A DNA stretch of 64,000 bases from a virus. Below the pieces are notes generated by a model that worked only from the letters and a program-made list of their open reading frames with translations, did no database searches and was not told the origin of the DNA. Shown one piece after another: positions 1 through 64,000 of this stretch. The stretch is taken from IMG/VR virus record IMGVR_UViG_3300025655_000017; one strand, given 5' to 3'. Numbering within the stretch: position 1 is the stretch's first letter; every line of letters starts with the position of its first letter. Made by a program: the position numbers and the translations under genes.

Positions 1-2
1 CG

Positions 3-92
3 ATTACGACAGGCCAACGAATAAGGCCAGACGTAAATAGCATAACAGGAAGCCCGAACGGACTAATGATGAATTTGATAATCGAAAAATAA
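3..92 (+). CDS. 3' end of a gene entering the window (partial)
   Basis: Frame 3 is open from the window start (ITTGQRIRPDVNSITGSPNGLMMNLIIEK) to TAA, 7 nt before the next ATG. Confidence 0.5.
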   Translation: MTTGQRIRPDVNSITGSPNGLMMNLIIEK

Positions 93-99
93 CAACCAA

Positions 100-765
100 A
101 TGAAAAAGTATTTCCTTTTCTCCCTGCTGCTGGTGTGCAGCCTATTTGCAAACGCGCAGGAAATTATTGTTGATGCCGACACATACGTACAGTATCAGGA
201 TTCGCTGTTCATTCTGCGAACGGTACAGATCACCAATGCTGGCTTAGATGGCCGCAACGACACAATTATCCGGTATATCCCGCCAGCGGTAGACACGGCT
301 GGATTGATTGACTTGATAAAGACCAAAGCCATCAACACAGCAAACGAACGGGTGGCATTCCTGCGGCGTTCACTGGTTTTTCGCCGGGCCATCCAGGACA
401 ACAACGGCTACGATACCCAGCTTAATGCACTTGGCGCGGACCTTGATGAAACCCTGGTATTGCAGTATGGCGCACGAATTAAAGGCCGCTACCGACTTGT
501 AACAGCTACCCAAGATTTCCAGGTAATTATTGGCGACCATCCAACCAGGGCCGACGTATTGCGCGCTGTTGGCACTAATAACGAAGGTAACTTCAACGTC
601 CAAATTCGTGGCCGCTGGTGGCTTGCAATCACTATATCAGGATCAGCAACCAATCTAATCTGGGATGGCGACAACGAGAACCGCCAGGTGTGGCGACACC
701 CTACATTTGGGTTGCCTAATGTTATGGCAACGCTGAACCCAACCAGGCTTATTCGGCTGGATTAA
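100..765 (+). CDS. hypothetical secreted protein
   Basis: 221 aa ORF with a Sec-type signal peptide (MKKYFLFSLLLVCSLFANA/Q); GC-richer block. Confidence 0.75.
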   Translation: MKKYFLFSLLLVCSLFANAQEIIVDADTYVQYQDSLFILRTVQITNAGLDGRNDTIIRYIPPAVDTAGLIDLIKTKAINTANERVAFLRRSLVFRRAIQDNNGYDTQLNALGADLDETLVLQYGARIKGRYRLVTATQDFQVIIGDHPTRADVLRAVGTNNEGNFNVQIRGRWWLAITISGSATNLIWDGDNENRQVWRHPTFGLPNVMATLNPTRLIRLD

Positions 766-778
766 CCTAAAAAACCAA

Positions 779-1417
779 ATGAAATCATTAAAATACCTGC
801 TGCTGATTGTTCTTGTCCTGTCTTTTTCGTGCAATCAACGCGAGGTGGAACAGACTTTTCAGCTAATTACAGTCAAAGAAGGTCGCCACAGGTCAACACC
901 TTATGACCTGACATGGAACACTGACACAAACATTATCTACGAATACAGCACCAACGCAACATGGGCCTATGAATTGGGTGACGTGGATCAATGCGATTGG
1001 AATAAACTTGGTGGGTATTCGATGCACCTGCTGAACAGCCGGAAGAATAGCATCATGATTGGTGAAAGGTATGACCGATCAGGCAAAATCCTTCTGTCGC
1101 CATACTACCATGAAAATGGGTCAACGGTTTGGGTCAGCGCATTGTGTACAGAACTAGGTGACGAAGAAAGCGAACCAGAATGGGGTGACAACGTGATTAC
1201 TGTTGAAATCGGTGAATCATTCCAGGTGCATTGGACTATCAATGAAGACATTGATTATACTGCAATGACAATAATCACAGCCAACGGTATTTTGTTTTTT
1301 GACAAGTGGTGGAGTGAAGACTTCAATCGGACCAAGGAGATTTCGCCTTGGTTTGGCGGCAACAGAACGGCACCACATGACTGGATGATATACCGAAGGT
1401 TGCTGTCTGTTGAATAA
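779..1417 (+). CDS. hypothetical lipoprotein
   Basis: Lipobox-like LSFS/C after a hydrophobic N-terminus. Confidence 0.75.
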   Translation: MKSLKYLLLIVLVLSFSCNQREVEQTFQLITVKEGRHRSTPYDLTWNTDTNIIYEYSTNATWAYELGDVDQCDWNKLGGYSMHLLNSRKNSIMIGERYDRSGKILLSPYYHENGSTVWVSALCTELGDEESEPEWGDNVITVEIGESFQVHWTINEDIDYTAMTIITANGILFFDKWWSEDFNRTKEISPWFGGNRTAPHDWMIYRRLLSVE

Positions 1418-1452
1418 GCAAATGATTTTTTAAAACCAAAATTTCTATCAAG

Positions 1453-1935
1453 ATGAAACTGAAGGACATTATTTCAAAACTCAATATCAAAGCGTTGTTG
1501 TTTGCGCTGATCGGAACCCTGTTGGGAATACCTGCTGCCAACGTAGCTGTTGACGCAATCAATGAAGGATCAGAACCAACTTACCTGTCGTCAACCGATC
1601 TTTCCGAACTTGCTGCAAAGCCTGGCAAGGTCTGTGAATGGAAGTTCAAGATTGAAGACACCAACGTATTTTTGTCGCACCTGGTCCAGCTTCAGCAAGC
1701 CAATTCTGCTGCACCATGTAACTGTGAAGCGGCAATTCCTCAGTGGCTACCAACGTTCACAGCCTATGTCACCAGCGAAACGGCCAACCTAACCAGGGAT
1801 GAAATACTTCGATCAGTCAAAGCACCAAAAGGGTTCCTGATTGGACAATGGAATGATCCCAAAATCTATTTGGTTGGCAGAAAGCTTTGTGACCTGCCAA
1901 GCGAAGCCCCAAAACAACCTGTTGATGAAAAATAA
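1453..1935 (+). CDS. hypothetical membrane-anchored protein
   Basis: N-terminal hydrophobic helix; stop overlaps the next start. Confidence 0.7.
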   Translation: MKLKDIISKLNIKALLFALIGTLLGIPAANVAVDAINEGSEPTYLSSTDLSELAAKPGKVCEWKFKIEDTNVFLSHLVQLQQANSAAPCNCEAAIPQWLPTFTAYVTSETANLTRDEILRSVKAPKGFLIGQWNDPKIYLVGRKLCDLPSEAPKQPVDEK

Positions 1936-2674
1936 GATCGTTCTTGACGAAATCACAGATAATAGCAGGTACATTGATTTAGCTGGATTCGCAACGGCTG
2001 TGACTGTCACCGGAACCTACAAAGGCGACAGGATTGTCTTCAAAAACGCATCCAAAAAGCTGATTGACTTTGTTGATGTTCACATTCATTGCACACGCAC
2101 AGAACCCGACGGTGATGCGCTGGTGTTTGCTGATACATTGACAGACTGCAAGATCACTGGTAGCAATTGCCACATTCAATATGGTGGCCTAACCTTTTGG
2201 GGTAAACTGGAAAACGTTGGAATTGCTAATTTTACAATACTATTTCCTCATACGGGAATTAGATTTACACAAGATCATTTTCATCAGAAAGTTTCAATTA
2301 TTAACAACACTATTATTGGTGCATCACATGAGGGCATATATTGCGGCATCTCAAAAGCTACTACTAACCCTTGCAATTTGATTCTTATTGCAGGAAACAA
2401 TATATCTACAACAGGGTGGGATTTAATTCAAGTAGGGAACTTTAAAAATACCTATATCACTAATAACATCATTAAAGATGGTGAAATAAAAAGAGATGCT
2501 GGGCAAGAACATTTTATTACTATTAACCCCAATTCATTAGCTTGGATATGGAATAATCAAATAACTGGTGATGGTAAAAAAATAGCTGTTTTAGATGCCA
2601 GATGTTTTTTTGAAGCACCTGACAATTATAGTTTTAAAGGTTTTTATTTTAATGATATAATTAGATTACTTTAA
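1925..2674 (+). CDS. right-handed beta-helix (pectin-lyase-fold) protein
   Basis: Repeating I-x-NN-x-I / GI motifs (IINNTI, IAGNNI, ITNNII, IWNNQI); likely start at ATG 1925 coupled to the upstream stop; base composition switches at ~2220. Confidence 0.65.
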   Translation: MKNKIVLDEITDNSRYIDLAGFATAVTVTGTYKGDRIVFKNASKKLIDFVDVHIHCTRTEPDGDALVFADTLTDCKITGSNCHIQYGGLTFWGKLENVGIANFTILFPHTGIRFTQDHFHQKVSIINNTIIGASHEGIYCGISKATTNPCNLILIAGNNISTTGWDLIQVGNFKNTYITNNIIKDGEIKRDAGQEHFITINPNSLAWIWNNQITGDGKKIAVLDARCFFEAPDNYSFKGFYFNDIIRLL

Positions 2675-3794
2675 AAGGCATTGGACTATAACTTAAAATT
2701 TTATTTAAATTTTCAGCCTCACCTGCTTTTCTTTCAAGTTGTTTATCACTTCTTAAATCTGTCAGAAAATCTTGTAATTCAGTTTTTAATTCACTAAATT
2801 CTTCCTTAGCTTCGGCTAATAAAATATCCCAATCAAGTTCTAATGAATCACCCCCCATGTTAACAAGCTTACCTTTAAACTTACCTCTTGCTCTTCCTAA
2901 GACTTGTTTGGTATAAGCAGTCAACCATTTTCTTATCCAAGTCTTAGAGAAATGATTTAAATCACAGTAATCTTGTTTTGGTAAATCAATTTGTGTTGGT
3001 GAATAAATTTTTTCACAGTCTTTTCTACACTCTGCTGCATCTGAATCATTTAAAATGTTGGTATCATAATACTCATACCAAACTTTACACCTATACATAT
3101 CTCTGTTAAAACTTCTTGTTCTATTATTTTCAGGTAATGAAAATAAGTGTAACAATCTAGTCCCATTCGGCCCTTTTGTAATACGATATGTTAAATCAGA
3201 ATTTAACATTCTATCAGTTATACTAAGGTGTGCAGCTCGTAAAATAACATCATGAGCTGGGAACAATGGGAAAACTCCACCTACACCTGCCCCACCAAAT
3301 CCAAAACTACCATAGGGAGCTAACCCACTCCCACTAAGACCCATATTACCATAGCCCCATGAAGAAAATATAGCTGCATCAATCTGTGAGGGGGTCATAA
3401 ATAAAACCTTTTTTACTTCTCTACCAGCCGGAATTTGATATACTTGATTACCTTCAACTATATCTACAAATCCTTTTTGTAATTCAAATCGGCCACCTCT
3501 TGAAGATAAACCAATATCTTCACTATATGCTTGAGCTAATGTTAGTTCATAATCAAAAGAAGCAGTCGTCAACGACAGACACACATCATTTGATGTAACA
3601 TTTTTACCAAAAAATGATGAAAATTTATTATTAATTATCCACATGTGCAAATAAGCATAAAAATCATCAATTGTCAATCTTAATAATGAACACCAATCCT
3701 CATAATTAATTTCTAACTCAAATCTACCCCCAGTTAACAAGATTTTAATATCTTGATATAGACATTTTAATTCTTCTGAACAATTGGTTTCCAT
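2661..3794 (-). CDS. neck / head-tail adaptor protein (T4 gp13-like)
   Basis: C-terminal WIRKWLTAYTKQVLGRARGKF...GG...LDWDILLAEAKEE matches the gp13-family pattern; putative late promoter upstream. Confidence 0.75.
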   Translation of the reverse strand: METNCSEELKCLYQDIKILLTGGRFELEINYEDWCSLLRLTIDDFYAYLHMWIINNKFSSFFGKNVTSNDVCLSLTTASFDYELTLAQAYSEDIGLSSRGGRFELQKGFVDIVEGNQVYQIPAGREVKKVLFMTPSQIDAAIFSSWGYGNMGLSGSGLAPYGSFGFGGAGVGGVFPLFPAHDVILRAAHLSITDRMLNSDLTYRITKGPNGTRLLHLFSLPENNRTRSFNRDMYRCKVWYEYYDTNILNDSDAAECRKDCEKIYSPTQIDLPKQDYCDLNHFSKTWIRKWLTAYTKQVLGRARGKFKGKLVNMGGDSLELDWDILLAEAKEEFSELKTELQDFLTDLRSDKQLERKAGEAENLNKILSYSPMPFKVI

Positions 3795-3950
3795 TTATAA
3801 CTTTAGATATAAATAGTTATTAATAATATCTTCAAGATAAAAAACTACTCTATTTAACCGATCTCGTAAATCATTTTAAAGGTTATCATTATTCATAACC
3901 TCTTTAATTTGCGTTTTAATTTCTTTTAACTTGTTTCCCATAATTATTTT

Positions 3951-4292
3951 TTAATAAGATTGACCTTTATAATTTAATTCAATACCTGTTATTTCAAAAT
4001 AAAGATTTTGAAGTTCATGGACGTATTCTATTGTTTTAATATGTGACATACTGGATAATGGATAAACATAATATTTTCTATCGCGTTTATAACTAATACT
4101 AAAACAAAAGTCTTCTTTTGTATAAAAACCACCCTTAAAGTTAAAATTAAAATTTTCAAACCAACCATGACCCAAAGGTATAGGTTTTATGTAAATTTTA
4201 TTTTGTCGATAAGATTCAAACCATTGATCAATTACTACTGGAATTCTCCATTTTTCATCAGGTCGTGATCTTGCTATTACAAAATTAGTCAT
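3951..4292 (-). CDS. hypothetical protein
   Basis: 113 aa ORF; C-terminal YVHELQNLYFEITGIEL motif resembles those of Bacteroidota phage proteins. Confidence 0.7.
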   Translation of the reverse strand: MTNFVIARSRPDEKWRIPVVIDQWFESYRQNKIYIKPIPLGHGWFENFNFNFKGGFYTKEDFCFSISYKRDRKYYVYPLSSMSHIKTIEYVHELQNLYFEITGIELNYKGQSY

Positions 4293-4298
4293 TCTAAA

Positions 4299-4592
4299 TT
4301 AGCTTCCAAACTCAGAAAAAGAAAATCCTATCTCAATTTTTGATATTTTCATCACTTTTTTAATGTCGCCTATCGAATGTATCCCTTGAGCTGTATTGTC
4401 CAATGGATAAACAATTGTATCCTTATTTAATAAGGGCGCAATTTCATTTGTCCAAGATAGTTCACCATTATTATTTCTTAATGCGACTTTTAGAAAATTA
4501 TCTTCTATATTTTCTAAATACTGAATAGGTAATTCATCATCAATTAGTTTGATGTATCCACTGTCTTTTAAAATTCCAAATGTTGTACTCAT
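4299..4592 (-). CDS. hypothetical protein
   Basis: 97 aa ORF in an operon-like arrangement. Confidence 0.65.
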   Translation of the reverse strand: MSTTFGILKDSGYIKLIDDELPIQYLENIEDNFLKVALRNNNGELSWTNEIAPLLNKDTIVYPLDNTAQGIHSIGDIKKVMKISKIEIGFSFSEFGS

Positions 4593-4617
4593 AATTTATT
4601 TTTTTTAAGTGATAAAA

Positions 4618-7600
4618 TTAATCATTTATTTCCAAAGAAACAACCTTTTTTCTCTTTAATTCTTTTTTTTCTTCGTTAATGTATGTAGATACATCCTGAA
4701 TTTCATACATACCTCTACCTTTATGCTCTAAGTTACAATAATATTGGAGCATTTTAAATGTCTGTGCTTCACTCACCGGACTCAGAAAATCAATTTTAGA
4801 ACAAGCAAATAGATTTTTTCTAAAGTTAATGGTATATCTATTAATAAATTCTTTAGTTATATTATTTGGAATATTACCATTTAAAGCAGAATTTATTAAT
4901 GATTTATACATGTGATAATGTTCAATTTCTTCTGATTGACCATTAATACAACTTAATTTATATCTAATATTTTTATTAGCATCTAATACTTGTTCTATAC
5001 AGAAAAATTGACTTAATAAAGTCTTAGCATCTCCAAAAGAATCAATAGGAGAATCACCAACCTTAGTTTTAATATCATTAACTAAAGCAATTAATCCTTG
5101 CTTCAAATAAGAAGGTTTTTTATCTTCTTTAAACCATCTTTCATATCTATTTTTAAGTTCTTTTGCAAATAAACTATGATAGTCAACTCTATTGTCAAAG
5201 TATTTTTCACGCTCTTGCTTTTCTATACGTAACTGATTAGAGAATTTTTTATACCAAAGATTATTGAAAATATTATTTTGCCATTCTTCCATTACATTCC
5301 ACACATCATTTAATGTCATATGGCGATATAAATAAACAATATTTTTTCTAATCTGAAATTCAAAATCTGGTAAATCACTTTTAAGTGCTAAAACATTAAT
5401 ATTTTCATCTTTAATAGAATCTTTTATTTGATCTATTGTTTCATTCTCAATGATATTTGTTTTAATTGCAACCTGTTTTTCAAAAATATCATTTTTTATA
5501 TTTCTTCTCAGGTTTTTTAATCTTTTTTTAGTGGCATTATCAATTGTTTCTTCAACAACAATATTACCCCTATATATCCAAGAATATTCCTTTAAAAGTT
5601 CTGCCATATATTCCTTATCTCGGTTACAGTATTGTAATTCTTTTAAATAAGCTTCATGGGCGATTGTAAGGTAGTTTATTTCATAGTTGTTATGACTTTT
5701 AAGGTACATGTGCACCTGATTATTTAAAGTGTCTAAAAGCACCTTAGATTGAGTCTTATAAGTAATTTTCTTAATTTCATTCGTTAATTCAACTAATTCT
5801 TTCTGATATTGTAATATACCATCAAAATAGAAATCTGGAACCTCATCAGAGTATTTTTGATAGGTATAGATATTTTCAGGTACTGTCTTTCTAAATCTAT
5901 TTACCACTTGTTCCATAATATAGACAGACTCTGCTGTGCAAAAATGTAATGTTGATACATTTAAGTTATTAATATTTAATCCTTCTGCTACTAAAGAAGT
6001 ACAGAAAACTAAATTATATTTTTCCTCTATTAATTCTTTTTTAATAATGTGTTCAAAAGATGGATGGGTTTTATTATCATTATTTAGAAATAACATTTTT
6101 TCTTCTTCCCAACCTTTTTCAATAAAGTAGTTCTTAAATGTACCTAATTCACGCTCCATTTTTTTGGATTGTAAATAAATAATATTTAACCCATCTTTAT
6201 TACATAAAGATTCAGTAGCTGCTGGCTTGTCAGAATATAATACATTGGAGAAATATTTTAATCTTTCTTTTATAACTTTTATAATTTCATAGTCTTGAAA
6301 TTCAGGAATAATATTTTTTATATATGTTCCTGTCCACATAACAACCTTTTTAAAATAATTTAAGTGATTTAAAATAAACAACATGTCCTCAGCCCTAAAT
6401 TTTTCAGATGATGAAGTTATGAAATTCTGAGCTTCATCAACATGTAATGAATAATCATCAATATTGTACTGTGGACTAGTGCTTAATATGTGAAATAATG
6501 CAGGAAAAGAACTATACGTGCAAATAATTAAATCCCTTTTTGGGTTAATATTCTTCTTTACACCATAAAACACACTTGCTTTATGAGCATTTTCCATTGA
6601 TTCTAACAATGGAATAACTGGGACTAACACAATTCTTTTTCCTGAAATATTAGAACAAATATTAGTAGTTTTACCAGTGCCCGTATAAGCCCACATGATA
6701 GTTTTATCACAATATTGTAAATTAAGATCGCTTAAATATTGATCATCTTTAAGAACATAAGTATTTTTAGCAATTGTTTTTTCAGCAATTATTTTTTTCT
6801 CCCACTTTATACCAAACAAATATGCATTAACTTCAAAAGTCCAATCATAATAATCATTTAAATCAATGTTATTTTCATTGACTTTATTTTCTTGAATATA
6901 TGTTAGTGCATAATTTTTACTAATACCATTTTGCATAGTATTAACAAAATACTTATAAAGCATTTTATATTGATTACTTTCATCTAATATCAGGTAATCA
7001 CCTACCTTACCAGATACATTTTCATGGACATTATATCCAGCTTCTTTTTTCTCATTTATAAGGGCAATCTGTTGTTCAAGACGTTTTTTTTTATCATTAT
7101 CAACTACTACTCCATAAATAAAATATGGATTACTATATATCTTATGGACTAGATATATGTATGTATTATTACTAGAATGATTTAACAAATATTCTATAAA
7201 AGTTTCCTTTGCTATACCTTTTTCTTTTACTGCAATTGTTAGTTCCTTGATGTTTTTCCGAGTAAAATTATTAATGTTTAATTTTGCCTCTAAAAATGAG
7301 ATATAGTCTAACTGTTTTTTCAGAGTACCGACAAATAAAACGTTAAAATCAACAATTGTTCCTTCGATTTCATTTATACAATTTTCGTAAAAAGTGCCAA
7401 ATTGTCCACCATAAGAATTATAGATTTGACTGGCAAACCCTGAAACGGTGCCAATATTTCTATAACCCAATAAAAGATTATATTTATCTTCATTAGCTTT
7501 ATCTTCTAAGTAAGATAAAGCAATTTCCATTTCAATTCCTAATATGTTTGTTTCTGAAAAATACTGTCTATAAAAATAATAGTTTAGTCTCCCTTCACTA

Positions 7601-8358
7601 TTATTGATGCTATCATCGTTTGAATACCATTTGTTAAGTACATACTCAAGTGTACTTACTTCATTTAACCCGTATAAATCTTTATTGAGATTAAAATTAT
7701 TAACAATTTCTTTTGCTACAGGCTCAATAGCATCAATTTCATATGAATATGTACTAATATACATATCCGGGTCATAGGATAATGCATTTAATCTAGTAAA
7801 ATCTTTAGTTGCTTTATCTAGCTTAAGAAAATGCTGCCCATCAGTATATTGAGTAAATCTTTCTTCTATTAAAACCTTATAATGTTCCCATGTAGTAAGG
7901 TAATTTTTTAGTGTTAGACCATTAATTTTTAAAAGAAAGCCCATGCCGTTTAATCCGAATGATCTCCATGCGGCAACGACATAGGCTTCTGAAACCAAAA
8001 AACGTATGACATAATCTAAATTATCTGTTTCATCTATATCATAATAGATATATGATGTCAGATTATCGTCAGAAAGTTCTGACTTTTTTCTTTTTTTACC
8101 TTTTAAATCAATAGACCACGTAATAGCACCAGTGCTATTTTTTACATAGTCATAGTAATTAACCTTGACATTTTTGCCATATTGAAAAAGGTTATATATT
8201 TTTTCAGTATTCTTTTTTCCAGATATACGTGCTTGAATAATATCCTTTTTCAAGGGATTATTTTTTATAAATTCGTATCCCTGTTCAAGAGTTACAGATT
8301 CATTGCTAGTCCCACTTTTGTTCAAGGCTTCAAACCTTGAAAATTTTATCTCAGTCAT
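4618..8358 (-). CDS. BT4734/VirE-N-like primase domain fused to an SF2 helicase (replication/origin-binding-like protein)
   Basis: N-terminal YYDID...WRSFG..G...DKATKDFTRLNALSYDPD. SF2 motifs: AYTGTGKT (I), LVP (Ia), CTY (Ib), HVDEAQ (II), WTGT (III), CTSLVAEGLNI (V), QVVNRFR (VI). Confidence 0.75.
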   Translation of the reverse strand: MTEIKFSRFEALNKSGTSNESVTLEQGYEFIKNNPLKKDIIQARISGKKNTEKIYNLFQYGKNVKVNYYDYVKNSTGAITWSIDLKGKKRKKSELSDDNLTSYIYYDIDETDNLDYVIRFLVSEAYVVAAWRSFGLNGMGFLLKINGLTLKNYLTTWEHYKVLIEERFTQYTDGQHFLKLDKATKDFTRLNALSYDPDMYISTYSYEIDAIEPVAKEIVNNFNLNKDLYGLNEVSTLEYVLNKWYSNDDSINNSEGRLNYYFYRQYFSETNILGIEMEIALSYLEDKANEDKYNLLLGYRNIGTVSGFASQIYNSYGGQFGTFYENCINEIEGTIVDFNVLFVGTLKKQLDYISFLEAKLNINNFTRKNIKELTIAVKEKGIAKETFIEYLLNHSSNNTYIYLVHKIYSNPYFIYGVVVDNDKKKRLEQQIALINEKKEAGYNVHENVSGKVGDYLILDESNQYKMLYKYFVNTMQNGISKNYALTYIQENKVNENNIDLNDYYDWTFEVNAYLFGIKWEKKIIAEKTIAKNTYVLKDDQYLSDLNLQYCDKTIMWAYTGTGKTTNICSNISGKRIVLVPVIPLLESMENAHKASVFYGVKKNINPKRDLIICTYSSFPALFHILSTSPQYNIDDYSLHVDEAQNFITSSSEKFRAEDMLFILNHLNYFKKVVMWTGTYIKNIIPEFQDYEIIKVIKERLKYFSNVLYSDKPAATESLCNKDGLNIIYLQSKKMERELGTFKNYFIEKGWEEEKMLFLNNDNKTHPSFEHIIKKELIEEKYNLVFCTSLVAEGLNINNLNVSTLHFCTAESVYIMEQVVNRFRKTVPENIYTYQKYSDEVPDFYFDGILQYQKELVELTNEIKKITYKTQSKVLLDTLNNQVHMYLKSHNNYEINYLTIAHEAYLKELQYCNRDKEYMAELLKEYSWIYRGNIVVEETIDNATKKRLKNLRRNIKNDIFEKQVAIKTNIIENETIDQIKDSIKDENINVLALKSDLPDFEFQIRKNIVYLYRHMTLNDVWNVMEEWQNNIFNNLWYKKFSNQLRIEKQEREKYFDNRVDYHSLFAKELKNRYERWFKEDKKPSYLKQGLIALVNDIKTKVGDSPIDSFGDAKTLLSQFFCIEQVLDANKNIRYKLSCINGQSEEIEHYHMYKSLINSALNGNIPNNITKEFINRYTINFRKNLFACSKIDFLSPVSEAQTFKMLQYYCNLEHKGRGMYEIQDVSTYINEEKKELKRKKVVSLEIND

Positions 8359-8377
8359 ATATATCTATTGGTTTCCA

Positions 8378-8408
8378 CAAAGATAAGAGAAATGTTTTTA
8401 CTATGCAA
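8378..8408 (-). promoter_or_regulatory. Bacteroidota housekeeping-type promoter for the primase-helicase gene
   Basis: Minus strand TTGC...TATCTTTG (-33/-7 TAnnTTTG consensus) just upstream of the start. Confidence 0.7.
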
Positions 8409-8569
8409 CTCTTTTGATGAAAAATCTCACATATATATTTTTGTTATTTATAACTAATAGTATAACTTTTATTGTAAAAAGTTTATAATGTTTTATCTAA
8501 TAAGAGTGATTCAGTATTTTTAATTGCACTAAATAACTGATATACATTGTATTAAACTAGATTGAAAAA

Positions 8570-8593
8570 AAATTTTAACATATGTTAAAATTT
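8570..8593. repeat. 24-bp perfect palindrome, copy 1
   Basis: AAATTTTAACATATGTTAAAATTT is its own reverse complement. Confidence 0.9.
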
Positions 8594-8651
8594 AAATGGC
8601 TGTATTAATAAGAAATTTAAATAATTATATTATTATGAAAATATAATTATT

Positions 8652-8909
8652 ATGAATGTACCTGATATTTTAGGAGTCGAAGTGATAACGCCTGATGGGA
8701 GAGGAAGCATTTTATCTTTAAATCCTGCAAGAGTTACTGTCCATTTAAACAGAACTCATCGTAATCAAGTAATGAAAGGCAGTCATGCTGGGATAGGGGC
8801 TTTGCATTATTCTTATGAATATGATGAAGTTGAAATTATAAAAGGACAATATTGTTTTAACGATGAAAGGATCAATTGGCAATATGATAACATTAATATT
8901 AACCCATAG
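8652..8909 (+). CDS. small hypothetical protein between the twin palindromes
   Basis: 85 aa ORF, more GC-rich than its flanks. Confidence 0.7.
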   Translation: MNVPDILGVEVITPDGRGSILSLNPARVTVHLNRTHRNQVMKGSHAGIGALHYSYEYDEVEIIKGQYCFNDERINWQYDNININP

Positions 8910-9007
8910 TTGTTTTTTATCATAGTATAATTAACTATATAGGGGGAAGCACACTTTTTAATGCATCTAACTAGTTAACTATAAGCATTTTATAATTCAC
9001 AGTCATA

Positions 9008-9030
9008 AAATTTTAACATATGTTAAATTT
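9008..9030. repeat. palindrome, copy 2
   Basis: AAATTTTAACATATGTTAAATTT; 16-bp perfect core TTTAACATATGTTAAA shared with 8570-8593. Confidence 0.9.
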
Positions 9031-9063
9031 TGGCGGTTTTCTCTAAAATTTAATATTTTCATT

Positions 9064-10095
9064 ATGCAATTATATTTAAAAAAAAGAGAATACATGGATT
9101 TTTTGGAAAAAATAAAAAATAGGGGATCAACAGTATACTTCATTGATGTTGACCACAAGGGACAATATAGTGAAATTGTTGACTATTTTTATCAAATTGC
9201 TTTAAAGGTTTCTCAGACTCATAAAGTAATTATTTTACATGATAAGAAAGATTACGTCAAACCTTATTATACTACTCGATTTGATGGATTAGAACATTTA
9301 TCGTTTGAGGAGTTACAAGCGAAAGAAATAAAAATTTCGGCTGCTGATTTTATTTTCGTCATGGAATATTACCTTGATGTGGTAAAACAATTAAGAGAAA
9401 CTAAAATTCCTGCTGAAATAGTTTTAGTGGTTGCCAATTTTAGTGCAATTTTACCCTCACTTGATATGGGTGATAATTGGTATAATTATGGCATTAAAAA
9501 TGTTGTGGTTACAAATGATTTTACTAGATCATTTTGCAGTAAGTTTTTTCCTACTATAAACTACCATGTTTATAATTCTAACTTAGAATTGCCACTAAAA
9601 GATAAAACAACTTTAGATAATCCTACTATCTTGATGGTAAATGGATCAGTCACAAAAATCGAAGATATTGTAAAAGGATTTTTTCTTGCCTATCCTCAAT
9701 ATAGTTTCGTTCCCATTAAAACACTTGAGTTAAGTGAATATCAGAACATATATGAGCAATTTGATAATTGCAGTGTGGCTGTATTTATGGATGACTTGTC
9801 TTCTGAGTATGATTTATTGAAAATGGCACTAACAAGAGGTGTAAATACAATAGGATTGATACCAAAACTTGCTCCTAGTTGGTTTATCAACGAAGAGGGT
9901 GCAATTAAATATGGAGAGTGGACAAATAACCCTTATCGTTTAATTGATTTACTAGCAATGCATTTTGATGCTTGGATTAGTGATAATAATAGACAACAAG
10001 AACCCGTCTCATTTTCTGTTTACGATAGTGACATTATGGATAAACTTATGGAAAACCGTATTGATTTTTTAGAAAAAATAGTAAATAAATCATGA
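9064..10095 (+). CDS. putative glycosyltransferase (GT-B-like, divergent)
   Basis: Rossmann-like alternation; C-terminal CSVAVFMD...LKMALTRGVNTIG resembles the GT4 E-A-M-x-x-G region; overlaps a GT2 gene. Start could be 9094. Confidence 0.5.
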   Translation: MQLYLKKREYMDFLEKIKNRGSTVYFIDVDHKGQYSEIVDYFYQIALKVSQTHKVIILHDKKDYVKPYYTTRFDGLEHLSFEELQAKEIKISAADFIFVMEYYLDVVKQLRETKIPAEIVLVVANFSAILPSLDMGDNWYNYGIKNVVVTNDFTRSFCSKFFPTINYHVYNSNLELPLKDKTTLDNPTILMVNGSVTKIEDIVKGFFLAYPQYSFVPIKTLELSEYQNIYEQFDNCSVAVFMDDLSSEYDLLKMALTRGVNTIGLIPKLAPSWFINEEGAIKYGEWTNNPYRLIDLLAMHFDAWISDNNRQQEPVSFSVYDSDIMDKLMENRIDFLEKIVNKS

Positions 10096-10838
10096 TAGAC
10101 GTTATAGTACCAGTAAAAAACATTGTTAGTGCCAAAGATAAGGAATTACTTATAAAAGCATTTCAATCGTTAAACAGCCAAGTAAACCGAGATTTTACAG
10201 TCAACCTTTTTATTAATAATGCAGAAAGTGGCGTATTAACTGATTTGGTAACTTCTTTGAATAATCCTCCTTTAATTCATATTTATGATGAAGATTATTC
10301 ATATACTGAATTAATTAATTATGCATCTTCTATGTTAAAAAATGATTATTTTATCATTTTAGAGCAAGATGATGTTTTTCAATCAAAACACTTTCAAAAT
10401 TTTTATAAAAATTCACAGGAAAAATGTGCCATGTATCTAAACTTATCATTGGAACTATCTAATGGTAATGAAGTCATGGGGATTAGAAATGAAATTTTTT
10501 GGTCTGTAAACGTAAACAATCAAATAGGTAACGTTTCTCATGAAATTGCAAAAAGAAATGTTAATAACCTTTCATTAGATGGTGCATTTATAAACAGAGA
10601 AAAATTTATTGAATATAAGGGATATAGAGAAGATATTGAGATTTTCTTTAATCAGGAATTAATTTTAAGATTTGCATATAAGGGTGAAACTATATATGTA
10701 ATACCTAAAATGGGAGTTCATCACATGATGAATAGAGATGGTTCATATTTAGATGTTTGTTCACAAAAATATTCTAGAGATGATATAGGTGAATTTCATA
10801 CTAAAATGATGAAAATTCACATGTTAAATAAAAAGTAA
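10092..10838 (+). CDS. glycosyltransferase family 2
   Basis: IDVIVPV...SLNSQ N-terminus and YFIILEQDD DxD-like motif. Confidence 0.75.
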   Translation: MIDVIVPVKNIVSAKDKELLIKAFQSLNSQVNRDFTVNLFINNAESGVLTDLVTSLNNPPLIHIYDEDYSYTELINYASSMLKNDYFIILEQDDVFQSKHFQNFYKNSQEKCAMYLNLSLELSNGNEVMGIRNEIFWSVNVNNQIGNVSHEIAKRNVNNLSLDGAFINREKFIEYKGYREDIEIFFNQELILRFAYKGETIYVIPKMGVHHMMNRDGSYLDVCSQKYSRDDIGEFHTKMMKIHMLNKK

Positions 10839-11864
10839 ATGGACATTAAAAAAAAGAGGCGTTCAAAAATCAATAGGAATGAATATATAGATTTATTTCC
10901 TATTGATTTTGAAGACATAGTAGAGAAAGGAGATAAAAATTTATTAACAAAAATAGCTATATCAATATATGATTTTTACATAGAAAACATAATTGGTTTT
11001 ACCCCTACCAAAGAATCATTTACCAATCTATTTCTTTCATATACCCGCACTTACAGGAAAGAAGATGAAATAAATTATTATTATTTCATCAAATATGCAT
11101 TAGAGTTACATTATAAAATGCATAATCATAGGAGATATTTTTCAGAAAAAGAAGAACACGCATTTAGGGAATATATCTTTGCCAAAACTGAAAGAAGAAA
11201 AGAAATAATATATAACAAATTTTTATATTATCCGCTTACAAAATTAGTGGAAAATATAATTAATACTTATAAACTTCGATTGGAAAAAATGTCATATGAA
11301 GATCAACATGTAGCAACAATGGCATATGTCCATGAAAAAATAAATAAGTTTAAACCTACCTTAGAAAAAAAAGCATATTCATATTTTGGGACTATTATTA
11401 AACGTTATTTAATAAATGAACGAAAGAAAGAAGCAAAAACTATTAAATTAGAAGATTCTTTCGATGCTCTAAGATCACACTTAATAGATGATGTTCAATA
11501 TTCATATATTGAAAGATTAGAGGAAGAAAATATAAATAATGATTTTTTCAATGAGTTGTTAACAATAATGGAATATTATATTAATGATCCTTTAAAAGTA
11601 GATTTTTTATCTGATAAAGATATTACTGTTGGACAAGGGATATTGCAAATTATGAAAGATTGGGAAAATATATTTGATGGTGAAAATTCTATAACCATAA
11701 CTAATAGGTTTCAAAAAAAATATGTTTTTAATGTTTTAAGAAATTATACAGGAATGAGTACTCCTGAAATTTCCTGTTCTTTAAAAGTGTTTAAAGGTGC
11801 TTATAAAACATGGAAAGCTGATTATATTAATTCTATATATAACCCCTTTGACAATTTTAATTAA
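10839..11864 (+). CDS. late-transcription sigma factor (T4 gp55-like)
   Basis: KINKFKP...KAYSYFGTIIKRYLINERKKE resembles gp55/sigma region 2. Confidence 0.65.
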   Translation: MDIKKKRRSKINRNEYIDLFPIDFEDIVEKGDKNLLTKIAISIYDFYIENIIGFTPTKESFTNLFLSYTRTYRKEDEINYYYFIKYALELHYKMHNHRRYFSEKEEHAFREYIFAKTERRKEIIYNKFLYYPLTKLVENIINTYKLRLEKMSYEDQHVATMAYVHEKINKFKPTLEKKAYSYFGTIIKRYLINERKKEAKTIKLEDSFDALRSHLIDDVQYSYIERLEEENINNDFFNELLTIMEYYINDPLKVDFLSDKDITVGQGILQIMKDWENIFDGENSITITNRFQKKYVFNVLRNYTGMSTPEISCSLKVFKGAYKTWKADYINSIYNPFDNFN

Positions 11865-11866
11865 TT

Positions 11867-11875
11867 CTATTTATA
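11867..11875 (+). promoter_or_regulatory. putative phage late promoter CTATTTATA
   Basis: Same 9-mer lies 6-13 nt upstream of several structural-type genes on their coding strands; 13 nt before the baseplate ATG here. Confidence 0.6.
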
Positions 11876-11888
11876 AATAAATTATTAA

Positions 11889-13661
11889 ATGCAAAGTTTT
11901 AATGAAACTAGACTAGAGTTATTTGATTATATAAAAAGATTTTACCCAGACGTATATAATGATTTTAATGATATGTCTGTTGGTACAATGTTTATTGATT
12001 TAATATCATACCTAAATTCTAGATTGTCTAGTTCTTATTCTAGTCATTTACAAGAAAATAATGTTGATGAAGCCCAATTATATTCTTCATTAAGTAATAT
12101 AGCTAAAAAACACGGTATAAATGTATATGGTAAATCTGCCTCTACTACTTTATTAGAAATTAGTGTTAATTTACCTGTAAGGGGAGATGCCCCAGATTTA
12201 ACTTATGCTCCCATTATTGTAAGGGGTGCTCAGTTTACGGGTGGGGGGCAATTTTTTGAAACAATTTACGATGTAGATTTTAGCAATCCATTTTCTAAAA
12301 ATGGTTCTCCCAATAGAACTATAACTCCTATATATGTAAATAATGTTATTCAATATTATAAAGTTACTAAAACTGAAATAGTTGTCAATGGATTGAGTAA
12401 ATTTTACACTAAAGAAATAACTATTAATGAAAGTAAACCATTTTATGAATTAATATTACCTGATAGTGATATATTACAAGTTACTGATATAATTACAAAG
12501 CCGGGAAGAGGGCTTAACAGAACACCATCTTTAGAAGACCTATATGATGATAATTTAAGATGGTATAAAGTTGATAACTTAGCTCAACAACGAGTTTTTA
12601 CCTATAAAAACCAAGTAACTAGTGGAGGAGCAATCAGGTTTTTAGGTGATTGGAAAACAGTAACAAAAAGGTATGTTACTGAATATACTGATAAATTTTT
12701 CTTAAAAATAAAATTTGGAGGTGGTAAATTAGTAGAAACTCAAATTGAGGGTAAATACCAATCATTAATTAATGAAATGTTAGATCGTTCTAATGTTCAA
12801 TCTATGGGTTCAACATTAGAACCTAATCATACTTTATTTGTAAAATATAGAATTGGAGGTGGTAAAAAATCTAATGTTGGTGCAGGAACAATAAATAGTA
12901 TTGGTACTGCTAATATATTTATAAATGGAGCTTCTAATCAAATAAATACTTCTGTAAGGCAATCAATAACTGTAACTAATCCTATCCCAGCTTTTGGAGG
13001 TAATGATCAACCTTCCTTGGAAGATTTACGTAATTTGGTAAAAAGAGTAGGAAATCCATCGAATACATATATTACTACTGCTGATTATGAATCTTTATTA
13101 TTTACGATGGAACCAGAGTTTGGAAGACCTTATAAAATTAATAGTACAATTATTGATAATAAAAATATTATTAATATTTTAACATTAGATAGCAATAATA
13201 AATTATCACTATCTATTCCAACAATTTTATCACAAAATGTAAGTAATTTTTTAAAGGGGAAAAAAAATCCTTCGACTTATATAGAGATAAGACCAACTAA
13301 TGTAATAAATTATGGTTTAGATATTGTTTTATATATAGATAACAATATAAGCAGATTAGATATAGAAAATACAATCTATAATAAGATTATTACATGGAGT
13401 AATGTCGAAAATAAAAATATAGGCGAAAATATTAATATTACAGAAGTAGAATCTTTAATAGGTTCGACTACTGGTGTAATTTCATTACAATCATTACAGG
13501 TTAAATATAAAACAGGTTCAAATTATAGTTTAAGTGTACCTCAAATAGGAGTTGATTCTAATTTAAACATTAATGTTTTAAATAAAGTTTTATATGCTAA
13601 TTTTGATGAAATATATGAGATAAGAAACCCACAAACAGATATAAAAATTACTTTTGTATAA
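11889..13661 (+). CDS. baseplate wedge protein (T4 gp6 / baseplate J-like)
   Basis: YNDFNDMSVGTMFIDLISY, KIKFGGG, VKYRIGGG..SNV, AFGGND..SLEDLR, ITTADY. Confidence 0.85.
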   Translation: MQSFNETRLELFDYIKRFYPDVYNDFNDMSVGTMFIDLISYLNSRLSSSYSSHLQENNVDEAQLYSSLSNIAKKHGINVYGKSASTTLLEISVNLPVRGDAPDLTYAPIIVRGAQFTGGGQFFETIYDVDFSNPFSKNGSPNRTITPIYVNNVIQYYKVTKTEIVVNGLSKFYTKEITINESKPFYELILPDSDILQVTDIITKPGRGLNRTPSLEDLYDDNLRWYKVDNLAQQRVFTYKNQVTSGGAIRFLGDWKTVTKRYVTEYTDKFFLKIKFGGGKLVETQIEGKYQSLINEMLDRSNVQSMGSTLEPNHTLFVKYRIGGGKKSNVGAGTINSIGTANIFINGASNQINTSVRQSITVTNPIPAFGGNDQPSLEDLRNLVKRVGNPSNTYITTADYESLLFTMEPEFGRPYKINSTIIDNKNIINILTLDSNNKLSLSIPTILSQNVSNFLKGKKNPSTYIEIRPTNVINYGLDIVLYIDNNISRLDIENTIYNKIITWSNVENKNIGENINITEVESLIGSTTGVISLQSLQVKYKTGSNYSLSVPQIGVDSNLNINVLNKVLYANFDEIYEIRNPQTDIKITFV

Positions 13662-13822
13662 TGTGTTGCAATAAAGAAAATAAAAAAATTGAATTTATTC
13701 CATTTAGGCAAATTATGATTTTCATGGGGGCGATTTTGTGTATACCATTTTATCCTTTTATTATCACTTGGTTATTTTGGGGAACTAATATAAAAATAAA
13801 AAATGATAATTCAAGAAAATGA
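13661..13822 (+). CDS. small Cys-tipped membrane protein (53 aa)
   Basis: Hand translation MCCNKENKKIEFIPFRQIMIFMGAILCIPFYPFIITWLFWGTNIKIKNDNSRK; TAATG coupling; fills the gap in the operon. Confidence 0.6.
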   Translation: MCCNKENKKIEFIPFRQIMIFMGAILCIPFYPFIITWLFWGTNIKIKNDNSRK

Positions 13823-16196
13823 TAATAACGTAAAATCTAAAATTTTTCATTTATCCAATAATGTAAAACAGATAAGTGAACCATCTATAGACATAAATCA
13901 AGTAGATGAATATCCTCTTTCTACTAGCCAAAAAGGAATTATATCTGGTAAAGTTACATCTAATGGAGGTGTTGCAATACCTAATGCAAAAATATCAATT
14001 TTTTTATCAACCGAAGAAAATGAAGAACCCTATACTACTTTATATCCTTATCAAAACATTTTTGATAAAAATCAAGATGGTTTTAGATATAATTTATTAA
14101 ATAAAAAGAAGAACTTTGGCTCTAAAAAATGTTATAATCCAACTGGCTCATTTTTCACAAAATCTGAAATATTATCTGACCCTTTTATAAATTACATTCA
14201 TAGTAAATATTATAAGTTTACTGCTGTAACAAACAATAATGGAGATTATGTTATAACTGATTTACCCCTTGGATTAACACAAGTTCACGTAGATATAGAT
14301 ATTTCTGATATAGGATTTCTAAGTCAAAAACCTTATGATTTAATAGCAAGTGGTGCATCAGAAAATTTATTTGAAAGTTTAAGTGTTTTTAAAAAATCAC
14401 AAAATTTAGATACGCTCCCCCAAATTTTTTCATTTGACACAACAACAGATGTTTTACCAACTTGGAGTCAGGTAGAAGAAAAGGGGATTACCAGATTAGA
14501 TATAGATTTACCATTAAATATTGTTCCAACAGCATTTATAGTATTTGGTAATTTTACAGATTCTTTAAAGGGTGCAGTGGCAAAAAGTGGAAGAGCTAGA
14601 AGAAAAACGGGTCGTAATTGTGAATTAGAATCAAGGGGGGGGACAGTTACTATTTTAAGAAAAATTTCTGACGATTCAAATGAAGTAGAAATTTTAAATA
14701 GTCAGACATTTAAAATAGACAGTTTAGGTAATGCGGTGATTCCAGTGCCAATGAATCTTAATAAGATGGTTACTGATAACACAGGTAATTTAGTGCCTTC
14801 AAATGATCTTAAAAACGGTATTGCTACTACTGCTAAAATAAGACTTAAAGTAACATTAGATGATTATGACAATGTTAAAAAAAGAACAGCAAGTTATTTA
14901 GTTCCCAATTTATACAATGATTTTACATTTGATAATAATACACCTGAAAGAGATTTTTTTGAGGTAAAACGCAATAATATTTATACTGTTACTAACTATA
15001 TACCTAGAATCCAAAAAACTAAACAACAAACTAATGAAAACTACATAGGTATAAAAAGAATAGGTGAATGTGAGGATAATCTTTCTATGCCATTTAATAG
15101 GGTACAGAGCGAATTTAACATATTATATTCTATACTGTGTTTGATAATTAATACTTTTGTGCTTATAGCAGATATAATAGATACAATAGTAGAGTTAGTT
15201 CCGTTTACTGGCGAGGGGTTAACTTTTGAATGTGATGGTGTTACTTATGATGATGCTAAAGATTGGAGGGATGAATGCGTAATGCCTAAAATTGCTGATT
15301 TTTTTGGTGTTATAGAATATGAATTTTATAATGATTTTCTAACAGGTTCACTTTATCATTTTAAATGGAGATTTAAAGCTAAATATAAGTCTAATAAAGA
15401 TGCCATATTTTATAAATATAGTGCATATAATTGTAGGGATTATGTTAGTTCTAATGATCCATCCGCAATTAACAGGTGTAGAGAATTAAATGTAGTGGAT
15501 AGGAGAGATTATAATAACGGAGCAGATTATTTTATATCAGATGAAGCCACTAGAACTTTTAACAGAGGTTTAATTGTAGAATATAATAATGATTTTTTTT
15601 ATGCGGCCCGTAATGATGTAAACATAAATTCTCCTAGTACTCAACCTCTTAATTTAAATGCATCTGTTACCGAAAAAAACAAGTTACTATTTGGGACTGA
15701 TTTTATTAATTTAGGAATAACAGAACAGTGTGCCACAAATGAAGGATTTTTCATTCTAGATTTTTTAGAATCTACTACGTTTGAAGAAGAAGAAGGCAAT
15801 AATTTCCTATATAATATTGGCAATTTTAGCTCTTGTTTCAGACCTAACAATATAGAGGAATTATTAATATATAAAATATCACAATTTGGTACTGAGGTGA
15901 TAGGAGGAGAAGAAGATGATTTAGATGGTAATTATTATTTAGATCATCAGTTAGTAAGTCAGCGCAGAGAGTTATCTCAGGCATTTAATACATATGGTTT
16001 ATTTAACTATTTTATTGAAGCACCAGATTTAATTGTGTCTCCTAGTGTAGGTGATGATATTGTAATATTGACAAACTCCATAAATAACTTAGAAGGAAAT
16101 AGTATTATTCGAGCAGTTAGCCCTTATTTCCATTTTTTTGGATTGAAGAATAGTAAAACTTCATTAGATGTATTAAAAAATAATTTTTTATGTTAA
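13803..16196 (+). CDS. putative virion structural protein with carboxypeptidase-regulatory-like (prealbumin) domain
   Basis: GIISGKV..GGVAIPNAKISIF and TAVTNNNGDYVITDLPLG; located in the baseplate operon. Confidence 0.6.
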   Translation: MIIQENDNNVKSKIFHLSNNVKQISEPSIDINQVDEYPLSTSQKGIISGKVTSNGGVAIPNAKISIFLSTEENEEPYTTLYPYQNIFDKNQDGFRYNLLNKKKNFGSKKCYNPTGSFFTKSEILSDPFINYIHSKYYKFTAVTNNNGDYVITDLPLGLTQVHVDIDISDIGFLSQKPYDLIASGASENLFESLSVFKKSQNLDTLPQIFSFDTTTDVLPTWSQVEEKGITRLDIDLPLNIVPTAFIVFGNFTDSLKGAVAKSGRARRKTGRNCELESRGGTVTILRKISDDSNEVEILNSQTFKIDSLGNAVIPVPMNLNKMVTDNTGNLVPSNDLKNGIATTAKIRLKVTLDDYDNVKKRTASYLVPNLYNDFTFDNNTPERDFFEVKRNNIYTVTNYIPRIQKTKQQTNENYIGIKRIGECEDNLSMPFNRVQSEFNILYSILCLIINTFVLIADIIDTIVELVPFTGEGLTFECDGVTYDDAKDWRDECVMPKIADFFGVIEYEFYNDFLTGSLYHFKWRFKAKYKSNKDAIFYKYSAYNCRDYVSSNDPSAINRCRELNVVDRRDYNNGADYFISDEATRTFNRGLIVEYNNDFFYAARNDVNINSPSTQPLNLNASVTEKNKLLFGTDFINLGITEQCATNEGFFILDFLESTTFEEEEGNNFLYNIGNFSSCFRPNNIEELLIYKISQFGTEVIGGEEDDLDGNYYLDHQLVSQRRELSQAFNTYGLFNYFIEAPDLIVSPSVGDDIVILTNSINNLEGNSIIRAVSPYFHFFGLKNSKTSLDVLKNNFLC

Positions 16197-17587
16197 TAAA
16201 TACCTTTAACAATACCTCACTAGTTAACCTTAATTTTTCTATGAATCAATCCATAGAAAAGAATTATGATGTATATGAAAATTATTTATTAAATCTTAAT
16301 GATCTGGGTATTAGTGAAAGGGATAAATCTATTTCTTTTTTATTTAATATAGGCATAAAAAATATTGTTGACAATGTTTTATTTAACATTACTGGACAAA
16401 ATTCTTATGCAACCTTAATAGAATCAAGGGCTTATAGTGAAGCTGAAGAAGTTTTTCAATATTCTCTAGATGAAGTTTTAACAAGTGTTAAATTTTGGGG
16501 CTATCGTACTACTCTCAGTGAAAATATATGTGATGTCAATAGTTTTTTTCCATTAAAGGATCAGCTAAAATTAAATACTTCTAATTACCATATGGCATTG
16601 AGTTATGAAAAATCGTATAGTGATTTAAAAATTAATGGTGTTAATTTATCTGATGGATTGAAATTATTTTTAATAACAGGTGAAACATATAAATCTAAGG
16701 ATTTATATAAATGTGTAAGTGAAATTCCACATAATTTAGATGATACTTCACTTATAACACTATTTTCTAGTGGGGATACTATTGGTATTATATCAATTTA
16801 TGATGTGCAAGATAAGTACACATTTTACATATCTAAAGATTATATATTAAATAACGGCATTTCTTTTAAAAAAAATATTCTTGGGTTAGATGTAGAATAT
16901 TTTTTAGAGTCATGTATAGAAAATAAGGTTGTTAATTCACATCTAGAGTTACAGTATGATGACAATCTTTTATATGACAAGGGTACACACATAAAAGATT
17001 GTTTATTAAATGTCCCTAACTCTTTTTCAGAAGCAATTCTTTTTTTTAAGAAAAACAATAATATTAATCTTAATCAAATCCAGTATGGTCTTGATACTTA
17101 CATGGATGTTGATTTTTCAAATAAAAATAAAGTAAATAATTCAAATAGCTTTTCGTTGCAGATTAATAAAGATAATCCACTTAGGATAGTTGAATATGAT
17201 CAAAGAAGCCAAGTCTATTCTACTATTAGTGAAATATATCATATTTTCAATACTGTTAATAGAGAAGATAATGGGTTCTATGAAAGCTATTATTATAAGC
17301 CATATTATGTTATTCCACTGAGAACTCTTACCCCAGTAAAAGTTACTAGTGAAAATATAGATCGAAATGGATATTATGAAAATGGGCGTTTATTCTATAA
17401 AAATGTTAATAATAACCGCTTAAGTAATTTATATCCATTTTTAAATCAAAAACATATAGTAGAAGTTGATTATAGTTTTTACTTATATAGGCAGGATTTA
17501 TATAACATTTATGAAAAAGGTAATACTTATAATTTTATTCATGAGTTACCTGAAAATTATAACTTAGTAGAATCATTGACATGTTAA
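16190..17587 (+). CDS. hypothetical (putative structural) protein
   Basis: 465 aa ORF with overlapping start/stop in the baseplate operon. Confidence 0.6.
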   Translation: MLINTFNNTSLVNLNFSMNQSIEKNYDVYENYLLNLNDLGISERDKSISFLFNIGIKNIVDNVLFNITGQNSYATLIESRAYSEAEEVFQYSLDEVLTSVKFWGYRTTLSENICDVNSFFPLKDQLKLNTSNYHMALSYEKSYSDLKINGVNLSDGLKLFLITGETYKSKDLYKCVSEIPHNLDDTSLITLFSSGDTIGIISIYDVQDKYTFYISKDYILNNGISFKKNILGLDVEYFLESCIENKVVNSHLELQYDDNLLYDKGTHIKDCLLNVPNSFSEAILFFKKNNNINLNQIQYGLDTYMDVDFSNKNKVNNSNSFSLQINKDNPLRIVEYDQRSQVYSTISEIYHIFNTVNREDNGFYESYYYKPYYVIPLRTLTPVKVTSENIDRNGYYENGRLFYKNVNNNRLSNLYPFLNQKHIVEVDYSFYLYRQDLYNIYEKGNTYNFIHELPENYNLVESLTC

Positions 17588-18219
17588 ATATAAAAAACAA
17601 ATTTAGTTATAATATAGATGAAAGGCTTTATCGAAGTTTTTTATCTAAAAGTGTTGATAGTAATATTATAATTGATAACGATATTATTTATTCTACCTAT
17701 GTGTTTTTACATGATGAAATAATATATCAGTTAAAAAATGGGGTAGCAGATTTAAGCTACGGGGATTTAGGTTTTATCAAAGAAGATATAGATAAAAGAT
17801 TAAATGGATTTATTAAATCTTATTTTTACATTAGATATAAAACCGAAAAAAATAATATAAACTCTGAGATTTTAAATGATGTTAAAATTCCCATACAATA
17901 TTCATCTGATTTTTTCATAGATAATGTATTAAAAGATGTGTTTGATATAAAGGTTCTTTTTCAAACTAGTAACATTAATAAAAAAGGGCATGTAGTAAGA
18001 TTGCCGAGAAATACCTATGATGTTTTATATTGTGATTTTATGTTTTTTAATGCTAAAAACGGTAGTTTAATAACATTAAATCAGGATATTATGTTTTCAA
18101 GAGAAGAAAAAGACGTAAAGATTTTCCTTTCAGATTTATTAACATTAAATTATGAAAATTCCTTTATAACAACCACAATAGGAAATAATAGATATATAAA
18201 TTTGTATGCAAATATATAA
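17581..18219 (+). CDS. hypothetical (putative structural) protein
   Basis: Coupled ORF in the operon. Confidence 0.6.
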   Translation: MLNIKNKFSYNIDERLYRSFLSKSVDSNIIIDNDIIYSTYVFLHDEIIYQLKNGVADLSYGDLGFIKEDIDKRLNGFIKSYFYIRYKTEKNNINSEILNDVKIPIQYSSDFFIDNVLKDVFDIKVLFQTSNINKKGHVVRLPRNTYDVLYCDFMFFNAKNGSLITLNQDIMFSREEKDVKIFLSDLLTLNYENSFITTTIGNNRYINLYANI

Positions 18220-18838
18220 TATAAAAAGTATAATTAACAAACAAACATTTGTTAATCCAATATCTGTAACATTAAACTCTGCTGATTGTATCAATATATC
18301 AGAAACCAGTTATGTTAATTTAATTAGTACATCTTATAATGATATAACACTTTTTTTTAATTTAAACAACAATTTAAACCATATAAATTATTATTCAGAG
18401 ATATTTACTAGAAATGTTAGTAAAACACATGAAATAATAAAAATAAATGTAATAGGCGAAATGGTTAATATCCCTATTTATAACAAGGCATATAATAGGT
18501 ATTTAAATATAAATTTAAGTAGTGAAATAGGTAAATTTACTGGTGTTATTTCAAATGATGATCAATACTTAATTTATATTGTTAATGCAGATATTGGAAA
18601 CTTAAATTCAGGAATAAAATACAGAATTGATAAAAATGCTAAAACAACAACTATTATTTTTGATAGATATTATTTTAGTGACTTAACAAGATTTTTACTT
18701 ATGAGAGATATTAGTATACGTGTTAGTTTTATAGATAAAAAACAACTTTATATTTATAGGGGTGATGACGTTGATATAAATAATAACTTTCATCTTTTAT
18801 ATACTAGTCAAAATACAGAAGAACTATGGGAGCAATAA
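18206..18838 (+). CDS. hypothetical (putative structural) protein
   Basis: Coupled ORF in the operon. Confidence 0.6.
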   Translation: MQIYNIKSIINKQTFVNPISVTLNSADCINISETSYVNLISTSYNDITLFFNLNNNLNHINYYSEIFTRNVSKTHEIIKINVIGEMVNIPIYNKAYNRYLNINLSSEIGKFTGVISNDDQYLIYIVNADIGNLNSGIKYRIDKNAKTTTIIFDRYYFSDLTRFLLMRDISIRVSFIDKKQLYIYRGDDVDINNNFHLLYTSQNTEELWEQ

Positions 18839-19710
18839 ATTATGGAAGTGTTATACCTGCTAATGTAAACATACAGGATATAGAATTATGGTATACCAAA
18901 CAAAGCAGAAATGGTATAATAACTGATCCCATAAAATTAGATGCTACTACATATATTAATAAAACATATATTCCTAATAGTTTGGGAAGGTCTATTAGTG
19001 GATTATATAAATTAAATATACCATCTAGTTTTTACCTTAATCAAGGTAATGGAACATATAGTTTTTACGTAATTCCAAGAAGTTTCGAGCTAACAATAAG
19101 TGACGTTAGTTTTTTAGATGGAACAAACATCAAGGGTCTGGTAATTAATACAAGCAACTTAGATTCATATATAAAAAACAAGCTTTTAAATGTAAATAAT
19201 GTTTCAGGTTATTTAATTCGTTATATTAATGACGAAAATGAAGAGGATAGTATTGTCAGTTCTCTTGAGCGTATAGTCTCTTACAATTATAGAGTTGAGG
19301 CTATTACTGCATCTTTAAACTCTAACATTAATCAATACGGGCTTAGATATAGAATTAATAATACATCTGATAACGTGTTATTAGTAGTCAATCCAACAGT
19401 AAGTGGAATCAATAGTTTTGCAGATGAGTTATTTATAGGTATAACTGGGCAAAAAATAGTTTTATCAAATACATATTTTGAACCTCAGTTAATAACAGTT
19501 GATTTTACAGATGTTGACTTACAAACTTTATTTGATGGGATATATGGTAATCAGACATTCAATTATGAAAAAGGGCTGCGTACTTTTTATGATGACAATG
19601 GTGCTATTATTCACCAAAGAATAGAAAGCACTGTAAAAAATAATGTAGGTGATGATATAAGAAAATTTGCAAAAAATACAGATGCAATAGATACTAGTGA
19701 AAGCATATAA
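18826..19710 (+). CDS. hypothetical (putative structural) protein
   Basis: Coupled ORF in the operon. Confidence 0.6.
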   Translation: MGAINYGSVIPANVNIQDIELWYTKQSRNGIITDPIKLDATTYINKTYIPNSLGRSISGLYKLNIPSSFYLNQGNGTYSFYVIPRSFELTISDVSFLDGTNIKGLVINTSNLDSYIKNKLLNVNNVSGYLIRYINDENEEDSIVSSLERIVSYNYRVEAITASLNSNINQYGLRYRINNTSDNVLLVVNPTVSGINSFADELFIGITGQKIVLSNTYFEPQLITVDFTDVDLQTLFDGIYGNQTFNYEKGLRTFYDDNGAIIHQRIESTVKNNVGDDIRKFAKNTDAIDTSESI

Positions 19711-22700
19711 TGGAGAATAATTTTATTAATAGTGAAAGAGTTTTTAGTGACCTAGAATATACTTTGATCAGAAGTTCAAATATTCTTAGCCAAGAAGTTT
19801 CATACAATAATCAAGTTACAGGGCTTGACTATAATAATGTAACAACACAAAAAATAGATTTCTCACAACCTAATACCTATATAAAATATGGGTCATTATC
19901 CAATTTATTAAAGCTTGGTATTGAATCTATAATAATTAATTATCCTAAATCTCTTAAGATAGAAACTAATGTTATAGGTAGATCAATTAGTGATGTTAAC
20001 ATATATAATATTTCAAACTTAGGAAATAATCAAAGTTTTAAAATTAATACAAATTACATAAGTAATCCTTTAGAATTAGATTACAGGGTTAACGATTCTT
20101 TACTTAATTATTATTTTGAATATGATAATAACGTATATAAGATTTTATCATATTCATTGCCAAATTCTCTACGAAATTCAAGTATATCTTTAACGGTTGA
20201 GGGTAAACCTTTTAATAGTCTTTCTGCAATTAATATTAATGGCTATATTTTTAAAACTAGGGATGAAAGATTATTCACAGATTTTGAAAATTATTTACTA
20301 AGGGAAAGCTTTTTATTCCAGCGTCAGTTAGAAGAACAATATACATATACTTATAATGAAGAATTTAAGTTTCCATTAATAGATAAGTATAATTTAGATA
20401 TTAAAAGTGAGCTATATTTAACATTTTTAAATAGTCTTTTAGATATAGCGATATACTATGATGAAAATTATACTAATTTAGTTTCTAGGAAATATATACC
20501 CTCAATTTTACAAGAAATTACTTTAAGTTCTAATGGAACGTCTACACTAGGTAAAATTAATGTATTATTAGATGTTATAGCAGCATTTTTTGATAGAAAA
20601 TATATAGAATCAGTTTCTTTACAAGAAAAAGAAATAACTTATGACTTTTTATCAGAACAAGATAGATATTCTATCTTATATGAACTGAATAAATTTGGAA
20701 TAAAGATTAATAGTACTAACGTAGGTTTATTTAGTATTTTCTTTTTATACCTAAACCGTTTTTATTTACAGTTTAATAAAGATAGTTTTTTTACCATACA
20801 GGAAATACTCAACATTATGGGTATTCCAGATGAACTAATAGAATATAATGAGTACGTATATATTTATGAACCTATTAACATAGATTATTTAAACAATGTA
20901 TTATTAAAAAAATATGAGTTAATAGATTTACCATTAAATGCAGATGGTAGTGTAAATTTAGAGAGAATTAACACGCATTTTCAATCTAGTACTTATATTT
21001 CTAATTTAGAAAAAATAGTCAATGCAGAAAACAGTGGTTTATTTAATGAAGAGCAATTTAAAACCAATCTTTATTTAACTTATAAGACCGACTTTAATAC
21101 TGATGAAACTTTTTTTGATGTTGTAACAGAAGATACTTGTTTTATTATAAGTGGAGGTACTACTAGTTTTCTTCCTAAAATAATTGTTGATGAGTGTGGT
21201 TGCCCACTTGACCTAGATGATTTATCATATCAACTTGAAACTACTCATAATGATCCATATTCACTTTCTTGCCCAAAATTGCTTTTGGATATTGTTACCG
21301 AGTGTACTAGTTATGTGAGCAGCGGATTTACAGGTGATACAGAATGTTCTATTTCAGGTATTATTGTATCATCAGATGACCAATTAAATAAAGCAACAAT
21401 TAATATTAACACTTTAAATGTTGACATGAAGTATAAAATATTAATTGCCGATACTTGTCAGGGTAATAGAGTTATCGAAAGAGATAGCCTAATATCTTGT
21501 GAGGTATTTAGACGTTATACCAATGATGCCTTTTTTGGTGCATCTGGTTATGTAACGTCTATAAGATTATATGATACTTTAGGTAATATTCCATTAGATA
21601 TTAATTTAAATCCATATAGTAGCCCACACCTAACAGGATTTTATGGCAGTGTAACAACAAGTCAATTATTATATTCAAGTATTAATTGGGTAGGTAATAT
21701 TAAAAAGCTAATTAGAAATGCACTATATGATATTTATGGTGCCGAAGATGGAGTGTCATATGTTTTAGATGTCAATGATTTTTTAGATGGTAATATAGAA
21801 ATATGTTTTCTCTGTAAAAATAATGTGTTATTACCGCAATATAACATAGGCATAAATGAAAATGACCCACTTATAACATATTTTGATGGTGTCAATTCTC
21901 AATTTATCACTAACAGTAAATTAAAATATATTATTAATGATTTAATAGATACTGTTCCCACCATTTTAGGTAATTTAACATTTAGTGGAATGGTAAACGA
22001 TGGTGAATTATCTAACATTAATGGCAATTATAACTTTATTTCGTCTGTAACTGAAACATTATCATTGATTAATGTAAGTAATAATGGAGTTCTAACAGGA
22101 TTGACTACTATGCCAATTACATCAGAAGATGTGATAAGCGGGGCTTTTTTAAATTATACAACGTATGGCGGCATTGGCAATTTAACATTTAATGGTAATC
22201 AACCCCATCAATTTTTAAGTTCAGGTGAAACATTTTTTTCATATTTTACAGATGAAAATGGATGCCAGTCTAATTTAGTTTCAGGGGTAGTGTTGTGCCC
22301 TCCCGATCCATGTCTTTTTCAAGAGGTGGTTGAAACTATTAGAGTTACAACAAGTATAACTGAAACAACTGAAACTCTAAGTTGTCCTGATATAGCATTA
22401 ACATGGGCATTAGACCCAGTAGAATTACCAAATGATGGTTCTCCTAGTACTTACTCATTAAGTTTAAGATTTGAAAATTTTGTTGCTGATAATATTGATT
22501 ATTTTGATGGTATTATAACTTTTCCATCATATCCTCTCAATGAACCTATATTATTTACAGGCAATATAATACAAACTTACCACAGTATAAGTGCAACCGT
22601 TTTTAATACTCAAACGGTGGATTTTTTATTAAATTTAAAAGTTTATATTAATGGTAAATGTGGGGTTTATGATTATGAAGTATTAATATCCCTACCTTTT

Positions 22701-23402
22701 GACGATTCGGCAGTAGGGAATGCATTAATTACAAAAGAAAATATAGTTATAACTAACGAGGTATCCACAATTGTAACAGAAACAGTTTATGAATTAATAG
22801 GAGGAACACCAATATTGTCTTCAAATATTTCTTGTGCTGATAATGTAGCCACTGTTAATTTAACAGTAAGTGGAGGTACTGCACCTTTTAATTATTATGG
22901 ATTGATAGATGGACAAGAAATAACAGAAAATGGTATCTATTCTGTCTATGTAGAAGATTCTAATGGCTGTAAATCAGATGTTATAGAAGTTTTAATAGAT
23001 TGTATCACTGAGGTTAATTGTAGCCCTATAACTCTTATATCTGCGTTAGAAACCACTTCTTCTGATGATGAAAACAATACTTCTACTTTAACATACTCAT
23101 ATAGAGTTGATTTTACTAATATTAGTGACCGAATAGATGAGGTAGGGTTAACAGTTCAAGGAATAAATGGTTCTGAGCTATATATGTTAGGCAATCCAGT
23201 TATACAAACATTTAGTACTGACTTTGGAGCAAAACAAATTTTCTTTAATTACAATCCATTTTCACCCATTTTAACATATGTTAAAATTTTTATGGTTGTA
23301 AAATTAGAGAATGGATGTATATATAGTAGTGTTCATGAGTTATCAGTAGATGGTTCAACATTAATGAGTAGGCAGGAACAACAATTTATATTAGATAATT
23401 AA
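19710..23402 (+). CDS. large putative baseplate/tail-associated protein with SprB-like repeats
   Basis: 1230 aa; Cys-rich C-terminal half; VSGGTAPFNY...YSVYVEDSNGC and a degenerate copy GGIGNL...FTDENGC. Confidence 0.6.
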   Translation: MENNFINSERVFSDLEYTLIRSSNILSQEVSYNNQVTGLDYNNVTTQKIDFSQPNTYIKYGSLSNLLKLGIESIIINYPKSLKIETNVIGRSISDVNIYNISNLGNNQSFKINTNYISNPLELDYRVNDSLLNYYFEYDNNVYKILSYSLPNSLRNSSISLTVEGKPFNSLSAININGYIFKTRDERLFTDFENYLLRESFLFQRQLEEQYTYTYNEEFKFPLIDKYNLDIKSELYLTFLNSLLDIAIYYDENYTNLVSRKYIPSILQEITLSSNGTSTLGKINVLLDVIAAFFDRKYIESVSLQEKEITYDFLSEQDRYSILYELNKFGIKINSTNVGLFSIFFLYLNRFYLQFNKDSFFTIQEILNIMGIPDELIEYNEYVYIYEPINIDYLNNVLLKKYELIDLPLNADGSVNLERINTHFQSSTYISNLEKIVNAENSGLFNEEQFKTNLYLTYKTDFNTDETFFDVVTEDTCFIISGGTTSFLPKIIVDECGCPLDLDDLSYQLETTHNDPYSLSCPKLLLDIVTECTSYVSSGFTGDTECSISGIIVSSDDQLNKATININTLNVDMKYKILIADTCQGNRVIERDSLISCEVFRRYTNDAFFGASGYVTSIRLYDTLGNIPLDINLNPYSSPHLTGFYGSVTTSQLLYSSINWVGNIKKLIRNALYDIYGAEDGVSYVLDVNDFLDGNIEICFLCKNNVLLPQYNIGINENDPLITYFDGVNSQFITNSKLKYIINDLIDTVPTILGNLTFSGMVNDGELSNINGNYNFISSVTETLSLINVSNNGVLTGLTTMPITSEDVISGAFLNYTTYGGIGNLTFNGNQPHQFLSSGETFFSYFTDENGCQSNLVSGVVLCPPDPCLFQEVVETIRVTTSITETTETLSCPDIALTWALDPVELPNDGSPSTYSLSLRFENFVADNIDYFDGIITFPSYPLNEPILFTGNIIQTYHSISATVFNTQTVDFLLNLKVYINGKCGVYDYEVLISLPFDDSAVGNALITKENIVITNEVSTIVTETVYELIGGTPILSSNISCADNVATVNLTVSGGTAPFNYYGLIDGQEITENGIYSVYVEDSNGCKSDVIEVLIDCITEVNCSPITLISALETTSSDDENNTSTLTYSYRVDFTNISDRIDEVGLTVQGINGSELYMLGNPVIQTFSTDFGAKQIFFNYNPFSPILTYVKIFMVVKLENGCIYSSVHELSVDGSTLMSRQEQQFILDN

Positions 23403-23404
23403 AT

Positions 23405-25441
23405 ATGTGTGGAAATTTAACAATAGTTAGTACTTTAAATGTTTTATCTTCAAGTGATCTAACACTGAATTTAACTGTAGATTTGTCTTTTGATGGTACT
23501 ACTAGTCCTAATTTGATTGGCTACTATAAAATGTTAGATGTTGATATAACAAGAGAGTTAACTTTTCCCCAGACTGTTATATCTCTTGTTAATGAGGGTA
23601 CTAATATCGAATATACCATTATTTGTGGAGATACAATTTATACGTGTGATGTATCTCCTACTAATTTAGTTGAAGAAATTTCACCAACAAATCAAACTTA
23701 TGTTGTTACTTGTAATAATTTAAACGGCAGATTAAATGTTATATCTGGTTGTACCAACCCAAATGCTTCTAATTATAATCCATTTGCTAATTTTAACGAT
23801 GGATCATGTTATTTTATATCTGGGTGTACAATTCCTTTAGCTGATAATTATAATCCCTTAGCTGCAATAGATGATGGATCGTGTGAATGTTCAAACTATG
23901 ATGTTTATTTTAGATTAGATGAAATTAATGATGTAATAAATATTACTCCATCTAGCGGTGAAACTTGCATGATTTCAGTAAAATTTAAATATGCAGTAGA
24001 AATAAACTGCGATAGTATCACTGATAGAATCTTAGAAAATAATATTAGACTTACTGATAAATTAAATGATTTACAAATTGATTTAAATCTGTATAATATT
24101 TCTGGTGATGTTATTATGTCACAGCGGATATACACATATGATGAAAATCTTTCATTATATGGAGATGAAGGATTATGCAATTCAGTTTATGATTTATATT
24201 CATTTGAAAATGGGTTAAATTGTGATGATGATGTTTTGAGAAGATTTATACCTCAATATTTGAAAGCTGAAAAGGTTTTTCTTTTAAGTGAACCTGATAT
24301 TAGAGTAGGGTTAAATATTTCAAATTTTGATTTTGACCATAGAGTTCATATAGATGAGGTAGAAATTACTGTTTTTTGCAATGAAACAGTAAATGTTTGT
24401 AGATTAATTCCTGATACTTTTGGTTTTAATTTATATAAATCTATTTCAATTAAAGTTAACGATGAACGCGAGTATTTACTTAATTCAAAAGAAATTGATT
24501 TAAAAGTTAGTCCTCTTTATCATATTAATAATGATGTTATTAAATATTTTAATAAATATGGTTTCTATGGTAAACGAGATAGATTATTTGCACTTACATT
24601 AGACGAAGTAAAATACGAACTAATAAATGTAAGATCGAGAAAGACAGACAGTAAATATTTTCATAAACACGATATATATGACATATATTTAAGTAATCAA
24701 GAATCATGTTCTTTACCAAATAATCAATTAGAATATGATTATTTAGATGCTATATATGGGATTATTCCCAATAACTGGAATACTGTTATTGAACCATTTA
24801 TTGATCCCACTTTAATTAGAAATAATAGCACCTATATTTATGGAAATAACATATTCCACTGTGATAAATATGTTTATCGCAAATATACGTTAGATAAGGG
24901 ATGTGATGCAGATGTCGATAATACTGTTGAAATTATCAATGATGATATATGTATTGCAAATAGTGAATATAAATCAAGATTTGAACTAATATCAGCAATT
25001 AATGATTTATGCGTACCTTGTGAGGGTACTGGTATTACTTATTCTTTCTTTGATGATGGCATAAGTGAATCGGGGAGGTTAATACAATATACAGGAGATA
25101 CCTTTACAGGTATAACTGAAGTTATTAATTTTGATACAAATATTTTTTCAGATTGTGAGTGTGTTCCTGTTAATATAGAAATTACAGCATATTCTATTCC
25201 TTCCAAGAATGTATTATTTGTTGAATTTATAACAAGTGGAGTTAATGATGTTAGTGAAATAAAAGCTTATGTTGATGGAGTATTACAAACGGGTATAAAT
25301 ACAAATATTAATTTTGACTTTAATACCCAAGCGGGAAACTATACTTATACAAACCATCAATTTGCAATTGATATACTTATTATAGTAGAAAATAACTGTG
25401 GAACTGACTCAGATGAATTAGTAGGTATTCCTACATTTTAA
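23405..25441 (+). CDS. putative tail/adhesion protein with GCT-x-P-x-A-x-NYNP-x-A-x-x-DGSC repeats
   Basis: Two tandem repeats, GCTNPNASNYNPFANFNDGSC and GCTIPLADNYNPLAAIDDGSC. Confidence 0.6.
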   Translation: MCGNLTIVSTLNVLSSSDLTLNLTVDLSFDGTTSPNLIGYYKMLDVDITRELTFPQTVISLVNEGTNIEYTIICGDTIYTCDVSPTNLVEEISPTNQTYVVTCNNLNGRLNVISGCTNPNASNYNPFANFNDGSCYFISGCTIPLADNYNPLAAIDDGSCECSNYDVYFRLDEINDVINITPSSGETCMISVKFKYAVEINCDSITDRILENNIRLTDKLNDLQIDLNLYNISGDVIMSQRIYTYDENLSLYGDEGLCNSVYDLYSFENGLNCDDDVLRRFIPQYLKAEKVFLLSEPDIRVGLNISNFDFDHRVHIDEVEITVFCNETVNVCRLIPDTFGFNLYKSISIKVNDEREYLLNSKEIDLKVSPLYHINNDVIKYFNKYGFYGKRDRLFALTLDEVKYELINVRSRKTDSKYFHKHDIYDIYLSNQESCSLPNNQLEYDYLDAIYGIIPNNWNTVIEPFIDPTLIRNNSTYIYGNNIFHCDKYVYRKYTLDKGCDADVDNTVEIINDDICIANSEYKSRFELISAINDLCVPCEGTGITYSFFDDGISESGRLIQYTGDTFTGITEVINFDTNIFSDCECVPVNIEITAYSIPSKNVLFVEFITSGVNDVSEIKAYVDGVLQTGINTNINFDFNTQAGNYTYTNHQFAIDILIIVENNCGTDSDELVGIPTF

Positions 25442-25455
25442 TATAAACAAAGATT

Positions 25456-27534
25456 ATGTCATATATAGTTGAAAGAGGAGAAAAATTAATCCTAACAAAA
25501 GTAACTGAAAGAGGAAGAAGAGCTATCGCAAGAGGTAACTTTAATTTTTCTTTTTATAGTTTAGGTGATAGCGAAATAGATTATAAAAATACTGATGGAT
25601 TAGCTTTAATAAAACCTAAAGATAATCACCCTACTCAAGTTTCTTTTCTTTCATTGGCAGATGAAGAAAAATATATCCCATTAACTACATTAAATTCTAA
25701 TGTAGTTAAATTTTCTATTAAAAATAAGGCAAAAACTAGAGGTTTTTTTGATGAATGTTTTATTGATAATGCCACTTTTTTAGAAGAATGTACTAAAATA
25801 CAAGGAACATTCAAACTAGATAAATTAAATGGTACTAAAATATTGGATTTATCTGGTGTTATTGATAATACAGAGTTTAATCTTTTAAATGATGGTGATA
25901 TTATAAAAATTAAAATACCTAATTTAGCTATACCTACAAGTGGTTATACAACTACTGTTGATCCTCAACCGTATTTATATTTTGCATTGGAGAAAAATAG
26001 TATGAGTCCTGTTTTAAGTGTAGATAGATTTTTACCATCATATAACTATGTGAGTAATGGATCACTAATTGATGTTGCGTTTTGGGTTTTACCTAGAAAG
26101 GAAGATGCCATCACATATTACTCGCCTAGTGGACAAACAATAGAGTGGAATTCAGAATTATTGGAGTTTTATGAAAATTGTGAAAGTGGCGACACTAAAG
26201 TTTGGAATTTTAATAGGGTATTTTGTGATAGTGTAATAGGTACTATTGAATGTGAAGAAGACTATCAGAATTATGGCTCACAGAATTATAGTTCTTTATT
26301 AGTTTACCTAAATGCATGTAAGGCATGTTCTGACATCTCTTCTACTAATTGTAATGATAACCTAGAATCCAGTGAATTACCAAATACCTCATTATCTATT
26401 ATTCATTTTTCTAATTTTAACACAAGGAATGAATATGGAGAATACCTATACATTGACTCTGTAAATAAATTTTATTTATGTTTACCAGAATTAATGTGGC
26501 ATAATAGAGATTTTGGCGGCTCCAAATTAGGTGATATTATGGGGATGAGATTTGTTAGCGATGTAACAAAAAAATATTTCTACCCTGAAACATTAAATTT
26601 AGAATATTTTGACCTAATTGAAGATGGGTTTTATGTTCAAAGTGGTGTTACTCCTCTAGTAGTAGGAAAAGTTTTCCCATCTTTGAAAATGGCTATTATC
26701 GAAAATGAAGAATTACAGACTGTTCTTTCATACAAATCTAATAGAAGCTACTCTTTACCTAAATTAAAGGCCAGACAAATTTCACCAACTGGTGGCGTTA
26801 ATACAGGTATTTTAAAAAGGGGTAAAAGAATATATCTAACATATTACTTAGAATCAAACAATGGTATTTTAAACGTATTACCTCAAGGAGTTATTAGTTA
26901 CTTAGATAATGTGGGCAATATTGACCGGGATGTGGATTTTACTATTGAAGATGTAAATAAATTTCCTTATATGAGAAACTTAAATGATGGAAACTATGAT
27001 GGATTAGGGTTTTTTGCAAATAAATTTAAAGTATTGTATCAAATACAGGATGTAGGGGTATACCCAAAATCAGATGAATGGCAAATTGTTGATTTTACGA
27101 ATAATATTATTTTGAACAATGAGCCTTTGGGAACCATTGAACCGTTGATCCTAGAACGACAACTTGCATCAGATAATAATTTTATCTTAAATGAGGCTCG
27201 TGTAGAAATGCATGGTTTAGGTTTATATGATAATACTTATTTCTGTATAGCATGTGACTCATCTAACTTAACAATGGGGGATGAAAGACTGTTTATTGGG
27301 AATGTTGAAACCTATATAGGAGCGGCTGTCTATAAAAAAGTAATAAATATTATTATAAAATCACCAGATTTGAAAAAAACTGATAATAATAGTTATGAAA
27401 TTGGGAACAAGTTTTTAAGTGAGATTTCATTTTATAATTCTGATTATGAGCAAATTGCAGTATCTAAATTATCAAGACCTGTTCAAATAAGAGAAAATAG
27501 TACAACAGAAATTGAAATAATTTTTGATTTTTAA
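25456..27534 (+). CDS. putative tail/baseplate protein (tail-collar-like termini)
   Basis: N-terminal KVTERGRRAIARG...LGDSEIDY; C-terminal EISFYN..QIAVSKLSRPV. Confidence 0.55.
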   Translation: MSYIVERGEKLILTKVTERGRRAIARGNFNFSFYSLGDSEIDYKNTDGLALIKPKDNHPTQVSFLSLADEEKYIPLTTLNSNVVKFSIKNKAKTRGFFDECFIDNATFLEECTKIQGTFKLDKLNGTKILDLSGVIDNTEFNLLNDGDIIKIKIPNLAIPTSGYTTTVDPQPYLYFALEKNSMSPVLSVDRFLPSYNYVSNGSLIDVAFWVLPRKEDAITYYSPSGQTIEWNSELLEFYENCESGDTKVWNFNRVFCDSVIGTIECEEDYQNYGSQNYSSLLVYLNACKACSDISSTNCNDNLESSELPNTSLSIIHFSNFNTRNEYGEYLYIDSVNKFYLCLPELMWHNRDFGGSKLGDIMGMRFVSDVTKKYFYPETLNLEYFDLIEDGFYVQSGVTPLVVGKVFPSLKMAIIENEELQTVLSYKSNRSYSLPKLKARQISPTGGVNTGILKRGKRIYLTYYLESNNGILNVLPQGVISYLDNVGNIDRDVDFTIEDVNKFPYMRNLNDGNYDGLGFFANKFKVLYQIQDVGVYPKSDEWQIVDFTNNIILNNEPLGTIEPLILERQLASDNNFILNEARVEMHGLGLYDNTYFCIACDSSNLTMGDERLFIGNVETYIGAAVYKKVINIIIKSPDLKKTDNNSYEIGNKFLSEISFYNSDYEQIAVSKLSRPVQIRENSTTEIEIIFDF

Positions 27535-27566
27535 TTAGGTTAATTAAAATATTGTTCTTATATTTG
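27535..27566 (+). promoter_or_regulatory. Bacteroidota-type promoter for the replication/recombination operon
   Basis: TTAG...TATATTTG. Confidence 0.6.
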
Positions 27567-27585
27567 CCCTATAAACTAAAATAGG

Positions 27586-28908
27586 TTGAAAATAGGGAAT
27601 AATTTATTTGAAGAATTATCATATTCAGAAGTTTTTTTAGAAGAGGATAATCACATCTACATAAATAAAGTCACTGGAAAATTTTACAATTCAGTGACAG
27701 GGTTACTTTCATTGATAAAAAATGAATTTAACCAAGATGAGGCTATAAAAGGCATAACTCGTCAATACCAAACTTTTCTTAGTTGGTTTAATTTTAGTAA
27801 AATTCCATCAGAACATTTAATTGAATATCTTTCTCTTTATATAAATTATAGGCAGTTTACAGTAAGAGAAGAAAAAGAATTTGAAGGTCGTAAATATTCG
27901 GGTTATGCCATGCAATTAAAAGATTATGTTACCCCATCAGAATTTTATATTGAATATTCTTTTTTAAAAGAAACTCAAGAAATTAAGCGTAAAAAAAATA
28001 TATATATAGGACAAGATGGTAAATTAATGAATAAGGCTAGTATATTGGAAATGTGGAAAGACATGACTGATATAGCTAATCATTATGGTAACATAGTACA
28101 CGTTACTTTAGAGAGAGAAATCTTGGAAAAACAAGGGCTACTTGATTTAAAAAATGATGTTTTATTACAAGCCATACAAGACCATTTTTTTTGGATTAAA
28201 AAACATCTTCCACTTTTTTATGAAAAATATCCAAACTCAAATCATTCTTTTGAAGAATATGAATTAAATTGCACTTTAGGAGAATTAATGACTCATATTA
28301 TTATTGAGTTTTACAAAGTACACCAATTTGTAGGAAGATGTATTGTACCTGAAAAGAGATTATTATATAAAAATTTAACTGGTACAAAAGACATTCATGA
28401 AGATATAGATGGTTATCTTTTTAATACAGGTGACCATAAAACAAATAAGGATTTTTCTTTTACGTCAGAGTATAATCAAAGATTATTAGCACCCTTTAAC
28501 CATTTAGTACAAAGTGAATTTAATCTTTATACTTTGCAATTATCAATATATAGCTTTATGGTAGAGCAAGTATATAATAAAAAATTAAATGGGCAATATA
28601 TTACCTATTATAATCGTAAATATGGAGCATTTAAGAAATTTGAGATTCCTTATTTAAAGGATGAGGCAGAAGTATTAATTCAGTTAAATACTGATTGGAT
28701 AGAAGAAAGAAAGAAACGATTCCTTTGTTCATCGTTAGGTGGTTTAATTGAAGCAACAATTAAACCTATATGGATGGATCATTTTGCTAAGTCTTTTTAC
28801 TACTTTGTTAAAAGTAGTAAAGAAAAGGGTGATACTGATGTAAAGGTATTTAAAGATTTTATTTTTCAATATGAGCATAAATATAAAAATGTAACTTATC
28901 ATGGATAG
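27586..28908 (+). CDS. PD-(D/E)XK exonuclease (Cas4/RecB-like)
   Basis: SVT, GNIVH, PEKRL...GTKD...DHKTNK, YTLQLSIY; TTG start. Confidence 0.75.
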   Translation: MKIGNNLFEELSYSEVFLEEDNHIYINKVTGKFYNSVTGLLSLIKNEFNQDEAIKGITRQYQTFLSWFNFSKIPSEHLIEYLSLYINYRQFTVREEKEFEGRKYSGYAMQLKDYVTPSEFYIEYSFLKETQEIKRKKNIYIGQDGKLMNKASILEMWKDMTDIANHYGNIVHVTLEREILEKQGLLDLKNDVLLQAIQDHFFWIKKHLPLFYEKYPNSNHSFEEYELNCTLGELMTHIIIEFYKVHQFVGRCIVPEKRLLYKNLTGTKDIHEDIDGYLFNTGDHKTNKDFSFTSEYNQRLLAPFNHLVQSEFNLYTLQLSIYSFMVEQVYNKKLNGQYITYYNRKYGAFKKFEIPYLKDEAEVLIQLNTDWIEERKKRFLCSSLGGLIEATIKPIWMDHFAKSFYYFVKSSKEKGDTDVKVFKDFIFQYEHKYKNVTYHG

Positions 28909-29647
28909 AATAGTTTTAAAACAAGGAGATTGTCTTGAATTAATGAAAGATATAGAAGATTCTAGCATTGATATGGTATTTGCAGATTTACCATATGGAA
29001 CAACTAAATGTAGATGGGACGTTGTTATTCCATTTGAACCATTATGGGAACAATATGAGCGAATTATTAAACCTAATGGAGCACTAGTATTCACAGCTTC
29101 TCAACCATTTACAAGTGCTTTAGTTATGAGCAACCCTAAAATGTTTAAATATGAATGGATATGGGAAAAATCAAAAGCTAGTAATTTTTTAAATGCTAAG
29201 AAAAATCCGTTGAAGGCTCATGAAAATATTCTTATCTTTGGAAAGAAAAAAGTTAATTATTATCCTTTAAAAATAGAAGGTAAACCCTATAATAAAGGAA
29301 AGCGGAAAACAGAAAATGGTTATGCAACAGATGTCTATGGTAAAATGGATAGTGATTTTTTGGTTGTAAATAAAAAAGGCTTGCGTTATCCAAGATCAGT
29401 ACAATATTTTAAAACTGCTGAATCAGAGGGTAAATATTTAGCTACTCAAAAACCAGTAGCATTAGTAGAATATTTCATAGAGACCTATAGCAAAGAAAAT
29501 GACATTGTTTTAGATAATGTTTTTGGTTCTTGTACAACAGGCATAGCCTGTATTAATAAAAATAGACGATTTTTGGGTTTTGAAAAAGACAACACGAATT
29601 TTAATATTGGTGAAAAAAGAATAAAAGAAAAATTTAATTTAATTTAA
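28901..29647 (+). CDS. DNA amino-methyltransferase (N6A/N4C, beta class)
   Basis: GDCLE, DLPYG, TQKP, VLDNVFGSCTTG. Confidence 0.9.
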   Translation: MDRIVLKQGDCLELMKDIEDSSIDMVFADLPYGTTKCRWDVVIPFEPLWEQYERIIKPNGALVFTASQPFTSALVMSNPKMFKYEWIWEKSKASNFLNAKKNPLKAHENILIFGKKKVNYYPLKIEGKPYNKGKRKTENGYATDVYGKMDSDFLVVNKKGLRYPRSVQYFKTAESEGKYLATQKPVALVEYFIETYSKENDIVLDNVFGSCTTGIACINKNRRFLGFEKDNTNFNIGEKRIKEKFNLI

Positions 29648-29649
29648 TT

Positions 29650-30741
29650 ATGAACAAAACAGAAAAAATGTTAAAGGGGTATGGGTTTGATGATGTAACA
29701 ATTATCCCTTATGCTGAAAACAGTATTAAATCAAGAGGTGAGATAGGGATCAATTTTAATGAGTTAATTTATGTATCTCCTATGGATAGCATCATTAATG
29801 ATGCCAACATAGATTTCTTCAGGAACAGAGGTATCATAGTACCACAAGTACGTAATATGTGGAAAAATGATAAATTAGCTAATTCGGGCTATGTTACTTT
29901 TTCATTGTCAGAAGCTAAGAATTTAATTGACCATAAAGAATCAGATGAGTTTGAATATATGAGCAATCAATTAAAAAATAATAAAAAAGTTAATTTACTA
30001 ATTGATATAGCAAATGGCCATTTAACCGAATTATGGTCTGTTTGTTCGCAGATAAAGTCTTATTATAAGGATTATCTATATCTTATAATTGGTAATATTG
30101 CAAATCCTAATACATATAAACATATATGTGACATGGAAATAGCAGATGCAGTAAGAGTGGGAATTGGAGGTGGTTCAAGATGTCATACATCATCTAAAAC
30201 TGCTATTCACTATCCAATTATTTCACTATTAAGTACAATCAAGGATATTAAAGATAAATATAATTATAAAGTTGATATTATAGCGGATGGTGGAATAAAA
30301 AATTCATCTGATATAATTAAGTGTTTTTGTGCAGGTGCTGATAAAGTTATGATGGGAAGTGTATTTGCAAAGACTTTAGAGTCTGCTGGTAAAAAATTTT
30401 TTACTGATGAAGATAAATATATTTTACCAGTAATGGATGCCAAAATTGATGGTATTGATATTGATATGGTGGAAAGATACCGTAGTGGACAAACAATATA
30501 TAGTGAATATAGAGGTATGTCAACTAAAGATGTACAAATAAAAGAGGGAAAAGCTGCACCAACTTACGAAGAAGGTTTTATTGAAAATATAAAAGTTGAA
30601 TATATGTTAGATGAACTTTTGATAGAAATTAATAACTCGTTAAGATCAGCTTTTTCTTATTGTAATGCGAGAACATTATCGGAATTTTATACAACTTCAA
30701 TTTTCATACAAAATTTTAATAATAACCACAATAGTTTATGA
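29650..30741 (+). CDS. GMP reductase / IMP dehydrogenase family protein
   Basis: FDDV, SPMDS, IDIANG, VGIGGGSRCHT (catalytic Cys), ADGGI, YRGMS. Confidence 0.85.
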   Translation: MNKTEKMLKGYGFDDVTIIPYAENSIKSRGEIGINFNELIYVSPMDSIINDANIDFFRNRGIIVPQVRNMWKNDKLANSGYVTFSLSEAKNLIDHKESDEFEYMSNQLKNNKKVNLLIDIANGHLTELWSVCSQIKSYYKDYLYLIIGNIANPNTYKHICDMEIADAVRVGIGGGSRCHTSSKTAIHYPIISLLSTIKDIKDKYNYKVDIIADGGIKNSSDIIKCFCAGADKVMMGSVFAKTLESAGKKFFTDEDKYILPVMDAKIDGIDIDMVERYRSGQTIYSEYRGMSTKDVQIKEGKAAPTYEEGFIENIKVEYMLDELLIEINNSLRSAFSYCNARTLSEFYTTSIFIQNFNNNHNSL

Positions 30742-31556
30742 TAAAAAAAATATATCATAGTGCTGATTGGCAATATTGTGTCAGTCGTACTGAAAATTTT
30801 GACAATGCAGCTTCTCAATATTTTAAATTAATAGTAGAAGATATAAAAAAATATGGTTTAGATAATAAAGAAGTTTTACAAGTCATTGCAGGTGATATTT
30901 TTCATAATAAAATGAAATCTTCTGTACAAGATTTTCTAGCAATAAAAGATTTTCTACGAAAATGTGGTGAAATATCAGAGGTTATTGTAACGGTGGGGAA
31001 TCATGATTATGACATGAAAAATAAACAAAGAGGTGATATGTTGTCATTAGTTTTTAATAATTTTTTGATACCAAATGTCAATTATTATTTAAACAGTGAG
31101 ATTATAGAGTATGAAAATTTAAGATTTTTTATTATATCTAACTATGATGACAATAAGTTTCCAGATAATTACTCTACAGATATAGAGAAGAAAGATAAAT
31201 TTAACATCGGTATATATCATGATACGCTAGTAGAGGCATCTAATTATGGTGACGCTGGTAGTTCAAAGTTTTTTAAGAACTCTCTATCATTAAAGAAATT
31301 TAATGGCTTAGATGCGCTTATAATGGGTGATATACACAAAAGACAAATATTATTATTATCTAATGGTGCAAAAGCGGTGTATAGTGGATCACCATATCAG
31401 CACCATTATGGTGAGAGTATAAATAATCATGGCTTAGTTGTTTGGGATATAGATAACGAAATTACCCCTCACTTTATAGACATCGAACCAAGACAACGAT
31501 TTATAAAAGCAAATTTCATAAATAATAAACTAAAAGTTTTAAATGAAGAAATTTAA
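30738..31556 (+). CDS. SbcD/Mre11-like nuclease (gp47-like)
   Basis: HSADWQ, AGDIFH, GNHD, GDIH, YSGS. Confidence 0.9.
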   Translation: MIKKIYHSADWQYCVSRTENFDNAASQYFKLIVEDIKKYGLDNKEVLQVIAGDIFHNKMKSSVQDFLAIKDFLRKCGEISEVIVTVGNHDYDMKNKQRGDMLSLVFNNFLIPNVNYYLNSEIIEYENLRFFIISNYDDNKFPDNYSTDIEKKDKFNIGIYHDTLVEASNYGDAGSSKFFKNSLSLKKFNGLDALIMGDIHKRQILLLSNGAKAVYSGSPYQHHYGESINNHGLVVWDIDNEITPHFIDIEPRQRFIKANFINNKLKVLNEEI

Positions 31557-34095
31557 TAAAGAAGACCGTTTTAAATTATATGTTAATGGTACGTTAACAA
31601 AAAATGAGTTAAATATACAATTACACGAGTCGGCTAAAATTCTAGGTGTCCCTATTGAAAACATCCAAATTTTTTCTACTGGCAATGAAATGGAAATTAT
31701 AAGTGAAGTTATAGAAGATAAACTTTCTAGTGTAACGGGCTTACATAATTTATATGAAGAGTGGTTAAATAAATGTACTGATGTAGAAAAAGAAGAATTT
31801 TATAAAATTGACCAAAAAGTAAATATTAAATTTGAAGAAAAAACAAATAAGTCAAATTATAAAATTTTATATGTAAGGGGTAAAAATATAAGATCATTTG
31901 GTGAGTTTCAATTTAATTTCTTTGAATACAGTGATTTATTATTAATTAATTCTACTCCGCAAAACTATGGAGGTAAAACTAATTTTTTCAAGTTATTTGA
32001 TATACTTTTATGGGGTAAATGTCGAAAAACAGATGAATGGGCAAAATTAGATGAAACAGTTAATATTTTTGCTAATAAAAATGACACATATTTTATTGAA
32101 GGTATTGTTGAGGTATGTGACAAAAGTTATTTTTTAAGAAGAGACTATTTTGTTAATAAGGCGGGAACAGTATCTCATAAATTTAAATTGTATCTCATAA
32201 CGGATGAAAAAACAGCTAATTCTTTTATTGAAATAGAAAATGATAATGTTTATTTTCATAACAAAGATAATCATAATCGCTCTATGGATGGACATTGGGC
32301 AATTAATCTCACTGAGGAAACTGCCCATGAATCACTTAAAGTTTATCAGAGGGAAATAGGAGATATAGAGGAAAATTTAAAAATTTCACATTTTAATGCT
32401 GAAAACATCTATGAATTATTAATGACAAAACCATCTGAAAGAACTAGAAATTTCTTTAACTTGTTTGGTGGTGATTTTTTCACTAAGAAAAAGGAAGAAG
32501 CAAAAGTTTTACATAAGTCATTTCTCACTAATTCTAAAATTAAAACATATGATCCATCAGTTATTTTACAATCTATTGATGATTTAGGTATAGAAATGGT
32601 AGAGTTAAATAGTAATTTAGATTTAATATTAATTGAAAAAGAGCGAGTTGAACAAACAATTAATCAACTTAATATTAATACCGAAACTTTAAAAGAAAGT
32701 TTAAAAAAAATACCTCAAAGCCCGACTGATATTTTTTATTTAAAGTCTGAACTTGAAAGCTTAGAAAAAATAAAAGTAAATTATGCAGGAAAAATTAAAG
32801 AATGTACATATGATTTAAGTTTTGAAGAAAAAATTAGCACTATAAAAACTCAGCTTTCAGAGTTAAACCATAAATATAATGAGGAACTTATTGAATTGAG
32901 GGTAAAAATCATAGAAGTGGAAGGAACAGGTTTATCCAACTATAAAGCCTATGTCGATTTACACGATACATATAAAACAAAATCTTCATTAATAGAAAAT
33001 TTTATTAAAGAGAAGGAGGTTATTTTAAAAGAATTAGATAATATAGGAACAAATTTAATTTGTGGGAAATGTGGTCAACCTGTAAAAAATAGGAACGAAG
33101 AAAAAAATACATTAAATAAAAGATTGCAGGAAATAATAGAGGAACTAGAATCATGTGATACAAACCCCCTATTAAATAAACTTAAAATTCTTGAGAGTAA
33201 TTTCAACGCAAGAAAAAATAATGCATTAATTCAATATAAAAAAAATGAGAGTGAAAACAAATCATTACATGATATAAATAAAAAAGAATTAGAGCAAGAA
33301 ATTATTTCACTAGAATCGCAAAAAGAAATCTTTCAATTTAATGAAACAATAATTGCACAAATTGAAACTGTTGATTTAAAAATTTCTAATGTAACCGAGA
33401 AAATTGTTTTATTTAATACTCATATAGCTGATATAAAACATAATGAAAATGTTCAAGCACAAATTAGCTTATTAAAAGAAAAAGAATCTTTGGAAAAATC
33501 TAATTTAGTTCTTATAACAAGAAATTATGATGTATTAAAAAGTACTCAACAAATTAAAAGAGATCAAATTGCTCACCAAAAAGCAATATTAGAACAAATA
33601 AAAGGTGATATTATAATTGATAAGGCATTTAAATTATATGTCGAGGCACATGATAAAGATGGAATCATAAATAATTTAATGCTTAACTATATAGGTGTTA
33701 TTAATGAAGAGTTAGATGTGATCATGGGTGATTTACCATTTAAATGTTATGTGGTACTTGAGAAGGGCATAATAGATTATATTATAGAAAATAATGAAAC
33801 TAAATATAATTTAAAAAATGGGTCTGGTATGGAAAAATGTGCATCTATGTTAGCATTAAATTTAGTTCAAATTAATTTTTCTAAAATAAATATACCTAAT
33901 TACATAAGAATTGACGAAATTTTTGGGCCAATTGGAGGAGAAAATATCGAAATTATCTTAAAAATCTTAGAGAGATATAAATCAGTTTTTGAAAAATGTT
34001 TTATAATTTCACATCGTGAAGATATAAAAGATGCTTTTTTAAATGCCGAAGTTTTAACTATTAAAAAAGAAGGAAAAATAAGTAAATTATGTTAG
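31543..34095 (+). CDS. SbcC/Rad50-like SMC ATPase (gp46-like)
   Basis: NIRSF, NYGGKT Walker A, coiled coils with a CGKC zinc hook, SGMEK signature, IDE Walker B, ISH. Confidence 0.9.
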   Translation: MKKFNKEDRFKLYVNGTLTKNELNIQLHESAKILGVPIENIQIFSTGNEMEIISEVIEDKLSSVTGLHNLYEEWLNKCTDVEKEEFYKIDQKVNIKFEEKTNKSNYKILYVRGKNIRSFGEFQFNFFEYSDLLLINSTPQNYGGKTNFFKLFDILLWGKCRKTDEWAKLDETVNIFANKNDTYFIEGIVEVCDKSYFLRRDYFVNKAGTVSHKFKLYLITDEKTANSFIEIENDNVYFHNKDNHNRSMDGHWAINLTEETAHESLKVYQREIGDIEENLKISHFNAENIYELLMTKPSERTRNFFNLFGGDFFTKKKEEAKVLHKSFLTNSKIKTYDPSVILQSIDDLGIEMVELNSNLDLILIEKERVEQTINQLNINTETLKESLKKIPQSPTDIFYLKSELESLEKIKVNYAGKIKECTYDLSFEEKISTIKTQLSELNHKYNEELIELRVKIIEVEGTGLSNYKAYVDLHDTYKTKSSLIENFIKEKEVILKELDNIGTNLICGKCGQPVKNRNEEKNTLNKRLQEIIEELESCDTNPLLNKLKILESNFNARKNNALIQYKKNESENKSLHDINKKELEQEIISLESQKEIFQFNETIIAQIETVDLKISNVTEKIVLFNTHIADIKHNENVQAQISLLKEKESLEKSNLVLITRNYDVLKSTQQIKRDQIAHQKAILEQIKGDIIIDKAFKLYVEAHDKDGIINNLMLNYIGVINEELDVIMGDLPFKCYVVLEKGIIDYIIENNETKYNLKNGSGMEKCASMLALNLVQINFSKINIPNYIRIDEIFGPIGGENIEIILKILERYKSVFEKCFIISHREDIKDAFLNAEVLTIKKEGKISKLC

Positions 34096-35159
34096 AGGAA
34101 AACAGATTTTTATATGACCACGTAGGGCAGTATTACAAACCTATGAAATTATCAGAGCAAATGGATCACTTAATCATGTATTTAAATACTAAAAATTTAA
34201 AATATAGAAATGATCTGGTTTTTGCAAATTATAAATTAATAAAAAAATGTGTAATTAATATTTCACGTAACTGGAATTTAAAAGATGATCAACAACATGA
34301 CATGTTTTTTTATGCTGTTGAGAGCGCATTAAAATCGTTAGACAGGTACACTATTGGAAGAGGCACTACAACTGTTCCTAGTTGGATAAATACTTGCGTA
34401 ATGAATGATCTTTATGCCTTATTAAAAAGAAGTTATACCGAAAGAGGTAATTTAAATATAATTGATGTAAGCCCTTCCTATAAGGATAACATAATTAATG
34501 ATAGGAAAATTTATAATCAAGTCATAAAAACAAATGAAGTCCCCATAAAAAATATAAAATACAATGTGGGAGGAGAAGAGCTTGTTTATAGGGGTACTAA
34601 TGACATATCTTTTTTTTCTATTGATGAGTTAGAACATTTTGATTTATGTGATAATACGGACGTAGAAACAGAATTGAATAATGAATTATTAGAAATTATA
34701 AAAGACATTCTTTCTAAGCGCGAATTTTTAATTTTTAAAAATATAGCTTTAGGTATACGTACAAAAAAAGATATTATATATGAAATTCCACCTTTGAACA
34801 GTCAAGAACTTGAAAAACTTGAAAACCGAGGAAAAAACGAGATTATTATAAATAATAAATTAATAGAAGTAATATGGAGTAAGTTTTACAAGGGAGAAAA
34901 AGAATCTGTTAAAAATGGTACATATGTATTTTCTTCCTCAGAACTCACAGAAGTTATTTATAATGGGAAAGATGTAAAACCAAGATTTATTAATTCTAAA
35001 TATTTATATAATATAAAACTTGATAATGAAGGTTATTCAATAAGTGGAATGAGTGCAGGAATTATATATAATGAAGCATTGACAAAACTTCGAAATTTTT
35101 TAATTAAAAATAAAATAAAAAATATAACAGATTATGCAGACAAATTTACAAAAGTATAG
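34089..35159 (+). CDS. RNA polymerase sigma factor (sigma70-like, divergent)
   Basis: RNDLVFANYKLI (region 2.1), DMF...LKSLDRY...SWI (2.2-2.4), LSKREFLIF and ALTKLR (region 4-like). Confidence 0.7.
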   Translation: MLEENRFLYDHVGQYYKPMKLSEQMDHLIMYLNTKNLKYRNDLVFANYKLIKKCVINISRNWNLKDDQQHDMFFYAVESALKSLDRYTIGRGTTTVPSWINTCVMNDLYALLKRSYTERGNLNIIDVSPSYKDNIINDRKIYNQVIKTNEVPIKNIKYNVGGEELVYRGTNDISFFSIDELEHFDLCDNTDVETELNNELLEIIKDILSKREFLIFKNIALGIRTKKDIIYEIPPLNSQELEKLENRGKNEIIINNKLIEVIWSKFYKGEKESVKNGTYVFSSSELTEVIYNGKDVKPRFINSKYLYNIKLDNEGYSISGMSAGIIYNEALTKLRNFLIKNKIKNITDYADKFTKV

Positions 35160-35409
35160 TTCATATATTATGATTGGGCTTGCTTTACTATTACTTTTGG
35201 TATTATCTAATAAATGTAGTTTAAAAACACAGCTCATGTTAGAAAAAAAATCTAGAGAAGCTGATAAAAAAGAATTCATGTTAAAATTATCTAATATTGA
35301 TTCTCTTTTCTTAAATGAAAAAAAAGAAATTCTTTTACTAGAAAAGGAATTTGATAATCCAAATACAACTCTAGAAGAATTAAAAAAAAGGTTAAATGAA
35401 AATAACTAG
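35134..35409 (+). CDS. small membrane-anchored coiled-coil protein
   Basis: N-terminal TM ending LSNKC, then coiled coil; possibly spanin-like. Confidence 0.6.
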   Translation: MQTNLQKYSSYIMIGLALLLLLVLSNKCSLKTQLMLEKKSREADKKEFMLKLSNIDSLFLNEKKEILLLEKEFDNPNTTLEELKKRLNENN

Positions 35410-36202
35410 AGGCACATTAATTGCAGTAACAGTTGCTTGTTTAGTTCTATTTTATTTGGGATTAGGTATTACAAGTGTTTTTCACAGTATTTATTTTTGG
35501 CATATTTTTAATGAACAGTTTTATGCTTATTTACTAGCCATAGGTGTTTTTTTAGGAATTGCATCGGTATTGCTACTAACGTTCTTGAAAATAGGTACTA
35601 ATTTTACCAAAGCAATGATCTTCTTTCCCACCTTATTTGCAGAAATATGTGGGAATGTTTTTTATCAATATATAAAAATTGATATTGCTTCTTTAGATTA
35701 TCAGGCATATTTAGAACTTATGACTCCATTACTTAACTTTTTTAAAATAATGGAAGATGCTGAATTTAGCTCTTATTTAAAAAGTATGACAGCAGTTATA
35801 TTTGGATTATGGATACCGATTGTTCACTTAGGAGTATTTTGGGGTCTTATGAGCATAATTAAAGAAGTAGACGTTTTTAATGAAAGTGAACAATCTGATG
35901 TAGATGTTAATTCTAATCAAGACGAGATTATTAAAAATGATGAACCTATTGTAGAAGATAAAACCATATCTTTAGATGAAGTGATTATTGAAAATCAAAA
36001 AGTTATTATCCCACTTGAAGAAAAAGAAGAGGAGATTCTAATATCTGATAATAAAGCTGATTTAACAAAAGAAGTTTTATTACCTATACTATCCGAAGAT
36101 TTGTCTAATACTGAAATTAGCGATGTGACATATGAAAACAAGATAATATTAAAAGATACAGATAGTTCTGTTAAAAAAGGAAAAAGAACTATTAGAGAAT
36201 AA
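35396..36202 (+). CDS. multi-pass membrane protein
   Basis: About four hydrophobic helices and an acidic tail. Confidence 0.7.
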   Translation: MKITRGTLIAVTVACLVLFYLGLGITSVFHSIYFWHIFNEQFYAYLLAIGVFLGIASVLLLTFLKIGTNFTKAMIFFPTLFAEICGNVFYQYIKIDIASLDYQAYLELMTPLLNFFKIMEDAEFSSYLKSMTAVIFGLWIPIVHLGVFWGLMSIIKEVDVFNESEQSDVDVNSNQDEIIKNDEPIVEDKTISLDEVIIENQKVIIPLEEKEEEILISDNKADLTKEVLLPILSEDLSNTEISDVTYENKIILKDTDSSVKKGKRTIRE

Positions 36203-36330
36203 AATATTAATTTTACTATTTATAGATAATGCAAGAACAATTTCTGTTTTTTATACTTATCATTTGTGCAGACGGGAAAATTGGCTATAGGTAAAAAAAT
36301 GGGTTGTTCTTGCTTTTAACATAAAAATAT

Positions 36331-36675
36331 ATGACGTTTTTCATATCTGAAGAGGTATTAACATTACCTAATGATAATGATTTTTTAAATGATGCTAAAA
36401 CAAATATTATTGAGTTAGCAGGTTCTTTGTCAGTAAGCTTTGACGATATTACTTACGATTATGAAAATAATATGTTTCAATGGTCAGGTTCGTTTGGTGA
36501 TAAAATTAAGTGGTTATTTACTATGGGAAAAGGCAACAGTGGGTTTTATTTAGAAAATGCTTCCATGTTAAGATTAGAACCTACTGTATTACAAGCTTTA
36601 TTAAAACTACAAGGATATTTTAATGTTGGATTCACTAAAGCTGTAAATGAAAAACTAGCAAAAAAAGATTTTTAA
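36331..36675 (+). CDS. hypothetical protein
   Basis: 114 aa ORF downstream of CTATTTATA (36216-36224). Confidence 0.7.
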   Translation: MTFFISEEVLTLPNDNDFLNDAKTNIIELAGSLSVSFDDITYDYENNMFQWSGSFGDKIKWLFTMGKGNSGFYLENASMLRLEPTVLQALLKLQGYFNVGFTKAVNEKLAKKDF

Positions 36676-36685
36676 TAAAAAACAT

Positions 36686-37444
36686 ATGAATAATAATAAC
36701 ACAAGCCCAGAAATATTGGAAATTAAGGCAGAGATGTCTGAAAATGATTCAGGTGCTTATGAAACTCCATTGGTACTAGAAGATGACTATATAGAATTGA
36801 CCACAGAGCAATTTGAAAAAATGGTGATCGAGAAATTAATGGAATCACAAGTCTATTCAGTTGCTGCTGATTTAACAAATAAATACATAAAGTCTAGTAA
36901 AACTAAGGCTAAAAAACCAGCTAAAAGTGGTTATTTCTTTCCTAAGTCAGATAGCAGTAATCCTCACAATACTGAGGATATGGAAGTTGAAAGAGGGAAT
37001 AATGGTCTTGATTCTATGGAATCCGCAGTTGATGGTGATGCCATAGGAGAATCAAAAAAAGAACAGATATTGGCCACTGATAAAGAAACTGGTAATTCAG
37101 TGGAAGGGGTTGGAAAAGAATTGGTTAAAGACAATGATAACCGAGCAAAAGAAACTTCAAAAGATGATGTTACACAAGTTGGAGACAACCCAATTAAACT
37201 TTCTGAAAACATAAAAAAATATGTTTTAAAAGATAAGAGCTATTTAAATGAAGAATCTTTAGAGCGTATTTTAGAAAAATATCAATCTAAAATGAAGGGG
37301 AGTGTGTTTATCATCCAAGATGGGCATGATAATGTCTACAAGATAGACTGGTCGCAAAATAAAGCTGAAATACTTGAAAAACACGATATAAATCATTACG
37401 CCAAACAAATAGCGTTACAAGAAAGATTATTTAAATTATTTTAA
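36686..37444 (+). CDS. acidic hypothetical protein (putative head internal protein)
   Basis: Acidic, low-complexity; LMES, LSEN, LNEE motifs. Confidence 0.6.
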   Translation: MNNNNTSPEILEIKAEMSENDSGAYETPLVLEDDYIELTTEQFEKMVIEKLMESQVYSVAADLTNKYIKSSKTKAKKPAKSGYFFPKSDSSNPHNTEDMEVERGNNGLDSMESAVDGDAIGESKKEQILATDKETGNSVEGVGKELVKDNDNRAKETSKDDVTQVGDNPIKLSENIKKYVLKDKSYLNEESLERILEKYQSKMKGSVFIIQDGHDNVYKIDWSQNKAEILEKHDINHYAKQIALQERLFKLF

Positions 37445-37445
37445 C

Positions 37446-37715
37446 ATGGATGTATATAATGTCAGGTCATACAATGGAGGTTTAATTTTACAAATTTTTA
37501 ATGAAAATGGTACTTTTTATTATTTTGATGCTACTCGTAAGGAAATCATAAGCAGTAATAGTCCTTCTATTAGAAATTTAGTTTTAGATGATCTAATAAT
37601 AGATTGTGCATCTATATGTCTTACTTTTGAGATTGATTGTGTAGATGGAGCATTATTAACAAATGCTGCCTTTTGCTTGGTTACAAATGGGGGTGATCCA
37701 ATAGTAGGAAATTAA
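37446..37715 (+). CDS. hypothetical protein
   Basis: 89 aa ORF. Confidence 0.6.
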   Translation: MDVYNVRSYNGGLILQIFNENGTFYYFDATRKEIISSNSPSIRNLVLDDLIIDCASICLTFEIDCVDGALLTNAAFCLVTNGGDPIVGN

Positions 37716-38077
37716 GATTTTTTTTCATCGTTGTTAATGGCAGAGAGTTCATTTAAAAGAACCGCTGCCATTTCATTTTTCCAATTATCTGATTTGTAAT
37801 AAATCATTTGCTGTAAACTGTTTATGAATAAAGATACTGCTCCCGATAAGCTACCACTAGCTATATAGGATAATAATGTATATTGAAATTCAATATTATG
37901 AATAGGTGTTCCAGTGAAATGCAGAAAAATTCCTACCCAAAAACCAGTACATAGTGGACAAATAAATAATAACCCAAAAAAATTAGGTGATATTTTTTTA
38001 AAAAAATCTCTGAATCCTTGAAAAATAGAGCTATTTGTTATTATGATAGTAATAGCATAACAAATTAATAATATCAT
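37712..38077 (-). CDS. DUF1360-like membrane protein
   Basis: LFICPLCTGFWVG CxxC-W motif between TM helices. Confidence 0.6.
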   Translation of the reverse strand: MILLICYAITIIITNSSIFQGFRDFFKKISPNFFGLLFICPLCTGFWVGIFLHFTGTPIHNIEFQYTLLSYIASGSLSGAVSLFINSLQQMIYYKSDNWKNEMAAVLLNELSAINNDEKKS

Positions 38078-38325
38078 TGTACTAAATTTATTGCACCTTG
38101 AAATCTTGTTTCTCCTATAATAATAGTAACTTCCTCTGAATTTTTATCAATAATGTGATAATTTTCTTTTAAAAGTTTCATTTCATTCATAAGAAAATTT
38201 ATTTTTTCTTCTAGTGTATTTGGCTCATCAAAAGTTTTTTTGTTTTTATCCATGTACTCAAAAAGACTTTCATTTTTTGTTGAAACTCTTTCTAAAAGTT
38301 TACTGGTATCATGATTTGGTTGCAT
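38074..38325 (-). CDS. hypothetical protein
   Basis: Coupled ORF. Confidence 0.6.
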   Translation of the reverse strand: MQPNHDTSKLLERVSTKNESLFEYMDKNKKTFDEPNTLEEKINFLMNEMKLLKENYHIIDKNSEEVTIIIGETRFQGAINLVQ

Positions 38326-38599
38326 CTAAATGTATTTTAATTTGTTCTTTAACTATTTTCGTTATTAATATTTCTAACGCATTAACATTAAATATTTCGC
38401 TTTTATTATTATAAGTAGATGAGTCAGTCTTTTTTTTATTTAACCTATCCTCTATATTTTGAGTATGGGTCATTATTCTATTTAAAAAAACATTTCTTTC
38501 ATCGGTTGTTAAAGGCTCTACTATTTCATCACCAACTGCTAAAACAGCATATTCAGGTGGTATAACGGGAGTAGCTTCTTTTTTAAAAGCTTTTTTCAT
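38309..38599 (-). CDS. hypothetical protein
   Basis: Coupled ORF. Confidence 0.6.
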   Translation of the reverse strand: MKKAFKKEATPVIPPEYAVLAVGDEIVEPLTTDERNVFLNRIMTHTQNIEDRLNKKKTDSSTYNNKSEIFNVNALEILITKIVKEQIKIHLDATKS

Positions 38600-39165
38600 A
38601 ATATATATGGTTTATAAAGAGTTTCATATTTTATGTCAAATTTTTTAATGATATTTTCATTATATAAACTTCTCATTCTTTTATTTAAAATACCTAAATA
38701 AATATTTTTTTTACTAAGTAATATATTCTGAGCAAAAAATGAAGCCTCTCTTTTATTTGTACAAACTATAAGATAATTTTTCTTATCCTCTGCTTCAAAT
38801 ATAATCTTATTAAGAAAAATATAAAAGACATAACCCTCTAATGAAGAAACTTCGTTATATCTTACATATGCTTTTTCTGGATATGAATAAAATAATCTCT
38901 CTTCATATATGTTTTTAATTTCTAAAACTTTATAGCCATTACTTGTTGTATATCCTAACCCTTTAGTATACGGGTTATTAGTTATTAACAGTAATTGATG
39001 TTTTATTGCTTTTCCATTCTTATAGGTTTTATAAAATTCTATATTTTTATTTTCTTTTAAAATTTTATCATATTTGTTTTTTATAATTACATATTTTTTA
39101 TTTAATGCAATTGTAGTTTTTTCTACGCTATTCTCTATTTTAATAATTTTATAAAAATATTTCAT
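38596..39165 (-). CDS. basic hypothetical protein
   Basis: 189 aa Lys-rich ORF. Confidence 0.65.
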   Translation of the reverse strand: MKYFYKIIKIENSVEKTTIALNKKYVIIKNKYDKILKENKNIEFYKTYKNGKAIKHQLLLITNNPYTKGLGYTTSNGYKVLEIKNIYEERLFYSYPEKAYVRYNEVSSLEGYVFYIFLNKIIFEAEDKKNYLIVCTNKREASFFAQNILLSKKNIYLGILNKRMRSLYNENIIKKFDIKYETLYKPYIL

Positions 39166-39172
39166 AAATAAA

Positions 39173-39204
39173 TTTGGTTATCTGGATAAAATATATTATC
39201 TTTG
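39173..39204 (+). promoter_or_regulatory. Bacteroidota-type promoter
   Basis: TTTG...TATCTTTG, exact consensus. Confidence 0.75.
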
Positions 39205-39228
39205 CACTAAATAATAAATAAATATTTT

Positions 39229-39708
39229 ATGATAGAATTATTAGAAGATGGCAATGATGTCAAAAAATTAGTTGATGATTTTTTTGACCGCACAGGAAAT
39301 GACAACTATATGTCATATCACGTTTTTTCATTTGAAATGAGGTTCAATAAACAACGAGATATTGGAAAAGTGGTTGTCTTAAAAGAAGATGAAAAAGAAA
39401 TTCTTATTGCTGAAGGTATTAAAGAACCTGTCGATGTAAGAATCTTTTTTGATAGCAATGCTATAGATGAATTACGATCCATGTCTATAAATGAAGGTGA
39501 TCCTAACCTACCTAAATTGGCTGTTGACCGTATATTGGAGGGGATTTGGTATGATCAAGAAAAAGATAAGGTCATGTACGATAAACCAACAGTACAAGAA
39601 TATACTGGCATATTAACATCATATGATCCTGTTGTAGTAACAGAAGTCTATAGAGCTGCTATTGATCAAATAGAGCAAAAGAGAAAAGAACAAAAAAATG
39701 GGGGTTAA
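39229..39708 (+). CDS. phage metallopeptidase-like protein lacking HExxH
   Basis: Pattern V-x-I-F...LAVDRILEGI..D...KPTVQEYTGIL resembles the putative phage metallopeptidase family; metal ligands absent. Confidence 0.4.
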   Translation: MIELLEDGNDVKKLVDDFFDRTGNDNYMSYHVFSFEMRFNKQRDIGKVVVLKEDEKEILIAEGIKEPVDVRIFFDSNAIDELRSMSINEGDPNLPKLAVDRILEGIWYDQEKDKVMYDKPTVQEYTGILTSYDPVVVTEVYRAAIDQIEQKRKEQKNGG

Positions 39709-39842
39709 CGAGTAATACCCATAACTTTTTTTATCGCAGCAATTTTTTCTTCTGTTGTTAAAGGCTGCTGTCTAACAATATTATTAAAAGTTGCTGCGGT
39801 ATTAGTTGCAGTATTTCTTGAACCTCTTGTACAATTACACAT
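39705..39842 (-). CDS. small Cys-tipped protein (MCNCTRG..., 45 aa)
   Basis: Likely start at ATG 39842; TATTTAT upstream. Confidence 0.5.
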   Translation of the reverse strand: MCNCTRGSRNTATNTAATFNNIVRQQPLTTEEKIAAIKKVMGITR

Positions 39843-39843
39843 T

Positions 39844-40701
39844 ATGAAAATCGTTTTAAATAAATATTTAAATAAAATAAAATTTATCATAAAAAACGAT
39901 AAAGTATTGTTTTTTCAGATAGTATTATTATTGTTATTATTATTAGTTATTTATCGTGGATTTCATCACTTACCTGATAAAACAGAAATAAATGAAATTC
40001 TCATGAATAGTAAACAAAAAAACCTGTATATTATTGATGTTGGACATGGATATACAGGTGAATGTAAGGGTAATCATGTAAAATTGGAGGATGGTAGTTG
40101 TTTTTACGAATATCAATATTGCTATGATCTTTATAAAAAGATAGACATTATGTTAAAAAAATCTAATATTTTTTCCATTTTATTAGATACTAATGTTTTA
40201 GTGCAAAACATGCCTATTAATACAAGAGTAAGAGAGGTTAATAATATAGTAAGAAAAGTTAATAGAGCAAATATTACAACATTAGTGATTAGCTTACATG
40301 CAAATTATACTAGTAAAAACCCTGATGCAACAGGAGTTGAAGTTTATATAAACTTAGAAAAGCAAAAAAATATTTTAGATGCAAGTTTATATAATGAAGC
40401 AATGACAAATGCAGCCATACTTTTTGCTAATAACCTAGCTCATTATAGTGGACTACCATTAAGAAAGTCTAGGGGTAAGGAATATAAATTATCAGAATTA
40501 AGGCCAGAAGATTGCGGCATTTTAAAAAGAACAAAGTGCTATGCGATTTTAACAGAAAACGGTTTTTTCTCCAATGAGAAAGAAAGAAATAAAATGCAAA
40601 CCGATAAATTTAAAACAAATATTGCGTATGCACATTATGCCAGTATATGTGAAATAGAGGGAATTATCCCTTATCCTATAAATATTTTTTATGAACAATA
40701 A
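39844..40701 (+). CDS. N-acetylmuramoyl-L-alanine amidase (Amidase_3) with N-terminal TM; putative endolysin
   Basis: IDVGHG, E, SLHAN, GVEVY, AILTENGFFSN. Confidence 0.85.
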   Translation: MKIVLNKYLNKIKFIIKNDKVLFFQIVLLLLLLLVIYRGFHHLPDKTEINEILMNSKQKNLYIIDVGHGYTGECKGNHVKLEDGSCFYEYQYCYDLYKKIDIMLKKSNIFSILLDTNVLVQNMPINTRVREVNNIVRKVNRANITTLVISLHANYTSKNPDATGVEVYINLEKQKNILDASLYNEAMTNAAILFANNLAHYSGLPLRKSRGKEYKLSELRPEDCGILKRTKCYAILTENGFFSNEKERNKMQTDKFKTNIAYAHYASICEIEGIIPYPINIFYEQ

Positions 40702-41155
40702 CTTAAAAAAAGTAGAAGAATTTCAATTATTCTTTGGTAAACCAGTAAGAAAAAAACCTACATTAATTTCAAAACCAGAATTTGAGTTGAGGGTTAAACT
40801 TCTAAAAGAAGAATTACAAGAATTAGAAGATGCTTATGAAGCAAATGATTTAATAGAAATTGCGGATGCGCTTATTGATATTGAATATATTTTGCATGGT
40901 ACAACATTAGAAATGGGGTTTGGTGATTATAATGAAATTCTGTTTGATGAAGTACATTCTTCTAATATGAGTAAAGCCTGTGATACGTTAGATGAGGCTA
41001 ACTTATCTATTTTGTCTTATAAGCAAAAAGGAGTAGAAACCTATTCCTTATATAAGGAAGAGTATGGCAAATATTTGATTTTGCGTAGTGAAGATAATAA
41101 AATTTTAAAATCAATAAATTACAACGAAGCTAACTTAACTAATTTTTTTAACTAA
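40691..41155 (+). CDS. MazG-like / PRA-PH nucleoside triphosphate pyrophosphohydrolase
   Basis: EELQEL, ADALID, EVHSSNMSK, KILKS. Confidence 0.85.
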   Translation: MNNNLKKVEEFQLFFGKPVRKKPTLISKPEFELRVKLLKEELQELEDAYEANDLIEIADALIDIEYILHGTTLEMGFGDYNEILFDEVHSSNMSKACDTLDEANLSILSYKQKGVETYSLYKEEYGKYLILRSEDNKILKSINYNEANLTNFFN

Positions 41156-41177
41156 ATTAATCAAAACTTTAATTTTT

Positions 41178-43295
41178 ATGAACAAACTTAATTTAAATGA
41201 TGGTTCTTTCTTATACCAAATGACTAGTGAGTTAAATACTCAGGTTGTTAAAGAAGAAAAACAAAAACATTATTGCATTGCAATAGATGTTAGTGGGTCG
41301 ATGCATTATTCGCTTGAATCTATTCGAGAACATTTAGGAAATCAGATTGCAACGTCATTGGCTGAAAATGATTTGTTGTCTATTATCTATTATTCTTCTA
41401 ATGGTGATTTTGGACTTATCTTAGACCGTTTTATCTATAAGGGGATAGATTCTCTTATGTCGGCTAAAAATGCCGTCAAAATGCTTAAATCACGTAATTT
41501 AACTGGCTTTTGTGATCCTTTGAAATTGGCAAAGAAAACTTTTACTCAATCTGAAACCAATATTTTTATTTTCATGAGTGACGGGTATGAAAATCAGAAT
41601 TCAATTACCTCAGTATTGAATGCAACATCTGATTTAGCATCTGTTGTTGATTATGGTATTGTTATTGAGTATGGAGATTACGCTAACCACGATTTGTTGC
41701 TAAAGATGGGTGATATTTTAGGAACAACAATATATGCAAAAAATGTTCAGACCTATAATATTCAACTAGACACCATTGTTAAAGGAACATATTCTTCTAA
41801 TACTATTAAAATTCCTAGTACAGATATTGAGCAAATTTTCTTTGTACAGGATGGATTAACAGTTGTTCCTAAGTTGGTAGATAACGAGTATATTATTCCT
41901 ATTGACTTGGTGTATTATGTTGTTTCATTTAATTCTAATTATGTACCAGCAAAAGAGATAAGTCAACTAAATCAAGGGTTACTGGGATTATGTTACATCA
42001 ATGAATCTAAGCCTAGTAAAGTATGGGAATATTTGGGACAATTGGGTAGTATATCATTAATTGACCAATATTCTGGGGCCATTGGCAATCAAAAATTAAA
42101 TGAGTTTCAACAAAAACTTCTTTCTTATATTGTAGCTGAAACAGAACTATTTGAAGGCGGGTTTGACTTAAATTATTTACCACCATCTAATGAATTCAAT
42201 CTTATTGATTTGTTACAATTATTGAGTGAAGATGAAGAAACAAAAGTTTACACAAGAGATGATCGTTTTAACTATAGTAAGATTGGTTCATCTAAGGTTC
42301 AAACATCAACATTAGATGAAGAGAATCCTTATAAGTTGGATTATGAATATGTTGACCTCATTGAAAAAGGTAATCCCTTGGAATTAGTATATAACTCATC
42401 TCGTGCAAACATTTCATTTCAAGTTAATCATAAAGTTAGTGTTGATCTAACACCTGTTATTAATGCTAAAAAATTAGTAGGGTTGCCTGAAAAAGTGGAA
42501 ACAATTATTTTTAGAAATTATACTATTGTAGCTGATTTAATTTTAAATCTAAAACAAATGGTTGTAACTACATCTGAAGAAACACTAAAAATCATTCCTA
42601 CTGATTTGTATGAAATTGTTAATGGTAGAGTAGTTTTGTTTTTAGATAAGTTATCGCTTACCAATCGTGATATGATTGCTAGTGTTGACATGGAAGCATT
42701 TGCAGAACAAGTCTTGGATGATAAAATGTTAGCTTATCGCCAACGTGTTTTTAATTCACTATCAAAAGAAAATGAAGTAAAATCATATTCTAATCCTTTT
42801 GTTGAAAAATATGGTGAAGAAGTGGCAAATCAATTATCAGAACTTGGAATTGGTAATAATGGTTTTTCTCCTAAAGTAGTTAGTGTGAGCGGTCAAGATA
42901 TGTACTATGCTCCTGAAATTACTACTAAGGTAGCTGGGATACAATCAGTCCCAAGTTTGGATAATGTGATTAAAAAAGTAAATGAAAAAGGAGAAGCAAA
43001 ATTAACTCCGGGTGAAACAATTCTTTATGGAATTTATAAAGAATACCTAACATTTATCTCTATGCCACATTATGTTAATTCTGCTGATCAAAAAGCATTA
43101 TTAATCAGTTATTTGGAAACAGAACAAAAGTCTATCCGAAAAGTAAAGCGTAATATCCTTTATAATTTATCAAAATCAATTTTCGTAGCTTTGCTGAGTA
43201 AACAAAAAATTGACAATGATCAGTATGAAGTAACAAAGGAAAATAATAAATTTTCTATCACAATTGACCAAAAGGTTAAAGAAGTGCTTATTTAA
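41178..43295 (+). CDS. von Willebrand factor A domain protein
   Basis: MIDAS DVSGS...T...FMSDG. Confidence 0.8.
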   Translation: MNKLNLNDGSFLYQMTSELNTQVVKEEKQKHYCIAIDVSGSMHYSLESIREHLGNQIATSLAENDLLSIIYYSSNGDFGLILDRFIYKGIDSLMSAKNAVKMLKSRNLTGFCDPLKLAKKTFTQSETNIFIFMSDGYENQNSITSVLNATSDLASVVDYGIVIEYGDYANHDLLLKMGDILGTTIYAKNVQTYNIQLDTIVKGTYSSNTIKIPSTDIEQIFFVQDGLTVVPKLVDNEYIIPIDLVYYVVSFNSNYVPAKEISQLNQGLLGLCYINESKPSKVWEYLGQLGSISLIDQYSGAIGNQKLNEFQQKLLSYIVAETELFEGGFDLNYLPPSNEFNLIDLLQLLSEDEETKVYTRDDRFNYSKIGSSKVQTSTLDEENPYKLDYEYVDLIEKGNPLELVYNSSRANISFQVNHKVSVDLTPVINAKKLVGLPEKVETIIFRNYTIVADLILNLKQMVVTTSEETLKIIPTDLYEIVNGRVVLFLDKLSLTNRDMIASVDMEAFAEQVLDDKMLAYRQRVFNSLSKENEVKSYSNPFVEKYGEEVANQLSELGIGNNGFSPKVVSVSGQDMYYAPEITTKVAGIQSVPSLDNVIKKVNEKGEAKLTPGETILYGIYKEYLTFISMPHYVNSADQKALLISYLETEQKSIRKVKRNILYNLSKSIFVALLSKQKIDNDQYEVTKENNKFSITIDQKVKEVLI

Positions 43296-43303
43296 TATTA
43301 CGT

Positions 43304-43339
43304 TGGGGGGAAAGAAGCTATTATTGTTCTTTCCCCCAT
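43304..43339. terminator. bidirectional intrinsic terminator
   Basis: GGGGGAAAGAA / TTCTTTCCCCC hairpin between convergent genes. Confidence 0.75.
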
Positions 43340-43342
43340 ATT

Positions 43343-43834
43343 TTAATAGAGTAATATACAACGCTGTGGTTGTATAGTAAAACTAAGTTCTATTACACCT
43401 TCTCCTTCCATCTCATAGTCACCAAAACTGATTTCATCTACAAGAATACAATTCTCATATCTCCATACTGATATAGCAGTACCTGCGGGATCGAGAATTT
43501 CAAAATCAATATCTTTAGCATATCCAACTGCATAACCTGATCGACCTGTTACAGCTTCATGGTGTAATCTTTGCCATTCTATTAGTGCCTGAGTAGTAGA
43601 TGGTGCAATAAAGTCACGAGTAACCACTGACAGTGAACCCCAAACACTTTTACCAATAACATAAGTCTCAGTATTTAAGTACCCCATTACCACTTTATTA
43701 TTTGTAACTTTAGGGGCTTGAAAACTTTTTATCATAAAAGGCAATATTCCTATATCATTAGGAAATCTAGCTACAAATCTATGCTTTTGTTTTGGTTCAG
43801 CTTGTATAGGGGCTTGAAATAGTAAATCAGCCAT
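43343..43834 (-). CDS. tail tube protein (T4 gp19-like)
   Basis: EPKQKHRF, YVIGKSVW, RDFIAPS, EWQRLHHEAVTGRSGYAVGYAKD, LDPAG; putative late promoter at 43848-43856. Confidence 0.85.
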   Translation of the reverse strand: MADLLFQAPIQAEPKQKHRFVARFPNDIGILPFMIKSFQAPKVTNNKVVMGYLNTETYVIGKSVWGSLSVVTRDFIAPSTTQALIEWQRLHHEAVTGRSGYAVGYAKDIDFEILDPAGTAISVWRYENCILVDEISFGDYEMEGEGVIELSFTIQPQRCILLY

Positions 43835-43866
43835 ATATTATTTTTTATATAAATAGTTATTATTAA

Positions 43867-44715
43867 TTATTTTGTATATTGGAATTTCATATATTTTTTA
43901 AAAATTTCTTCAAAGGCATCACTATCTAAAATTTTATAAACATGTATTCCAAACTTCTTTAGTTTAGTATCTGTAAATTTTAATTGATATAAGGCTCTTC
44001 CCATGTGGGGTATCATTATTTCTGCACTAACATCAATGGCCTCATTTAAAGAAACTCCGTTCTTTAATACTTTAGTAAGAATAGTAATATCTGCATCTTC
44101 TATTTGAGATTTAAGCTCTCTTTTTAATTTAGTTGTTATTAATGGAAAATAATCTAATATGCCATCCATTAATTCATATCTTGCTCGTTGTTCTTTGTTA
44201 CCTTTAGCTCGTAACCAATTAATTCCTTTTTTTACCTGTTTTATTTGATCTTTAGTTTTATTACCATAGCTTTTTTCATTTATTGTTGCTAAATCTAAAA
44301 TTTCAGGGATTTCATTAACCATGAAAAATTGCATATTATTAATAATGTCTGCCTTAACTTTAGGTTGAGACAAATATTTTTCAATGGCTCCTTGGTAAGC
44401 AATATCTATTTTTTTCTCCCCACTAATATTTTTAAAAAAAGAAGGTTGAGAAGCATATATGTAATAATCTATAAATAATCTTGCGAAAAGTTTATAAAAA
44501 TCTTGTGTTTTACCATTCTCATAATCATTTAATACTTGTAATAAGCTTATTCTACTTGCTAAGGTAGGCATTTTTTTCTTTATATAATTTGAGAAATCAC
44601 CACCAAAGATTTCCGCAATTTTTTTTATTATGTTTTTATTTAAATTACGCTGTTCGCTTGTAGATAATCTATCCATCAATGAATCTATAATTCCAGCTTC
44701 TACTAATATTTGCAT
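43867..44715 (-). CDS. hypothetical protein (putative head-processed)
   Basis: 282 aa; LVEA, INEK, LNEA motifs. Confidence 0.6.
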   Translation of the reverse strand: MQILVEAGIIDSLMDRLSTSEQRNLNKNIIKKIAEIFGGDFSNYIKKKMPTLASRISLLQVLNDYENGKTQDFYKLFARLFIDYYIYASQPSFFKNISGEKKIDIAYQGAIEKYLSQPKVKADIINNMQFFMVNEIPEILDLATINEKSYGNKTKDQIKQVKKGINWLRAKGNKEQRARYELMDGILDYFPLITTKLKRELKSQIEDADITILTKVLKNGVSLNEAIDVSAEIMIPHMGRALYQLKFTDTKLKKFGIHVYKILDSDAFEEIFKKYMKFQYTK

Positions 44716-44716
44716 T

Positions 44717-45058
44717 TTATTGTATAACGTTTATGATAATTTCTTCTTTTAAAGGTAAAATATATTGACCTTCTTCATTTATGATAATAATTTTCATTCG
44801 ATATTTCCCTATTTTTTTTGTTAGTATTAATGGAATTTTGTAACTAAGAAAAAACTTATCTGGGCAATCATTACAATTAGGTACTTCTATTAATTTGACC
44901 TTTCCACATTTAACCAATGTTTTACAATTATCATATGTTTTAATTATAGATGATATTTCAGATGCTTTTAAAATATTTAAATAATCATTTTCGGTATATC
45001 TATTGAATACCAATTGCATATGAGGTAAATCACTATTTTGTCGTATGTAGAAATCCAC
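44717..45058 (-). CDS. BppU-N-like Ig-fold virion protein
   Basis: FYIRQNSDLP N-terminus; GKY...ILP..EEIIINV. Confidence 0.5.
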   Translation of the reverse strand: MDFYIRQNSDLPHMQLVFNRYTENDYLNILKASEISSIIKTYDNCKTLVKCGKVKLIEVPNCNDCPDKFFLSYKIPLILTKKIGKYRMKIIIINEEGQYILPLKEEIIINVIQ

Positions 45059-45124
45059 TTTTTATATAAATAGTTTTATATATTTTTATAACAACAATTT
45101 TTCATTATCTATTTATATGTAAAG

Positions 45125-45817
45125 ATGTATAGGATTAATAAGAAAAAGTTGGCTGCTGCACTAAATGAAGCAGTATTACTTCAGAAAAAAAACTATAAAA
45201 ATTTAACATTTGTTGATGAGATTTTTAATTCATTTGATATACATATAGATAACATCAAGCATATTATTAGAGAGAGAAGTACAAACAATGCTAAAAGATT
45301 ATATACATACCTTTTAGAAGAATGTAATTGTAGCAGCAGATATGATGATGTTGCACCTAAGTTAAATTATCCACCTGAGGAAACTATGCTATATGATGAT
45401 GATGTCAATGAACAATATGGAGATGAGTATTATGATGATGATTATAGCTCGGTAGACGATAATATAGAAAAAACAAGGGATGTTTTTCGTATTATTTATG
45501 ACAGAGAACCAACAGATGAAGAGTTAGAAGATTTTATGGATAGTGATATATTCCACGATTATATCAGAAGTGAAGAAGAATCAAGGGGAGATGCCCAGCA
45601 TGATTTTAATCGAGATATGGCCTTAGGAGAATCAAGTGATGAAGAAGATCAAACACCAAGTTTTTGGGCAGCATATAATGAATCTGTTAAAAAAATGAAA
45701 ATAGCTAGAAAAAAACTTAGTGAATCTGACGTATTAAAAATTAAGTCAGAAGGTTATGACGTTAAAGCTTTCGTGAATGAAGATGATATGATGGAATATG
45801 TTAAATCCCTAAAATAG
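45125..45817 (+). CDS. acidic hypothetical protein
   Basis: CTATTTATA at 45109-45117; LNEA, LGES, YNES, LSES motifs. Confidence 0.65.
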   Translation: MYRINKKKLAAALNEAVLLQKKNYKNLTFVDEIFNSFDIHIDNIKHIIRERSTNNAKRLYTYLLEECNCSSRYDDVAPKLNYPPEETMLYDDDVNEQYGDEYYDDDYSSVDDNIEKTRDVFRIIYDREPTDEELEDFMDSDIFHDYIRSEEESRGDAQHDFNRDMALGESSDEEDQTPSFWAAYNESVKKMKIARKKLSESDVLKIKSEGYDVKAFVNEDDMMEYVKSLK

Positions 45818-47797
45818 GGATTTAACATATAATTTTTTGTTTTCTTTTAAAAGGTTCTTAAAATTTCTAGCCGTCATTTTTTCATTAAATGCTTTTTGAA
45901 TAATAGCACTAGTAATTTTAAGACTATATATCTTAGCAAATTTTTTATAATCATTTAATAATAGCCCATCAAAGTTAATTATATTTGTTATTGCATCAGA
46001 AAAACTTTTAGTAAAATATTTTTCAAGATTTATTACATTTTCGTTTTGTACATATGAAATAAGATTATTCTTATTAAGACTACTAATGAAAAATATAAAA
46101 GCGTTTTCAAATGAAAACTCATCTCCTTTACCATCTAATAATACACCATTTTCAAGAATACTAGAAAATAGATCAATAAAACTTGGGTGTGCCAATTCTA
46201 TGTTTTCAACTATGATAACAGTATTAGGATTATTATGTATATAATTAGTTAATAACCCACCCTCTGAATACCCAACATACCCTGCGCTTGCACCAATTAA
46301 TTTGTTTATACTAATCTTATCTGTGTATTCACTTGCATTAATTATCAATTTCTTTTTGTTACATAATTCATTGGCAATTAACGTGGCTAAATATTTTTTA
46401 CCCATTCCTTTCTCGCCATTTAACAGGAATGATATAACTCCTGATTCATTTCCATTATTATATAGAGAAGAAATGATTTTTTGTACACCAAGTTCATTAC
46501 CTGCATATTTCTTCATAATATTATTATAACAGTCCTTATAAAATCTTTTACTATTTTTCACAATAGAAATATCATAATTATCTGTAAAAGTTGTTTCTAT
46601 ATCTTTCAAGGTGACAATAACATTTTCAGTGGGGGCAGTTTTAATTTTTACTTTTGAGTAGGCACAGTCTAAAATTTCTAAAGCAGCATCAGGCATATAT
46701 AGATCATTAAGGTATTTTACTCCATTGTCATATATAGATTTCAATGCTTTTTCATTACATGAAAAATTGTTTGAGGCTGCAAAATTTTGCATAATTTTTA
46801 TTGTAGTGTGTTCATCAGTTTGATTGATTTGAATCTTACTAACTCTTCTCACAAAAGCTTTGTCTTTTTTTAAATGTCTGTTAAATTCATCATTAGTAGT
46901 TGCAAGAATCACCTGTAATTTACCCCTTGCCATTGGTTCTTTTAAAACATTTAAAATAGATAAACCATCTTCTCCACCTGCTCCATTAATCAATACATGA
47001 GCTTCATCGAAAAATAAAACTATGTTTTCATTATCCTGAAAATCTTTTATTAAAAATTCAAGTTTTTTCTCCAAATCACCTCTAAATTTAGTTCCGCTTA
47101 CTAATTTATTAACATCAATGTGGAGAATTTTTTTATCTATGTAGTTTGGTAAACTTTCCACTATTTTAGTTTTACCAACCCCAGCCTGACCTACTAATAG
47201 TATATTACGTTTAGTAATTTTATTTAATATTTCTATGCATAGTTTTATTTCTCTATCTCTACCATATAAAATATTATTATTAGGGTTCAATTCAGAAAGA
47301 TAATCTTTTTGGGGGCTAACTTTCTGAACAATTTCATCTTCTTCTGATAAAAAATCTTCTCCATCGTTGACAAATTCATTTTCAAAAAACACTTCTGACC
47401 CGCTAAGATTAAAATCTTGTTCATACGTTTCAATAAATGTTTTTTGCGAAACGTTAAGATAATTAATTGCTCCGTAAGCAAGCCATCTCATATCAAATAG
47501 TTGTATAAAAATATCATATACTGTTGCTTCATTAAAACATTCAAATGATGCCATGAATCTAATCAGTTCATCTGAATATTTTTGATCAGTAATTGGATAT
47601 TTTTTTACATTTGCCTCTATTTTAGAAGTTACCATAGGTATTTTACTATCCAATCCCTCTAATGTATGAATAATAGTACTATAGCCTTCTGCTAATATAG
47701 AATACAAGAAAATCTCCGTGGTAACCACATTACTTTCAAAGATTGAAAAAGCCCATCTTTCAGAATCTTCCAATAAATTTTTTCCGTTTAGTATCAT
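45809..47797 (-). CDS. ClpA/ClpB-family AAA+ ATPase
   Basis: GRDREI, GQAGVGKT, GTKFRGDLE, FFDEAH, ATT..E, DKAFVRR, KLIGA.AGYVGY.EGG.LT; second Walker motifs degenerate (GMGKK, VENIE). Confidence 0.9.
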   Translation of the reverse strand: MILNGKNLLEDSERWAFSIFESNVVTTEIFLYSILAEGYSTIIHTLEGLDSKIPMVTSKIEANVKKYPITDQKYSDELIRFMASFECFNEATVYDIFIQLFDMRWLAYGAINYLNVSQKTFIETYEQDFNLSGSEVFFENEFVNDGEDFLSEEDEIVQKVSPQKDYLSELNPNNNILYGRDREIKLCIEILNKITKRNILLVGQAGVGKTKIVESLPNYIDKKILHIDVNKLVSGTKFRGDLEKKLEFLIKDFQDNENIVLFFDEAHVLINGAGGEDGLSILNVLKEPMARGKLQVILATTNDEFNRHLKKDKAFVRRVSKIQINQTDEHTTIKIMQNFAASNNFSCNEKALKSIYDNGVKYLNDLYMPDAALEILDCAYSKVKIKTAPTENVIVTLKDIETTFTDNYDISIVKNSKRFYKDCYNNIMKKYAGNELGVQKIISSLYNNGNESGVISFLLNGEKGMGKKYLATLIANELCNKKKLIINASEYTDKISINKLIGASAGYVGYSEGGLLTNYIHNNPNTVIIVENIELAHPSFIDLFSSILENGVLLDGKGDEFSFENAFIFFISSLNKNNLISYVQNENVINLEKYFTKSFSDAITNIINFDGLLLNDYKKFAKIYSLKITSAIIQKAFNEKMTARNFKNLLKENKKLYVKSLF

Positions 47798-47819
47798 AAA
47801 TATTTTATTATATTTATCA

Positions 47820-47827
47820 CAAAGATA
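47820..47827 (-). promoter_or_regulatory. Bacteroidota -7 promoter element for the clp gene
   Basis: TATCTTTG on the minus strand, ~22 nt upstream of the start. Confidence 0.55.
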
Positions 47828-47834
47828 TAAAAAA

Positions 47835-48161
47835 ATGCTAGTATATACTAATAGAGATGAAGGTATTTTAGAAGAAAGTTACTTTTCATCATCTAATGTC
47901 CTATGTATCCGTTATTTAGAAGTTGAAAAAATAATGGAAGTGTTATTTAATTCTGGAAGATTGTATACCTATCATGAAATACCCAGAGATTTCTTTATTA
48001 GAATTAGAATGGCTGATAGCCAAGGAAGTAAAATTAACGAATTATTGGTAAAAAAACAAGTTGGTAAAAAATTATATAATGAAACATTGAGTGGAATAAT
48101 TTCACCTGAAGATATTGCAAAAATAAAAAATTTTATAAATGAGAAAAGTAATAAATTATGA
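47835..48161 (+). CDS. KTSC-domain protein
   Basis: SSNVLCIRY...VLFNSGRLYTY.EIP...ADSQG; start moved to ATG 47835. Confidence 0.75.
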   Translation: MLVYTNRDEGILEESYFSSSNVLCIRYLEVEKIMEVLFNSGRLYTYHEIPRDFFIRIRMADSQGSKINELLVKKQVGKKLYNETLSGIISPEDIAKIKNFINEKSNKL

Positions 48162-49068
48162 AAATAGTTATATAAAACTATTAGAAACAATAATGGAAGA
48201 TGGGTATGATCATGATGACCGTACAAGCATTGGAAGAAAATCTATACAGGGTTATCAGATGACCATTGATATGAAAAAATCATTCCCCATGTTATCTTCA
48301 AAGTATGTTAATTTTAATAATATTAAATATGAATTATTTTGGTTCTTAGGTTATCACATGAATTTACCTGAGTATAAGTCTCTTAACCTTACAAATATAA
48401 AATATTTGGTTGATAATAATGTAAATATTTGGAATGAATGGCCTCACCAAAATTATCTTAAACAGACGGGTAATTTCATATCATTAAAAACTTTTAAAGA
48501 TAATATCAAAGAGGATTTTGACTTTGCGAATAAATGGGGTAATTTAGGAAATGTATATGGAAAACAGTGGTTGAATTGGAATGGCACAAATCAAATAGAA
48601 AAAGTTATTGCCTCTATTAAAAATAATCCTTTTTCCTCAAGGCATATAGTTTCTGCTTGGAATGTTGATGAATTAGGTGATATGTTATTACCACCTTGCC
48701 ATAATATGTTTCAATTTTTAGTAAATGATCAAAATGAGTTAAGCTGTATTTTTAATATGCGTTCGACAGATGTTTTTTTAGGATTACCATATAATATCGC
48801 ATCTTATGCACTGTTATTAGAGATAATAGCAAAACATTGTGGGATGGGGGTTAACTTATTAATTTATAATGGAGGTGACGTACATATATATCACAATCAC
48901 TATGACGCTATCAAACAACAATTATCGAATTATAATAATTTAAACAATACTCTAACTCCACAGTTAATTTTGCCAAATTATGAAAATATTAATGATATTA
49001 ATATTAGTGAAATATTCATACAAAATTACACACATAGTGGAGTAATAAAAGCACCTGTTGCAGTTTAA
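48139..49068 (+). CDS. thyA: thymidylate synthase
   Basis: DRT, ELFWFL, YGKQW, LPPCH, RSTDVFLGLPYN, HIY. Confidence 0.95.
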   Translation: MRKVINYENSYIKLLETIMEDGYDHDDRTSIGRKSIQGYQMTIDMKKSFPMLSSKYVNFNNIKYELFWFLGYHMNLPEYKSLNLTNIKYLVDNNVNIWNEWPHQNYLKQTGNFISLKTFKDNIKEDFDFANKWGNLGNVYGKQWLNWNGTNQIEKVIASIKNNPFSSRHIVSAWNVDELGDMLLPPCHNMFQFLVNDQNELSCIFNMRSTDVFLGLPYNIASYALLLEIIAKHCGMGVNLLIYNGGDVHIYHNHYDAIKQQLSNYNNLNNTLTPQLILPNYENINDINISEIFIQNYTHSGVIKAPVAV

Positions 49069-49088
49069 ACTATTTATAATAAAATACA

Positions 49089-50120
49089 ATGAATTTTTTT
49101 ATTCGTCAAGGTATATTAAAAGAGTCTATAGATTTTAAATCTTTTCAAATTAAAGACTCTCTTAACCCAGAAATTTTTAATGATAATAGTAAAATGAAAA
49201 AGGAAGTACGAAAAAGTCTACTTGAAATGGCAGAAAACTTTTATGATTTTTTACAATTTGATTGGTTAGCTGAAAAATATTCAGATGTATGGTTAGTTGG
49301 TTCAATGGCTTCTTATAATTGGTCTGAAAAATACTCTGATATTGATGTTCATCTAATCATGGATTTATCTTTAATTTCTAATCATATTGATCTCCTTAAA
49401 AGTGATTTGTGGGCATCAAAAACATTATATAACGATGAACATGATTTAACAGTCAAAAATTATAATGTTGAGTTGTACATGCAAGATATAAATGAAAAGA
49501 TAGAAAGCAATGGTATTTTTTCTATCTTAAAACAAACATGGATTAAAAAACCTGTGAAATTAGAACATATAAATACTAACCAAAAAAGGGTTAGTTATTA
49601 TGTGGGGATGATAGAAAAAAGAATGGAAGAAGCCATAAAACAATTTAGATTAGGAAACTATGATGAAGCTAGATCATTAAATTCTGATATTTTAGAAGAT
49701 GTTATGAATCTTCGAAAAGAAGGTTTAGCCGAGGGAGGTGAATTTTCAGATAAAAATATTGCATATAAGTCATTAAGACGTGATGGCACGATGGATAAAC
49801 TTAATAGATTAGATATTCTTGCATTTGATAAAAAAGTTTCCATAGATACAACCAATAAAGAGAAATTAGATAATGGAGAAATAACCCCCCAGAAAAAAGC
49901 CGAATTACCCAATGATGAAACTAGCGATCAAAAAAATGGTGGAGCTGAAGAGGAAGAGGATACTGATGGCTACACCGATGGTATTAATTATGTTATTAAT
50001 GGCCGTAAATTTAATTCACTGCGACAAGCAGAGGAAAAACTAGGTGTGGCAAAATCTACCATAGAATATAGAGTAAATTCAGAATCAGATAAGTGGAAGG
50101 GATATAAAAAATTAACTTAA
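49089..50120 (+). CDS. Pol-beta-superfamily nucleotidyltransferase with C-terminal NUMOD1-like HTH
   Basis: GS...SDIDVH and VELY; C-terminal INGRKFNSLRQAEEKLGVAKSTI; CTATTTATA at 49070-49078. Confidence 0.7.
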   Translation: MNFFIRQGILKESIDFKSFQIKDSLNPEIFNDNSKMKKEVRKSLLEMAENFYDFLQFDWLAEKYSDVWLVGSMASYNWSEKYSDIDVHLIMDLSLISNHIDLLKSDLWASKTLYNDEHDLTVKNYNVELYMQDINEKIESNGIFSILKQTWIKKPVKLEHINTNQKRVSYYVGMIEKRMEEAIKQFRLGNYDEARSLNSDILEDVMNLRKEGLAEGGEFSDKNIAYKSLRRDGTMDKLNRLDILAFDKKVSIDTTNKEKLDNGEITPQKKAELPNDETSDQKNGGAEEEEDTDGYTDGINYVINGRKFNSLRQAEEKLGVAKSTIEYRVNSESDKWKGYKKLT

Positions 50121-50121
50121 T

Positions 50122-50514
50122 ATGTTTAATTGTAGAGACGTAATAACCTCTGATTATACCATTAATTGTGCAAAAATATGTATTAGATCATGTGAATTAT
50201 TTGATGCATTGCATTTCTTAGAAGAAAATGTATTATATGCAACTGAAATAGTAGGTGCTACTTATACATGGAATATATATTCTCAATATAAGTTAGAATT
50301 ATCATTGGGGAGTGGGCAATATAATGATGTTATTTCAATTGACCCTGCTCTTGGAATTTATGGTGAATTAAATGTAGGTAAAAGTTTTTTACTGTTAAAA
50401 CAATTATTAACAGATAATAACATATTTATAGAAAGCGGATGTTTTACTATTGAATTAGAAATTGAAACATCTTGCTATAAAAACCAAAAAAAAATATATT
50501 TGTTTAATGGATAA
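50122..50514 (+). CDS. hypothetical protein
   Basis: 130 aa Cys-containing ORF. Confidence 0.6.
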   Translation: MFNCRDVITSDYTINCAKICIRSCELFDALHFLEENVLYATEIVGATYTWNIYSQYKLELSLGSGQYNDVISIDPALGIYGELNVGKSFLLLKQLLTDNNIFIESGCFTIELEIETSCYKNQKKIYLFNG

Positions 50515-51463
50515 GAATACAAAAGCAAGAAGTGGCAATTTACTAGAAGCCATGATAAAGCTTACCAAAGAAAAGAAAGTTTTTAATTCATATTTCTCTA
50601 AAAAAATTGATGAGACGCAAATCTATGTCATAAAGGAGAAAGGTAATTATATCTTAGTAAAAGAGGCAAATAACCCAGTTGGTTATGAGCGATATAGCAA
50701 ACATAATTTCAAATCATTAAATGGCGCAATTAATAATATTAATCTTCTTATAACAGAAGCTGAAAAATATGTTATTAAAGAACCCATCCCAGCATCATCT
50801 GTTGATGATATGGGTGGAGCTGATGATTTTGATATGGACAGTGATAGTGAAGAAGTTTCACTAGATGACGATGAAATGTCAGCAGAAGAAGATCAAGGTG
50901 AAGCCATTGAAACAGATTTATCTGAATATCAAGAGCTGGCAGGAAAATTGGCTTATATCTTAAAAGATGAAGCTGATGAACTAGATGATTATGATGCTAC
51001 TGTAAAATATGTTTTTAATACTTTGTTAGCATCTTTAAAAATTGATACAGTTAGCCCTGAATTGTTAGATAGCATTAAAGAAAAGCTAACAAAAAATGAA
51101 GATACACCCGAAGAACCAACAGATGAAGTTGTAGAGCAGTATGTTCATGAAATGGCTAAGAAAAAAGGATATGTTGTTGAATCTGTATTTAAAGATAAAA
51201 CACTCTTAAAAGAATATGGAGAAGAGGATTCTCCTTGGGATGATTATTCTTTGACCGATAAGCAAGTACAATATGATAAAGATCAAACAGGTCTTCCTTA
51301 TTATATGAATAGTAAAGAAGATTTAGTAGATGATAGTCTTGATGACGACGACGACGACGATTTTGACGACGACGATAGTCATAATAAGGGCCATTGGTTT
51401 CACGGGTTTGACAATTATGCAGATTACGATGATTTATTAAGTGATAATTTTTTAAAAGTATAA
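50507..51463 (+). CDS. highly acidic protein (putative head internal/scaffold)
   Basis: Asp-rich tracts; ITEA, IKEP, LKEY motifs; start moved to ATG 50507. Confidence 0.65.
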   Translation: MDKNTKARSGNLLEAMIKLTKEKKVFNSYFSKKIDETQIYVIKEKGNYILVKEANNPVGYERYSKHNFKSLNGAINNINLLITEAEKYVIKEPIPASSVDDMGGADDFDMDSDSEEVSLDDDEMSAEEDQGEAIETDLSEYQELAGKLAYILKDEADELDDYDATVKYVFNTLLASLKIDTVSPELLDSIKEKLTKNEDTPEEPTDEVVEQYVHEMAKKKGYVVESVFKDKTLLKEYGEEDSPWDDYSLTDKQVQYDKDQTGLPYYMNSKEDLVDDSLDDDDDDDFDDDDSHNKGHWFHGFDNYADYDDLLSDNFLKV

Positions 51464-51468
51464 TAATT

Positions 51469-52074
51469 ATGAAAAACATTTTAGAAAAATACGGCAAGTT
51501 GGTTACAGAAGCCGAAGAAACACAATTAACCCCTTCTGATGTAGAAAATGAGGCATATACACTTTTAGGTAAAATAAAAACATTTTTACAAAAAGCAAAA
51601 CCTCATATCTCAGGAGATCAACAAGCTATTTTAAAGGGTGCAGCTACTGTTCTTGCCAGTTTATTAAATATTGAAGACACTAAACCTGTTGAAGAAGATG
51701 TCAAGATGGATGTCAAGACTTATACAGATATGCCTGACCAAGATATAAAAAAAATTACTGATAAAGGAAATGAAAATAGTATTACACTTACTGAATCCGA
51801 GGGCAGTGTTAAACCTACTCAATTTTATCAGCCACAAGGAAGTCAAAAATATAACGTTACGGTTAATTTTTCAAAGTTTTACGCTAATGATAAAAAACAA
51901 GTTTTTGATTTCTTTTCAAATATGGAAACAAAATGGGATTTAGGTATTAAAGTAACAGATATTGACGGTCAAGGAGACTCACAAATCAATGAAACTTATA
52001 CTAAAAATCAGGTCATGGCACTAATAAGTGCAAAGAAAAAAGGTTATATAGTTGAGGGTATTGAAGTGATATAA
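51469..52074 (+). CDS. hypothetical protein (putative head-processed)
   Basis: VTEA, LTES, INET motifs; shares AKKKGY(V/I)VE with the upstream protein. Confidence 0.65.
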   Translation: MKNILEKYGKLVTEAEETQLTPSDVENEAYTLLGKIKTFLQKAKPHISGDQQAILKGAATVLASLLNIEDTKPVEEDVKMDVKTYTDMPDQDIKKITDKGNENSITLTESEGSVKPTQFYQPQGSQKYNVTVNFSKFYANDKKQVFDFFSNMETKWDLGIKVTDIDGQGDSQINETYTKNQVMALISAKKKGYIVEGIEVI

Positions 52075-52997
52075 TGAAGGAACAGGTACAAAGAACATAT
52101 TCCATATTAGATGAAATATTTAATATTTCAGAATTTTATAGTTTAGAAGATTATAAAAAAGATTATACCTATGTTTTTAATAAAAAAAAACAGGTATTAA
52201 ATCAAATTTATAAAACATCTGATTTCCAACAAATAAAACAAGCCTATGAACTTAATATCCAAGATATAGAAATTTTTGAAGATAATAATGAGGAGCAAAT
52301 AAAAAGTGCCATACTTTCTTTTTTCTCCATTTTTTCTAAGTCAAAAGTTACTATCCACCTAGAAAAAGATGATTTATTTAGCTTACTACATAAAGTAAAG
52401 AATAATAATAAGGAAAAATATATTTCTGATAATATCTTAAATTATATCAGAAATGATGTTAAAAGAGGAAATTCATCACTTGAACCAGAGTCTGAGAAAA
52501 AAATTTTAACATATGTTAAAATTTCCGAACAATCATCAGATATTAACATGGAACAACTCATAAAGTATTTAATATTAGTTGGTTATGTAAACAACATATC
52601 TAAGTTTTTTTTCACTGAGTCTATATATAATCAATTCAATAAGAGTTATTCTAAATGGATAAAGTATTATTCCTTTAATGATTGTTATAAATTTATCAAT
52701 ACAGGTAAGTATATACCCAATGATTCATACATGCAATATAAGAATGGATTATCTATTAGTGGATTAAATACTATTATCATATTAAGAACGGGGGTAAAGT
52801 TATTAATGTTAAAGAATTTAAATCTTCCAAATATTAATTCATTGGAATTAGAGCTTTTAGGTGATATTATTTTTGAAAAAGTTTCAAGGATAAATCCAGA
52901 TTTAGAGGTATTAACAACCCAGCTATATGATTTGATGTCTAAAAGTGAAAATGATCTAAATCAAATTATTTTTAAATCTCTTTGTAATATCAGATAA
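52074..52997 (+). CDS. hypothetical protein
   Basis: 307 aa ORF. Confidence 0.65.
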   Translation: MKEQVQRTYSILDEIFNISEFYSLEDYKKDYTYVFNKKKQVLNQIYKTSDFQQIKQAYELNIQDIEIFEDNNEEQIKSAILSFFSIFSKSKVTIHLEKDDLFSLLHKVKNNNKEKYISDNILNYIRNDVKRGNSSLEPESEKKILTYVKISEQSSDINMEQLIKYLILVGYVNNISKFFFTESIYNQFNKSYSKWIKYYSFNDCYKFINTGKYIPNDSYMQYKNGLSISGLNTIIILRTGVKLLMLKNLNLPNINSLELELLGDIIFEKVSRINPDLEVLTTQLYDLMSKSENDLNQIIFKSLCNIR

Positions 52998-53020
52998 TTT
53001 TTTTATATTTTATAGAAAAT

Positions 53021-53497
53021 ATGAATTTATCTAAATGGGATTTAAGATTTATCAAGCGAGTTGATGAAGTGGCAAGCTGGTCAAAAGATAATTCTACTAA
53101 AGTTGGCTGTTTATTTGTGAAGAATAAAAAAACCTTAGTAGAAGGTTATAATGGTTTGCCAAGCTATTTAAATGATAAAAATGAATATTATCATAAAGCT
53201 CCACAAAAATATTTTTATTTTGAACATGCTGAAAGAAATGCGATTTATTTAGCACAGCAGAATGGTATTTCTTTAGAGGGGTCAACCTGTTATCTCAATT
53301 GGATTCCTTGTCCAGATTGTATGAGAGCGATTTTATATCAAAAACCAGAAAAAATTCTTTGTGATTTAACTATCCGTGAAAAACGAGAAGATTGGAAAGA
53401 TAAATTCCAAGCATCTATTCATTTGTCTAAAATGGCTGATGTTATTATCTTATTCACCCACGATGGAGTAAATTGGTCAGAACAACATAATCTTTGA
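53021..53497 (+). CDS. dCMP deaminase
   Basis: SKD..TKVG, GYNG, HAERNAI, PCPDC. Confidence 0.9.
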   Translation: MNLSKWDLRFIKRVDEVASWSKDNSTKVGCLFVKNKKTLVEGYNGLPSYLNDKNEYYHKAPQKYFYFEHAERNAIYLAQQNGISLEGSTCYLNWIPCPDCMRAILYQKPEKILCDLTIREKREDWKDKFQASIHLSKMADVIILFTHDGVNWSEQHNL

Positions 53498-53506
53498 TTA
53501 ATTACC

Positions 53507-53515
53507 TATTTATAT
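53507..53515 (+). promoter_or_regulatory. putative late promoter CTATTTATA
   Basis: 11 nt upstream of the capsid-family gene. Confidence 0.6.
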
Positions 53516-53526
53516 AAAAAATATAA

Positions 53527-55233
53527 ATGGTTAATCATTTAACAGGATTAAACAAATCTTTTATACCGACCGATAATCTTTTAGTAGAAAAATACAGTAA
53601 TTATTCTGAACATGATAAATTTGGGCAGTATGATAATTATAACTTCTTATTAGAAAAGACTGAACCTGAAAAGGAACAATTAAGTTTGCTTTTAGAGAAT
53701 GTGTCAGGAAATGTGTCAGGTGTTTTCGCTTCTATTGCATTTCCACTTATTAAGCGTACTTTTGATAATATCATATCAAAAAGCCTAGTTACATTTTACC
53801 CAATTGATAAAGCATCAAGTAAAATTTTCTTTTTTTATCCTAAAGTATCATCTCGCAGAGAAAGCGGTGGTAAGCAAATTCACATAGAAAATACAAGTGA
53901 TTATAAATGTTTAGGATTAAATTGCCCTGAGCCTTTTGTGGAAAGCTGTAAATCATTTTACGATCAGCTTTATAATGATTCTTTTTATGATCAATCTAAA
54001 GGAGCGTATGAAGTTATAGTTGCTACTGGGACTCCTTTTTCATTTGATGCAGATAGTTGTATAGTACCTTATACAGATGTCACCTCACAAGATAATACTA
54101 TTAGAGCCATTGGTTTTAAAATAACTGGATTAAATAACAAGCCAGTCTTTAGTAATGGCAGAGGAAATGAAATAGCTGTTGAAGAATTTATTACATCTTT
54201 TAGAGTTATAAACTCTGGTGCTCCTATTGTTGATTCATCTGATAATGTAATATATCAAACAGGTGATGAAGTTAAGGGAAGATTTTTCGCACAAAAATAT
54301 GGGGATAGTATTGTACATGTTGATGATTTATGCGATGAAAATGGGTATATTTTATATGAAATTGATTTAAAACATCCTGTTAGTTCTGGCAATCCAACAA
54401 CATATGATGGATATGTTGGAGTTTTACCTAACGTTAATATTTCTTCAAATTTTACATTTACTTGGAAACGATATGATACCCTAGAAAATAATGGACAAAT
54501 TAGTGAATATGGTTTTGATTTACGTGGTATAGATTTACAAGTTGTTGATCGAATGACTAGAGCGATATGGTCACCACAACTTCAAATGGATTTACAAGCA
54601 TATCAAAATATTAACGCTAATAAAGAATTTATTAATTCTATGTCGCAGCAAATTGCCTTAGAAATTGATAGAGAGATTTTACTTGATTTAAAAAACGCTG
54701 CGCCTTGGGCATTAAGATTTGATTATTTAGGATGGCAAAATACCACTCAAACTTACAATCAAGAGTTATGGAACAAAAAATTATTCGACAAGATTAATGA
54801 GGTTTCAGCACAAATACATAAAACGACTAATTGTGGTGGAGCAAATTGGGTTGTTCTTAGTCCTGAAGCTTCTGCTCTGTTCCCTAATTTAAGCATTTTA
54901 AGAGAGGGAGAGACACTTACAGAAAAAGATAGGTACAACATAGGTCTAAAGAGAGTAGGAACCTTAGGAGGGAGATATGACGTATTTATTGATGCTTTTG
55001 CTAAACCTAATGATATACTTATTGGGTTTAAACCAGAATCATTGACAAATGTGGGGTATATTTATGCACCATATGTTTTAGCACAACCAAGTGTTCCTGT
55101 TATGAATCCAAATAATTTCTCTATAAATCAGATGTTAATGACTAGATATGCAAAGAAATTTACTAATAGCAAGATGTATGGGAAAATTTACGTAGATAAT
55201 ATACCTACATTTAATACATTTGAAAGTCGATAA
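53527..55233 (+). CDS. T4 gp23/gp24-family capsid protein (major capsid or vertex paralog)
   Basis: IAFPLIKR, WSPQLQMDLQAYQNI, IALEIDREIL, GGANW, GYIYAPYV, MTRYAKK. Confidence 0.85.
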   Translation: MVNHLTGLNKSFIPTDNLLVEKYSNYSEHDKFGQYDNYNFLLEKTEPEKEQLSLLLENVSGNVSGVFASIAFPLIKRTFDNIISKSLVTFYPIDKASSKIFFFYPKVSSRRESGGKQIHIENTSDYKCLGLNCPEPFVESCKSFYDQLYNDSFYDQSKGAYEVIVATGTPFSFDADSCIVPYTDVTSQDNTIRAIGFKITGLNNKPVFSNGRGNEIAVEEFITSFRVINSGAPIVDSSDNVIYQTGDEVKGRFFAQKYGDSIVHVDDLCDENGYILYEIDLKHPVSSGNPTTYDGYVGVLPNVNISSNFTFTWKRYDTLENNGQISEYGFDLRGIDLQVVDRMTRAIWSPQLQMDLQAYQNINANKEFINSMSQQIALEIDREILLDLKNAAPWALRFDYLGWQNTTQTYNQELWNKKLFDKINEVSAQIHKTTNCGGANWVVLSPEASALFPNLSILREGETLTEKDRYNIGLKRVGTLGGRYDVFIDAFAKPNDILIGFKPESLTNVGYIYAPYVLAQPSVPVMNPNNFSINQMLMTRYAKKFTNSKMYGKIYVDNIPTFNTFESR

Positions 55234-55244
55234 ATTTACTGTAT

Positions 55245-56336
55245 ATGTTATACACATTATTATGCATATTATGTTTTATAAACATAATATGCATTTTTTT
55301 TAATTTTTTATTTTATAAGCGTAATTATTATAAAATAAAAATTATAGATGGAATACAAAAAAACAGTCAGGTTTGCATATACGTTAAAGATAAAAATCAT
55401 AGATTTAATTTTGTAACTGATAATTTTGAAGAATTTGCACCATTATATAACGTGTTTGGATTTACAGATTATGATTTTTTCCCTAAAGACATTGCTGATA
55501 AATTTAGAGAGGGAGACTTACATGTGAGGTCAACACATGAAAGGTTAAATATTATTGATGCATTAGAATTAGGAGATAATGTTTTATATTATAATTCATC
55601 TAAATTTATGATTGATAACGAAAACATGTGTGGTGTAAGCATAGATATAACTAATGAAATTAAAAAAAGTGAAAAGGTACAAGAAACGAATAATTTTTTA
55701 ACTCATATAAATTACATAATAAGACATGATTTATATAACTCAATAAATTTAGTTAATCAGTTTTTTATTAAAATCGAAAAAAAAATTGAAATAGAATATT
55801 TAGAAGAGCATAAAATAATTGGAGCTTTTAAAGCTTTAAAACAATGTATTTTTACTTTAAAAGAAACCTTTCAAGGGATTTGTGATTTTAGTATAATGTT
55901 GGATGATCATAAAAAATTACCTGTTGAAAGTTTTTACTTAAGTGTAATATTAAATGATTTTTTAAAAAAAACCGCTTATTATTCATATGTAGATATAGAT
56001 GAAGAAATGGGAATAATTACAGCAAATAAATCATTGATGATAACGGCTCTTATCAATTTAATAAAAAATGGAATTAAGCACAATAATTCACAAAATAAAA
56101 AAGTAAAAATTTATAAATGTGAGAATGATCTACTTATAGAAGATAATGGGTATGGTATAACAGATGAACAACTTTCTAAATTTATAAAGCCATATTCACA
56201 AGCAAATGATAATGGTGAGGGATTAGGGTTAGGATTATCAATAACAAACCTAATTTTAAAATACCATAATTTAAATTTATCTGCTTTACCTAAAGAAAAC
56301 GGTACTATTTTAGTAATAAAAAATATATTCATATAA
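55245..56336 (+). CDS. membrane-anchored PAS-domain sensor histidine kinase
   Basis: N-terminal TM; PAS (IYVKD..RF...GFTDYDFFP); H-box RHDLYN; N-box NLIKNGIKHN; G1 DNGYGI; G2 GLGLGL. Confidence 0.9.
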   Translation: MLYTLLCILCFINIICIFFNFLFYKRNYYKIKIIDGIQKNSQVCIYVKDKNHRFNFVTDNFEEFAPLYNVFGFTDYDFFPKDIADKFREGDLHVRSTHERLNIIDALELGDNVLYYNSSKFMIDNENMCGVSIDITNEIKKSEKVQETNNFLTHINYIIRHDLYNSINLVNQFFIKIEKKIEIEYLEEHKIIGAFKALKQCIFTLKETFQGICDFSIMLDDHKKLPVESFYLSVILNDFLKKTAYYSYVDIDEEMGIITANKSLMITALINLIKNGIKHNNSQNKKVKIYKCENDLLIEDNGYGITDEQLSKFIKPYSQANDNGEGLGLGLSITNLILKYHNLNLSALPKENGTILVIKNIFI

Positions 56337-56370
56337 TATATTTTTATATTTATATGAAAAAAAAGTTTTG

Positions 56371-56817
56371 ATGTTTAGCAACTATAAAATAAAAACACTT
56401 TTATGTGTTGAAGATGATATATTTTATTCATATCTTTTTCAAGATGCAGCAGAAAGTGTAGATTTAGCAATAAAAGTAAAAGCCATTCATTCTTCTGATG
56501 AAGCAGAAGAATGGTTTATTAAATCAAGAAAGCGGGGGGATGTTCCTGATTGTATTTTTGTGGATGTAAATCTTAAAGGGTCTTCTTTTTCTGGGTTAGA
56601 ACTTATAAGAAAAATTAATTTTGAACATGGAAATAACGTTGTTATTGGTGTTATATCAACATCTAATGATGATCAAGAAAAAGCAACAGCAGTAAAAAAT
56701 GGGGCACAATTCTGGATTTTGAAAGACACGTTAGATTTAGAAAAAGTATTAATTGATTTTAAAGATGATTTTATAGGTTTTCAAAACAGATTATTACCAT
56801 TTAAAACCTATAAATAA
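56371..56817 (+). CDS. single-domain response regulator (receiver)
   Basis: VEDD, FVDVNL (phospho-Asp), GLELI, STS, K. Confidence 0.9.
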   Translation: MFSNYKIKTLLCVEDDIFYSYLFQDAAESVDLAIKVKAIHSSDEAEEWFIKSRKRGDVPDCIFVDVNLKGSSFSGLELIRKINFEHGNNVVIGVISTSNDDQEKATAVKNGAQFWILKDTLDLEKVLIDFKDDFIGFQNRLLPFKTYK

Positions 56818-57419
56818 TGATTATTGATGAAAAAACATTTGAGGCTCTATATGAATTAAAAGAAACACAGGAGATTTTTTTGAGTGGAGATATAATAAAA
56901 TTTATAGAGCCTCAAGATGAATTACAAAAAGTATATTTGTTTGAATGTATTACTTTATATAAAAATTCTATAAGAAATCGTTTAAGTACTTCACAACTAG
57001 TTTTAAAACAAAATTTACAACTAGTAAAAAAGGAAACTATTTTATTAGAAACGTTAGAACAATTAAGAATTGAAAGTGAAGCAGTAAAAGAAGAAAAAAA
57101 TAGAACTAAAGAAATATTAGTTTTAACCGAAAGAGATAAAGTTTCTGCTGAACAGCAAGTAGAGATACTCAAAACCAGTAAAAAATTAGACATATTAAAT
57201 AGAGGGTTACTTTTTAGTATGATAGCTATATTTACTATTATTGTTAGTGTTACTCTTATTCAAACTGCTTTTCTGTATAAAAATTTAGAAACTGATCAAA
57301 TTATAGGCAATGTGTTTAATATATACAATATCTTACTAACTGGTTTACTTACAATAGTCAGCAGTGTCTTAGGGGTAAAAATAGGGTTAAATAATAATAA
57401 GGAAGAAAAAACAGTTTAA
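56817..57419 (+). CDS. coiled-coil protein with two C-terminal TM helices
   Basis: Translationally coupled to the receiver gene (TAATG). Confidence 0.7.
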   Translation: MIIDEKTFEALYELKETQEIFLSGDIIKFIEPQDELQKVYLFECITLYKNSIRNRLSTSQLVLKQNLQLVKKETILLETLEQLRIESEAVKEEKNRTKEILVLTERDKVSAEQQVEILKTSKKLDILNRGLLFSMIAIFTIIVSVTLIQTAFLYKNLETDQIIGNVFNIYNILLTGLLTIVSSVLGVKIGLNNNKEEKTV

Positions 57420-57495
57420 ATATTTTCTTTCACCGTTGGCAACCCTTATATTTAAAATAAAATTGAAAGAGGATATTAACATAGAAGTTTATTTT

Positions 57496-58121
57496 ATGGC
57501 ACGACAAGTTGGAAAAACAATGAGGGCAATTGAAAGATTTGTTATGAACTATGATAAATCTATATTTATCAATCCTAATAATGAGTCAACTAGATCAACA
57601 ATTGAAACAATCCTTCTTAATTACCCTCATCTAAATCCCGGATTTTTAAGTAAAAAAGTTTTCTCGCTTAATGCTAATAGAAATAAATACATGGATGCCA
57701 GATATGGGGAAAAAATATTATATTTGATGAATATTTATCATCCCCAGTCAAAGATGGCGTAATTTCTATTCTTTTCCCCCAGTTAGAGAACATATATGTT
57801 TATTCATCATTTGATAAAGAGTACATTGTATTAAATAATACCGTGCCAAAATATAGATTACCCGATTACATGATAATTAATTTACCCGAAGTAGATAGAT
57901 TGCAATTTCGGCAATTTAATGATGTTTTGCTCACTAATGATAATACAAGAATATTGGTGGTTCCTAATTACAACATCAATACTAAATTAGAAAAGCAGTT
58001 GGGGGAAAGAGCTTACAAAATAGGAGTTTTAAATAATATATTATCAAGCAGCGATAATAGTTCTTTATTGTGGGATCAAGCGTTTATGGCATTATTCCCC
58101 AACATATCAGATAAACATTAA
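57496..58121 (+). pseudogene. frameshifted P-loop NTPase (terminase/helicase-like ATPase fragment)
   Basis: ARQVGKT in frame 0; IIFDE Walker B appears in the -1 frame right after GGGGAAAAAA (57706-57715), and that frame stays open into ORF 57843-58121. Confidence 0.6.
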
Positions 58122-58195
58122 CAGTTTTATTTAGTTGATAATCAATTATTTAAGGTAATTAGTTATCTTTATAAAAGTTTTTTTTGCTAAAATCC

Positions 58196-58226
58196 TTGCC
58201 AGTTAACAAAAAACAACCTACGTTTG
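58196..58226 (+). promoter_or_regulatory. Bacteroidota-type promoter
   Basis: TTGC...TACGTTTG. Confidence 0.65.
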
Positions 58227-58270
58227 CAACGTAGTTATAAAAAACAATTTTTTCATCTAAAAAAAATATT

Positions 58271-58636
58271 ATGCAAATTGACGTTAGTGATAGCACAGTT
58301 CATTTGGTAGAAACAATTTGTCCTAAGGGGACAAAAGACAAAGTATTATATACTGCGTTAAAAATGACTTGTTGGAATGAAAATGCTGAGGTAATTTTTG
58401 AAGCAGGAATAACATGTCATTAATGCAATTATATAAAACATGTTCAATGTTGTCATATTATTGATGTTTCTAAATTTTCAGATGAAACACCATTAAATAT
58501 AATTAATCACCCAGATAATTTATTATGGCTTTGCCCCAATCATCACTGGGAATTTGATAATGGCCTCCTTGATAGTTTATATGATTTAATAAAAGATCAT
58601 GAATTATTGAAGAAATACTTGCACATGATAAAATAA
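58271..58636 (+). pseudogene. HNH endonuclease with an in-frame TAA
   Basis: ...GITCH*CNYIKHVQCCHII...NLLWLCPNHHWEFDNG; stop at 58421-58423 splits a CxxC. Confidence 0.7.
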
Positions 58637-58731
58637 ATCTGTATATTTGCATAGTAATTAATAGAAAGAATATTTTTTTACTATTTATTTTAAGAAATAG
58701 TTGCATTATAAGAAAAAAGTTTTTATCTTTG
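58619..58731 (+). promoter_or_regulatory. tandem Bacteroidota-type promoters upstream of the tRNA array
   Basis: TTGC(58619)...TATATTTG(58642) and TTGC(58701)...TATCTTTG(58724). Confidence 0.7.
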
Positions 58732-58767
58732 CACTGTTGAAAGTCGAAAGACTATAAATTTTTAAAT

Positions 58768-58841
58768 CGGAGATTAGAGCAGTCTGGTAGCTTGCTTGGC
58801 TCATAACCAAGAGGTCATTGGTTCAAATCCCTATATGTGCA
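58768..58841 (+). tRNA. tRNA-Met(CAT)-like, degenerate or chimeric
   Basis: Good D arm and anticodon arm (CTTGG-CTCATAA-CCAAG) and GGTTCAAATCC, but the outer T stem and acceptor stem do not pair. Confidence 0.5.
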
Positions 58842-58878
58842 ACTACAAAAACTTTTTTAAAAACATAATTTAATAGAA

Positions 58879-58971
58879 ATGAATACAATGCTAAAAAATA
58901 CAAAGATTAATAATGCAGCGCAACCGCTTCATGGGGATCGTTGTATCTACGCACTAAAGGTTCATTTTTGA
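58879..58971 (+). CDS. attenuator leader peptide (30 aa, MNTMLKNTKINNAAQPLHGDRCIYALKVHF)
   Basis: Hand translation; last codons overlap the antiterminator arm. Confidence 0.65.
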   Translation: MNTMLKNTKINNAAQPLHGDRCIYALKVHF

Positions 58972-59028
58972 CAGAAAAAAAGTTTTACTTCAAAAAAACC
59001 CTTTAGTGCAAATTAAAGGGTTTTTTTT
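58951..59028 (+). terminator. attenuator: mutually exclusive antiterminator and intrinsic terminator
   Basis: Terminator AAAAAAACCCTTTA-loop-TAAAGGGTTTTTTTT (58992-59028); GCACTAAAGG (58951-60) is perfectly complementary to CCTTTAGTGC (59000-09). Confidence 0.8.
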
Positions 59029-59128
59029 ATGTTCATTGACATAGTTGGATTATTTTAGAAAATATTAACTGAAAAAGGTAGTCAGTCCTTTGGAGTGCAA
59101 ACATTATTGCCACCAGTTGATACATAAA

Positions 59129-59204
59129 GGTCTATGGGGCTGCTTGGGTTGGCCGTCGGATTGTCTATCCGAATATCAGATGGGTTCAAATCCCATATAG
59201 ACTG
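59129..59204 (+). tRNA. tRNA-Asp(GTC)
   Basis: GGTCTAT/ATAGACT acceptor; TCGGA-TTGTCTA-TCCGA; GGTTCAAATCC. Confidence 0.8.
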
Positions 59205-59210
59205 CAACAT

Positions 59211-59290
59211 GCTCCTGTACGCAAAATAGGCAAAGCGGCCACACTTAGGATGTGGTGATTTATTTGTGGGTTCAAGTCCCACTGGGAGTA
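59211..59290 (+). tRNA. tRNA-Leu(TAG)
   Basis: CCACA-CTTAGGA-TGTGG; extended variable region; GTTCAAGTC. Confidence 0.85.
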
Positions 59291-59371
59291 CAATTTAATA
59301 AGTTTCAAGTAAAAGTGCTTACTTAAAGACAAATAGTGATTTGATCTTTTTAATGAAGATTATTAATATAT

Positions 59372-59445
59372 CTAGATGTAGCTTAAATGAATAAAGCACC
59401 ATGTTTGGGACATGGAAGATGTCAATTTGAGTTTGACCATCTGGA
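59372..59445 (+). tRNA. tRNA-Pro(TGG), atypical D/T loops
   Basis: CTAGATG/CATCTGG acceptor; CCATG-TTTGGGA-CATGG; T loop TTTGAGT; no GG in the D loop. Confidence 0.7.
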
Positions 59446-59462
59446 CTTTTTTTGAAAAAGGA

Positions 59463-59740
59463 ATCTCTAACGTATGTCGAAAGAGATATAGGGCTGGCAG
59501 TTAGCCTATTGCAGTTTAAAAATAACTTTTATACGTTTTTTTAAACGCATAAAGAAATTAATATATAACTATTAATTTTCATACTGTTGGAAACCAATGA
59601 TTGCATATGAAAATGTAATCTTGTTTACTAAACACGTTTTTAGTGGTTGCACTGAACCCTTGATTTTTAGTAAAAAATCATAAACAGGCTACAAAGATCA
59701 GTTTATTAAAACTGTCAATAATAACGTTAGGTTAGCTGCC
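59463..59740 (+). ncRNA. unassigned structured RNA (~280 nt)
   Basis: 13-bp closing helix 59496-59508/59728-59740, further long-range helices and several internal hairpins; no long ORF. Confidence 0.55.
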
Positions 59741-59766
59741 ATTGATTAATTTCATAAAAAGCTCCA

Positions 59767-59840
59767 CAGGAGTTAGCTCAGTTGGTTAGAGCGTCATCTT
59801 TACATGGTGAATGTCAATGGTTCGATCCCATTACTCTTGT
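59767..59840 (+). tRNA. tRNA-Val(TAC)
   Basis: CAGGAGT/ACTCTTG; TCATC-TTTACAT-GGTGA; GGTTCGATCC. Confidence 0.8.
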
Positions 59841-59852
59841 CATTTTAATTAT

Positions 59853-59928
59853 GGTCTATGGGGCTGCTGGATGTGGCCACTCCCTTGTCGCGGGAGAGAT
59901 CAGACGGGTTTGAATCCCGTATAGACCG
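59853..59928 (+). tRNA. tRNA-Asp(GTC), second copy
   Basis: GGTCTAT/ATAGACC; CTCCC-TTGTCGC-GGGAG. Confidence 0.8.
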
Positions 59929-59942
59929 CTTTTATTATTTAT

Positions 59943-60015
59943 GGGGCATTGATGAAACTGGCTATCATATAACACCTGCAATGTTATTTTACGGGTTCAA
60001 ACCCCGTATGCTCCA
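59943..60015 (+). tRNA. tRNA-Ala(TGC)
   Basis: G3:U70 in GGGGCAT/ATGCTCC; TAACA-CCTGCAA-TGTTA. Confidence 0.8.
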
Positions 60016-60071
60016 CCCAATTAATTGACTATCAGTGTTTTATGTTATGTCAGTTAATCTTTTACTTTAAT

Positions 60072-60149
60072 ACTGAGATACCCCCCTTGACTGATATTCA
60101 AAATAAAGGTAATTGGGTGAAAATATGGATTCGACCCCCATTCTCAGTA
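60072..60149 (+). ncRNA. tRNA-like element (acceptor stem and T arm, no clear D or anticodon arm)
   Basis: ACTGAGA/TCTCAGT, then ATGG-ATTCGACCC-CCAT. Confidence 0.5.
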
Positions 60150-60161
60150 CTTTTTTTACTA

Positions 60162-60233
60162 GCAGGTGTGGTGTAATTGGTAACATACAATCCTTCCAAG
60201 ATTAAGTCGCAAGATCGTTCCTTGTCACCTGCT
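60162..60233 (+). tRNA. tRNA-Gly(TCC)
   Basis: GCAGGTG/CACCTGC with U73; AATC-CTTCCAA-GATT; T loop ATCGTTC. Confidence 0.8.
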
Positions 60234-60246
60234 CTGATTTTTACAT

Positions 60247-60320
60247 GCTTCTATAGCTCAACTGGATAGAGCAATTCCCTACGAAGGAATAGGTTGTTAG
60301 TTCGACTCTAACTAGAAGTA
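60247..60320 (+). tRNA. tRNA-Arg(ACG)
   Basis: ATTCC-CTACGAA-GGAAT; canonical D and T arms. Confidence 0.9.
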
Positions 60321-60331
60321 CAAATTTTTAA

Positions 60332-60403
60332 AGACCTATCGTATAATGGCTATTACCCCTGATTTTGAGTCAGGAAATTCCAGTTCAAATCTGGATAGGT
60401 TTA
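60332..60403 (+). tRNA. tRNA-Gln(TTG)
   Basis: CCTGA-TTTTGAG-TCAGG; TCCAG-TTCAAAT-CTGGA. Confidence 0.85.
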
Positions 60404-60458
60404 TTTTTTTTCTTAATATGTTGCATTTGTAGTTTATTTTATGTAACTTTACTTTAAA

Positions 60459-61184
60459 ATGAAAAAATGGAATTTAGAGGAAACAAATAAATTAAAACTA
60501 TATATAGCTCAAAGAATGAGCTATGAAGAAATTTGTTTAAAAATGAATAGGACTTTTAGTTCGGTTGGTAATAAAGCTAGAAAATTAAATTTAACATATA
60601 ATCCTAAAAAAAGAATTTATCGAAGTTTATACATTTGTCAAAATACAAAATGTGTAAAAACATTTGAAGGATACGTTATAGCTAACCCGAAATATTGTAG
60701 TAGTTCATGTGCTGCCCAAGTAAACAATTTAAATGTTCAAAGAAATAAACAAAAAAAAATAGATTTACCTCCAAAAATAAATAAACAAAAAATAATAACA
60801 CATAGTTTTTGTTTATACTGTAAGGCTGCTAAACATAATATCTATTCAACTTACTGTAGTGTAACATGCTCTAGTGAACATAAGAGAGACATTAAGATTG
60901 GATTATGGTTAAATGGAAAGCACAGTGGACATAAAGGAAAAACTTTACAATTATGTGGTTTTGTAAAATATCATCTGAGAAAAATCAGAGGCACAAAGTG
61001 CTGTCAATGCGGGTGGGATAAAAAACACCCTATAGATGGAGCTACATGTAACCATATAGATCACATTGACGGTGATGCATCTAACAATAAAATAGAAAAT
61101 TTGAGAATATTATGTCCCAACTGTCATTCATTAACAGCAAACTTTGGTTCACGTAACAAAAATTCTGCTAGAAATTTTAATTAA
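60459..61184 (+). CDS. HNH endonuclease with N-terminal HTH and Zn-finger repeats
   Basis: CCQCG...HIDHIDGD..NN...NLRILCPNCH; YCSxxC repeats. Confidence 0.9.
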   Translation: MKKWNLEETNKLKLYIAQRMSYEEICLKMNRTFSSVGNKARKLNLTYNPKKRIYRSLYICQNTKCVKTFEGYVIANPKYCSSSCAAQVNNLNVQRNKQKKIDLPPKINKQKIITHSFCLYCKAAKHNIYSTYCSVTCSSEHKRDIKIGLWLNGKHSGHKGKTLQLCGFVKYHLRKIRGTKCCQCGWDKKHPIDGATCNHIDHIDGDASNNKIENLRILCPNCHSLTANFGSRNKNSARNFN

Positions 61185-61186
61185 CA

Positions 61187-61218
61187 TTAGGATTAATCAG
61201 TTATTTTATTTATCTTTG
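61187..61218 (+). promoter_or_regulatory. Bacteroidota-type promoter
   Basis: TTAG...TATCTTTG. Confidence 0.65.
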
Positions 61219-61240
61219 TGTCAACAAAAACAAAAAAATC

Positions 61241-61507
61241 ATGAAATTATTTTATGTTTTATTATTGATTACTGTATTGAGCTTTACTAATTGTACCGAA
61301 CAAGCTAGAACAAAAGCCTTTGGAGGAACTATGACGATTGAACTGGAAAAGGGAGAACGTCTTATTGAAGCTACTTGGAAAGATACACAACTATGGTATT
61401 TAACTGAACCGATGAAAGAAGATTATGTGCCTAATACTAAAACGTTTAGAGAACAATCTTCATTTGGAATGATGGAAGGAAAAGTTGTATTTAAAGAAAG
61501 TCGATAA
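61241..61507 (+). CDS. small phage lipoprotein
   Basis: Signal peptide plus Cys (FTNC); FGGTMTIEL..G.RL...TWK...LWYLT. Confidence 0.75.
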   Translation: MKLFYVLLLITVLSFTNCTEQARTKAFGGTMTIELEKGERLIEATWKDTQLWYLTEPMKEDYVPNTKTFREQSSFGMMEGKVVFKESR

Positions 61508-61599
61508 TATTACATAAGAAATCAGATGGTAGTACATGTAAATAATATTAATCGTTCAGTTCAGCACAGAGGTTATGTTATTTAGTACTATCATCAAAT

Positions 61600-61723
61600 T
61601 CTCCGGTGGCTTAGTTGGTTAAAGCATCCCACTTTCCTGTCCATTTATTAAGACTAATCCGTTTTAGTTTTTTAAAGGCCAAGATTAATGGGAGGATCGT
61701 GGGTTCGAGTCCCACCCGGAGAA
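61600..61723 (+). tRNA. tRNA (probably Lys-TTT) with a 50-nt insertion in the anticodon loop
   Basis: Perfect acceptor TCTCCGG/CCGGAGA, D arm, TCCCA/TGGGA anticodon stem and T arm; 57-nt loop. Confidence 0.75.
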
Positions 61724-61737
61724 CATAAAAGCTAAAT

Positions 61738-62658
61738 ATGTCAAGAAACGTACAACATTCTTTATTGGGAAAAGCTAAGGCTAATAAAAAAGATGAATTT
61801 TATACACAATTTAAAGACATAGAGGGTGAATTAAAACATTATGAACATCATTTTAAAGATAAAATAGTTTATTGTAATTGTGACGATCCTAATGTTAGTA
61901 ATTTTTCAAAATATTTTATTTTAAACTTTGAAAGATTAAAACTAAGAAAATTAATTTCTACTGGGTATAAGAAAGAAGGTAGAGGAGTTGGAAATCTTTA
62001 TAAAAAAGATCAAAATAAAATTATTCGTCTAGAAGGTAATGGAGATTTTAGAAGTGAAGAATGTATTGAATTGTTAAAAGAATCAGATATTGTAGTTACT
62101 AATCCTCCATTTTCTTTGTTTCGTGAATATGTAGGACAATTAATAGAATACAAAAAAAATTTTCTCATTATTGGCAATATAAATGCTCTTACCTATAAAG
62201 ACATTTTTAAGCTTATTAAAAATAATAACGCTTGGATGGGTATTAACATGGGAAGAGGAATCTCAGGGTTTATCGTTCCAGAACATTATGAGCTTTATGG
62301 GACAGAGACTAAAATAGACGATGAAGGAAATAGAATAGTCTCACCTAATAATTGTTTTTGGTTGACAAACTTAGATACATCTAAACGACACGAAGACATC
62401 GTTCTTTCAAAAACATATTATGGATGTGAAAGTGAATATCCAATATATAATAATTATGATGGTATCAATGTAAATAAAACAAAAGATATACCAAGGGATT
62501 ACAGGGGAGCTATGGGTGTACCAATAACATTTCTGCATAAATTTAATCCAGATCAATTTGAAATAATTAAATTTAGAAAGGGAAATGATGAAAAAGATTT
62601 ATCAATAAATGGCAAATGCCCATACTTTAGAATTTTAATTAAAAATAAAAGATTATAA
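61738..62658 (+). CDS. adenine-specific DNA methyltransferase, EcoRI family
   Basis: KKDEFYT, YCNCDDP, GDFRS.EC, VTNPPFSLFREY, MGVPITF. Confidence 0.9.
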   Translation: MSRNVQHSLLGKAKANKKDEFYTQFKDIEGELKHYEHHFKDKIVYCNCDDPNVSNFSKYFILNFERLKLRKLISTGYKKEGRGVGNLYKKDQNKIIRLEGNGDFRSEECIELLKESDIVVTNPPFSLFREYVGQLIEYKKNFLIIGNINALTYKDIFKLIKNNNAWMGINMGRGISGFIVPEHYELYGTETKIDDEGNRIVSPNNCFWLTNLDTSKRHEDIVLSKTYYGCESEYPIYNNYDGINVNKTKDIPRDYRGAMGVPITFLHKFNPDQFEIIKFRKGNDEKDLSINGKCPYFRILIKNKRL

Positions 62659-62715
62659 AAATAGAAAGACAGAAGCTTGGCAGACAGGTGATATTAGTAA
62701 ATTATATTTTTATAA

Positions 62716-62789
62716 ACCCCTATAACTCAGTTGGTTAGAGTATCGTACTTTTAATGCGAGAGTCCTTGGTTCGAGTCCAAGTAGGGGTA
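62716..62789 (+). tRNA. tRNA-Lys(TTT)
   Basis: ACCCCTA/TAGGGGT; TCGTA-CTTTTAA-TGCGA. Confidence 0.9.
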
Positions 62790-62803
62790 CAAATTTTATT
62801 AAA

Positions 62804-62893
62804 GGGGGTGTAGCTGATGTGGTTTTAGCGGGAGACTGTTAATCTCTGATTGAAAATATTGAAATAAAGTGGGTTCGAATCCTACCGCCCCCG
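62804..62893 (+). tRNA. tRNA-Asn(GTT) with a long variable region
   Basis: GGAGA-CTGTTAA-TCTCT; ~21-nt variable region; G73. Confidence 0.8.
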
Positions 62894-62904
62894 CTTTTAT
62901 TTAT

Positions 62905-62978
62905 TCTGAGGTGGCTGAATTGGTTAAGGCACGTTTCTTGTAAAAACGGTTTTGCAGGTTCGAATCCTGTCCTCAGAT
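62905..62978 (+). tRNA. tRNA-Thr(TGT)
   Basis: TCTGAGG/CCTCAGA; CGTTT-CTTGTAA-AAACG. Confidence 0.8.
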
Positions 62979-63050
62979 CATTTTTTCTAAAATAAACTTG
63001 CAATTGTCATTAATTAATCTTATCTTTACAAAAATTAAAACACAATAATT

Positions 63051-63248
63051 ATGAAAACAATTTTTATTCTTTATTTTGCTACTATAGCTTTTGCACTTTT
63101 TGGTTGGGGGAGCTGTATTCACAAGTTTATCCAATGTGACTTTGACAGTACAAAAACAAGTTATAAGTCAGAAATTATCTATGGTGTTGGTACATTTGTT
63201 CCTGTGATAGGAGTTTTTATAGGATATATGAATGTAGGAGAAGGTTAA
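63051..63248 (+). CDS. small membrane protein
   Basis: 65 aa with two hydrophobic segments; promoter-like TTG...TATCTTTA upstream. Confidence 0.65.
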   Translation: MKTIFILYFATIAFALFGWGSCIHKFIQCDFDSTKTSYKSEIIYGVGTFVPVIGVFIGYMNVGEG

Positions 63249-63301
63249 AAAATTTTTTATAGGTATTTGCTTTTATGCATTTATCTCTGTATCTTTGTAT
63301 T

Positions 63302-63859
63302 ATGGAACAAATAAAATTACAACTTACAACAGGGAATGATAAACAATCACGCAGAGCGTTAGATTTTTATCCTACTCCACCTGAAGCGACTATAGCTTTA
63401 TTGGACTTTCTTAAATTAAAACCTACTACAGTATGGGAGTGTGCTTCTGGAAATGGAGCAATGGTAGATGTGTTAAAACAATATGGTCACGATGTAATAG
63501 CTACAGATATAATAAATGGGGAAGATTATCTTCTCATAAAAAGAGATGCTGATATTATTATCACTAATCCACCATTTAATATATCAGATAAGTTTATAGA
63601 AAAAGCAGTTAATGAATGCTCAATTGTTGCATTTTTGTTAAAAACACAATATTGGCACGCAAAAAAAAGATATAAGCTTTTTAAAAAACATTCACCATCA
63701 TACATTTTACCTTTAACTTGGAGGCCAGACTTCTTATATCAAGAACGAAAAAATGGAGCAAAAGGTTCTCCAACAATGGATGTTAATTGGAATGTTTGGA
63801 TAAAAGGTGATTCAACTACTAAATATTTACCTTTACTAAAACCAAATAACATTTTTTAG
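63302..63859 (+). CDS. DNA N6-adenine methyltransferase
   Basis: DFYPTP, WECASGNG, ITNPPF; promoter TTTG...TATCTTTG at 63266-63297 supports start at 63302. Confidence 0.85.
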   Translation: MEQIKLQLTTGNDKQSRRALDFYPTPPEATIALLDFLKLKPTTVWECASGNGAMVDVLKQYGHDVIATDIINGEDYLLIKRDADIIITNPPFNISDKFIEKAVNECSIVAFLLKTQYWHAKKRYKLFKKHSPSYILPLTWRPDFLYQERKNGAKGSPTMDVNWNVWIKGDSTTKYLPLLKPNNIF

Positions 63860-63875
63860 TAAAAATTTAAAAATT

Positions 63876-64000
63876 ATGAGAATAACATTTGACGCATTAT
63901 TTTACTATGCAAGAGAACAATATGGTATTGGGTGGAATCCATGTAATGACATATTTTTTGGTGGCGTTCTTGATTATGGTTCATTCAATGAATATGATCG
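63876..64000 (+). CDS. hypothetical protein (partial)
   Basis: ATG at 63876, open to the window end. Confidence 0.55.
   Translation, partial: MRITFDALFYYAREQYGIGWNPCNDIFFGGVLDYGSFNEYD

Follow-up and report, generated by a model that had tools for sequence, protein, structure and literature searches.

Candidate leader-peptide attenuators ahead of two tRNA arrays in one phage genome

The question raised by this locus is why a strong intrinsic terminator should stand between host-type promoters and a series of nine phage tRNA genes, and what might allow RNA polymerase to pass it. The window (the whole 64,000-nucleotide stretch of DNA that was analysed) belongs to the genome of an uncultured T4-like phage with a Bacteroidota-type host; the rest of this genome was reached via contigs with identical proteins, and these are 100% identical to the window, so that there is no variation to examine. 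The initial annotation had read a promoter, a 30-codon ORF and the terminator as a leader-peptide attenuator through which the phage would transcribe its tRNAs only when host tRNAs become limiting. We put at about an even chance the reading that this arrangement (unit 1) is a ribosome-mediated, i.e. leader-peptide, transcription attenuator gating the tRNA array, one of two in the genome.

Promoters, tRNA-like element and tRNA array

58619..58649, plus strand: promoter P1, host-type (TTGC, 19 nt, TATATTTG), probable start near 58654
58701..58731, plus strand: promoter P2 (TTGC at 58701-04, 19 nt, TATCTTTG at 58724-31), probable start near 58736
58768..58845, plus strand: degenerate tRNA-Met-like element with anticodon CAT (Rfam RF00005, 35.5 bits, partial, model positions 6-65)
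59129..60403, plus strand: nine-tRNA array, encoding Asp, Leu(TAG), Pro(TGG), Val(TAC), Asp, Ala(TGC), Gly(TCC), Arg(ACG) and Gln(TTG)

P2, the single promoter of the initial annotation, is found at 58701-58731 as described and is of the Bacteroidota sigma-A type. The same promoter form is present upstream of other genes in the window, and elsewhere in the genome a stand-alone tRNA-Lys gene has a promoter that differs little from P2. P1 is an addition to that account; the two promoters are in tandem, each with a -33 box and a -7 box. In Flavobacterium psychrophilum the -7 box occupies positions -12 to -5 (PMC9723704). A sigma-70-like match at 59036-59063 was rejected as a promoter because such matches are not above the number in shuffled sequences and the genes of the phage use the Bacteroidota motif. 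A scan of 59029-60403 for the TAnnTTTG promoter and the late-promoter motif detected neither; the array has no recognisable promoter of its own, among these types.

Between the promoters and the leader ORF is a tRNA-Met-like element that is absent from the initial account. It retains an intact T loop and intact D and anticodon arms; in both the T stem and the acceptor stem the 3' strand lacks complementarity, and ARAGORN did not call the element. A search of the rest of the window for its missing 3' end was negative; an intact homologue is located at L013:11051-11123.

Terminator and alternative RNA structures

58879..58971, plus strand: leader ORF of 30 codons, with stop codon TGA at 58969-71
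58875..58891, plus strand: segment 1, the start-codon region, pairing with 58959-58969 and 58951-53 (anti-antiterminator)
58898..58946, plus strand: central hairpin within the ORF, a predicted fold that may be a pause hairpin
58951..58971, plus strand: segment 2, the antiterminator 5' strand (GCACTAAAGG plus TTTTTGA), overlapping the stop codon and the six codons before it
58990..59011, plus strand: segment 3 (TCAAAAA, A tract, terminator 5' arm and GCAA loop), pairing with segment 2 or segment 4
59012..59028, plus strand: segment 4 (terminator 3' arm at 59012-59020, T8 tract at 59021-59028)

The intrinsic terminator at 58992-59028 consists of a stem (58999-59007/59012-59020) with a GCAA loop, flanked by A7 and T8 tracts. 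It is one of just three strong intrinsic terminators in the 64-kb window, so the burden of multiple testing is mild; whereas the other strong terminators, in the window and in L066, mark the ends of protein genes, this one is promoter-proximal. In agreement with the initial annotation, the sequence GCACTAAAGG (58951-60), near the end of the leader ORF, is the exact complement of 59000-09, and the antiterminator helix continues through TTTTTGA/TCAAAAA. Its predicted energy is -19.7 kcal/mol (z -4.8). A complement of this length is found in 0.24% of shuffled upstream regions and a duplex of this stability in 0.1% of shuffles (p about 0.001), and the same duplex test applied to four control terminators gave p values of 0.12-0.67. 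As a possible part of a repeated element GCACTAAAGG was rejected, there being no other copies.

The attenuator geometry that had been proposed is present, and is more complete than was first seen: the region of the start codon (58875-85) is predicted to pair with 58959-69 in the antiterminator strand, and thus all four segments of a trp-type attenuator can be recognised. This additional helix is predicted, is A/U-rich, and does not overlap the candidate sensor codons. A pause hairpin had also been suggested; a hairpin inside the leader is indeed predicted, with pairing different from that originally drawn. The RNA domain as a whole (58846-59022) is significantly stable (z -4.75). Minimum-energy folds of the growing transcript pass from pairing 1:2 to the 2:3 antiterminator and then to 1:2 together with the 3:4 terminator, and among the ribosome positions modelled in such folds, the one at the stop codon alone eliminates the 2:3 antiterminator. 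That 1:2 would stay open behind a stalled ribosome is a steric argument, and the equilibrium fold of unit 1, which keeps 1:2 and the terminator, counts against an attenuator.

Strand exchange of this kind might also serve a terminator regulated without any ribosome, be it riboswitch-like, protein-controlled or a tRNA-binding RNA switch, with the ORF being incidental; a factor that stabilises or opens the closed domain 58848-58986 would thereby sequester or free the antiterminator strand. We consider this improbable. It is in keeping with a closed, significantly stable domain that leads directly into an expression platform with real strand exchange, and with a tRNA-like element in the same transcript, but it leaves the codon-tRNA match, the placement of the ORF and the second unit (below) unexplained, and cmscan of 58000-64000 at E values up to 1 returned just the tRNA hits, and noise in 58846-59128, with no match to the T-box or any other Rfam cis-regulatory family.

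The leader ORF and its codons

58915..58941, plus strand: candidate sensor block, codons 13-21 (AAQPLHGDR), with a codon match to the adjacent array

The reading frame and peptide of the leader ORF are as initially reported. The start codon has A/T-rich surroundings that lack a Shine-Dalgarno sequence and resemble those of the phage's other genes; in flavobacteria such sequences are missing, and there are indications of leader-peptide attenuation (PMC9723704).

The initial annotation had drawn attention to the range of amino acids and codons in the leader. The count of 17 different amino acids is correct but unremarkable (5-12% of controls), whereas coverage of the tRNA codon boxes is unusual: all 11 boxes are represented, 10/11 by strict wobble, as is the case for 0.4% of 30-codon windows of real genes and 1.5% of composition-matched open shuffles; the choice of most statistics on both units followed inspection of the data. 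Leucine is encoded by CTN and arginine by CGT in the leader, although the genome prefers TTA and AGA. By strict wobble codons 13-21 cover 6/8 tRNA species of the array that follows, and by codon box 7/8; a nine-codon block covering at least 6 species is found in 0/16,584 30-codon windows of real genes. Synonymous choices fit the phage anticodons at 10/12 positions versus 4.4 expected (p=7e-4). The leader of unit 1 has no run of any single codon, and its candidate sensor codons are outside segment 1; both points count against an attenuator.

A second unit in the same genome

L066:14321-14549: second unit, with the same promoter type, a 27-codon ORF, a terminator, and tRNAs behind

The ORF of unit 2 has three codons apiece for Tyr, Phe, Ser and Glu, a composition matched by 0.04% of real windows and by 0.01% of open shuffles. 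Its terminator ends one base 5' of tRNA-Glu, followed by tRNA-Phe, a Tyr-like remnant and tRNA-Ser(GCT). Leader 1 has 10 codons cognate to array 1 and 2 cognate to array 2, and leader 2 has 4 and 10, respectively (Fisher p=0.008); each leader fits its own array and not the other. The 3' ends of the two ORFs can be aligned in frame with each other (xCA CTA xxG GTT), and the distance from stop codon to terminator stem is 27 nt in unit 1 and 28 nt in unit 2. ORFs placed like these are found in 4.5% of shuffles for unit 1 and 2.6% for unit 2, or jointly about 0.1%.

Other features of unit 2 count against an attenuator: the tRNA-Tyr behind it looks degenerate, and its antiterminator of 8 bp, including one G-U pair, is not above chance (p=0.15). 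Further complications on this side are an alternative pairing partner near the start codon and, 4 nt 5' of the ATG, a late-promoter motif. The unit has no tRNA-like element and its predicted fold is quite different from that of unit 1. This fold, a long 1:2 hairpin (z about -5) whose 5' arm contains the candidate regulatory codons, counts in favour of an attenuator.

That both ORFs are genuine small-protein genes, each with its own promoter and terminator and not acting as sensors, the tRNAs being expressed otherwise, is very improbable in our estimation. A promoter, an ORF with a typical start context and a terminator do constitute a complete minimal gene; against this, the unit 2 terminator is so close to tRNA-Glu that there is no space for another promoter, the two peptides are dissimilar except at four C-terminal positions, and neither the codon-tRNA match nor the antiterminator would be explained.

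The main rival to attenuation is a constitutive, partly leaky terminator or insulator, which would end a short promoter-proximal transcript (the tRNA-Met-like RNA and a structured tail) and let a fixed fraction of polymerases enter the array, the ORFs and their codon match being due to chance. Unrelated phages have plain gene-end terminators 9-68 nt ahead of their tRNA arrays, so read-through into tRNAs is not special in itself and unregulated read-through seems common. Composition-matched shuffles of the ORF bodies are open in 18% (unit 1) and 9% (unit 2) of cases, and the unit 1 leader combines rare codons with overlap of the strong RNA structure noted above, as a non-coding structured RNA would; these points, and the nonsignificant antiterminator of unit 2, speak for leakiness and against an attenuator. 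A leaky terminator would nevertheless have to accommodate by chance the joint ORF placement, the match of each leader to its own rather than the other array, the synonymous codon choices, the 10-bp antiterminator of unit 1, and the frame and spacing common to both leaders, and we consider it unlikely.

Searches for relatives

Exact and gapped DNA patterns representing the leader, the terminator and the shared module identified no relatives in viral, metagenome and genome contigs; the gapped-pattern matches were unrelated chance hairpins. Among viral contigs, the neighbouring proteins matched just a widespread methylase and a distant HNH gene, and a tRNA-Asp 16-mer retrieved unrelated arrays only. 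The nearest match to the major capsid protein in a large protein collection and phage records is 55% identical and located on 2-kb contigs, and longer relatives detected through the capsid protein, at 40% identity, are without synteny. Literature searches yielded no described attenuator ahead of phage tRNA genes.

Proposed mechanism

Attenuation as first proposed is partly supported, by its geometry, the unusual link between codons and tRNAs, the recurrence of this link in unit 2 with specificity for its own array, and the want of a recognisable promoter for the array of unit 1. The arrangement and the codon match in two units suggest that the phage may make its tRNAs when ribosomes stall for lack of them. 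From the arrangement of these elements we infer translation of the leader, its coupling to transcription, regulated read-through and a physiological trigger, as follows. Host RNA polymerase starting at P1 or P2 would transcribe first the tRNA-Met-like element, then the 30-codon leader. Without translation of the leader, segment 1 would hold segment 2, and segments 3 and 4 would form the terminator; a ribosome reaching the TGA would cover segment 2, and the terminator would form again. If a ribosome stalled at codons 13-20, segment 2 would be free to pair with segment 3 as it emerges, and this 2:3 pairing would block the terminator, so that polymerase would enter the tRNA genes. Codons 13-20 call for precisely those kinds of tRNA that the downstream genes specify, and so a shortage of these tRNAs would turn on their own synthesis and an adequate supply would turn it off.

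More tentatively, and with somewhat less than even confidence, we suggest that the tRNA genes of this phage are split into sub-arrays, each behind a leader that lists its tRNAs and each transcribed on demand when ribosomes stall for lack of precisely these tRNAs, which would amount to translation-coupled feedback on tRNA supply. Such leaders could conceivably double as a detector of host anticodon nucleases.

Comparison with known systems

The tRNA genes of phages are commonly regarded as cargo whose co-expression is constitutive. We know of no earlier case of tRNA genes controlled by ribosome stalling on their own codons, nor of an earlier attenuator with a panel of mixed codons as its sensor. 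If correct, the attenuator reading would describe a simple homeostatic circuit for tRNA supply in infection, by which the phage would answer host tRNA depletion or cleavage only upon its occurrence, and it would offer a compact natural part for codon-specific translation sensors. Phage tRNA genes can counter tRNA-cleaving defences by replacing cleaved or run-down host tRNAs (PMC10264068, PMC11464382); as summarised in their abstracts, these two studies deal with the tRNAs, with no mention of a sensor that would control tRNA transcription.

The phage units would share with T-box riboswitches a terminator/antiterminator switch and the sensing of the state of a particular tRNA, but T-box riboswitches bind uncharged tRNA directly, without a ribosome, and have conserved Stem I and T-box sequences. 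Closer in design are the leader-peptide attenuators that follow the Yanofsky model in the amino-acid biosynthesis operons trp, his, phe, thr, leu and ilv (Gollnick and Babitzke 2002, as cited in PMC9723704). Like the trp-type attenuators, the phage units have a promoter-proximal short ORF, four RNA segments with predicted pairings 1:2, 2:3 and 3:4, an intrinsic terminator whose stem is followed by a U tract, a stop codon at which a terminating ribosome would cover segment 2, and codons that are proposed here to report the supply of charged tRNA. They differ in being phage-encoded and in preceding tRNA genes, whereas the trp-type attenuators regulate enzymes. Unit 1 further departs from trp and his in that its codons form a panel, with a different one for each tRNA species downstream, where those leaders have a run of a single codon, and in having its candidate sensor codons between segments 1 and 2 instead of in segment 1. 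The leader of unit 2 combines codons of four types, in comparison with two or three in the thr and ilv leaders. The pheST attenuator of E. coli (pheM leader), which controls a synthetase and senses one amino acid, resembles the phage units in that a leader rich in cognate codons controls a gene of the translation apparatus serving the same tRNA; it is bacterial and its product is the synthetase, whereas the product of the phage units is the tRNA itself.

Genome context, promoters and host

The window has a G+C content of 28% and includes the gene for a T4-type major capsid protein (53527-55233, PF07068/phrog_138). Its genes lack a Shine-Dalgarno signal, and two kinds of promoter-like motif precede them. 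One, of the Bacteroidota sigma-A type (TTGC or TTTG, 19-20 nt, TAnnTTTG), is immediately 5' of several genes. The other, the T4-late-like CTATTTATA, precedes the capsid gene and other genes; of its nine exact copies (3808, 11867, 18474, 36216, 43848, 45065, 45109, 49070 and 53506), six (3808, 11867, 43848, 45109, 49070 and 53506) are 7-15 nt 5' of gene starts, that of the capsid gene included, and it is likely a late promoter analogous to TATAAATA of T4. Flavobacterium psychrophilum has a TAnnTTTG box at -12 to -5, no Shine-Dalgarno sequences, and amino-acid operons suspected of leader-peptide attenuation (PMC9723704). Because the promoter motif and the missing Shine-Dalgarno signal resemble those of F. 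psychrophilum, a bacterium of the Bacteroidota is the most likely host. No relatives of the phage were found in any searched collection (viral, metagenome and genome contigs; phage records).

The capsid gene is directly followed by phage genes (55245-57419) for a PAS/HATPase histidine kinase, a lone receiver domain and a membrane protein. As annotated, the kinase ORF has a strong terminator (55263-55293) within its start, so the kinase probably begins further downstream.

A leader, terminator and tRNA array

The initial annotation described a leader-peptide attenuator gating a tRNA array (unit 1). Every element that it named was recovered in place, and two more were found: P1, 82 nt 5' of P2, and a tRNA-Met-like element between promoter and ORF.

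Elements of unit 1
58619-58649, promoter P1
58701-58731, promoter P2
58768-58845, degenerate tRNA-Met-like element
58879-58971, 30-codon ORF (leader 1)
58999-59007/59012-59020, + strand, terminator core of 9 bp with GCAA loop, flanked by A7 and T8 tracts
59129-60403, nine-tRNA array

Only three strong intrinsic terminators occur in the 64 kb, and the two others are 3' of protein genes. The reported antiterminator also holds: GCACTAAAGG (58951-60) is exactly complementary to 59000-09. When the 146 nt upstream are dinucleotide-shuffled, a perfect 10-nt complement arises in 0.24% of cases. With TTTTTGA/TCAAAAA the helix reaches -19.7 kcal/mol (z -4.8), a stability equalled in 0.1% of such shuffles; the same duplex test on four control terminators of this genome gave p values of 0.12-0.67.

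Region 58846-59022 is far more stable than shuffles (z -4.75). In its minimum-energy fold the start-codon region (58875-85, segment 1) pairs with 58959-69 in the leader's end (segment 2), the domain is closed by an outer A/U helix (58848-58/58976-86), and the terminator also forms. Since both the 1:2 pairing and the terminator appear in the predicted fold, unit 1 has, on this model, the complete four-segment set of a trp-type attenuator. Folding of the growing transcript pairs segments 1 and 2, switches segment 2 to segment 3 (58990-59011, 10 bp) after synthesis of 59009-59016, and returns to 1:2 plus terminator once 59020 is made. With the ribosome imitated by 31 blocked nucleotides and the RNA stopped before the terminator 3' arm, stalls at codons 14-21 leave the antiterminator as the best fold, and a ribosome at the stop codon is the only position that abolishes it. 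With no ribosome, too, the antiterminator is the best fold. A non-ribosomal RNA switch is a reading that we consider improbable; none of the Rfam families, T-box included, matches the leader region. At equilibrium, with the terminator complete, 1:2 plus terminator is favoured by ~5 kcal/mol, so any read-through must be kinetic, as it is in known attenuators. A weak point of the modelled attenuator is that its sensor codons are between segments 1 and 2, outside segment 1; 1:2 may re-form around a stalled ribosome.

Taken alone, the leader 1 ORF makes a weak case for being more than chance: 18% of composition-matched shuffles of its body are open, its start context is merely typical, and it uses the rare codons GCG, CCG, GGG, CGT, ATC and TAC. 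As first described, it covers the codon boxes of every downstream tRNA species (11 of 11, as do 0.4% of 16,584 windows from real genes and 1.5% of the shuffles that stay open). Codons 13-21 (58915-58941) form a nine-codon block that accounts for six of the adjacent array's eight species (found in no real-gene window), and at the 12 positions where synonymous choice matters, 10 codons fit the phage anticodons against 4.4 expected (p=7e-4). All these statistics were picked post hoc and are to be discounted accordingly. The codon-to-tRNA relation of leader 1 is unusual.

A second unit

Proteins identical to those of the window are found on contigs of several public assemblies, which are 100% identical to it across overlaps. 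One, L066, reaches ~18 kb further (window coordinate = L066 + 61488) and carries a similar arrangement (unit 2).

Elements of unit 2
L066:14321-14351, promoter of the same type as in unit 1 (TTGCA, then TATATTTG)
L066:14383-91, late-promoter motif CTATTTATA
L066:14396-14479, 27-codon ORF (leader 2), MKNVTVYYYNFSWCFFSEESEKTLGVM
L066:14505-14549, terminator with 18-bp stem, one base from T-tract end to first tRNA
L066 from 14550, tRNAs Glu(TTC), Phe(GAA), Tyr(GTA)-like with broken acceptor stem, and Ser(GCT)

For Tyr and Ser the identity comes from our reading of the sequence; Rfam backs Ser weakly and gives no support to the Tyr-like element. Other strong terminators of L066 are 3' of protein genes, and a stand-alone tRNA-Lys (L066:13986) with a near-identical promoter, serving as control, has neither leader nor terminator.

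Leader 2 contains Tyr, Phe, Ser and Glu three times each (0.04% of real 27-codon windows, 0.01% of open shuffles); counted more conservatively (10 or more strictly cognate codons, every one of the four types present), the figures are 2.7% and 0.5%. Codons cognate to the leader's own array and to the other one number 10 and 2 for leader 1 and 4 and 10 for leader 2 (Fisher p=0.008). The ORF is within a long hairpin (L066:14404-14491, z about -5), with the Tyr, Phe and Ser codons in the 5' arm. The 3' arm holds ACTAGGGG, which can pair with CTCCTAGT of the terminator 5' arm; this 8-bp pairing is no better than chance (p=0.15), and TAGGAGAT at the start codon is an equally good partner.

The 3' parts of the units can be aligned (CACTA..GGTT, A tract, C...TAGT, TTA..G, T tract), with a common reading frame over xCA CTA xxG GTT and ORF-end-to-stem distances of 27 and 28 nt. 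At two positions of the antiterminator pairing both strands differ (A-T to G-C), a hint that, from two sequences, falls short of covariation. That the short ORFs are simply small-protein genes seems very unlikely to us. Three contigs of unrelated phages have strong terminators 9-68 nt 5' of tRNA arrays, where they close ordinary genes (58-122 residues). Because unrelated phages have such gene-end terminators, read-through into phage tRNA genes may be common and unregulated. A constitutively leaky terminator behind chance ORFs is the foremost alternative, though a doubtful one; an ATG-initiated ORF of at least 25 codons with its stop 15-45 nt 5' of the stem occurs in 4.5% (unit 1) and 2.6% (unit 2) of shuffles. 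For a ribosome-mediated attenuator gating the array we see about an even chance: the pairings, the codon match and unit 2 lend partial support to the original interpretation, of which leader translation, coupling and regulation are the parts that we infer.

tRNA-like and structured elements

The tRNA-Met-like element (Rfam 35.5 bits, model positions 6-65) has non-complementary acceptor and T stems and is not called by ARAGORN. It (anticodon CAT) and the Tyr-like element (GTA, L066:14743-14828) both keep the anticodon arm and T loop GGTTCAAATCCCT, and in both, acceptor-stem complementarity is lost directly 3' of GGTTCAAATCCCT. A 22-nt inverted repeat (58713-58734/58837-58858, 86% complementary) flanks the Met-like element; its left arm overlaps the P2 -7 box, so the repeat would be transcribed from P1 only. 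P1 itself contains the 3' end of an HNH endonuclease frame (58271-58636, + strand, motif HPDNLLWLCPNHHWEFDNG) broken by an in-frame TAA (58421-23); the frame is a pseudogene unless this stop is recoded.

Other structured elements
59447-59766, + strand, 320-nt tRNA-Pro/tRNA-Val gap, closed multi-branch fold (z -5.7, outer helix ~14 bp), no Rfam match; by its predicted fold, may be an unclassified structured RNA within the array
60072-60152, + strand, tRNA-sized element in the tRNA-Ala/tRNA-Gly gap, 7-bp acceptor-like closing helix (z -0.8), no recognisable cloverleaf; probably a decayed tRNA
61600-61723, + strand, tRNA match of 56.5 bits, not called by ARAGORN; its 124 nt imply an insert of ~50 nt
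L066:15140-15270, ~130-nt G+C-rich stretch amid very A+T-rich DNA 3' of the second array, no Rfam match; may be a structured RNA

Comparison with known attenuators

Phage tRNAs counter tRNA-cleaving defences, according to two reports (PMC10264068, PMC11464382). A putative connection of the proposed tRNA-array switch to anticodon-nuclease defence is plausible. No description of a leader-codon sensor gating phage tRNA genes was found in the literature searched. In mechanism the proposed switch belongs with the classical leader-peptide attenuators. It would be new in its target, since control of tRNA genes would feed back directly on tRNA supply; in the sensor of unit 1, a mixed codon panel with one codon for each downstream tRNA; and in its setting, a phage.

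Follow-up and report, generated by a model that had tools for sequence, protein, structure and literature searches.

A lysine tRNA gene in a T4-type phage with a 50-nucleotide helical insert in its anticodon

The gene at positions 61600-61723 of a viral sequence from the IMG/VR collection (IMGVR_UViG_3300025655_000017) is a lysine tRNA, anticodon UUU, interrupted by a 50-nt intervening sequence. The window, by which we mean the whole 64-kb stretch of DNA that was analysed, supplies the numbering used throughout. The tRNA body is pristine and the insert, an imperfect helical rod, lies within the anticodon itself. To our knowledge, the textbook view is that tRNA introns of bacteria and phages are self-splicing group I introns. 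Short phage tRNA inserts that do not self-splice are already in print once, from the Lak megaphages, and were left unexplained there. What is new is a minimal version of such an insert: a bare helix of 50 nt sits within the anticodon of a lysine tRNA that is otherwise pristine, and the phage is T4-like with a Bacteroidota-type host. Our preference, tentative and held with rather less than even confidence, is that proteins remove the insert to yield tRNA-Lys. The parts of the gene are as follows.

61600-61723, plus strand: split tRNA gene with a tRNA-Lys(UUU)-type body, 124 nt (Rfam RF00005; ARAGORN intron mode)
61600-61634, plus strand: 5′ part of the tRNA, comprising the acceptor strand, D arm, 5′ strand of the anticodon stem and C32, U33 and U34 (from the sequence and a cloverleaf-constrained fold)
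61635-61684, plus strand: insert, an imperfect rod of 50 nt with 18 pairs
61650-61671, plus strand: apical hairpin of the rod, AAGACUAA / UCCGUU / UUAGUUUU
61685-61723, plus strand: 3′ part of the tRNA, comprising U, U, A and A, the 3′ strand of the anticodon stem, a 5-nt variable loop, the T arm, acceptor strand and A73

The match to the Rfam tRNA family RF00005 runs end to end over 61600-61723 (model positions 1-71) and scores 56.5 bits with an E value of 1.4e-10, the gathering score being 29. With the penalty for the 50-nt insertion included, the gene ranks fifth best of the 13 Rfam tRNA matches between 58500 and 64000. The coordinates and the four intact stems given in the initial annotation are confirmed both by the sequence and by this end-to-end match. 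The acceptor stem is formed by 61600-61606 and 61716-61722, the D stem by 61609-61612 and 61622-61625 with AGUUGGUUA as the D loop, the anticodon stem by 61627-61631 and 61689-61693, and the T stem by 61699-61703 and 61711-61715 with the T loop UUCGAGU. The variable loop has five bases and the discriminator is A at 61723; CCA is unencoded, as it is in the neighbouring tRNA genes. By sequence the canonical tertiary positions U8, A14, G15-C48, G18, G19, U33, T54, psi55, C56 and A58 are present. The score of the tRNA body is far above those of old, non-decoding look-alikes; RNA1 of phage T5 falls short of an E value of 0.01 with RF00005 and a look-alike in Cronobacter phage GAP32 reaches 33 bits. 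Such intact stems and so high a score argue against old decay, in keeping with the first reading of the perfect stems. ARAGORN misses the gene in bacterial mode. In intron mode, the check suggested at the outset, it finds the gene and reports a 50-nt insert in the C-loop, with an arbitrarily chosen junction.

The encoded anticodon loop is 57 nt long (61632-61688), as had been stated, and the 7-nt loop of a decoding tRNA is obtained only after 50 nt are removed. If the removal begins behind the third or fourth loop base, the result is CUUUUAA, a lysine tRNA (UUU) loop with U33 and A37 in place. Removal after base 5 gives CUUUCAA and after base 6 CUUUCCA, each carrying the glutamate anticodon UUC. 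The initial annotation had offered Lys(UUU) and Glu(UUC) as alternatives. Both loops are indeed possible, but the glutamate identity is the less plausible given A73, the D arm and the 3′ half, and judged on these sequence features it is unlikely. Lysine is preferred on the boundaries of the rod, which fit CUUUUAA, and on the Lys-like character of the 3′ half, the D arm, A73 and the variable loop of 5 nt. Neither the D arm nor the variable loop shows the features of bacterial tRNA-Glu; both belong to the common class I type. When the 3′ half is compared with a phage collection, the best-covering matches include the tRNA-Lys of Sinorhizobium phage Phosso (91% over 35 nt, E value 2e-5), whose T arm is identical; genes for tRNA-Ile and tRNA-Met also occur among them. 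The split falls between anticodon positions 34 and 35, or 35 and 36, one T being ambiguous.

That the insert folds on itself had been noticed from AAGACTAA at 61650-61657 and TTAGTTTT at 61664-61671. This pairing caps a longer rod, 61635-61684, which covers the insert from its first to its last base and leaves an unpaired CUU before it and UUAA after. The helices of the rod measure 2, 2, 2, 4 and 8 bp; between them come two mismatches (1x1), a single bulged nucleotide and a 2x1 internal loop, and UCCGUU forms the apical loop. The rod is the minimum-energy fold whether or not the cloverleaf is enforced. The arm folds at -16.7 kcal/mol (z -3.5), none of 200 shuffles is as good and the pair probabilities are 0.86-0.98. 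The rod energies of the two strands are -9.1 and -7.9 kcal/mol, an asymmetry that is uninformative. At 32% GC the insert is close to the window as a whole (28%) and well below the tRNA parts (53%). Searches within the insert for a promoter or terminator gave nothing above chance, and the rod carries no recognised protein-binding motif.

What kind of element might this be? A group I or group II intron is rejected because 50 nt is far too short, the insert forms a single hairpin and no Rfam intron family matches at E ≤1. Group I introns typically measure some 200 nt at least and have a catalytic core that includes the paired regions P3-P9. Those in tRNA-Leu(UAA) and in Azoarcus tRNA-Ile(CAU) resemble the present insert in occupying the anticodon loop between exons that restore a tRNA, but they have a catalytic core where the window has a simple 50-nt hairpin. 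The initial view that the insert is too short to be self-splicing is therefore borne out, and no ribozyme family matches. Self-cleaving ribozymes (hammerhead, twister, pistol, hatchet and HDV-like) are likewise rejected, a cmscan of 58500-64000 at E ≤1 placing none over the insert, and a permissive scan places no other Rfam family there. The bacterial Y RNA YrlA (RF02553) gives no match at E ≤1. YrlA has a permuted tRNA-like domain with the acceptor helix closed, whereas here the acceptor ends are open. A mobile palindromic element is rejected because there is no other copy within the 64-kb window; no second copy is found at three or fewer mismatches, shared words are at chance level and the best stray blastn match has an E value of 0.02.

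The source, an uncultured giant phage, has a major capsid protein of T4 type (gp23) and promoter motifs of Bacteroidota type. It has very few relatives; the closest homologue of the capsid protein among 5.8 billion proteins shares 55% identity and lies on a 2-kb contig. Many of its other tRNA genes look degenerate, with Rfam scores down to 35 bits. Three neighbours of the split gene are relevant to what follows.

60459-61184, plus strand: free-standing HNH endonuclease, between a tRNA-Gln gene (ending at 60403, 56 nt ahead) and the split tRNA (416 nt on)
61738-62658, plus strand: EcoRI-type adenine methyltransferase, starting 14 nt past the split tRNA
62716-62790, plus strand: uninterrupted tRNA-Lys(UUU), 1 kb downstream, with the same loop CTTTTAA as the split gene and a divergent body

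The last of these is the intact tRNA-Lys(TTT) that had been reported 1 kb away, and it is confirmed. The methyltransferase offers a test of whether the insert belongs to an adjoining mobile unit, an identity that is rejected since homology to other phages begins only past the tRNA. In nine other phage contigs the homology starts at 61725-61738 and none of the nine has the split tRNA; from that boundary we conclude that the split gene does not travel with the methyltransferase.

Wider searches for relatives of the split gene were negative. The split locus has no blastn match in 50,697 phage records. Exact and gapped patterns built on the anticodon stem plus insert, on the 3′ half and on the rod found no real match in viral, metagenome and genome contigs; the pattern matches that did arise, eight by chance in viral contigs and one in a cyanobacterial MAG, are none of them this tRNA. 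Synteny traced through the methylase yields 11 loci, the split tRNA being in none. Traced through the major capsid protein, a tRNA lies within 10 kb in none of 80 IMG/VR loci, where the proteins are 33-40% identical. A tRNA scan of 36 whole phage records uncovers other over-long tRNA genes, none related to the split tRNA. Since no homologue was found, there is neither covariation nor an insert-free allele to draw on, and this is the chief weakness of all the interpretations that follow.

Over-long tRNA genes are nonetheless common in large phages, according to these whole-record scans with tRNA models, and capsid relatives in IMG/VR carry further variants. In the 595-kb phage LR756511.1 hairpins of 21 nt and 30 nt occupy anticodon loops, and their removal restores CAU and UCU loops; in other tRNA genes of this genome the D loop or the variable region holds the insert. 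The published case is that of the Lak megaphages of Prevotella, which have 'tRNAs with highly conserved introns' described as enigmatic (Devoto et al. 2019, PMC6784885). Those inserts are 79-114 nt long and follow position 37, each contains a T-arm-like piece and none has an Rfam hit (PMC6784885, Table S6). They bear out the statement in the initial annotation that tRNA introns occur in huge phages. In common with the window insert they interrupt the anticodon loop in huge phages of Bacteroidota, lack a self-splicing core and match no Rfam family. The insert described here differs in being a plain 50-nt rod inside the anticodon (34/35 or 35/36), without an element of the GGTTCGA type, and whilst the Lak introns are conserved between cohorts no relative of this one was found. 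Introns go unmentioned in the main text of the 2020 huge-phage survey.

If the insert is removed, how might this be achieved? The primary transcript would adopt the normal L shape of a tRNA with the anticodon masked by an RNA rod of two turns. A protein endonuclease would sever the rod at its base, the stems of the tRNA would hold the two halves together and an RNA ligase would reseal them. The only specific route that we find compatible with the geometry would use cuts of the RNase III type, specific for double strands, at 61635|61636 and 61685|61686. The hairpin set free would carry the 2-nt 3′ overhang that is typical of RNase III, and the ends left behind would be 3′-OH and 5′-phosphate. 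A nicked anticodon loop with such ends is a substrate of T4-type RNA ligase; an ATP-dependent ligase of the T4 Rnl type could thus seal the nick to give the loop CUUUUAA, with the predicted junction CCCACTTTTAATGGGA. By arithmetic on the predicted pairs, the 2-nt 3′ overhang is produced only in the register that restores the 7-nt loop, CUUU|UAA. The argument is a weak one, since every flush hairpin whose junction is ambiguous by one base has such a register.

The rod compares with known substrates of E. coli RNase III, T7 R1.1 and uR1.1, in being an imperfect helical hairpin of more than 11 bp (PMC1540722). The shortest helix from cut to loop that this enzyme accepts is 11 bp (PMC1540722), and the rod has 18 pairs. 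Against this, a C:G or G:C pair in the proximal box, beside the scissile bond, is a catalytic antideterminant for the E. coli enzyme (PMC1540722). The first pair inside the proposed cut is C61636:G61683, contrary to the E. coli rule and a point in which the rod departs from the E. coli substrates; the enzyme of the host may differ.

We know of no natural RNase III substrate that is resealed into a tRNA, and of no protein-only route of tRNA splicing established for bacteria or phages. Within the window, Pfam identifies no RNA ligase, RNase III or splicing endonuclease in the ORFs that were scanned (45 of the 51 of at least 120 aa and five shorter ones). The analysis establishes the gene, its fold, the Lys-type body and the exact Lys loop that excision would restore, and it finds no self-splicing or bulge-helix-bulge feature; actual removal of the insert, and the enzymes proposed for it, are our inference. 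Several observations together suggest removal: the pristine body and seven loop bases, the exact span of the rod, its significant structure, the Lys-like A73 and 3′ half, and the precedent of the Lak introns. Inserts whose removal would restore a canonical loop recur in other huge phages, with the CAU and UCU loops of LR756511.1 as examples. Further points weigh on the other side. Because a normal tRNA-Lys(UUU) is encoded 1 kb away, the spliced product would be redundant. In addition, RNA1 of T5, which by analogy shares the design, is annotated as a stable RNA rather than as a precursor, and this counts against removal.

T5 RNA1 is the foundation of the principal alternative, that the transcript is a stable, unspliced, non-decoding RNA of tRNA shape in which the rod replaces the anticodon. 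We regard this as a possibility, if on the unlikely side. The tRNA body would then ensure that the RNA is processed, stable and recognised by proteins that bind tRNA. The RNA might divert host nucleases from tRNA-Lys, as a competitor or decoy, or act as a handle for a partner protein. Neither T5 RNA1 nor the HNH gene near the split tRNA figures in the initial annotation. RNA1 is the misc_RNA at 30501-30644 (144 nt) of AY543070.1, annotated 'tRNA-like stable RNA with unknown functions', and sits between the HNH genes F-TflI and F-TflII. At this locus T5 and its relatives have a 131-nt gene resembling tRNA-Leu with a 40-nt rod in the anticodon loop. RNA1 is conserved in two genera, with ACAUCCAC unchanged as its apical loop and a flanking 'anticodon' that varies (TAA and AAA); it looks like an old, non-decoding RNA. 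It shares with the window RNA the tRNA frame, a rod in the anticodon loop, a place in a phage tRNA cluster and HNH neighbours, and is the precedent for a stable product. The two also differ. RNA1 has a class II frame with a long variable arm, whereas the window RNA is near-perfect class I and keeps its Lys loop perfect around the rod. The two are without sequence similarity, and the apical loop of the window RNA is UCCGUU, not ACAUCCAC. The 'anticodon' of the RNA1 family is not conserved, whilst in the split gene the anticodon stem and seven loop bases are perfectly kept and the tRNA score stands well above those of RNA1 and the GAP32 look-alike.

A further comparison is with genes of two Mimasvirus phages, GAP32 and Xanthomonas phage XbC2. 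GAP32 has two Lys(UUU)-type genes, NC_019401.1 300083-300209 (127 nt) and 306871-306993 (123 nt), beside a normal tRNA-Lys(UUU), and XbC2 has a counterpart of the 123-nt gene. Their inserts of 50-53 nt fall at positions 28/29 of the anticodon stem and leave CUUUUAA intact. Five Mimasvirus genes, these Lys copies together with tRNA-framed genes that lie behind an HNH gene, have an invariant CAGCAAC after the hairpin; the hairpin stems differ from gene to gene yet still pair, and the Lys copies share GAAACCC. As in the window, these Lys(UUU)-type genes, which are 122-127 nt long and have a structured insert in the anticodon arm, stand beside a normal tRNA-Lys(UUU), and both jumbo phages also have a relative of the window's HNH gene. 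That GAP32 and XbC2 have several tRNA-framed genes with structured inserts of about 50 nt, two of them of Lys(UUU) type, next to a normal tRNA-Lys, favours a stable RNA. The window insert splits the anticodon whereas those of GAP32 and XbC2 sit in the anticodon stem. Since CAGCAAC and GAAACCC are both absent, we consider the window RNA analogous to the Mimasvirus family and not a member of it.

Further aspects of the stable-RNA proposal concern function. A decoy would be consistent with tRNA-Lys being a proven target of phage defence, to which T5 responds with a tRNA-Lys of its own (PMC11464382), and the normal tRNA-Lys(UUU) nearby makes decoding by the split gene unnecessary. The proposal is weakened by the rod having no recognised protein-binding motif, by the lack of a match to YrlA or any other Rfam family, and by the absence of CAGCAAC and of similarity to T5 RNA1. 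TerD, considered as a candidate partner of TerD/TROVE type for the rod, gives no match in five large phage records.

A dead gene is somewhat less probable again and we judge it unlikely. According to this proposal a spare tRNA-Lys gene received an imperfect palindrome of 50 bp in its anticodon loop, and its loss could be tolerated because the other tRNA-Lys(UUU) is present. The genome-like composition of the insert, low in GC relative to the tRNA parts, fits such an event, as do the intact tRNA-Lys(UUU) 1 kb away, the degenerate appearance of many other tRNA genes in the phage and the lack of any relative in which the insert is conserved. The HNH endonuclease encoded 416 nt upstream is a further point in its favour. 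For the ORF of this enzyme, Pfam gives weak HNH and HNH_3 matches that fall just short of the curated cut-offs, and PHROG gives clearer ones to HNH families (phrog_1271, E value 7.6e-17). Relatives are embedded in the tRNA arrays of four other phage lineages, namely GAP32, XbC2, the T5-like phage HdH2 and IMG/VR contigs. In three IMG/VR contigs a tRNA-Thr gene is followed after 51 nt by the HNH relative and then by tRNA-Glu. The jumbo phages GAP32 and XbC2 have the order tRNA-Thr, HNH relative and a 120-nt tRNA-framed gene, and in the T5-like phage tRNA-Thr comes immediately after the HNH relative. Cleavage of tRNA genes by homing endonucleases that reside in phage tRNA clusters is known from T4 SegB, and HNH enzymes are found in the T5 cluster (PMC2330249). 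Since such enzymes are established, selection of the insert at the DNA level is conceivable; by analogy it could shield the target site of an endonuclease, and a variant of the dead-gene proposal is that the insert was possibly selected because it destroys the site cut by the neighbouring HNH enzyme.

Other details sit less well with a dead gene. As the tRNA body is without any damage, the event would have to be very recent, but the palindrome, with its three mismatches or bulges, has the imperfections to be expected of an RNA helix that has evolved rather than the form of a newly made duplication. Nowhere else in the 64 kb does the insert recur, and the HNH relatives are linked to tRNA-Thr, not to tRNA-Lys.

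An intron of archaeal or eukaryal type, processed by a bulge-helix-bulge endonuclease and RtcB with a cut at 37/38 to give tRNA-Glu(UUC), is very improbable. In its favour, no tRNA-Glu is encoded in the window, and pairing of U33-U35 to A-G-A at 61682-61684, with CC and UAA as the bulges, gives a loose version of the motif. Against it, position 37 of the product would be C, the body has A73 and is without the features of bacterial tRNA-Glu, the host is bacterial, and the window ORFs that were scanned yielded no splicing endonuclease. The bulge-helix-bulge motif consists of two 3-nt bulges on opposite strands with 4 bp between them. The best version that can be drawn has three central pairs and not four, and one bulge of 2 nt; at -11.9 kcal/mol it is 4.8 kcal/mol worse than the rod at -16.7 kcal/mol, with a pair probability of 0.001. 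The test for this motif proposed in the initial annotation therefore comes out against it.

Removal of the rod by proteins, the reading we tentatively prefer, can be extended to a more general scheme. Large phages might splice some of their tRNAs by proteins alone, with RNase III of the host trimming the rod and an RNA ligase of the phage resealing the ends. In the present case the anticodon loop of tRNA-Lys(UUU) would be masked from defence nucleases directed against lysine tRNA until the repair enzymes of the phage are present. We consider this scheme, taken as a whole, distinctly unlikely. Whether the insert is removed or turns the tRNA into another kind of RNA, either outcome bears on phage counter-defence because tRNA-Lys is a favourite target of anti-phage nucleases. 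The existence of analogues in the cultured phages T5 and GAP32 means that the fate of the insert, protein removal as opposed to another kind of RNA, is directly testable at the bench. Similar insert-bearing tRNA genes of cultured phages (T5 RNA1, GAP32 and XbC2) are mostly unannotated or mis-annotated. In GAP32, 300083-300209 is annotated as tRNA-Lys, and 306871-306993 has no annotation of its own and is overlapped by a small predicted ORF.

An insert family of about 50 nt is common to Cronobacter phage GAP32 and Xanthomonas phage XbC2, where it occurs in five tRNA-framed genes:

L133 (piece of GAP32 record NC_019401.1) 10084-10210, record 300083-300209: insert-bearing gene
L133 16872-16994, record 306871-306993: insert-bearing gene
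L131 (sequence piece) 61-182: insert-bearing gene
L122 (GAP32 HNH locus) 2952-3072: insert-bearing gene
L124 (XbC2 HNH locus) 2668-2787: insert-bearing gene

Each of the five inserts holds a hairpin and then an invariant CAGCAAC; the sequence of the hairpin stem varies from copy to copy with pairing maintained, and the Lys copies additionally share GAAACCC. Two tRNA-Lys(UUU) genes of the family are split at anticodon-stem positions 28/29. One bears the annotation of an ordinary tRNA-Lys (127 nt); the other has none and is overlapped by the ORF GAP32_431A. The family gave no match to any Rfam family.

The T5 'RNA1' is built on a tRNA-Leu-like frame whose anticodon loop carries a 40-nt rod:

L125 608-751, AY543070.1 30501-30644: RNA1 of T5
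L123 (T5-like HdH2) 710-840, and pieces L126-L129: listed with it

Tequintavirus and Epseptimavirus share one invariant apical loop, ACAUCCAC, whereas the anticodon-like triplet flanking the rod differs. In many T5-like records the locus is unannotated or has a hypothetical protein placed over it.

Many over-long tRNA genes are also present in huge phages (L023-L028, from LR756511.1 and LR756508.1, and L109-L114, IMG/VR capsid relatives), with inserts in the D loop, variable region or anticodon loop (21, 30, 48 nt), some of which contain an internal T-arm-like element.

Members of one HNH endonuclease family were located as follows:

window 60459-61184 (+): HNH gene
L118-L120 (three IMG/VR contigs) 3001-3603: HNH genes
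L122 1776-2465: GAP32 HNH gene
L124 1785-2450: XbC2 HNH gene
L123 2022-2414: HdH2 HNH gene

Four unrelated phage lineages have a tRNA-Thr(UGU) gene directly adjoining a family member, a pattern suggestive of a homing enzyme linked to tRNA genes. The window gene is preceded instead by tRNA-Gln. The GAP32 tRNA-Thr that neighbours the HNH gene (L122 1638-1722) is 83-85 nt, unusual for a threonine tRNA, owing to an enlarged variable region; the XbC2 counterpart is 73 nt.

On L119, the stretch 3604-3973 that separates the HNH gene from tRNA-Glu contains two modules that can be read as tRNA parts in circular permutation (T arm, closed acceptor-like helix, D arm), the same topology as the bacterial Y RNA YrlA.

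Upstream of the first tRNA array of the window, positions 58773-58836 match the tRNA model in part (35.5 bits over model positions 6-65), and ARAGORN makes no call there. A 194-aa ORF at 63275-63859, downstream of the complete EcoRI-type methylase gene (61738-62658, +), aligns with only a portion of the profile of phrog_799 (positions 201-369 of 458), a family of phage DNA methyltransferases, and has a weak match to EcoRI methylase; this ORF may be a fragment.
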